Assembly (NCBI RefSeq): GCF_001194135.2
Contig: NC_068990.1
Location: 79,351,623 to 79,393,833 of the forward strand
Origin: Octopus bimaculoides
Lineage: Eukaryota
Reading direction: 5' to 3'
Length of the DNA: 42,211 nucleotides
Part shown: positions 1-42,211 of the stretch, one piece after another
How positions within the stretch are numbered: position 1 is the first letter of the stretch
Layout of the letters: each line of letters opens with the position of its first letter
Translations under genes and position numbers: made by a program
The notes under the pieces: model-generated
What the model was told of the DNA's origin: nothing
The model's database searches: none
The model's input: only the letters and a program-made list of their open reading frames with translations

Positions 1-97
1 CTGAAAACACAACGCGACGAAATGTAAACTTTGACACGAAACAATTTAGGAAAGGAACCCCCTTGACCTTTAACGTTCTCTGGCTACACAACATCGC

Positions 98-128
98 CGC
101 CGCCACCACCACCACTACCACCACCACC

Positions 129-165
<37 letters not shown>
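98..165. repeat. Compound (GCC)(ACC)(ACT) trinucleotide microsatellite
   Basis: Direct reading. Confidence 0.9.
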
Positions 166-166
<1 letters not shown>

Positions 167-504
167 AATATTCAAAATTATAAAAGAGGAAGAATATTTT
201 AAAAAACATGTTCCTGTTTTAATGTGCAGCTGCGTCTAACTGCAAAGATCATGCATTCCATGAGGTTAGTTGGTGCAACGTGAATGTGTCACCGACATTA
301 ATGGCTGATAGTTGTGGATGAGGATGAGGTGTCGAAGAGAAATGGCCTGGCAAACACACTTCTCATATGTTTAAATATACTAACAGTAAATACACGTCGT
401 TGATCGGGTAATTACTTTTACTGTTTCTTGGGAGCCGCATTCGAAGTATTATTATATATATAATTTACTTCTGTTTGTGTGTATTTTTATAAGAGAAAAA
501 TATG

Positions 505-797
505 GGATCTTTTTGGTTTGACGAGCAACACTTGTTTTCTTAACGAAACACTTTCAGACTTGGGATACTGGTAGAATGTGTCGTGCCATTAATTGTTTTC
601 ACCTCAATAGACGTCAGTGATTGGTTGAAATTACCGAAATACAACAACTTTTTACATGAAATAACTTCGAATACAAATTTTTTTATCTGTTCTATAATAC
701 AAAATATACAAGTATACGAAGTTTGAAAGTCTTTCGGTACCAAAAACACTACATAAAACATTAATGAAAAACGTTGCCCGTCAAACCAAAAAGATCC
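505..797. mobile_element. MITE, 25-bp TIRs starting GGATC, 8-bp TSD AAAATATG (Merlin-like)
   Basis: TIRs 505-529 and 773-797 (1 mismatch), TSD at 497-504 and 798-805. Superfamily assignment is inference. Confidence 0.85.
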
Positions 798-827
798 AAA
801 ATATGTAATAATTGAAATAGAAAAAAG

Positions 828-1257
828 GGTAATCTTTCAGTTTCGAGAGGTTAAAAAATACAAGGGAAATAACTGAACGTCTTACCAGTATTATCCGTAC
901 TACTTTGTTTATAAATAAATCACGTGATTTGATTGACGTTAACTGTTTATATATAAATCACACACGTGATTGAATATCATAGTTTCTTATGAGAAATCGA
1001 AAATGCCTCGTGGAAGACCGGCTGCACAACATCTAACCCTAACCCTAACCCTAACCCTAACCCTAAACTTTTATTTTAAAAAATTCCGTCGCATGCTGTT
1101 TGTAAAAAGAAAAAAACATTTTAAACTTTTATAAAAAAAATTCCGTCGCATGCTGTTTTAGAGAAAAAGTAGTACGAATAATATTGGTAAGTCGTTCAGT
1201 TATTTCCCTTGAATATTTTTATTTATTTATTTTACCTCTCGATACTGGAAGATTACC
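828..1257. mobile_element. MITE, ~80-bp TIRs starting GGTAAT, 8-bp TSD GAAAAAAG, internal telomeric repeat (Merlin-like)
   Basis: Arms ~828-907 and ~1166-1257 are reverse complements with a small AT-rich insertion. TSD at 820-827 and 1258-1265. Confidence 0.85.
1033..1066. repeat. Interstitial telomeric repeat (CTAACC)5+
   Basis: Five perfect units plus a partial unit. TTAGGG lies on the minus strand. Confidence 0.95.
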
Positions 1258-1632
1258 GAAAAAAGATCAATTTCATACATGAACTTCTGTTTGTTTATTA
1301 TATGACAAAAAGCATTGCACGTCGCGCGTTTGTCTGGTGTTCGTTTTTTGACGGTCTTTTTAGGAGCATTTTTTATTATTATTAGAAATATCAGTAAATA
1401 ATAGTGAAATTTAAATTAGAAATGCTGTGTCCTATCAGTGTTAGTGCTGAAATTCCGACGCTACATTACAGGAATGGAAGGCAACAGTAAGTAACAGTCC
1501 AACGAAATTACAAATGCTGGATCCGGTCAGTCAGATTTAGTTTTACACGTCTTGTATGTGTGTATTATATAAGAGAAAAATGTAACAATTGAAATAGGTA
1601 AAAGATGGATTTCATATACGAACTTCTGTTTG

Positions 1633-1852
1633 TTCTTCAAGTTGCAATCCAGCAACTTTTAGTGTGTGGCCCCCAAGTTTTATTAATGCTCATGGCAAAA
1701 GAAAGTGGGATAGAAAACTGAAAGGGCTTAAATTTGAATGGGACATAAGGTGATGTAACTGGTATGCGAGGAACGAAGACGGTGTCACGTTCACCACAAC
1801 CAGTGAGAACATTTGCCTCAATGCAGTTACTCATAGGTTTGTGCACAATTAG
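1633..1852 (-). mobile_element. Helitron PIF1-like helicase C-terminal remnant (frameshifted)
   Basis: LIVHKPMSNCIEANVLTGC..DTVFVPRIP..PFKFKPFQFSIPLSFAMSINK, then after a 1-nt shift GHTLKVAGLQLEE. This matches the Helitron helicase motif FAMTINKxQGQTLKVxGL. Confidence 0.85.
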
Positions 1853-2039
1853 TGTTGCCCTCCTTGAACCATTTACTTTCATTTTATGGGACAAACAAAC
1901 ACACAAACGAACAGAATCTCTCTTTTATATATATTGATATAAGCAAACTTTGGAAGCGTGGAATGTGTTGGTTTTTACAGACAAGAAAGGCAGCTATGAG
2001 CCGTCTTTTAAGGGTAAATACCCAATATTTCTCTGCTGC

Positions 2040-2071
<32 letters not shown>

Positions 2072-2627
2072 CATACATACATACATACAGACAGACAGAC
2101 AGAAAAACAAATGACAGGTGTATAAACAACAAGCAGGTGTATTAGTTTGACGCTCGGAAAGGTGAGAAAGTCTCTTACGTTTCGAGCCTACGCTCCTCAA
2201 TAGAAAGGAACACTAGGAAGAGAGATTTGTAGTTCAAAAAGGTTCAAGCGTGGTGGTGTATTGAAGCGATTTTTCATCAACAGAAGAGTCCAGTGAAATC
2301 CATAGGTATATTCAGTAGTAATAATCTAAGTAAGAAAATTCAAAAGGTGTGAGGAGAAGAAAAAGAAGAAAAAAAGAAGAGAAAGAAGAAACGGAGAGAA
2401 AAAGAGAAGAAAAGACCAAAGGAAATGAGAGAGAGAGAGAGAGAGAGAGAAGTAAAGTAACAAAGTACGGAGTAAGAAAAACAGAGTACAGGTAGTGGGA
2501 AGTCCGAAGTGTAGGAGGTTGAAGCAGGATAAAACTGGTACGACCATGTAAGCGTACAATATATAGTTGAAAATTTCCAGAAGAGCAAAGGACGAAGACA
2601 AGTGTATCAATAACAAGCATATATATA

Positions 2628-3025
2628 CTCTTTTACTCTTTTACTTGTTTCAGTCATTTGACTGCGGCCATGCTGGAGCACCGCCTTTAGTCGAGAAGAT
2701 CGACCCCAGGACTTATTCTTTGTAAGCCTAGTACTTATTCTATCGGTCTCTTTTTGCCGAACCGCTAAGTTACGGGGACGTAGACACACCAGCATCGGTT
2801 GTCAAGCGATGTTGGGGGGACAAACACAAGCACACATACATATATATACATATACATATATACGACGAGCTTCTTTCAGTTTCCGTCTACCAAATCCACT
2901 CACAAGGCTTTGGTCGGCCCGAGGCTATAGCAGAAAACACTTACCCAAGGTGCCACGCAGTGGGACTGAACACGGAACTATGTGGTTGGTAAGCATGCTA
3001 CTTACCACACAGCCACTCCTGCGCC
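2628..3025 (-). mobile_element. tRNA-derived SINE, family A, near full length
   Basis: tRNA-like head at the 3025 end, central microsatellite, 3' tail (GTAAAAGA)n. Homologous copies at 5704, 13150, 25705-26452, 29790 and 38495. Confidence 0.85.
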
Positions 3026-3404
3026 TAAAAAAATAAATAAATACTCGCTCTAGGTGCTATGCTGTGAGACTGAACTCTTAATCATAGTGCTGGGAAATAA
3101 ACTTCTTACCACACAACCGCGCAAATCATGGTCTTTCTCCTCAACACGAAGAACTATCAGGAGCGGAGGCGAATACGTACTGGGGATGGGGGAAAGAAGA
3201 GAGAACTAACACTCGATCGTTTTAGAAGTCCCAGAATAAAAACGTAAAGACCTATTTTATTACTAAATGTCTTTCTCTCTTCTTCATTGTTAAAAGTGAA
3301 GAAGCTATGATCGATCGTATTTCAGCCTAATTTGTCATTTTAAATGACTGGGGCGTTCCTTTCTCTGTCTCTATCGCTTCACTCCTTTTCTCTACGGTTA
3401 AGGG

Positions 3405-3588
3405 AGAGAAGGTGCGTGGCTCAGTGGTTAGGGGTATTCGGCCCATGATTGTAAAGTCATGAGTACAATTCTCTGTGGCATGGTGTGTTCCTGAGCAAGG
3501 TACTCTACTTCATCTTGCTGCAGTTCACTCAGATGAGTTGTCGGTGTAATTCAGAGGGGCCAGCCTTGTCGCATTCTGTGTGAGGCTG
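3405..3588 (+). mobile_element. tRNA-derived SINE, family C, 5' part
   Basis: Head GGTGCGTGGCTCAGTGGTTAGGG with degraded B box, homologous to the minus-strand copy at 34887-35190. Confidence 0.7.
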
Positions 3589-3638
3589 ACAGACAGACAG
3601 ACAGACAGACAGACGACAGACAGACAGACAGACAGTTA

Positions 3639-3677
<39 letters not shown>

Positions 3678-5224
3678 CAAAAAATATATATGCATGTATA
3701 CACACATATATGTATATACTTTCATCTACATGTGTATATAGATGCATATCAGGGTNNNNNNNNNNNNNNNNNNNNNNNNNNNNNNNNNNNNNNNNNNNNN
3801 NNNNNNNNNNNNNNNNNNNNNNNNNNNNNNNNNNNNNNNNNNNNNNNNNNNNNNNNNNNNNNNNNNNNNNNNNNNNNNNNNNNNNNNNNNNNNNNNNNNN
3901 NNNNNNNNNNNNNNNNNNNNNNNNNNNNNNNNNNNNNNNNNNNNNNNNNNNNNNNNNNNNNNNNNNNNNNNNNNNNNNNNNNNNNNNNNNNNNNNNNNNN
4001 NNNNNNNNNNNNNNNNNNNNNNNNNNNNNNNNNNNNNNNNNNNNNNNNNNNNNNNNNNNNNNNNNNNNNNNNNNNNNNNNNNNNNNNNNNNNNNNNNNNN
4101 NNNNNNNNNNNNNNNNNNNNNNNNNNNNNNNNNNNNNNNNNNNNNNNNNNNNNNNNNNNNNNNNNNNNNNNNNNNNNNNNNNNNNNNNNNNNNNNNNNNN
4201 NNNNNNNNNNNNNNNNNNNNNNNNNNNNNNNNNNNNNNNNNNNNNNNNNNNNNNNNNNNNNNNNNNNNNNNNNNNNNNNNNNNNNNNNNNNNNNNNNNNN
4301 NNNNNNNNNNNNNNNNNNNNNNNNNNNNNNNNNNNNNNNNNNNNNNNNNNNNNNNNNNNNNNNNNNNNNNNGGGAGTGAGTGAAAGTATAAGTGTAGAAA
4401 GGGAGAGTTGGGTGACAGGTGAGTGATGAAAGACAAGAGTGAGAAAGAGATAGAAAAAGGTAGGTTAAAGAAATTAGTGATAGTGTGAGGGAGTTTATAT
4501 AAGATAAAGTGAAAGGGGCAGAATTATTACGAAAGAATTAATGAGGAGAGAAGATAAACACATTCCACACATATATATATAGAGAGAGAAAGTGAGTGAG
4601 TGAGTGAGTGAGTGAGTGAGAAAGAAACGCAAAGAAATATGGAGAGAGAGAGAAAGGAGAAATGCGGAGGGAAGAAAAAGGAAAGTGATAGAGTGAGAGA
4701 GAAAGAGAATAAAAGTGAAGAGAGATTGAGAGAGAGAGAGAGAGAAAGAGATAAAGAGTATGATGCGATGATGGTGAGAGAATCATGGATACAGAATTGT
4801 GTGTGTGTGTGTGTGCGTGTATTTTATTATTAATGACAAGGTAAGTTGATGTGGTAAATGCATTTGGCTAAACAGCGACATCAGTTCTTTGTCGAATCCC
4901 GCGAACAATTTTACACTCGACTCTTTTTTAACCTGGCAGCAGAGGAGGAAGAAGAAGCAAATTCTTCTCCCTCTTTCTTTCCTTACTGCTTTCTCTTTCT
5001 TTCTTTCTTCCTTTCTTCTTTTTTTCTGTTCATACATTCATTATTCTTTCTTTCTTTCCCTTCTTCCATTACTTCCTTCTTCCTTTTTCTTCTCTCCCCC
5101 TCTCTCTCTCTCTGTTTCTTTCTCTCTCCCCCCTCACTGCCGCCTGTTGTCTGTTCTTCGTATTTGTCGTTGTTAGTCGTCGTGGTCGTCATCATCATCA
5201 TCATAATTGTTGTGTGAGATAGAC

Positions 5225-5255
<31 letters not shown>

Positions 5256-5703
5256 TATGGTGGAGAGACCGGGAAAAGAGAGACAGGAAAGAAGAAGAAG
5301 AAGAAGAAGAAGAAGAAGAAGAAGAAGAAGAAGGGGAGGAGGATAGCATGGTGGTCGTGGCTGTGTGGTTAAGAAATTCGTTCGCCGGCANNNNNNNNNN
5401 NNNNNNNNNNNNNNNNNNNNNNNNNNNNNNNNNNNNNNNNNNNNNNNNNNNNNNNNNNNNNNNNNNNNNNNNNNNNNNNNNNNNNNNNNNNNNNNNNNNN
5501 NNNNNNNNNNNNNNNNNNNNNNNNNNNNNNNNNNNNNNNNNNNNNNNNNNNNNNNNNNNNNNNNNNNNNNNNNNNNNNNNNNNNNNNNNNNNNNNNNNNN
5601 NNNNNNNNNNNNNNNNNNNNNNNNNNNNNNNNNNNNNNNNNNNNNNNGTATGTATGGATGGGCGTATGAATGTGTAGGTATGAATGCATGTATGTGTTTA
5701 TAT

Positions 5704-6187
5704 TCTTTTTACTTCTTTCAGTCATTTGACTGCGGCCATGCTGGAGCACTGCGTTTAGTCGAGCAAATCGACCCCTGGCCTTATTCTTTGTTAGTCTAGT
5801 ACTTACTCCATCGGGCTCTTTTGCCGAACCGCTAAGTTACGGGGACGTAAACGCACCAGCATCGGTTGTCAAGAGATGTTGGAGGGACAAACACACACAC
5901 ACACACACAGACACACAAACATACGTACACACACACACACACACGTACAAATATATATATACACACACGACGGGCTTCTTTCAGTTTCCGTCTACCAAAT
6001 CCACTCACAAGGCTTTGGTCGACTGAGTGAGAGAATTAGAGAGGTATGGTGTAGAGACCGGGCAAAGAGAGACAGGAAGAAGAAGAAGAAGAAGAAGAAG
6101 AAGAAGAAGAAGAAGAAGAAGAGGCTATTATAGAAGACACTCACCCAAGTGGGACTGAACCTGGAACCATATGGTTGGTAAGCCACC
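5704..6187 (-). mobile_element. SINE family A, interrupted by a ~100-bp insertion
   Basis: Colinear with 2628-3025, with foreign sequence at ~6022-6121. Confidence 0.85.
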
Positions 6188-6485
6188 ATCATCATTTAAC
6201 GTCTGTTTTTCATGCTGGCGTTGGCTGGATAGTTTGACAGAAGCTGACCACCTGAAGAGCTGTTCATGCGCCATGTTTGTTTTGGCTCCAGCATTTACGA
6301 GCCCGCAAGGAGTTGCAAGGAACGAGACTACGCAAGGGCAATTACGTTTTTACTTAGCTTGACATGTCTTTTCAAGCACGGCAAACCACCAGGAGTCTTG
6401 GTCCCCTGTCAACCCCTCCGTGAACCCCGACGTTTCTAGATCCTTTCTCACCACTTCATCCCCATCCCACGTGTCTTCCTGGGAA
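6188..6485 (-). mobile_element. RTE-type LINE 3' end
   Basis: DTWD..EVVRKDLETSGFTEGLTGDQDSWWFAVLEKT* resembles the RTE ORF terminus (KTWxEVVxxDL...DRxxWR), followed by a 3' UTR and a (GAT)n tail. Confidence 0.75.
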
Positions 6486-6877
6486 GATGTGTGTGTGTGT
6501 GTGAATGCATGTATGTATCTACGTAAGTTTGTATATTTTTTAACCGAAAGAAAATAGCAAAAGTGACTCGAGGGCCGTGGGTTTCGTGCACGGTCCTTTG
6601 CCAAGAAGTATCTCCGCCAACTCTGCTGCCGAGTCCTATTTTCTGCCACGTCTCAGCAGCGATGGCAGCCTGAGATACTGCAATTGAGAAAATTTTTTAA
6701 ATCCATTTTCGCAACCCACCCAGTGTTCATCTTTACCCCATTACTCAACTTTTTGCCTCCCCACTTTGCAGGCGGATGCTTAGTTTAGAAATACTTCCAG
6801 TTGTTTCAAACGGGCATGACCACCACTCCTGATGGTGTCTCCTTCATTACACTCAAATAATGGTTCAAATGTTAGCA

Positions 6878-7055
6878 CAAGGCCAGCAATCTCAGGGAAG
6901 GTAGGGTCTTGTCGATCGCATCGACCACAGAGCCCAACTTATTTTATCGGCCCCGAAGGACGAAAAGCAAAGTCGACCTCAACGGCACTCGAACTCAACG
7001 TAAGAACGGACGAAATACCGCTAAGCATTTTGTCCGGTGTGCCAACGATTCTGCT
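6878..7055 (-). mobile_element. tRNA-derived SINE, family B
   Basis: Homologous to copies at 9469, 20475, 20805, 28053, 36897 and 41150. Confidence 0.8.
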
Positions 7056-7069
7056 TTTAAGCTGCTTTT

Positions 7070-7700
7070 AATTACACCCGAATATTTCTCCATCCTCCCA
7101 TCGATCTTTCCCGACGCTCACCGAATACTTCATCTCTCCAGTTTTACAGTGGAATCATACCCTCCTAATTTTGGGGAATACTCTGCATTGAGCCCTCTTT
7201 CCAAAGAACAGCAACTCCTTTGACCCCGTTAACAAGGCCCTGTTTTACCTCTAAATTTCTAATTTAATGGACATACACCTATCAACAATAATTTTCTCCA
7301 ATACCATAGATCTTTTTCTCTTTGCCCCCCCCCCTCTCTGTCTCCTCAATGACTATCAGTACAACTTTCATAGAGCCAAATTCACTGGTGACCAACGTTA
7401 TTATGTTACCCACCATTCTGCTTTTGCCTTTAGAAATTCGTTGTGTTGCCCTCGACGTCGGCAAAGCACTCTGTTGTTTCTGACATGCCAATCTCCGATG
7501 GAAACTTCCTGTCTATAGGTTCCACCCTTCTCTCATCTCTGAGTTCAATTGCTTCTTACCAGATCGCACCATTGCGGCTTGTCTTCCAGTTCTACTCTCA
7601 ATAGACTCTGATACAGCCCAGGTTTCGGTCCCTGCCTTATTAAGACGACTTATCTGTTGCGGATCTAATAGAAAGGCAGAAGACACCAGAAGCAAAAATA
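7070..7700 (-). mobile_element. Degraded non-LTR retrotransposon (ORF1 end / APE-like remnant)
   Basis: Broken frames with VVLIVIEETE and GVAVLWK, reminiscent of APE motifs. Many stops. Confidence 0.35.
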
Positions 7701-8272
7701 AGGAATATACACGACGTACAGTTAAATAGAGAAGTGTAAAGTATAATCTCTATAATAAACATGATATTGAATGGAATAATTCCCCGTTTGAACTTTTTTT
7801 TAACTACATACATGTGTGTATGTGTGTGTGTGTGTGTGTGCGTGTGTGTGGTAGAAATCTACGGATGCACAAACGCACAAAACGGAGCAAATGAAAAAAA
7901 TATGGACGGCTTGTTCAGAAACACCCTTGAGTTAGGGAACAATTCTCAAAATCCTCGGAATCTATATAGTCCGAAGTATATTTGTAGAGAATTTCATTAA
8001 AAAAATATCCATTTTCGTAAAAGTTAAGACGAATTGAAGTGGACTGCGATGAATTTCCCAAAATTCCCCCACTCCAACCCCTCCTAAAATACTTTTTTCC
8101 CCAAAAAATTTCGAATATTCGGAATCTACATGATATAACAAATATTCGTAGACAATTTCATTAAGAATATCCATTTTTCTGAAAGTTATGATCATCCAAA
8201 GTCGGGAGCGCAGAAATCTGTAGTGATCTCGATTCAAAAATGTATAAAACGAGTCATGCAAGTAAAAAAAAG

Positions 8273-8497
8273 GGATCTATTTCAAAACGGGGGCACCAGT
8301 ATTTTCTTAACGAAACACTAACGAAACACTTTATCGAAATAAGACAATTTTTTACATGAAATAAATTCGAATACAAAATTTTTTTTCTGTTCTATAACAC
8401 AAAATAGATAAGTATACGAAGTTTGAAAGTCTTTCGGTACCAAAAACACTACATAAAACATAAATGAAAACTGGTGCCCCCGTTTTGAAATAGATCG
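8273..8497. mobile_element. MITE, 27-bp TIRs, 8-bp TSD AAAAAAAG (Merlin-like), core shared with 505-797
   Basis: Perfect inverted repeat 8274-8300 / 8470-8496, TSD at 8265-8272 and 8498-8505. Confidence 0.85.
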
Positions 8498-9468
8498 AAA
8501 AAAAGTTCATCAATATCCAGAGGAATATTTAAAATTTGGATTGATACTCGCTATCTACGATAAACTGTTACCAAGTTATGGGCGAAAAACTAGGATCCTG
8601 TGAATTTTCCGATGTCCTCTCCCCACACCACGGAAAAGATTTTCCCACGAATTTCTTTATAATCGTAATCTATGCCGGTTGAAAGGTATTTATATAAAAA
8701 TTTCATCAAAAAAATGGACACCATTTTCCTAAAAGTTGAGGGAAAAACTCGGATCTTGTGAATTTTCCGAAGTCCTCTCCTCACCCTCCCGTTGATTTCC
8801 GCGCATTTTTTCTTTTTTTTTATACATATTCGTTTCCTACACATTTTTGTTACATCCGTTGCACTAGTTTTTTCTTTTATTCCGTTTCTGGGTGATATTG
8901 TAAACATGAACGAAATTTTGAATAACAAAAATGAAATACCACAAGGAAGCATCAGGATTTTAGTAATGATTCGGTGGGGCATGGCCAAAAATCGGTTGGG
9001 AACCACTGCTTCAAACGGTGCTGTGGATAACAAGGACCGGAACAGGGAAAGAATCCACCGTAGTTTTGCCATATTTATTAACAGGAAACATAGAAGAGAT
9101 ACACCTAAGGAAGATAAAAGAGGCTAAATCGGCTCAGCAGGAACGGACTTCCGAGCACGTATCGGACACCATGTGCCGCCTTCTTTTTCCCCATGTGATG
9201 TCGTTGGTCATCGTCGACAACGACAGACTAATTAATAATAGAAAGTTGGATCAGAGATCAAACCCCCCAACATTTTGGAGGACCCACCCCCACCACCACC
9301 TCTATTCAAAGGAAGTTATGAATATCTCACGTTTTGCAGGAGACCTGTTAAAGTTTGAAATCAAAGAAGCTACGCTATTTTACATTATATTTCTGGTTGC
9401 TATTTGTAATGAATTATTTTCACGTCTAAACCAAACGTCATGATTTTCCATATTATCTCATACACGAA

Positions 9469-9640
9469 GGAGGCGAGCTGGCAGAACTGTTAGCATGCCA
9501 GGCAAAATTCTCAACAGCATTTTGTCCGTCTTTACGTTCTGAGATCAAATTCCGCCGAGGTTTACTTTGCCTTTAATTCTTTCGGGGTTTCTAAGTACCA
9601 AGTGAGCCCTGGGGTCAATGTAATCGACTTAACACCCTCT
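9469..9640 (+). mobile_element. SINE family B
   Basis: Head GGAGGCGAGCTGGCAGAA and body shared with other copies. Confidence 0.8.
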
Positions 9641-9824
9641 CTGAAAGCGTTCGCATTGTGCAAACATTTGAAACCAATACTATCAAACAACCTTAATAAT
9701 AATCCCTACCTTTAGCATATATATTTAGCTTCGTTTCATACTAACATACTTGTACAGGTGTGCTGCAGATACAAAAATTGAAACCACTTAAAAAAGCAAA
9801 TAATAAAGAAAAAAAAAACTGGAC

Positions 9825-9896
9825 CTCCCCGGCGGGGAATCGAACCCCGGTCTCCCGCGTGACAGGCGGGGATACTTACCACTATACTACCGAGGA
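9825..9896 (-). tRNA. tRNA-Asp(GTC)
   Basis: 72 nt cloverleaf TCCTCGGTAGTATAGTGGTAAGTATCCCCGCCTGTCACGCGGGAGACCGGGGTTCGATTCCCCGCCGGGGAG, intact A/B boxes, long oligo-T terminator ~7 nt downstream. Confidence 0.97.
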
Positions 9897-10678
9897 CAGG
9901 CCGAAAGCGGAAGGGAAATTAACATTTATAAAATTATAGAAATTATTTGACCCCCCCCATCATAATAATTTTGTAATCAATAATTTTTATTTTTTTATAC
10001 GATAAAACTGTTAGCTCATTAAAAACATCATCGTGTTAAATTATAATCTCCATTACAAGTTATATTTAGCTTTATTTCCCATCATCCTCTTTCACAGGCC
10101 TATGTCAGTGTGTGTGTGTGTTGTCCGTCCATGGCTTTCATTGTTTTACTTTAAAAGCATTATTCTTTCTCTCGCCGTTTTTCTTTTGTTTTCAGAGAAA
10201 AGTCGACAGTTTCACCAAATTATGTCGATAAAATATGCAAATAGAAATATATATAACGTCATTACGTTCAACAACAATGATATCTTTATGATAGTTCTGT
10301 TTAATTATGTTTATACTAAACAGGACAAATGAAATAATTTAAGAGTTTAATAACTTCAACGGCATTAATTATCTTTCGAAAGAGAATTAATTAATATTCC
10401 TTCAAGTTTTAAATTTTATGACGGTTTATTCATTTATAATCGAGGTCTGTCCCAGTTTACGTTGGAAGTCAACGAAAACACAATTATAATCATAAAGATG
10501 GGAAATTATTGAAAAATCCTTCTCGAAATATGCTTATAACACTTAAATGTAAAAATAACAGTGAAAATATGGTGAACTGCAATAAAATATAAGGAAAATT
10601 CATTTAAGAGATAATAAATATTGAAGACTTGACGTGAGTAAAGTACAATATAGCATTTTAGGCATCAGTTTGCCAGCT

Positions 10679-10762
10679 GTCAGGATGGCCGAGCGGTCTA
10701 AGGCGCTGCGTTCAGGTCGCAGTCGGGTCTTCCCGGCGTGGGTTCGAATCCCACTTCTGACA
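10679..10762 (+). tRNA. tRNA-Leu(CAG)
   Basis: 84 nt class II cloverleaf, anticodon loop TTCAGGT, variable arm CGGG-TCTT-CCCG, T5 tract from 10771. Confidence 0.97.
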
Positions 10763-11024
10763 AGAATTTATTTTTGTTTTTTATTTTTTTAAATACTTTG
10801 CTGGCCTCGTACACAAGGAGTAGAATTGTCATTTGATCAGTCCACATCTCACATTTCCTTTTACACCAGCACCGAGAAAAATCGTCGCTTAATGAGACAC
10901 ACTCGGCTAGCAGTCATGCTGCAATAAAATGTAATTAAAAGCAAAATGTGACAAATATTCATATGAAAATCAAGTTAAAAAAAAATGTGTGCGAAAATTT
11001 CTTTTAAAAAAGAAGATCAGTCAT

Positions 11025-11031
11025 CGTCCCT

Positions 11032-11092
<61 letters not shown>

Positions 11093-11098
11093 AGAGAC
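11025..11098 (-). tRNA. tRNA-Asn(GTT)
   Basis: 74 nt cloverleaf GTCTCTGTGGCGCAATCGG...CTGTTAA...GGTTCAAGCCCACCCAGGGACG, T6 terminator downstream. Confidence 0.97.
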
Positions 11099-11397
11099 CG
11101 ACACGAAATCCGATTCTCATATAATTATATTGTAGTTTTGGTTATTGATATGCCTCCCCACCCCCACCCTACTGATGGATTACTAAGCTGGGACATTTAA
11201 TTATTTTCTTCCGTTCTTTTATCTGAATAATTTGGCAATTTGTCTTTTGTGTCTTTCGTTTATCACGGAGCACACACCATATCGTTTCCGAAACCATATC
11301 ATCGTTTCTCTAATCCATATTATCGTCTTTAAGCGCTCAGTTTTTTTACCAATACTGATTAGAAATTTTGCCGTGTTTTAATAAGGATCTTTTTATA

Positions 11398-11453
<56 letters not shown>

Positions 11454-11479
11454 GTCTGTCTCCCAAGATAGATAGATAA

Positions 11480-11530
<51 letters not shown>
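11398..11530. repeat. (CTAT)n then (GATA)n, opposed tetranucleotide arrays
   Basis: Direct reading. The two arrays are mutually complementary. Confidence 0.9.
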
Positions 11531-11532
<2 letters not shown>

Positions 11533-12194
11533 AGCATATGGACCAATACATGCAAACAGAGAGAGAGAGAGAGGGAAAGAGAAAGAGAGACGGATGAAGA
11601 GACCGGTTGATAAACTCATAGATAGACACATGGATTAAAGACAAAACGTAATAATATGAATTCCACCTGATGAGGTGCATACAACCTCCCACACATCACA
11701 ATTTGAGTCGTTAGTGCGGTTGTTTTTCCGTATTGAGTTGGCAGAATCGTTAGAGAGAGTTAGGTTAATATACCACTGGCCTTTAGTGTTCTCGGTCCAG
11801 ATTCTGCCACGGTCCATTTGTCCTTCCAACCAACTGCGAAAGGTATTTTAGAAGACGGATTTCTAATATACAGGGAGAACATCGCAAATCCTTCGACCAC
11901 TCTCGTCTACGAACTTTCTGTTCCTGGGTAGAACAAAATCACCAACATTGCCAATATGATATTCAGAAGAATATGTACACAAACTTCTGTTACGTTATGT
12001 CCACTACCAGTGAAAATCTAACGTTTCTGGTGCTAACTCTTCCTTCTCTCCAAAATCTCCGATTAGGTTGGAAATGTTAAAGAAATTCGAACTCGGAACC
12101 CTATCACCGAGATTATTCAAACTAGTATACAATAAAACTCTTTAGTCATTTTGTTCGTAATTTATGGGTATTCACCGTAAGAAAAAGAAATTCA

Positions 12195-12278
12195 TGTCAG
12201 AAGTGGGATTCGAACCCACGCCGGGAAAACCCGACTGCGACCTGAACGCAGCGCCTTAGACCGCTCGGCCATCCTGAC
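12195..12278 (-). tRNA. tRNA-Leu(CAG), variable-loop variant TTTT
   Basis: Identical to the 10679 copy except one base in the variable loop. T5 terminator downstream. Confidence 0.95.
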
Positions 12279-13035
12279 TATGAGGTACTTAATCTTTACT
12301 TTAGAATATAACTGGAGAGATGTTGGCGTGGGCTCCCACCCCGGCATCCGAAACTCGGAGTTTTATCATGGCTACCGAATAAGTGTCGATATTATGCAAA
12401 TTCCTCTATTTGCATAATATCGAGGTCTCTTTCTTTCTTTTGTTGTCCTTCCTATCAATATATATATAGCTCTTCGAAACGCCGGTGTTAAAACGGAGGT
12501 AGCTGATGAAGTAGAATGTTCTCTATGTGGCTTGTGTGTTTTCGCGTCTCTGTTTTGTTTGCAATGTCCTGTACCCAGATATGCACCTATACATACAGGT
12601 GGATGTCGGTATGCACATACCTGTACGTATATATGCATATACTCATTTACTATNNNNNNNNNNNNNNNNNNNNNNNNNNNNNNNNNNNNNNNNNNNNNNN
12701 NNNNNNNNNNNNNNNNNNNNNNNNNNNNNNNNNNNNNNNNNNNNNNNNNNNNNNNNNNNNNNNNNNNNNNNNNNNNNNNNNNNNNNNNNNNNNNNNNNNN
12801 NNNNNNNNNNNNNNNNNNNNNNNNNNNNNNNNNNNNNNNNNNNNNNNNNNNNNNNNNNNNNNNNNNNNNNNNNNNNNNNNNNNNNNNNNNNNNNNNNNNN
12901 NNNNNNNNNNNNNNNNNNNNNNNNNNNNNNNNNNNNNNNNNNNNNNNNNNNNNNNNNNNNNNNNNNNNNNNNNNNNNNNNNNNNNNNNNNNNNNNNNNNN
13001 NNNNNNNNNNNNNNNNNNNNNNNNNNNNNNNNNNN

Positions 13036-13066
<31 letters not shown>

Positions 13067-13532
13067 CAATGTGTGTATATGTATATAGGTATGCATGTAT
13101 GTATATATCTATGCGTGTGTGTTTCGGCGTTTGTGTTTGTCTCCTCCTTCACCACACCAACACCACCACCACTGATAACCGGTGCTGGTTTGTTTACGTT
13201 TAGCGGTTCGGCAAGACAGGCTGAGAGAATAAGTACCAGATTTTAAAAAGCAGATACCGGTTTCAACTGGTGGTGAGGGACAAGCACAAGACTTAGGTGC
13301 TGTTTCTGAAAGATCGACCTAACAAGGGCTAATCCGTAATCTCTGATGTATTCGTGACAACAGATAAGAGAGTATAATCCGAATTGATGGAGTGGTAATG
13401 GATGAAGACTCACAGAAAATTCAAACAACTCGATGGGCTTACACACCACTGATATACATATCTAGTTTACTTTACCTTTGGTGAAAAAAAATTATGTTAA
13501 AACCAAAATTATGAAGAATAAAAGAAGCGTCT

Positions 13533-13616
13533 TGTCAGAAGTGGGATTCGAACCCACGCCGGGAAGACCCGACTGCGACCTGAACGCAGCGCCTTAGACC
13601 GCTCGGCCATCCTGAC
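13533..13616 (-). tRNA. tRNA-Leu(CAG)
   Basis: 84/84 identical to the 10679 copy, inverted orientation. Confidence 0.97.
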
Positions 13617-13968
13617 AGCTGACAAATTTATGTGATTCAGACTTAGTCTTACATGAGAGCGAGATGAGCTGATTACATTACTTTTCTCTCTTTTTCTTTC
13701 TCTCTCTCTCCTTCTCTGTTACTCTCTCTTCTTTTTGTGTCTCTCTTTCACTCTCACGTCATATGCATACCATCTGTTTGTCTGTCTCTCTTTCCCCTCT
13801 CCTTCCCTTTCTCTTTATCTATCTATCTCTCTATCTATCACCCATCATCTATCTCTCTCTCTTTCTCTCTATACCTCTCTCTCCATAAACGCAAGACAGC
13901 ATATGACTCAGACTTACAAGCATATGAGTATATGTGGGTGTGTATGTATGTTTGTATGCATATATGTA

Positions 13969-13971
<3 letters not shown>

Positions 13972-14043
<72 letters not shown>
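13972..14043. repeat. (GT)n microsatellite
   Basis: About 35 uninterrupted units. Confidence 0.95.
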
Positions 14044-14046
<3 letters not shown>

Positions 14047-14667
14047 TACGTTATGACCCAACTTCTTGCGATTTTATTGCAAGGGAGGTAATCCACTCCC
14101 TTCACCATCCTAACCATAATTACTGAACGGCGTTCAATTGGTCGGGTATAAGTTCAAATCACTCCGATATCAGACCTGCCTTTCATGATTTCCAGGTCAA
14201 TGAAATAATGTCCCAATTGATATTTTGCCTGTTGTGTTTGTGTTTGCGGGCAAGAAAGAAACCAACGTGCAGACCATTGACTGTGTCTGCTTTCTATGGC
14301 CGCCGACTGACGGGATTCGTTTAGCTTTTGTGCTGGCTTTCAGTTAAAATTCCGCTGAGATCAACTTTACTTTCCATCCATTCGCTTTGGATGAAACAGA
14401 GTACCAGACAAATACGGAGTGGGGGGGGGGTCAATATAGTCGACTTGTCCCCCTTCCCCAACCCCGCCGTCTATGTTGCGAGCCTTGAATACTAAGACAA
14501 AACGGCGTCCCGATCAGAATGTTGTAACCCCGGTCTCTAATGCCTTGCAAAACATCGGGTAACCGGACTTATCACTCATGGGTCTCTCTATCTCTCTCTC
14601 TCACTCACTCTCTCTCCTTATCTCCCTCTCTAACTCACTCTCTTTTTCCCCTCTCATTCACTCTCGC

Positions 14668-15044
14668 TATGTATGTATGTATATATGTATGTATGCATGC
14701 ATACATGCATGTATTCATGTATGCATGCATGCATGTATGTATGTATGCATGTATGTATGTATGTCTATGTATATATGTATGCATGTATGTATGCATGCAT
14801 GTATGTATGTATGCATGTATGTATGTATGTCTATGTATATATGTATGCATGTATGTACGTATGCATGTATGTACGTATGTATGCACGTATGCATGCATGT
14901 ATGTATGTATGTATGCATGCATGTATGTATGTAGGTATGTATGTATGTCTGCATGCATGTATTCATGTATGCATACATGCATGTATGCATGTATGTATGT
15001 ATACATGTATGTATGTATGCATGCAAGTACGTATGTATGTATAT
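14668..15044. repeat. Degenerate (TATG/CATG)n array with an internal 66-bp higher-order duplication
   Basis: TCTATGTATATATGTATGCATGTATGTA recurs at 14764 and 14830. Confidence 0.9.
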
Positions 15045-15540
15045 GTGCAGATTTGTTTGTTTTGTTTTATCTATGTATTCTCGTGCATATAGTTACATAT
15101 ATTAAACATGTTCATATATATTTAAATGATAAACTTCTGGAAAGTTTTACAGATTTTAACAGTTCCAGTGATGGATTGCATCTATAGTCTTCGAATTAGC
15201 TTTCTCCTTTCTGGTTTTGAGAAGCCTAATTTCTCAAGATAGGTATTCAGACAGTGTGCTACATATCCCAGGGCCCCAATAATTACAGGTATAAGCCTGA
15301 ACTTGTAATCTGGATAGAGTAACTGCAGATTTCTCAATAGTTCAGCATAGGTGTTCTCTTTTTCATTGATCTTCAGCTTTATGTTCATCTCCGCTGGGCA
15401 GGTAATTTCCACAACTGTACACAGTTTCTCTTCTCCATCCCAAATCATTATATCAGGTCTGTTGTGCTTACATTTTATTGAGGTCTTCACTGGGACATTC
15501 CACCAGTACTCCTTTTCATTATGAGTGGCTATGGCTTAAG
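15045..15540 (-). mobile_element. 5'-truncated R4/Dong-like non-LTR retrotransposon (restriction-like endonuclease domain), pseudogenised
   Basis: WWNVPVKTSIKCKHNRPDIMIWD..LCTVVEITCP..KENTY..IPVIIGALG: the PD..(D/E) RLE motif. Internal TAG at 15182, real ORF end at ~15122, then 3' UTR. Confidence 0.85.
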
Positions 15541-15849
15541 TATGTATGTATGTATGTATGTATGTATGTATGTATGCTTGCATGTATGGTACATTTATAT
15601 AAATACCTTTATTTCTTTAGAAGGATCGCTAAGAAAAAAAAAAGTATGTATGTGTGTGCATGCGTGCGTGCGTGCATGTGTGAGTGTGTGTGTGTGCGTG
15701 CGTGCGTGTGTGTGTGTACAGACTAGACGTTTGTGTTTGAGTATGTGTCGTCGTGTATGTATGAATGCGTGTATATAACCATATATGTTATGTGTGCATA
15801 TGCATGTAGCCCCCCCCACCACCACCACTCCCGCGCTAATTTATTTTGA

Positions 15850-16420
15850 AAGCTGAAACCTGGTTGGAGCGCTTGTAACAAGATTCCTCTAAAGTCTACA
15901 TCCCAAGCTACCACGTTTTGGTTCAACATCTACAGACATTGTGTGCAACACCTGGATCCGTCATCAGATTAATGTCGGTGATGAGGGTCTCCGTAAGCAC
16001 AACAGAGTCTCTAGTTGTTTCGGGGCCTAATGAGAGACACCCTCATCCAGACTTTGGTTGATGAAGTCAAGATCTGGGTCCGAGCAGCATCCTGCTGTCC
16101 TCCCATTGATTACTTCTTTTCACCCAGAGATATTTCTATGAATTTATCAGAAGCCTTTACGTTGTTCTTGATGGTGCTTCTACTCAGTCCTGTAATGTCC
16201 AGAATTCCATGCGCCTTATCCAGAAATGGTCTTTCGATCCTCAATTGTCAAGTTCCACGAGCAAGCACCAAGTTCTCCACTCATTCTTGCGGCAGTCCTC
16301 CACCAGTATCTGACACTTAGCTCTTTTCTTCTTGTCTACCTCTTCCATTGTCTCCACGCAGGCTACAGTTTTGTTTTTTCCTAACTTCAAGACAATTAGC
16401 TGCCTTGTTCTTATTAACTG
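15850..16420 (-). mobile_element. HERO/NeSL-like RLE non-LTR retrotransposon 3' remnant
   Basis: ETMEEVDKKKRAKCQILVEDCRKNEWRTWCLLVE...YLWVKR resembles ERKxAKYxxLVxxCxxxGWxxxCxPVE...WLWxKR. Contains stops and frameshifts. Confidence 0.65.
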
Positions 16421-17360
16421 TTCACTGGGAAGACATCTATAGGTGTCTGCTATGAAAGACAATTATTTATTAATTATTATTGCTACAAATATGTTACTTC
16501 TATCAATCTCAGAATGAGTCCAACTAATTTCAAGTAAATTATAATTTTTAAAAAGTTCTTAAATTCGAAAGATGTAACAAAGTGATTCGTAAATGTTTAT
16601 TCAAGGGAAGTAACTTTAACGCAAGTCACTTCCCCTTACAATCAGGGCTTTCTTGAAGTAATTAAATTGAAATACTGCGAAATCGGGTCCAAGGAACCTC
16701 TTGAAGTAGCTTTTAGGAAGCTTTACTTAGCTTTTCTATGTAAGGTACTCAGAGGAGCACGATAGTATCATGGTATTTGTGCGTACCTGTAAAATTGCCG
16801 AGAAAAAGATAAAAAGGTGGAGAAGGAATGAAACGAGGCGACTTAGGATTATATTTAACTCCAAAATGATACAAACTTTTTGTTCCTATATCTGATTAAA
16901 AACGAACTAAATAAAAATCTGAGCATCCACAGCATCCAATCCGTTTTAGTGCACATCAACACTATATTCAAAAAGTTCATTATTCTTTTAAACAGTTTGT
17001 GGCGATCATACTTGACAATTCCTCTTTTGGGGGAATCGGTTAAACCAATCTCGCTCGAGCCTGTGAGATTCTAGTGATAGATTGTATTTTTCATTCAAAA
17101 ATATCCAATCAAATTAATCACACTTTTTAATTATGTAATCTACTGAGAGCTCAGTAGACTTTCATAAGGGTTTTAGGCCGAGAGAACACTTGAAACGACG
17201 AGCTGTGTTAACGGGGTTTTTGTAAAAACGTTAGTGAAAAATTGAAAATTGTGAAAATTGTTATTGTTGAATATTGCATTGCTGAACACTTGTTTAAGCT
17301 GTTTTACGGCTGAGTTGTTTTGCTCTGTTCCCCTTTTGTAGGGGGCTGCGTAGTTTCATC

Positions 17361-18240
17361 ATGTACAACTGTGAGATGAAAGTGGTGGTCTTCCAAGCCA
17401 CTTGCATGGCCCATAAGAACTGGCAGTGGCAAGAACTAGAGTTATTAATTCAAGCCACCCCAGAGGACATCGGAAATATAATTGAAACCATCACTGCGGA
17501 AGATGTAGTACTGAAGGTTAAAGTGGAAAGCAGAATCCCTAGGTGTTATCAATGTGGCCCAAAGGGTCATATTAGGGTTAACTGCCCCTCACCACCCGCT
17601 GACACCAAAGCCAAAAAGGATACCGCACCTCCGCCTCCACCAGAAACCAACACGGAGACAACACCAAAGGATATAAGAGAAGAAGGATGGGAAAAGATGG
17701 AAAAAAGGAGAAAAAAGGAAGACACANNNNNNNNNNNNNNNNNNNNNNNNNNNNNNNNNNNNNNNNNNNNNNNNNNNNNNNNNNNNNNNNNNNNNNNNNN
17801 NNNNNNNNNNNNNNNNNNNNNNNNNNNNNNNNNNNNNNNNNNNNNNNNNNNNNNNNNNNNNNNNNNNNNNNNNNNNNNNNNNNNNNNNNNNNNNNNNNNN
17901 NNNNNNNNNNNNNNNNNNNNNNNNNNNNNNNNNNNNNNNNNNNNNNNNNNNNNNNNNNNNNNNNNNNNNNNNNNNNNTAACAAATGAAAAACTGTCAACC
18001 GAAATCAAAAGCTGGGAAAGCACAACATTGGTAAATGTTTGGAATGAAATCCCAACGCATTTGGGAGGTGTAATAATCGAGACAAATGATAAGAAGAAAT
18101 TGGAGAAGTTCGAGGACCAGGTGAGATACGTTGAAATAAAAATAGACAAAAAAGAAACTCCTTTTATGATAAGTGCACCAAATTTGAATACGAATTTGAA
18201 TATTAATGTTTCTGAATACTTTAAAAGTAATCAAAAGTGA
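17361..18240 (+). mobile_element. gag-like ORF1 of a non-LTR retrotransposon with CCHC zinc knuckle (spans a gap)
   Basis: CYQCGPKGHIRVNC (CX2CX4HX4C) followed by Pro-rich and Lys-rich tracts. Interrupted by N 17727-17977. No ORF2 follows. Confidence 0.7.
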
Positions 18241-19692
18241 AACGATGGCGCTCGGATGAGGGGTCGAGCGTCTTCTTTACATCTCACACTTTCATACGTT
18301 TTTCACCTACCCACATGTTTGTCTTGTCTTGTATTGTCCTTTCTGTATTTCGCCCCTTAAGGGTAATAAAGAAATAGTAAGGGTTTCAGACGTTATGCAT
18401 TTCATTTTTTTTTTAACGGTAGAGTACATAACTTAAGGGATTTAGCTACTGTTTCTAGTAAGTTAGGCGACAAATGACTTCGACATGTGAATTAATCATT
18501 TATATTTTTTGAATTTTTCCATCTAATTTCCATGATTTTTTTTGTTTCCTGACTGAGTTCTTCCCACAATTTTTTAGATAACAATATTTCTGCAGTTATT
18601 TTTCTCAAATTTTCGCATATTTTTCAAAAATGTAACAATAGTTGAATGGCTTCTACCGCCTCTAATTCGGCATAATTACAAAACTTTTTTGTTACTAAAA
18701 ACACACTCGTTTCTAAAGTAGTTTTTAAAAAAAGTACCTACAATCTGAGACATTTCATTAAAATTAGGAGGGACACATTTTTAGTTTACACCGTCACACT
18801 TGATAACGTTTCTGGTCATTGTTATAGAAAACGAAAATCGCTTTTATAAATTAAATTAAGCTTCCCACTGAGACCCCATATCAATTGGCAATACAGCCGT
18901 GACCATCCCATCTTTTATTATTTTTCAGACAGTATATCTCGGATTACGTTATCCAGTGTCCTTTGCTAAAAACAGTTTGAATTATTAAACTGTGCTTTCA
19001 GCTGAAAGACTCAGTAACGTTGCTTTCATTGTTATACAAGAAAGGACGTTTAGCCCCAGGTCATCCCTTATCGAAACAAGCTTATGATCAACGGTGGTCC
19101 TGTCTAATTTTCACGCCCAATACATACAGGATCACGCTATCCAATATCTCATTCGTTTTGAAAGACGGTGTGACGAGGTAGGTTTGGTTGCTATTTCTAG
19201 CAAACCAAGCGATCACGTACAGGTTTTCTTTGGTTGAGTTTACCCCTCTCCCCAAATATATTTGTTGTTAAAAGAAAACCTTGTTTGAACCAATAAGATT
19301 TATATATATTTAAATTTAAACTAAAACTGAATATCAATCATGTATAAAATGAAAATTACAAGTAAATTATTATTACTTTTTTTTTTGTTTTTGTAAAAAT
19401 AAATTAGAGTAAGAGACAATTGTTAGGTCGAAAAACGAAATCGACGGATTTAAATAAAGGATTTGGCAAGTTTACCAAAAAGAAAACCCAGTTAGCAGTT
19501 ACAAAGTTATTAAAAGACTAAAACAACACAAAAAAAAACCCTTTTAAAATATACCTAATATATATGGAAATAATTAAAATACTGAAGTAATACCAAATTA
19601 TTTTAAAATATACAAATACGCGACGAAAGTAAAGGAAAAGCCATAAGCGTAATGAAGCTAAGAAGGGGACCAGCTGAAAGCGTGGGACTTGA

Positions 19693-19748
19693 TTTCCCGC
19701 GCCGAACTGAAGCCGGTGATATCACGTGACCAGGTTTCATTTTCAGTT
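19693..19748 (+). promoter_or_regulatory. EED proximal promoter: E2F site, E-box, Inr-like motifs
   Basis: TTTCCCGC(G) at 19693-19701, TCACGTGA at 19722-19729, TCATTT 19737-19742 and TCAGTT 19743-19748, in a locally CpG-richer patch just before the ATG. Confidence 0.65.
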
Positions 19749-19763
19749 GTTGTTGTTGTCAAG

Positions 19764-19850
19764 ATGTCGGACAGTGAAGGAAGCAGCACGTTGTCCAGTT
19801 CGAAACGGCCCAGACATTCTTTGTCTCAGGATGGATCTGGCGATGACAAT
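19764..19850 (+). CDS. EED: EED exon 1 ([29 protein letters not shown])
   Basis: ATG in aagATGt context, GTATGT donor at 19851, phase 0 matches exon 2. Low-complexity N-terminus, so supported mainly by splice signals and promoter context. Confidence 0.85.
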
Positions 19851-22800
19851 GTATGTACAATGTTAAACACAACACAATCATGATTTACCTGTTTCTTCTT
19901 TTCCTAAAGAGATTTTCTCTCAAACTTTCTCCCTCTTTACACACACGCTTCAACTAATATACAATAAACCTCTCCCTCTGTCTATTATAGACACACATAT
20001 ATGTGTGTATATACATAATTTTATATATATATATATATATATATGTATATACATACGTACATTTTTATATAAATAAGTGTTAGCGTCTGCTTACACACAC
20101 ATCGCATGGTTTGTTTTTAAGTCTTCATTTCTTTATTTAATCTTAATTTTCTTTTTCCTTTTATTACTTTTCTGTTTTGAATATCTTCTCTGACATTAAG
20201 AATTACGAAAGAGTATCTTTAATCACTAATGTCTCGGTAAAAGGCTGAAGGCCAACTAAACGATGCGGTTCCAAATCCTGGTTATTCGTGTTTTTCATTG
20301 TTTTGTGAAAAGAACCATTGTGCTCATTCCAACATTTGTCGTCTTCAATTTGAATTTTAATGTTTAAAATGTTATTAATACAGTAAAGGAGAGGAAACTG
20401 ATTCAGGCTTTTTAGATAATTTGGTGTTCACTCCCTCTCTCACATAAATTCGTCTTGTGTTTAATCTCCATCATTATTATATTGTCACCAAGGTCGACTT
20501 TACCTCTCATCCTTTCGGGGTCGGTTAAATAAGGGCTAGTTGAGCACTGAGGTCCATATAATCGACGTACCCACTCCTCCAGAATTCCAGGCCTTGTGCG
20601 TAGAGTGGAAAAATCGGATCTTGTGAATTTTCCGAAAGTCCCCTCCCACAGGGTCATGAGCCTTTTTTTTTTTTTGCATTTTCGTTTTCTACATACTTGT
20701 TAACATCCACCAGGCTGGTTTGTTTCTTTTTTGTTCCCGGTTGAAGATATTTATATTGACCGATTATTATGCAGTCACTAAATCTGCTATAAATATTCTT
20801 TTCTTCTCTAGACACAAGGCCCGAAATTTTGGGGGAGGGGGCCAGTCGATTAGATCGACTTCAGTACGCAGCTGGTACTGAATTTATCGACCCCGAAAGG
20901 ATGAAAAGCAAAGTCGACCTCTGCGGAATTTAAACTCAGAACGTAAAGACAAACAAAATACCGCTAAGCATTTCGTCCGGCATGCTATTAAATCTGCTAT
21001 AAAGAGTAACCAACTCTCCCTTAAATCGCACCGCAAAGGACACATTAGATAATGTAGTCCAAGTGGGCCTACTCCGTCGTGACTGACCTATGTTTAAAAA
21101 CTAACAAAATTATTTAATACAAAGGAAAGGTGCTTAGTCTAGGACAAACGGGTCTATGGAGGTTTCGACTTCTTTATGTTTCATTTATGTCTCTGTTTCC
21201 ATTACATTAAAACATCTTCATTTTTTATTTTCACCTCAAATATCTGAGGTTCCATAAGATTTTATAAAACAAGAATAAGTTTGTCCTAGTCGTATTAAAA
21301 TTTTTGACATGTCTCGCATTAAGCTGAAGAAATTATTACCAAATATTTTGGATCCATTTGAAACCTTGTTCAATCCCCGCTAGTCTTAGCTTCACAAAAC
21401 CAGATCTTTTGATTGTCTTAGAATTTTGTTTTTTGAGAAGAAATTTAACCAAAATTCTTCATAGTTTCAAAATCTCTTGTTGAAGTTGTCACTAATTATC
21501 TCCCCTCTTTACTAACTTTCTGTCAGTTTTTTTTTTCTGTAGAAACTTCCTCTCTCTCTCTCTCTCTCTCTCTCTCGCCCGGATGAGAAAACACTTCAGG
21601 CTAACTTCCACTACAAGCAGTATAAGTCCATTTTTCCATGCTTGCATGGGTTGGGGGTGAGTCGCCTTCACGATAGCATCTGGCCACTTGTTGCAGTCGC
21701 TTTGTTCAGCTTCCTGAGATAAAACTTCAACCACTTCTTCCTCTTTTGCTTTTCCTCTTCCACTGTTCCTTTCTATTTTGATTGATTGATGCTTCATGTC
21801 CTCATTTTCCCCCTTTACACCTCAAATATTCAGACCAACGCATTTTTCTTACTAATAAGCTTTACATCTGATTCAACCCAATTTTTGTCTGTGCTTCTAC
21901 CATTCATGTACTCTAACCTTTTACATCCAGCGAAGCATGCTTGCCTCCTTCTTGTCGTCCCTTTTCACATTTTCCATAATCCCCATATTCTAATGCCATA
22001 CACCCCTAATACTATCTATTCTACAATTGGAGAAAAGAATTCCTTTGTTATGAACAGAATTAATAATTCTCTGAAAAATGTCCACGCTTTGCTTACTCTA
22101 TCATGTCTTTGCAACTCTCTGTCATTGCTTATTTTGGAACCGAGGTACTGGAAGTTATCAACAGCTTATACAGAATTTGAAAGAATATATTTTTCAAATG
22201 CTGGTGTTATTTAAAAAGCACCCATACTAGTTCCTCCTATAAAATTCTTGTACTGGTTCCAAGTATAAAAAACTTGTACTGGTGCTGTGTAAAAGCACCC
22301 AGTTCACACTCTGTGAAGTGGTTGGTGTTAGGAAGGGCATCCAGCCATAGAAACCAAGCCAAAACAGAGAACTGGAGCCTGGTGCAGCTCTCTGGTTTGT
22401 CTGCTCCTGTCAAACCATCCATTCGGTGCCAGCATGGAAAATGGACATGGAATCATGATGGTGATTTTACTGCTAATTATTCCTGTATCATCATCATTTA
22501 GCATCCGTTATCCATCCTGGCATGGGTTGGATGGTTTGACCAGGGCTGGCAAGGCTGGAGGGCTGCACCAGACTCCAGTCTGATTTAGCATGGTTTCATC
22601 AGCTGGATGCCCTTCCTAATGCCAACCACTCCAAGAATGTAATAGGTGCTTTTATGTGTCACCAGCACAGGTGCCATTTGCATGACACCAATATCTGCCA
22701 CAATAGCTTGATGGGTCTTAAGCATGACATAATGCCAAAGGTCTCAGTCATTGCCTCATCCTCCTCAAATCATTCCTTACTGTCTTGGAAGTTGGTTCCA

Positions 22801-25800
22801 AAGACAAATATGCCCATATATGGTACTTTATTATGAACATGTTCATAATAACCATATAGTTTTTTTTATGGATCCACTTTTGGATATCTGTGGAGCATCT
22901 TCAGTTTGTTGCAGACTAACAGATCCTAGCGTAAATACTATGACCAACTGCTGTCATCATGTAACAGGTTTTCTAATCATTTGTATTGTTAAACTGTTCA
23001 TTAAACAAAATTGTCTTATTTCTGGTAAAACATGGCATAACTTGTACAAAGCCTTCTGTTGGAAATGGGTCTCAGTTCATTGAAGAATGTTACCTATGAT
23101 GGACCAGTACCCTAGTTAGGACCTATGATGGACCAGTACCCTAGTCAGGAGTGCATTCACCTTTCATCTGCTTAAAACCAAACCTAAGTCATCAAAGGTG
23201 TCATCGTGTGTTGGATATTTTGACTTTGATGACACTTGAGCAAAAGACTTCCAGATTAAGCGTGAGTTTTCTCCCACTGGATGAAGCTACAGCTTTGCTT
23301 CATCTGGATTCTTTCATAATGTTTTCTTGACAGAGATACTGGGTTGGTATGTCATTGCCTTCCCCAGTTCAATGGCCATTGGCTTACAACGAGCTCATCT
23401 GGACTTTGACAGGTCTTGCTTTTAATCCTGTTGGGTGTCCAGATACCCCCCCCCCTCGCAACTATAGCGAGCTACTCAAGTAGGGGAGCCAGTTTAATTG
23501 CTGACCACCTGACTATGAAACAGGTAGAACTGGTCCACGTGGTACCAGTAACAAGTCTCATCAACCTGTGATGGGATCCCTGACCTAACTTGTAGAGTTA
23601 AGTACTGGTCCTAAAAAGTTCCTTGGGTTGCAGATGACATTTACATACATTGTAAGCAGCCAGAACACTGTGTACCTGTTGTGTGCTTCATTGCTATGCT
23701 GAGTTTTACACCTTGTAAGTGTTGTCTGGAAAGAGATGGTCTCCCCACAGTCTAGAGAAGCACTGTATGGAGACATAGTGTTGGTGGGGGAGGCTTTATT
23801 TGATGATCAGGCTTTTTAACCCTGTGAATGCCACACCATATTCTAGTTTCCTTTTCATTGACTTTTCGTTAATTTTACCATATAAAGTATTATTGATTCT
23901 TCGTTTTTTTTTTCTTGTCTGTTGACAGGATGACATGTCCAGTACAACCAGTGCCACAATAGATGATACAATTCCAAGTGAGACACCACCACAGAACAAT
24001 ACTCGGCGCTATGGACGAGGAAAGAATCGGTTTCGAAAATCAAAACTTCAGTATAAGCTTGTAAATTATTTAAAAGTAAGTGAAGAATTTTTCTTTTGTT
24101 TTAGCATTTTTATTGATTAATGCAATATCTAGATTGTTATCGATTGATTGATCATTGCCATCATTGAATGCCCCTTCTCCATGCTGGCATAAGTTGGACA
24201 GTTTGACAGCAGTTAGCAATCCAGAGCACTGCACCAGACTCCAATTGTCTCTTTTGGCATGGTTTCTATTCGATCCAGAGCTATACTAAATCCCTTCAAA
24301 GTCTACTCTGCCTTTCATTCTGCTGGAAATAAAGTACGAGTCAAGTAGTGAGGTTGATGTAATCAGTTATTCTTCTCCATCAATTTTGTGTTTTTGCGAA
24401 GAACCATTATTGTTGTTGTTGATAGTGGGATTGGTAGAGCATCTGACAAATGCCTTGTGGTATTTAGTTAGATCTCTTCATGTTCTGAGTTCAAATCCCT
24501 CTGACATTACATCTGCCTTTCTTCCCTCAATAAAAAGAAAGTACAGGCCAAGTACAGAGCTCACATAAACTGACCAGTAAAGTACCAGTCCTGTTTGGAG
24601 AGTATTTAAATCAATCCCTCCCCAGTTTGTGATTTTGTGTCAATGTCAGAAAGCTTTGTAACTATGACAACAATGGATGGCAGCTCCACAGTTTTATGTT
24701 CTGAGTCCATCCTTTTGGGGCTGATGAAATTGTTGTCAACTATTCACTATCCTCCAACCCAAACTCCCTTGTACCCTCTTACCCCACACTAATGACTCTG
24801 TGTTGTTCATTTGTCTGATTTTCTTCTCTTTGTTTTATTCATCCAGGAAGATCATGGACAACCCATTTTTGGGGTACAGGTCAATTACAATCATAAGGAA
24901 GGAGAACCAATAATCTTTGCTACAGTTGGTAGCAACAGGGTAAGGACTTACAACCTCTTCCTTGTCTGTTGACATGCAGAAAACCTCCACACACGGAAAT
25001 GATTGCACAAAAATCTCCATGTTTTTCTTGAAAAACAAATAACCTTGTACAGTTTTCTATTTTCCCAAGTAAATTGAGATAATGACCTACCAGTCAGATT
25101 GCTATCCAGCCCTGCATTTGGTGATACCGTAATTTCTATAAATAATATCTGCAATAAATTAGACTCCAGGCCATGGGTTGTTCTATGCTTGAATATTATA
25201 TGTTCTTATAAAGCAACCAAGTTAAAACAGGAGGAACTTTGAGTCTCTTGAACAAATCACATCCAGCTTGCTTTAACCTACTTCAGTCACCACCTGAATC
25301 CTACAAAGCATCCAAATGTGCAACATATGAACAACCATGTTACATTGGCTACACCAACATACAGTGACATGTGACACTATCTGCAACATGCCAATGCAGT
25401 GATACTATTCAATCCACACCATACCCCTGCTTCCAATCCTGTACACACCACACAATTTACCCTCACTGCTTTACCATACAAGCCAAGACCCACACTGCTG
25501 TACTGTATAGTTTGCATTGCCATTCATGACTGTTCTTAAATACCCACACAGCTAAATTATAGTTTATATAATACACCCAGCTCTTCTCATATTGCTTATC
25601 CACCCTCTCACACTCTATCCCAAACAGTGTTCTTCGCATTAATTCTAACACTTCACAATATGTTCTGATTGCTACCACACTCTATTTTAATATGTAATAA
25701 TCACAGGCATGGCCGTGCAGTAAGAAGCCTGCTTCCCAACCACATGGTTCTCGGTTCAGTCCCATTGCTGAGCACCTTGGGCAACTGTCTTCTACTATAG

Positions 25801-28800
25801 CCACAGGCCAACCAAAGCCTTCTGAATGGATTTGGTAGACAGACACTGAAAGAAGCTGTCATATATATATATATCCCTCTCTCTCTCTCTTTTGGAGAGA
25901 GGCACATACACAGACATATACACACACGGCAGTAACTTCCGCCTACCAAATTCAATCACAAAGCTTCGGTCGGCTTGGGGCTATAGCAGAAGACACTTGC
26001 CCAAGATGCCACGCGGTGGGACTGAACCCGAAACCATGTAGCTGGGAAACATGCACCAGTGCCCATCTTGCAGCGGCTTGGTGTACAGACGTCAGATCGT
26101 AAACCTTTTTGCTCGGCGAATTTGGTCTCTTGTCAAACCACTAAGTTACAAGGATGCAAACATACCAACACTGGTTGTCAAGCAATAGTGGGGGATAATC
26201 ACTGACACAAAGACACAAATGCATTTGTGTGTGTGTGTTTTTGTGTCAGTGATTATCCTCCACCATCGCTTGACAACCAGTGTTGGTATGTTTGCATCCC
26301 TGTAACTTAGTGGTTTGACAAGTGACCAATATAATAAGTGTCAGGCTGAAACAAAAAATAAGTCCTGAGGTCGATTCATTTGACCAAAATTTCTTCAAGG
26401 CAGGGCCGCAGCATGGCCACAGTCTAATGACTGAAACAAGTAAAAGATAAGAGGATTATTGTTGTTTAATTCCAAATAATTTAAAACCTCTCTTCCTTCT
26501 CCTCATCTCTTATTTATCTTTAATTATTGCTGTTGTTGTTGTCATCATCTAACATTTGTATATTTTTTCACAGGTTGGCATCTACGAATGTCACGAGAAT
26601 GGTAAAATCAAACTTCTACAAGCCTACGCTGACCCTTCTGTATCCTTTTTTTTACCTGAGTCTATTCTGGAATGTTCTCTTTAACTACCAAACAGGATGA
26701 ATGAGATTTGTACAACTAATTTATAATTATGGAAAGAGGGCAAAAGATGATGCCAACGGCAGGGCCTCACGCTGGATCCTTAACGGTATCTTGTTTAACC
26801 TTTTAGCATTCAGATTACTTCTCTGTCCAATGTAATGCTTATTTATTCACATTGTTTTGAATTAATCATGCATTATCTTGTAGCTTCAAGATTTCCATGA
26901 TGTGACTGTTTATTTTTAGTTAGACATTATAGGGTAGGTGTGAGGGGCTGGATCTAGTCAGTTTAAATGTAAGACAGAATATTTGGGGCCAGATGTGGCT
27001 GGTTTAAATGTTAGACTTATCTTATTCTTCTATATTTCTTCTTTAATCCTGTCAGCAAATGACTTTACATAATTGATAAAATAACTGCTGATCATGTTCC
27101 AAAGTCTGTGAATGCTTGGAGATTTTGTTGGTGCCTATGATTGGCAGCAATGTCAACACTACAACAGGTTGGAAGCAGATCTGTTGTGAAAATAATTGAT
27201 AGCTCAGCCTGAAATATTGTTTTGTCCACAAAGTAAAGAAAAAAAAGAAAAAAAGAATTTCCTTCCAAAAAGGGTCGTAACACTTTAGGCTGCTCTGATG
27301 AAGGTAAATCAATGGAAGGTTGTGTGTGATTGGTGCTGAGGATTACAGCATTGATAGAAACCAAGAACTTAAGAGATTCCAGTTAGTGGACTAACATGAG
27401 GATATAAACGAATTAGGTTGGTGGATGAGGTGAGTCAAAACCTGGAAGTTGTTGAAACAAAGATAATTCAGCTTCAATTAATGACTAGAAGTGTGTGTTC
27501 AGAGCCAACTATGTCCAACTAAAAAGAGTGAATCTATTTAGTTGGACGTTTGTCTTCCATTGGTTCAATCACTGGATGAAGTCGGAAGAGACAGAACTAC
27601 GGCTCATATCACCTCAGTTTTGTTGATATGTAATCGTGATTGATGGCTGCAATATGGGTGATGGAGGAGGAGGAGACCGATTTAGTTGTTAAGTGGACTA
27701 AAGAAGTAATTAGGTGTGTAATGGACACATGACTATGGGGGTGGGGGTGGGGGGTCATCTGATATGAATCAATGATCCCTGCTGGCATGAATACTGGTTA
27801 ATGAAAGATGTAGGGCTGTAGAAGTGGTAAGAACTATGGTGTTGGGTGTTGTTAATTGTGTGTTGTGTTGTGTCCTTAATTCATGCAAGACAGAGGAAAA
27901 CTTCTATTGTTGTGCTTGGACATTTGATGATGTGACAGGTCAACCATTGTTGGCCACAGGTGGGATGAGAGGCATTATAAGAATAATAAGTCCTGTCTCC
28001 ATGCAATGCATCAAGGTAAACCATTATGATAATTCTTCTTCTTACTATTATTAAGGTGGTGAGCTGGCAGAATCGTTACGACTCCAGGCCAAATGCTTAG
28101 AGGCATTTCACCTGTCTTTATGCTCTGAGTTCAAATTCTGCCAAGGTTGACTTTGCCTTTCATCCTTTCAGGGTCAATAAAATAAGTACCAATCCCGTCT
28201 CCCAAAATTGCTGGCCTTGTGCCAAAATTTGAAATTATTACTACATATTTTTATACTTTATGTAGCAAAAGCATGATCACTCTTGACCGTTAGCTGCCCA
28301 CATTGTGGCTTTTTACTTTTAGCTACCTATTTTTGGTTCATCACGTGATGGTCCAGTCCATTTAGCTTTACTTGGATTGTCCACCCTTTAACATGATGGA
28401 CTAGCCTAGTGTCCCTATGTCAGCTATTTAAGAGATGATTTTTCCCACTAATTCCTTAGGCAGGTGAGTTTTCTATGAGCGGGTTTTGGATCTTCAACAA
28501 TGAGAGCAGTGTATTCACTTTGCAGCTTCAGCGAGAACAGAATTGCAACCAGAGTCTTTGATGCTAGACTTCACGTTTTTCTCACCTTTCATCTTCAATT
28601 TCTATAAGCATTTGAATTTATGTAATGTATTGACAATTATTAATGTCCTAGCATTTGCTGTGTTTCACTTTAGGTAATAAATGTTTCAGTGCAGTCAACT
28701 TGCCTTTCCATTTTCTTATTCATGACATAACATTACCAGGCCATAAACTGCATTTCATACAACATTCATTGCTAAACCTACAATGTATCTGCTGTTATTG

Positions 28801-31800
28801 TTACATATTTTTACAGCATGCTTTCTACCTGCAGTGATTGCCTGTCACTGTTTTGCTCTGTTTTTCTTCAAAAATTTCCCTTCCTCTTCCCTGACTACAA
28901 GGGTTCAAACTCTAGCCTGTTCTTTGTTTACTTTCAGAATTTTATAGGGCATGGCAATGCTGTCAATGAACTGCGATTCCACCCCAAATACCCTAACATG
29001 ATGTTATCTGTGAGTAAAGGTAAGCCACTTGATTATATTAATTTTACTTGATGGTCATGGGAGGGGAAATCTTACCTTACTTGAAAACAGGTGAGGGTTG
29101 GGGACAGGAGAGGTATCCAACCATAGAAAATCTGCCTCATGCAAGCATGGAAAAATGGACATTAAAATGGTGGCAGTGGTTGTTGTTGTTTTAACTTACT
29201 TTTCTAATTGTTGTTGCAGAGATTATTCCTGTTGTTGAGGAATCAGTGTTTAGATGAGTAAAATCTTGGATAATTTGTTCTTAGATTATCAATTTGTATC
29301 TCACTGAAGTATTTTATTTTACTTCCATTTTTCCATACTTGCATTAATTAGACCAGTTGTTCTCAACCAGGGTCCACATAAGATTTCATTGCTGAAGTTT
29401 ATCTGCAGTAAATTGGTTAGACTACAACCAAATATTATAACAACTTTTTTATACAATTTCTTATAATATTTTATTCATCTTCATCATCATCCATGCTGGC
29501 ATAGACTGGACCTAATTATAAAAATATAATTGAATTTCTTAAAACTTCAAATGGTTATGAGGGTCCAGTAGAGTAAAATAGGGATCAAAAGGGGTTAAGA
29601 ACCACTGGGTTAGACAAATATATTATTGCAACGTTGTTTTACAGCTAAATGTCCCTTCATGTTTTTAATCCTTACCCTAAGAGATCCCTTGTGGTTTTGA
29701 ATATGTGAGCAGCAGACAGGTCATTGACAAAAGAACTGTCCCTCACAACTTTCATCCCAGTATAAATACACAATGGTCTTTTTTTTTTTTAGTTTCTACT
29801 TCTCGAATCCACTCATAAGGTTTGATCCGTCTTTTGTTACAGTAGAAGGCAGCTGCCCAAAGTGTTGCCCCAGCTGGGACTGAAATCGAAGCCACATGGT
29901 TGGGAAGCAAACTTCTTGATCATGCAACTCTGCCTGTGTTTATTTGTCTGAATAAAATAATTTATTTCTCAACCTCTGTGGCTAATGACTAATTAAGACC
30001 TTTCCAGAGGCTGACGAGGGTGACATTGAATAAAGCAGTAAACAGTGATGGAATCTGTTTCTGCTGCAGTTAATGTTAGAGATGCTGGAGCTGAAGAACC
30101 GGACGTTTCCAAACATCTGTGGTTCAGCGGGGTGGGGTGGGGAGGTATTAAGTTGACCTTTATTCTTATTAGTTTGTCCTCGGTCACATGGGGGAAGACA
30201 TTGAGGCATGACCAAGGTCAGGCAGTGGTGGTCAGTTGGCACTGAAGGCAAGGAATTCACTTTGGACTTGCATTCTTCATGTTTTCTTTGTGCAGCTGCA
30301 ATTCTTTTCTGTTTGTGGCGGGTGGCACGTTTGTTGGTGCAGCTTTGCCAGGCAGAGCACCGTTTTGTGCTTGCATTCTTCAGGTGTCATGGTTGATCTC
30401 AAAGCTTTTGAGTCTCTCCTGCTGTAAAACAGTCTCTCAGGGAGTTGCATGTCAAGCATTCAAACAAAAGCGGGTTTGCCCACCTGACTTGTGCTCATGC
30501 TTGCCAAGTCAGATCAAGGGAGGACCTCCTTTATTCTAATGATTCACTAAGTATACAACATTTTCCTCTCAATACCATTCTCTACAGTCTGGCATTGTGT
30601 ATTTACGTTGCATTACATGTGATACTGTGTTTAAATTCTTTTTGTCTCCTCTTAGATCATGCTTTACGAATATGGAACATCAAAACAGATATATGTGTAG
30701 CAATTTTTGGTGGAGTTGATGGTCACCGAGATGAAGTTCTAAGTGCAGTGAGTTTTATTATTATTATTATTATTATTATGTAAATCTCCACTGTTCTTTG
30801 NNNNNNNNNNNNNNNNNNNNNNNNNNNNNNNNNNNNNNNNNNNNNNNNNNNNNNNNNNNNNNNNNNNNNNNNNNNNNNNNNNNNNNNNNNNNNNNNNNNN
30901 AATTGTAATACTCATATTTATATTTGTGTGTATGAGAGAGATGTATCCGCATAAGTGTCATGTGATTGTTGTTGTTCATTTCCAGTCTTCCATGAAAAAG
31001 CATGTCTAATCATGGAGAAATATTTCCTTGCTTGGAAACAGGTGAGAGTTGGTGACAGAAAGAGTATCTTGACATCTTGGACTGATACCTTTTACCATTC
31101 ATCACACCAACCCTCAGCCTTGTGAGTGAAACTGGGAAGATGGAAACTGTACAGAAGCCTACCTTAGGGATTATACCTTTAATTTCAAAGGTACAGCCTT
31201 GTCACTGTCAGAGACTTGCATTGTTGTGAAGTACTCAGCCACTTATATGTTATTTCAGTGAGCCTGGTAGTCCAGTAGATAACAAGAGATGGATTTATTT
31301 CTCATCTTTATTGAAATTCCAAGGTTAAAGGAGATGAAAACTTGAAAACTGTTGTTGTTGTTTTTATCCTTTCAGGACTTCAACATTGATGGCAGTTTCA
31401 TTGTGTCTTGTGGCATGGACCATTCCTTGAAAATTTGGAACTTGAAGACAGACGCTATCATCAAAGCAATGAAAGATTCCTACACATACAACAGTACCAA
31501 AAACAACAGGTAATGTGGATTGACCTTTCCTTTTTCTTGTTTCTGTCATTGGGGACTGTGGCCAAGCTGGGGCACTGCTTTCAAAAATGTTAGTCTAACA
31601 AATTGATCTCAGGTCTTTTTTTTCAAAGTCTGGTACTTATTTTATCGATACAATTTGCTGAACTGATAAGTTATGGAGACATAAACACACTAGCACCAAT
31701 TGTCAAGTGGTGGTGGCAGATAGACACATGCATGTGTGTGTGTGTGTGTGTGTAATTAATATCCTTATAACAATCACAATGGTTTGGAATTTCATTTCTT

Positions 31801-34205
31801 CCATTATTGCTGACAATGAGGTAAAGATTTTGTCATGGTTTTTGAGTTAAAGAATATCTTTATCTGACTCAGCAGATTAAGATGAGATTATCTTTCACAC
31901 TAGAAAGCTTTCTCAGGATTTCATCTGAAGATTATTTTTGATGTTTATTTATTTCCAAATTTCTTTTTGTTTTAAATTCCTGGTCTTTCTTCCAAAACCT
32001 GATTTTGAAAGTCAGTTTAACCCATGCCAGCTTGGAAGATGGACGTTAAAAGATGAGAATTAGAGAGGCTTTGTTGTATTGATATACTATTAGTAACCTT
32101 AAGAAAGTTTTGATCATCTCTCTATCTCTCTCTCTTTCATTTCTAGACCATTCCCCACAGTATCCAACCATTATCCAGATTTCTCCACCCGTGACATCCA
32201 CAGAAATTACGTGGATTGTGTTCGTTGGCTTGGACGTTTTATTTTATCGAAGGTAACCAGTTTCATTTCAACAAATATAAAATCCTATGTGTATGTATAA
32301 AATACGAAGGGCAAGTGAGTTATTTAATATTTGTGTAACTTTTAATAATTAATGGAAGAATCCTGTTATTCTGGGTTTGTGAAATATTAATCAGTGAAAA
32401 GATTTAATAAATATATTTCAAGTAAATTTGTATTGACCCTTGCACACCAGATAAACCAACAATAAATCGTGTGTGTATGTGTGAATAATTAGCAACGCAG
32501 AACCCAGTTTCTAGAAGCTTCAGTTTCTGATAAAATATATATACTCTAGTTTATGTGCTGAGTACTTTTTTACCCCTTTGTAAACGCATTCAACATATGT
32601 GTTAGTGTGTGTACACACAAACCACATCCATTTATAGGCATGTATTCACTCATAAGATTATGGATAGTATCACAAGCAGTTTAGACCAGTTGTGTAGTAT
32701 TTTATAAAAGAAATTAAATGTTAAAACAACCTGGTTCAAGACTATTGTTAGGTTTACAGTAATATTAATGCTATAAGGTTACAGTATAAACCTGTTGTGT
32801 GATGTGGATGTCTGGAGTATAATAGATTTAGTGTCAAATGTAAGGCTGTTGACTCCTCCATTTCAGTTGTAGTTTAATAGCAACACATTGTTTGTACCAG
32901 GGAGAAGAAAGAAAGTGGATATTTGTAGATATTTAACATCTCTTCTTCCCCATACAGACAAGGGTTTGATATAATACAGCGTATCACCACTTGTGATCCA
33001 TCTTCATAATTTCTTATGTCTTCCTCTGCCAGCTTTTGTCACATCAAAACCTGTGCATTTGTCTCCCATCAACATTGACTGATTCATTTAGTGTCACCCA
33101 CTGCCATCAATTGTCTGTCTGTCTCTTATCTTGTTCTTCCTCTCTACCCTCCACTCGTCTTCTACATTCAATGTTAATGTAATCACAACCATGTAGCTTC
33201 ATTGTTTTATCCATGTTTAATGACTCACCAATAAAGGGAGAAACCTTTTGTTGTTCACTGGAGACAACAGCTTCCTCAATGTTCTCTTTTTATTTTCATC
33301 ATGATGACATCAAATGTAGCCATGCAAGTGAAAAACAGGCATGACCACCCACACTTCACATTTGAGTGTTCAGATGTTGGAGGGTGGAAAGCACCAGGAA
33401 TATAAAAACCTTAGAATTGAAATTTCAGTTGGAAATTTTCAAGAACTCTTTGAGCAATGAAGATATTGGACTATTAACTGCTTCATCATACATTCTGTCC
33501 TGTTTACAGCCATTGTGCTATGCTGCTGGACAAGACATTTTTTAATATAGATGATGAAATTTGCAACTCCCCCCTCCCCTCCACTGATATGGAAAATAAA
33601 TTTAAAACCAGAAAAGAAACAAGAATTTATTTTGCCTCAAATCTGTGAAGAATTGTTCCCAGTCTGCCAAATTTACTCCCCCCGTTCCCAATCTTGAAAC
33701 TACCCACACTTCCTGTTCTTAATTTTATAAGTTGCATCTCTTTCAGTCATGTGAAAACTGTATTGTCTGTTGGAAACCTGGTCACCTCAACCAAACCGAT
33801 CTAAAGCATTCAGATTCCACAACAACCATCTTACACAGATTCGAATACCGTGAGTGTGATATCTGGTATATGAGGTTCTCTATGGATTATTGGCAAAAGG
33901 TGGGTGAAAAACTTACTCTTCTCATCAAAATGGATTGTTGTTGTTGTTGTTGTATCTAAATATATTGGTTGTTTGTGATGCGCTGTTGATGTTCAGAGCT
34001 CAGGTTAACGCCTGTTTTCTCTCCTGACAATTGTTGGACAATTTGACTGGATCCCAATATGTCCAATGACTGCATTGAGCTCCAATGTCTGTTTTGGTAT
34101 GGTTTCCATAGCTGGATGCCCTTCTTAATGCCAACCACTTCACAGACTGGACTGGGGTGCTTTTTATGTGGCACCTGCTCTAGTGTGGTTATCATGCAGC
34201 TTGTA

Positions 34206-34245
<40 letters not shown>

Positions 34246-35989
34246 TTGCCTTTCATCCTTTAGGGGTTGGTAATAAAATAAGCACCAGTTGAGCACTGGG
34301 GTCAATCTAATAGACTTACCCCACCCCCAGACTTACTGACCCTGTGCCAAAATTTGATACCACCCTCATCATCATCATCATCATTGGCAGTGTTAGCTAT
34401 AGCCTAGTCACCCGTATTACGAACCAGGTGATAGACGAAGGAGTCNNNNNNNNNNTTATTATTATTTCAGATAAACACAGTCAGGGTTTATCAATTTGTG
34501 TTATGGAATATTTGAATCTTCTTTATTTCAGTGACCTTCCGTAACCTCTGTTTGCCGGACGATGTGTGTCTTAGTCATGGTTGAGTGATCCCTTGTAATG
34601 TTTTTGGTTTCTTTGCAGGTTATGGCACTTGGTAATCAAGTTGGTCGGCTGTTTGTATGGGACATGGATGTGGATGACCCTACAATGTCCAGGTAAATAA
34701 TGCCATGTCCGACTACTTTTTTGGGGGACCCTGTTATCATTATTGAGGAGGATGACAATGATGACCATTGTCATCTCAAAAGTGTTATTGTCAGGGATCA
34801 GATGGTGAGTTCGACATTCTCAAAGATGGAGACCCCAGTTTCTGTCAGTTTCTTCATCTGTCCTTGGTGCATAGAATGTGCCAGGCTTCTAACTGGCACT
34901 TTGTTGGTTACAAGTCAAGGGTTTCAGTTGATCCGATCAACAGAACAGCCTGTTCATGAAGTTAACATGCAAGTGGCTGAGTACCCCACAGACACTCATA
35001 CCCTTAACAGAGTTTGACAAGACTGGCCCCTTTTGAATTTGCAGGTACTACTCACTTTTGTCAGCTGAGTGGTCTGGAGCAGTGTGAAATAAAGTGTCTT
35101 GCTGAAGGACACAACACACTGCCAGGAATCGAACTCCCGATCTTATGATCATGAGCTGAATACTCTTAACCATTAAGTCATATGCCTTCACATGCCATGG
35201 TTAAGGTCACCATGGAATACATGTGACCAATGCGTTAATTCTAACCCTACAATTATTTCTATACCTAAAGACATGGTTCAATATTATAATGATAATAAGG
35301 AAGTGATTAGAAATCTATTGAACCATGCAGAATGTAGATGAGTTGGGTGGGCGGTATGTTTATTTGATATTTCAGTCTTAAAATATTCAAAATATTGAAA
35401 ATGAAATGTTAAACAACAGGTGAACTATTTCTAAACCCTGGGGTTACCAACTGACCATCTGAAGGGAAGACAAGCAGAAATGGTATTAGAATTAGAGAAC
35501 TTTTGACTTGTAAGATGTGACTGTAAGCGCTTAATAGCGACCAGTTTTTCAAGACGTGATCCGTTGACATATTTAACACCACCTTTTGGTCCTTCCGTGC
35601 CTTTAGTGGGGCCCAGTCTGTTACAAGCGTTTAGTCCAGGTTTCTGCCCTGAAAGTGAGTTGCTTGTTGTGTTTGAACATCTTTCAATGCTACGAAGACC
35701 CTTTTAAGACCCTTTCCTACCTCAACCTTACAGATGCCTTGCAAACATGATAATTCCTCTTCTTCTTCTGACCAAATCATAACAATGAATTTACCCACCA
35801 GACTTAGTGACTTTTTGTCTTCATTCTCCTACAAAATGTTTCTTTTTCCCATTCTTTCTCAGGTGCACTGTTCTGATAAACAGTAAATGTTCAACAGCGA
35901 TACGACAGACTGCGTTTAGTCGTGATGGCAGCATCCTTCTCTCTGTTTGTGACGACGGCACAATATGGCGCTGGGACCGGGTGAAATAG
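19764..35989 (+). CDS. EED: Polycomb protein EED/esc (PRC2 WD40 subunit), spliced, 12 exons, 428 aa
   Basis: join(19764..19850,23929..24075,24847..24939,26574..26639,27890..28015,28938..29019,30656..30747,31376..31509,32147..32252,33747..33899,34619..34692,35863..35989) = 1287 nt, open to TAG. All introns GT-AG with matching phases. Translation has diagnostic EED motifs [99 protein letters not shown]. Confidence 0.97.
20475..20612 (-). mobile_element. SINE family B, 3' part (EED intron 1)
   Basis: Homology to other family B copies. Confidence 0.7.
20805..20985 (-). mobile_element. SINE family B (EED intron 1)
   Basis: Close homology to 6878-7055 and 41150-41337. Confidence 0.8.
21800..22010 (-). 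mobile_element. Degraded RTE-type LINE coding remnant
   Basis: [16 protein letters not shown] resembles the RTE post-RT motif ExxMLRWMxxV. Confidence 0.5.
22295..22770. mobile_element. Two RTE-tail elements, tail to tail (22295-22475 +, 22492-22770 -)
   Basis: Both carry the GGAAGGGCATCCAGC module and a (GAT/CAT)n tail like 6188. Confidence 0.75.
23092..23149. repeat. 29-bp tandem duplication
   Basis: ACCTATGATGGACCAGTACCCTAGT(T/C)AGG x2, one mismatch. Confidence 0.9.
23929..24075 (+). CDS. EED: EED exon 2 (DDMSSTTS...[13 protein letters not shown])
   Basis: Polypyrimidine tract + CAG acceptor, GTAAGT donor, 147 nt. The basic stretch before the first WD40 blade is as in EED. Confidence 0.92.
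24847..24939 (+). CDS. EED: EED exon 3 ([31 protein letters not shown])
   Basis: CAG acceptor, GTAAGG donor, 93 nt, strong EED motif. Confidence 0.97.
25705..26050. mobile_element. Two SINE family A heads in inverted orientation (25705-25860 +, 25928-26050 -)
   Basis: Both match the family A 5' half, separated by AT/CT/AC microsatellite. Confidence 0.75.
26122..26329. repeat. ~100-bp-arm fold-back inverted duplication of a SINE A 3' half
   Basis: Centre ACACAAATG|CATTTGTGT (26221/26222), six mismatches plus a (GT)n bulge. The right arm continues as SINE tail to ~26452. Confidence 0.95.
26574..26639 (+). CDS. EED: EED exon 4 ([22 protein letters not shown])
   Basis: CAG acceptor, 66 nt, followed by U12-type donor GTATCCTTT. 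Confidence 0.96.
26640..27889 (+). other. U12-type (minor spliceosome) GT-AG intron, EED intron 4
   Basis: 5' site GTATCCTTT, branch motif TCCTTAAT at 27873-27880 about 10 nt before the AG (27888-27889), no polypyrimidine tract. The other 10 donors are U2-like. Confidence 0.9.
26799..27015. mobile_element. Probable piggyBac-type MITE remnant in intron 4
   Basis: TTAA followed by CCTTTTAGCATT at the left end. The right end AATGTTAGA is a degraded inverted counterpart. Confidence 0.4.
27890..28015 (+). CDS. EED: EED exon 5 ([10 protein letters not shown]...SPVSMQCIK)
   Basis: AAG acceptor preceded by TCCTTAAT branch motif, GTAAAC donor, 126 nt, in frame. Confidence 0.95.
28053..28235 (+). mobile_element. 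SINE family B (intron 5)
   Basis: Head AAGGTGGTGAGCTGGCAGAATCG and shared body. Confidence 0.8.
28938..29019 (+). CDS. EED: EED exon 6 ([27 protein letters not shown])
   Basis: tttcAG acceptor, GTAAGC donor, 82 nt, phase 1 end. Confidence 0.97.
29354..29607. mobile_element. hAT (Charlie-like) MITE
   Basis: Termini CAGTTGTTCTCAACC / GGTTAAGAACCACTG, degenerate 8-bp TSD AATTAGAC / GGTTAGAC. Confidence 0.7.
30656..30747 (+). CDS. EED: EED exon 7 ([31 protein letters not shown])
   Basis: cttAG acceptor, GTGAGT donor, 92 nt. Confidence 0.97.
31376..31509 (+). CDS. EED: EED exon 8 ([21 protein letters not shown]...STKNNR)
   Basis: tttcAG acceptor, GTAATG donor, 134 nt, phase 2 end. Confidence 0.97.
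32147..32252 (+). CDS. EED: EED exon 9 ([35 protein letters not shown])
   Basis: ttctAG acceptor, GTAACC donor, 106 nt. Confidence 0.97.
33747..33899 (+). CDS. EED: EED exon 10 ([12 protein letters not shown]...[15 protein letters not shown])
   Basis: tttcAG acceptor, GTGGGT donor, 153 nt. Confidence 0.97.
34619..34692 (+). CDS. EED: EED exon 11 ([25 protein letters not shown])
   Basis: ttgcAG acceptor, GTAAAT donor, 74 nt, phase 2 end. Confidence 0.97.
34887..35190 (-). mobile_element. SINE family C (intron 11)
   Basis: tRNA-like head at the 35190 end (GGGAGTTCGATTCC B box), body homologous to 3405-3588. Confidence 0.75.
35863..35989 (+). CDS. EED: EED exon 12, terminal ([41 protein letters not shown])
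   Basis: tctcAG acceptor, TAG stop at 35987-35989. Confidence 0.97.
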
Positions 35990-36276
35990 GAAACTCCATC
36001 AAATGTTTCTACTCCATCACATCCATCCATTTCTCTCTCCCCTTCTCAACCTTTTTCTCTCATACTTCACCTTCTCTCTCTCTCTCCCCACCCACCATCA
36101 ACAGTGTGCCTGCAATAATGTCCACTGCCAGATATCTCTACAAAATAACTGACACATTTCACTATTTCACTTTCAAACTGATTGAATGCATTTTTTCTTT
36201 TTTTTAAAAAAAAGGAGTATAACCCTTCTTAACTAATGTCTTTGTTTCTTTCATTATTATTATTATTATTATTATT

Positions 36277-36831
36277 GAGTGAGAGAGCAGTGCATGCCAT
36301 CAAAGTGACACTGGGGTAAAATATACGAAGCCCAATATACCCATCATGACTACCTGTCTGATAAGGGTACACCAGGTACATGCATCACAACTATATGTAT
36401 GCGACATGGTGATCTCATATCAAAATAAACAGTGCATGACCTCGCAGGTGGGGCCCAGTTAGAATCTTCTTCAGGTCGAGTAGCCCATCCTGCTCAAAAG
36501 GTCCCTGAATAAGGTTCGTTTAAGGATGTTGAGCAAAACACCCATGTTTCCAAAGGTGAATTATTCAAACCCCAAAGAATTCCTCTCAACACGTGGCTAT
36601 GATGCTCCCCCACTACTTCTGCTCATGATCAGAGATGCACATATTGTCAGCCACCAAGGGACATGCTCAACTGATTAAGGTCAAATAACTGACAAGCAAA
36701 TCTGTGGTATTAAGCAGAATATTTGTTGTAGCCCATCTTTTTATACCAAGACAAAACAATGTACATGATAACACTTCCAATCAATTAAGATCAGAATCCA
36801 TGAGAGCCACTGCCTGGTACAGCATCCGGGC

Positions 36832-36835
<4 letters not shown>
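36277..36835. mobile_element. ~560-bp unclassified repeat-like segment embedded in (ATT)n
   Basis: Sharp boundaries, with (ATT)8 at 36253-36276 and ~(ATT)20 at 36836-36896. No ORF or TIR seen, single copy in this window. Confidence 0.45.
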
Positions 36836-36877
<42 letters not shown>

Positions 36878-36896
36878 GTTATTATTATTATTATTA

Positions 36897-37110
36897 AGGT
36901 GGTGAACTGGCTGAATTGTTAGCATGCCGGACAAACTGCTTAGCAGCATTTTATCCATCTTTACATTGTGAGTTCAAATTCCACTGAGATTGACTTTGCC
37001 TTTCATCTTTTCAGGGTCGATAAATTAAGTACCAGCTGAATACTGGGGTCGATGTCATTGACTTACCACCCCCTCCCCCCAAATTTCAGGCCTTGTGCCT
37101 TTATTAAGGA
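36897..37110 (+). mobile_element. SINE family B
   Basis: Near full-length match to the 9469 and 28053 copies. Confidence 0.8.
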
Positions 37111-38094
37111 AGCAGAGTGGCAGAAAATGGAGTGCTTTGTTGTATTTAAGTTATATCTTTTATGTTCTGAGTTCAGATCCTCTGTTCATCCTTCTGGGGT
37201 TTATGAAATAATATACCAGTCATATATTAAGCTCAGTTTTAGTTGGCACCCCTACCACCTCTACAAACACTACCCTCATCCCTTCATTCATAATTGTGAA
37301 CCTTTGGTCAAGATCAGGAATTTCCTTTCATTCTTGGAGCAAGTTCACTTCATAAACATTGCAACTTGTGATTCTGTTTCCTAAACTCTGCTTGCTGTGT
37401 ACACCTGTTAGAAAAAATTGTAATTAATATCCCACAGGTGCAATAGAGGTATATTGTTGACCCACTGGCAGAATCCTTTCAATGAAGGACTAAATACCAT
37501 GTAGTCTTTTAGTTCTATCCTCATACATCAGGTGGGGAGGGGTGTCAAATATCTCCAGAGACAACTGTGTCTTAAATTGGGGGAATAATTTGGTGGACTT
37601 CTATAAATTTCAGTCTTATTTTATTATTAGCATCTCTCATCTAAAAAATAACTTATTTTAATATAAATATTTTGATATGCGTGTTAAGTTTTGTNNNNNN
37701 NNNNNNNNNNNNNNNNNNNNNNNNNNNNNNNNNNNNNNNNNNNNNNNNNNNNNNNNNNNNNNNNNNNNNNNNNNNNNNNNNNNNNNNNNNNNNNNNNNNN
37801 NNNNNNNNNNNNNNNNNNNNNNNNNNNNNNNNNNNNNGGGGGGGGGGGCAGATGGAGATTGCAGAAACTTGTGAACTATATTTTTAATATATCAAGAAAA
37901 CTATTTTCATCATCTAAAAAAAAAACAAAAAAATAAAAAACTGTAATTACATTTTAAATTCAGTTTCACTGCAACAATTATTGTAGTGGAATTGTTCTTG
38001 GGCCTGGTTTGTGCAACATTAATTTTTGACACCTCAAAAAATATGGCAAATTTAACAGTTCTAATGCATTTTGAAATGGTCATTCTACAACATA

Positions 38095-38256
38095 CCATAT
38101 TTTAATGTGTATAAGGAACCCCCTAATTCTGAGGGCCTAAAATTTGGAAAAAAAGGTTTTGTAAGGGATTATAATACTATCCATGTATAAGAAACTCCCA
38201 TATTTTTTAACCTAATTTTTGACAAAAAAGGATTCCTTATACACGTTAGAATATGG
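38095..38256. mobile_element. Tc1/mariner-type MITE with TA TSD
   Basis: TA|CCATATTTTAATGTGTATAAGGAACC ... GGATTCCTTATACACGTTAGAATATGG|TA. Confidence 0.75.
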
Positions 38257-38494
38257 TAATTGCTTTGTTTTTAATACACAATCTCAGATCTAGTCACAGC
38301 ATGAATAAATGTGTATGAGAAAACAATCGAATGAATGATAACTGCAGTTGTCTCCCTTTTTGCGCTGTGGACTTTGTTTTTGATCCTTTACCAAAAGAAG
38401 TAAGAAAGGGCTGGGATTGGTCAAACTGACCTCAACATGACCTGGTGGTAGTACAGCTGGAAAAGTGTGTCTTTGATGATGATGATATAAAACA

Positions 38495-38660
38495 CAGACG
38501 TGGCTGTGTGGTAAGAGGTTTACTCTCCAACCGTATGGTTCCAGGTTCAATCCTACTGCATGGCACTGTGGGCAAGTGCCTTCTCTTACAGCTCTGGGCA
38601 GAGCTAAACCTTGAGTGAATTTTGTAGTCAGAAACTGAAAGAAGGTTGGTGTATATGTGT
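38495..38660 (+). mobile_element. SINE family A 5' half
   Basis: GTGGCTGTGTGGTAAG head and GGTTCAATCC B box. Confidence 0.7.
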
Positions 38661-38958
38661 GTTGTGTGTTACTTTCTCGGTTTGACATCACATGAGTTTT
38701 AAATGAATCACCATCGTGTAAGCAGTGGAAACGTGTCTGGTAATGGAGAAAAATTATCTTGTTGAGCATCTGGCTGTAGAAATTCTCCACCTCAACAATA
38801 TTCTGTCCAACCCATGTAAGCAAGTGGGCATTAAAACAATGATAAAAATTATGTGTGTGTGTATATCATCATCATCGTTTAATGTCCGCTTTCCATGCTA
38901 GTATGATATATGTACTTGTGCCGGTGGCATGTGAAAAAGCATTCGAGCGAAGTCGTTG

Positions 38959-38990
38959 CCTAACCCTAACCCTAACCCTAACCCTAACCC
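38959..38990. repeat. Interstitial telomeric repeat (TAACCC)5
   Basis: Five perfect units at 38961-38990 preceded by CC. Confidence 0.95.
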
Positions 38991-40599
38991 AATAGGATTA
39001 TGTTCCCTAAAGATCAACTGATGGTGGGGGACGAATCTGGTTTAAGATTAAAAGACGTTTTTACAAAGAGCAGACGTGAAATGCTGTAGGAGTTCAGACG
39101 AGTGTTTCAACAACTATGATAAGTTTAAGCAATCAAAGAAGAGAAACAAAAGTACATCCTGTTGGTTGCCATAGAAAAAGAATCACAAACACAAATAAAA
39201 GAGGTCTCTTTGCAGTTTCGCGTAAGAGTTTTAGAAATATGATGGCAACAAAGAAACTTCAACCGAGCTGTTGGGGGTATATACCAAATTAATTACATGT
39301 GATATGAAATAATATCAATAATAGGAGTTCCTACATGTGATATGAAATAATAGGAGTTCCTACATGTGATATGAAATAAGGTGAAGATGGAATTTGTTGG
39401 TCAAAGAGGAATTGTCATTGGTCTTGGAATGAGATTGAGATACGAATTAGAGCACGAAAGTTGGAGAGTGTCTCAACATTATAGGACATATCCTCGAAGA
39501 AGATCCAGAACAAGCTGTTTCTCAGTAGCAGAGGTGCTTAGTGGAAACAAAGTGGGGCCATGACCTTAGATGGGGTGGGATCAGTTCTGGCGAAATAATT
39601 TCGATTCTTTTATATTTTCCAAAACTATTTGGTTAAATTGAAAAGCCACAGTTATAGAGTCTAAAACCTTCATGAAGAATTTGCAAAATAACATAAATTG
39701 TGTCTGAAAGTTGTGGCATTGTGGACGGCTGCCTGAAAGGAATCTCGCATGAACTGGTTAATCTGAAGAAATGGCAAACAGACTTTAACTTGATCCATGC
39801 TTACCATAATTGGGGATATTTCCATAAACGGGAGTCGCAAATTCGTCAGAGAATGAAAAAGTGGACGAGAAGCAGAAACTGAATTGGGTTGCATCACAAA
39901 ACTTGCATAAACTCGTGTGATTCAGACCAAACTTTACCATTAAAAAAATCAATAATAGGAGTTCCTACGCTGTCACTGATCATTGCAGAAATAGCACCCA
40001 AGTTTCCCTTAATTCACAACTATCTTAAGAAAAAGGAAAGGCCATATTAGATCATTTAGCCCCCAGAATCCATCAAAGAGTCATATTACCACAGTTGGAA
40101 TCCGTTTGACTACATGACTTTACGATTACAATAACAACAACCATAGAATTTAAATAGAGACTCTGACGAATGCTTGTTACGTAAGGGCGGCCACAATGTC
40201 GGTGAAGTCGGCCAGAATCGAACCTCCCTTCACGTTATAGATCTACAAGTTCAATGCCCAACTCACACAACCAATTTCTATTTTGTTCCATGCTTGGTTT
40301 ATTTCATCAGCCTCACCTGTTATTTCTGAACATTTTTATTGTCAAGGTTTATTTTTTTAAAGTGAAGTCTACTTAATGCACCCCCACCCCCTACTTTATG
40401 TCCTCTGATACACAAGATGGAGTCTGAGCTGATGAGATAACAATTACTTCAATCATTTTGGAATAAATGTTGGGGATTCTCTGGGAAAGTAAGAAATGAC
40501 AACATGGCTGACAGTTGCTGTGAACAGCTGAGTCTCCCGTGAACGGTGAGCCTTTGATATAATATACATGGACATGATGACCGCAGCTCGATTTCAGGA

Positions 40600-40690
40600 A
40601 ACGCCACTGCTTCGTTGTTCTCTTAAAGCAGCACGAATGTGACTTTTGAGTTCTGCTTTGGATCTACAATTCTTGGCACAGATGTAGCAA
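40600..40690 (-). mobile_element. Possible RTE C-terminal zinc-finger remnant
   Basis: YICAKNCRSKAELKSHIR resembles the RTE terminal CxxCxxxCxSxxGLxSHxR motif. Short. Confidence 0.35.
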
Positions 40691-41149
40691 CGATGGACGC
40701 TTCTTGCAGCAGGTGTTCAGAGAGCTAAATACAAAATACAAAAAATACAAAATTTGATAGAAGTTTCTGTAAAATTAACTTTTAAAGCTAGAGTGGCTAC
40801 GGGAGTCCACCAAAATAAAAGAGAACTCAAAGGGATCCATAAGCAAAGAAAAACTGAGAACTGCTGGTCGTCATCACTGGATACAAAGAAAGTCACAGGC
40901 GTTACATCAAGGATGTCGTTTCCCCAGGGAGAATGCCTAAACAATGATCAGGGGTCTCTCACTACCAGCTGTTAGATGGTCGTTGGTTCTACTGAGTTCA
41001 TACACACATATTCTCTCTCTCTCACACACACACATACTGACACATATGTATATGCAAATATACACACACACAAGACTGAGTGAAGAAACGAAAGAAAGTA
41101 GCATACAACACATTTGACAGGCGTCACATATATTAGTTTCAAATCTTGC

Positions 41150-41337
41150 CACCAGGACAGAAATTTCTGAGGATGGTGTAAGCCGATTACATCGACCCCC
41201 AATGCTTTACTGGTACTTATTTTATCGACCGAGAAAGAGATGAAAAGGAAAGTCGACTTTGGCAGAATTTGAATTTAGAACGTAAAAACGGATGAAATAA
41301 ACATTTTTCCCGGTGCGTTAACAATTCTGCCAGCTTA
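41150..41337 (-). mobile_element. SINE family B
   Basis: Homology to 20805-20985. Confidence 0.8.
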
Positions 41338-41366
41338 ATGACTTAGGAATTACATGTATTATTTAA

Positions 41367-41761
41367 CATGGCTTATAATCATTCAAAAGAAAAGTAAAAA
41401 AATGGAGATATAGCATTTAATAAAAATTTATTATCTGCAAAAATCAGTCACTTACAGCTGTTTCAATTAAGCCTAAAAGATTAAAATAACAATTATTAAA
41501 GCCATTATATTAGGCATCTATTATATTATCATCTGCTGCGATGATTCTAAAATTCAACACCTAAAAACCTAACAATATATCTGTTTTCTACTCCTCTGAT
41601 GAGATTTTGCCTAGTATAATGGCTTTAATAATTGCTATTTTAATCTTTTAGGCTTAATTGAAACAGCTGTAAGTGACTGTCTGATTTTTGCAGATGATAA
41701 CTTTTTATTAAATGCTATATCCCCATTTTCTTACTCTTCTTTTGAATGATTATAAACCATG
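41367..41761. mobile_element. Fold-back element with ~150-bp inverted arms
   Basis: Arms 41367-41516 and 41608-41761 about 90 percent complementary by eye, 91-bp spacer. Confidence 0.9.
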
Positions 41762-42211
41762 GTTTATATATAAACATATTATTTTATGAATATTATTATT
41801 ATTCACAATAAATATTAAATATCGGACCAGTAATTCATTGGATGTTACTATCACTTAATGAGGCTAATTTAACCTCTAATTGAATATATATATATATATA
41901 TTCCTTCACAACATTCTCACACATCTGTCTTGTATAACAAGTTTTCTGAAATAACTTAGTATTTTAAATTCAGTTCTCTTTGAAGAGGTGGATGCTCATT
42001 TTACCATGTTGAGATTAGATATGTCTGCAAAGCAATTATTTATGATATACTCCATTACAATATAACACTGTGTAACACGGTTTTTTATCCTTGGGTAGGA
42101 GCTGTTATTTCCTATTTGCTTACCCCAACAAAGTATGAAAAATGGCTAATATTACCTTCAAACTTTGCTTTTGTTATGTTTATTCAAACTTCAAAGAATC
42201 CCTCTCAACAC

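Follow-up and report, generated by a model that had tools for sequence, protein, structure and literature searches.

The WD40 protein EED is essential to PRC2 and to H3K27 methylation. In human and mouse its gene carries an intron of the minor, U12-type class: Eed is listed in U12DB (Livyatan 2013), and MIDB records the EED/Eed minor intron at human chr11:86255288-86256386 with the 5' splice site GATGTATCCTTT and the branch-point sequence TGTTTCTTAACT. In mouse, the efficiency of Eed splicing differs between ESCs and NPCs (Livyatan 2013), and a 2026 preprint reports that loss of U11 in the limb leads to mis-spliced Eed, lowered H3K27me3 and shifted developmental timing, that Eed is among the earliest minor-intron genes to be mis-spliced after U11 loss, and that knockout of Eed reproduces core features of the limb effects. 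The view that minor splicing limits Eed and PRC2 is published for mouse in these two works of 2013 and 2026, and is not new.

Minor introns have also been surveyed across the eukaryotes, in a study that included Octopus sinensis and that found them relatively enriched in molluscs (Larue 2023). A search of the literature turned up no paper on the octopus EED intron specifically. Here we describe the EED gene of Octopus bimaculoides within a stretch of 42,211 nucleotides of contig NC_068990.1 (the window), for which a first-pass annotation, made from the letters alone, had assigned the fourth intron to the U12 class. That assignment is borne out by motif scores, by spacing and by orthology with the catalogued human and mouse EED minor intron; judged from these, the interval 26640-27889 is very probably a genuine U12-type GT-AG intron and the octopus ortholog of the vertebrate EED/Eed minor intron.

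The gene was found by tblastn with human EED, used as a probe only, which gave 11 collinear coding blocks on the + strand over 23.9-36.0 kb, and the exon boundaries were set by reading the sequence. The resulting model has 12 coding exons and 11 coding introns on the + strand at 19764-35989 (stop included), a span of 16 kb (Table 1). Counted among coding exons, with exon 1 at 19764-19850, the name 'intron 4' used in the first-pass annotation is right. The spliced translation agrees with XP_052827283.1 ('polycomb protein EED-like isoform X1 [Octopus bimaculoides]') at 100% identity and 100% query coverage, it aligns with human EED (PDB chain 6c23_L) over residues 20-427 (E = 8.7e-187), and vertebrate EED entries in the database search are 62% identical to it. 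The best database matches are all named EED, esc or FIE, placing the protein in the EED/ESC/FIE family, the WD40 subunit of PRC2.

Use of the junction between exons 4 and 5 in mature mRNA is probable from indirect support. The RefSeq model of octopus EED reproduces it exactly, and the 428-aa EED of Octopus vulgaris (GenBank AWJ58231.1) has the same junction peptide. Cephalopod contigs from public sequencing runs, mostly not of O. bimaculoides, encode 409-419 aa of EED and read YADPS/TDENFY or YADPS/SEENFY across the junction (here and below a slash marks the splice junction); these contigs are intron-free, since they measure 1.36-1.89 kb against a 16-kb octopus gene. An Rfam scan of the 42-kb window returned tRNAs only, with no snRNA gene and nothing inside intron 4.

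Exhaustive mapping of the protein to the genome across the exon 4/5 junction allows two splits that differ by a single base, of which only 26640-27889 starts with GT and finishes with AG. The preceding exon closes with ...GAC CCT TCT at 26639, and the donor TCT/GTATCCTTT agrees with /RTATCCTTT at 9/9 positions; the 12-mer TCTGTATCCTTT at this donor is the MIDB 5' splice site of the human TMEM150C and mouse Slc44a4 minor introns. At its other end the intron finishes in ...gtgTCCTTAATtcatgcAG at 27889, and the branch motif TCCTTAAT is a 7/8 match that resembles TCCTTAAC and has a permitted Y at the last position. The distance from a U12 branch point to the 3' splice site is usually roughly 8-20 nt; the 10 nt that separate the second A of TCCTTAAT (27879), taken as the branch point, from the last intron base G27889 lie in that range, and the first AG downstream is the one used. 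The donor and the branch motif about 10 nt from the AG, as the first-pass annotation had described them, are both in place. Its statement that there is no pyrimidine tract stands insofar as no continuous tract is present and the last 40 nt hold no pyrimidine run beyond one of 5, which is the branch motif itself, but is worded slightly too strongly for a region in which the last 20 nt are still 65% pyrimidine and G/T-rich. The intron contains a second TCCTTAAC, at 26777; the possibility that it serves an alternative 3' site was rejected, since the next AG is 22 nt off and its use would yield no productive mRNA.

Table 1. Features of the octopus EED gene (positions in the window) and of the U12-type intron at the homologous site in other animals (positions in the respective EED loci).
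Feature	Position	Strand	Remarks
EED coding exon 1	19764-19850	+	
EED coding exon 2	23929-24075	+	
EED coding exon 3	24847-24939	+	
EED coding exon 4	26574-26639	+	66 nt, phase 0-0, 22 aa; upstream neighbor of the U12 intron
Intron 4, probable U12-type GT-AG	26640-27889	+	1250 nt, phase 0; sole GT-AG split reproducing the protein
U12-type 5' splice site GTATCCTTT	26640-26648	+	predicted binding of U11, then U6atac
In-frame TAA if intron 4 is retained	26682-26684	+	after 14 extra codons
Branch-point sequence TCCTTAAT	27873-27880	+	predicted binding of U12 snRNA; likely branch A at 27879
3' splice site AG	27888-27889	+	first AG past the branch motif; no earlier AG in ttcatgcaag
EED coding exon 5	27890-28015	+	126 nt, phase 0-0, 42 aa; downstream neighbor of the U12 intron
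EED coding exon 6	28938-29019	+	
EED coding exon 7	30656-30747	+	
EED coding exon 8	31376-31509	+	
EED coding exon 9	32147-32252	+	
EED coding exon 10	33747-33899	+	
EED coding exon 11	34619-34692	+	
EED coding exon 12	35863-35989	+	
Rodent intron	L001 11324-12720		donor GAT/GTATCCTTT, branch TTCTTAAC
Amphioxus (Branchiostoma) intron	L003 2467-2868		branch TCTTAAC
Starfish (Patiria) intron	L004 1448-2044		branch TCCTTGAC
Lingula intron	L005 1551-1671		only 121 nt; branch TCCTTAAT
Scallop (Pecten) intron	L006 5721-6791		branch TCCTTAAC
Cockroach (Periplaneta) intron	L007 3887-6336		branch TCTTTAAC
Coral (Oculina) intron	L012 2452-3138		perfect donor; weak branch motif CCCTAAC

The resemblance to the human and mouse EED minor intron extends to the codon position, phase 0, the GT-AG subtype and an identical intronic donor GTATCCTTT, as well as to flanking exons of 66 and 126 nt, a single U12 intron in the gene and an early stop upon retention. 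The donor of the homologous rodent intron that we mapped, GAT/GTATCCTTT, equals the MIDB Eed/EED 5' splice site GATGTATCCTTT. The two differ in the branch motif (octopus TCCTTAAT, 10 nt; rodent TTCTTAAC, 16 nt) and in the exon bases before the donor (TCT versus GAT), while the functional data, from the U11-null limb and from qPCR in ESCs and NPCs, belong to mouse only. In this sense octopus intron 4 is orthologous to a minor intron that is already known and has been studied functionally, a correct but ordinary result. Compared with U12-type GT-AG introns in general (intronIC or MIDB scoring), its 5' splice site 12-mer is identical to catalogued ones and its branch motif and spacing are in range; it is of phase 0, whereas the class is biased against that phase, which accounts for ~22% of minor introns on average (Larue 2023).

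All introns of octopus EED and of ten orthologous genes were scored with matrices derived from 77 human minor-intron 5' sites and branch sequences (MIDB Table S2 part 1; Olthof 2019). On these human-derived matrices the donor of intron 4 reaches +15.7 bits (training mean 13.6, minimum 5.3) and its branch site +12.0 bits (training mean 11.4). Donor scores of the ten other octopus EED introns run from -26.0 to -1.0 bits, and the 104 U2-like EED/FIE introns at all loci average -13.3 bits (sd 6.2, maximum +2.3), such that the 8 U12-like and 104 U2-like introns do not overlap. Those ten introns are GTRAGT-like, matching the U1-type consensus CAG/GTAAGT at 5-8/9 positions versus 3/9 for intron 4, and over the last 40 nt they reach pyrimidine runs of 6-14 versus 5. 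By donor score, U1-type match and pyrimidine run they are all U2-like, and the first-pass annotation was correct that none of them shares the U12 signature. The pyrimidine fraction of the last 20 nt, also tried as a discriminator, was uninformative (0.65 versus a mean of 0.71) because the 3' region of intron 4 is T/G-rich, and the longest run was used instead.

One could still suppose an ordinary U2-type GT-AG intron whose likeness to a U12 intron is fortuitous, or a hybrid intron open to removal by the major spliceosome as well. The ends are GT-AG, the 3' region is 65% pyrimidine, and some introns are reported to be spliced by both spliceosomes (PMC10853781). Each motif, too, occurs in the window at the frequency expected by chance: GTATCCTT is found twice against 1.4 expected, with a single + strand copy in 42 kb, and TCCTTAAY three times against 4.3 expected, two of them on the + strand. 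Motif counts alone were for this reason rejected as proof of a U12 intron, and it is placement and orthology that carry the argument. The sole + strand GTATCCTT falls exactly on the protein-defined exon-intron boundary, and one of the two + strand TCCTTAAY copies sits 10 nt before the AG of that same intron; the joint chance of both placements over 11 introns is ~1e-7, as a rough estimate. With both motifs exactly where they are required, a donor at 3/9 to the U1-type consensus, no pyrimidine run longer than 5 nt, recurrence of both motifs in the orthologous intron of seven more animals and a clear GTAAGT donor in plants, a U2-type or hybrid intron is strongly disfavoured and, in our estimate, very improbable.

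A comparison of the orthologous intron across metazoans, which the first-pass annotation had proposed, was carried out. EED loci were taken from proteins found by homology search (the coral gene through a choanoflagellate EED query), introns were obtained by exact protein-to-genome splicing, and their positions were placed on a MAFFT alignment; flatworms, a choanoflagellate and MMETSP transcripts (mostly unnamed or transcriptome-only distant relatives, from 50%-identity representatives) were left out of the intron mapping. From coral to mammal, seven further animals have a U12-type intron at the site of octopus intron 4: rodent, amphioxus, starfish, Lingula, scallop, cockroach and coral. It lies at alignment column 177 in phase 0 in octopus, Lingula, cockroach, starfish, amphioxus, rodent and coral, and the homologous Pecten intron is shifted by 3 alignment columns by a 3-residue insertion; the protein context is after Y-x-D-x-x and before x-x-E-x-F-Y. 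The donors at the site are GTATCCTT, and a TCCTTAAC-like motif stands 9-16 nt from the AG in the seven other animals. Each of the eight U12-bearing genes has a single U12-like intron, and the upstream exon is 66 nt wherever checked (rodent, amphioxus, Lingula, Pecten, Arabis and Marchantia). On this small survey, the U12 class at this EED site would date at least to the cnidarian-bilaterian ancestor. Two animals depart from the pattern: EED of the sandfly Phlebotomus has no intron at the site and keeps only two introns, and the EED gene of Owenia has no introns at all.

Age is not peculiar to intron 4. All eleven octopus EED intron positions are common to rodent, amphioxus and Lingula, and it is the whole structure of the gene that is old. 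This bears on a serious rival to any regulatory interpretation, in which intron 4 is U12-type but merely inherited, constitutive and efficiently removed, persisting neutrally and with no special regulation. The ten other positions are conserved equally well with rodent, amphioxus and Lingula, making the intron 4 site unexceptional; the loss of the intron without replacement in the sandfly and the intronless Owenia gene fit such a history and imply that EED can work without a U12 intron; and among more than 3000 genomes, minor introns were no more conserved than major ones, and neutral processes may explain most of their evolution (Larue 2023). Against it, the U12 signals, and not just the position, have been kept in eight lineages from cnidarians to mammals. 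Conversion of a minor to a major intron is thought easy and one-directional (Larue 2023). Mouse Eed is moreover mis-spliced early after U11 loss, with reduced H3K27me3 (2026 preprint), and its splicing efficiency changes between ESCs and NPCs (Livyatan 2013). We judge the chances of neutral inheritance to be evenly balanced.

The site can be followed beyond the animals. In both Arabis alpina and Marchantia polymorpha, intron 2 of FIE, which is EED's ortholog in plants, shares its alignment column and phase with the animal intron (SY.DED/KDESFY) and follows a 66-nt exon. It differs from the animal intron in being U2-type, with donors GTAAGT and GTAAGA that score -14.4 and -6.8 bits as U12 donors, and no TCCTTAAC-like branch motif was found in FIE intron 2 of either plant. 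Minor-to-major conversion is generally taken as one-way and is thought easy (Larue 2023), and because of this accepted direction the simplest reading of these two plant species is that an ancestral minor intron was converted to U2-type in the plant lineage. Taken together, these loci show a U12 intron from coral through to mammal, its loss in some lineages and a U2-type intron in land plants, a picture that agrees with the general trends in the literature. A more ambitious proposal would hold that the position predates the plant-animal split and was ancestrally U12, that plants converted it, and that animals kept it through selection coupling PRC2 dosage to the minor spliceosome. We consider this full proposal unlikely; if true, octopus PRC2 output would be tunable via the levels of U11, U12 and U6atac, as reported for the mouse limb.

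What failed splicing would do to octopus EED can be read in part from the gene. The 14 residues of read-through followed by the TAA at 26682-26684, which the first-pass annotation had given for retention, are reproduced here, and the product would end at about residue 131 of 428, missing most of what aligns with the human EED chain. A premature stop follows within 4-27 codons of retention in all eight U12 species (6 in rodent, 14 in octopus). Octopus transcripts that retain intron 4 may be subject to NMD, by a premature-stop rule that derives from mammals. In-frame exon skipping, an outcome that the first-pass annotation overlooked, could take the place of retention and NMD: skipping exon 4 or exon 5 keeps the frame because their lengths of 66 and 126 nt are multiples of 3 and both are phase 0-0. 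Failed minor splicing might then lead mainly to such skipping, or to cryptic U2 splicing, and so to an internally deleted EED and not to less mRNA. Besides the frame, which survives the loss of either flanking exon, published work describes that disturbed exon-bridging between the major and minor spliceosomes is accompanied by alternative splicing around minor introns. Retention, however, is what is commonly reported for such introns, and here a premature stop comes only 14 codons into the intron, which makes a predominance of skipping or cryptic splicing seem improbable to us.

By what is generally known of U12 splicing, the U11/U12 di-snRNP would read the 5' splice site GTATCCTTT (through U11) and the branch sequence TCCTTAAT (through U12) jointly, after which U4atac/U6atac.U5 would join and U6atac would displace U11 at the 5' site. 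The 3' AG would be picked by its short distance of 10 nt from the branch A and not by a polypyrimidine tract. Removal of intron 4 would join ...YADPS to TEENFY..., a step needed for full-length EED. Splicing of the octopus intron presumably depends on the minor snRNAs, and it may have a rate-limiting or regulatory role.

The addition made by this window is modest and amounts to no discovery: the same probable U12 intron is present in a cephalopod, the U12 class at the site would reach back, on this small survey, at least to the cnidarian-bilaterian ancestor, and the land-plant counterpart is U2-type. Octopus EED thereby becomes a usable comparative case for a link between minor splicing and PRC2 for which mouse work has supplied both the proposal and part of the demonstration (Livyatan 2013; 2026 preprint, U11-null limb). 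The suggestion that octopus PRC2 dosage may be gated by minor-spliceosome activity is reasonable, though not new. Because EED is essential for PRC2 and H3K27 methylation, a single step of its pre-mRNA splicing, if slow or fragile, could tie the activity of the minor spliceosome to developmental gene silencing.

The exon immediately upstream of the U12 intron of octopus EED (window 26574-26639) is exactly 66 nt long, as it is in rodent, amphioxus (Branchiostoma), Lingula and the scallop Pecten maximus; FIE, the plant ortholog, has an exon of this size there in both Arabis and Marchantia. On the downstream side of the intron (window 27890-28015), the flanking exon is 126 nt long in octopus, rodent, amphioxus and Lingula. 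Pecten has 135 nt at this place, and the corresponding exon of both plant FIE genes has 123 nt. All of the flanking exons compared in these animals and plants are of phase 0-0, and because both exons share this phase, skipping of either one would preserve the reading frame.

The EED gene of Owenia fusiformis (locus L008, 501-1748) contains zero introns and looks like a retrogene, and only two small 5' introns remain in that of the sandfly Phlebotomus papatasi (L009). In the Pecten maximus locus (L006, 10901-11140 and 11172-13024), a 240-nt local duplication copies the end of exon 6, and the protein as annotated can be obtained there only with an AT-AG intron, which is probably an artefact of assembly or annotation and not a genuine non-canonical intron. 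Additional small exons occur in the EED isoforms fetched from amphioxus (L003, 2995-4518) and rodent (L001, 21308-29790), with a 12-aa insert, FLTYTYCLQHVK, following MQCIK in the amphioxus isoform and a 25-aa insert, SGRAILHSHQQCMRDPVSPNLRQHL, following LILSK in rodent isoform X1; octopus EED carries neither of these two inserts. The NCBI annotation includes a second O. bimaculoides isoform, X2 (397 aa), which begins at an internal Met in exon 2 (window 23929-24075; MSSTTS...); its existence implies the use of a different first exon or of another start site.

A SINE-like interspersed repeat of ~150 nt is present in the window, its copies sharing 74-83% pairwise identity; one copy lies a short way 3' of exon 5, within EED intron 5, and intron 1 holds another. 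Upstream of EED is a cluster of five tRNA genes (window 9825-13617), for which the Rfam and ARAGORN calls are concordant.

Coordinates of tRNA genes and SINE-like repeat copies in the window
Feature	Position	Strand	Called by
tRNA Asp-GTC	9825-9896	-	Rfam + ARAGORN
tRNA Leu-CAG	10678-10763	+	Rfam + ARAGORN
tRNA Asn-GTT	11025-11098	-	Rfam + ARAGORN
tRNA Leu-CAG	12195-12278	-	Rfam + ARAGORN
tRNA Leu-CAG	13532-13617	-	Rfam + ARAGORN
SINE-like repeat copy	6937-7054	-	
SINE-like repeat copy	9467-9588		
SINE-like repeat copy	20873-20973	-	
SINE-like repeat copy	28040-28210		
SINE-like repeat copy	36885-37034		
SINE-like repeat copy	41211-41298	-	

Within intron 4 itself, an additional perfect TCCTTAAC was observed (window 26777-26806), 137 nt from the donor and with an AG following 22 nt downstream. 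The frequency of the branch motif across the window is at chance level. Either a decoy role or service as a cryptic U12 3' site is conceivable for this second copy; if it were used, the reading frame would soon encounter a stop.
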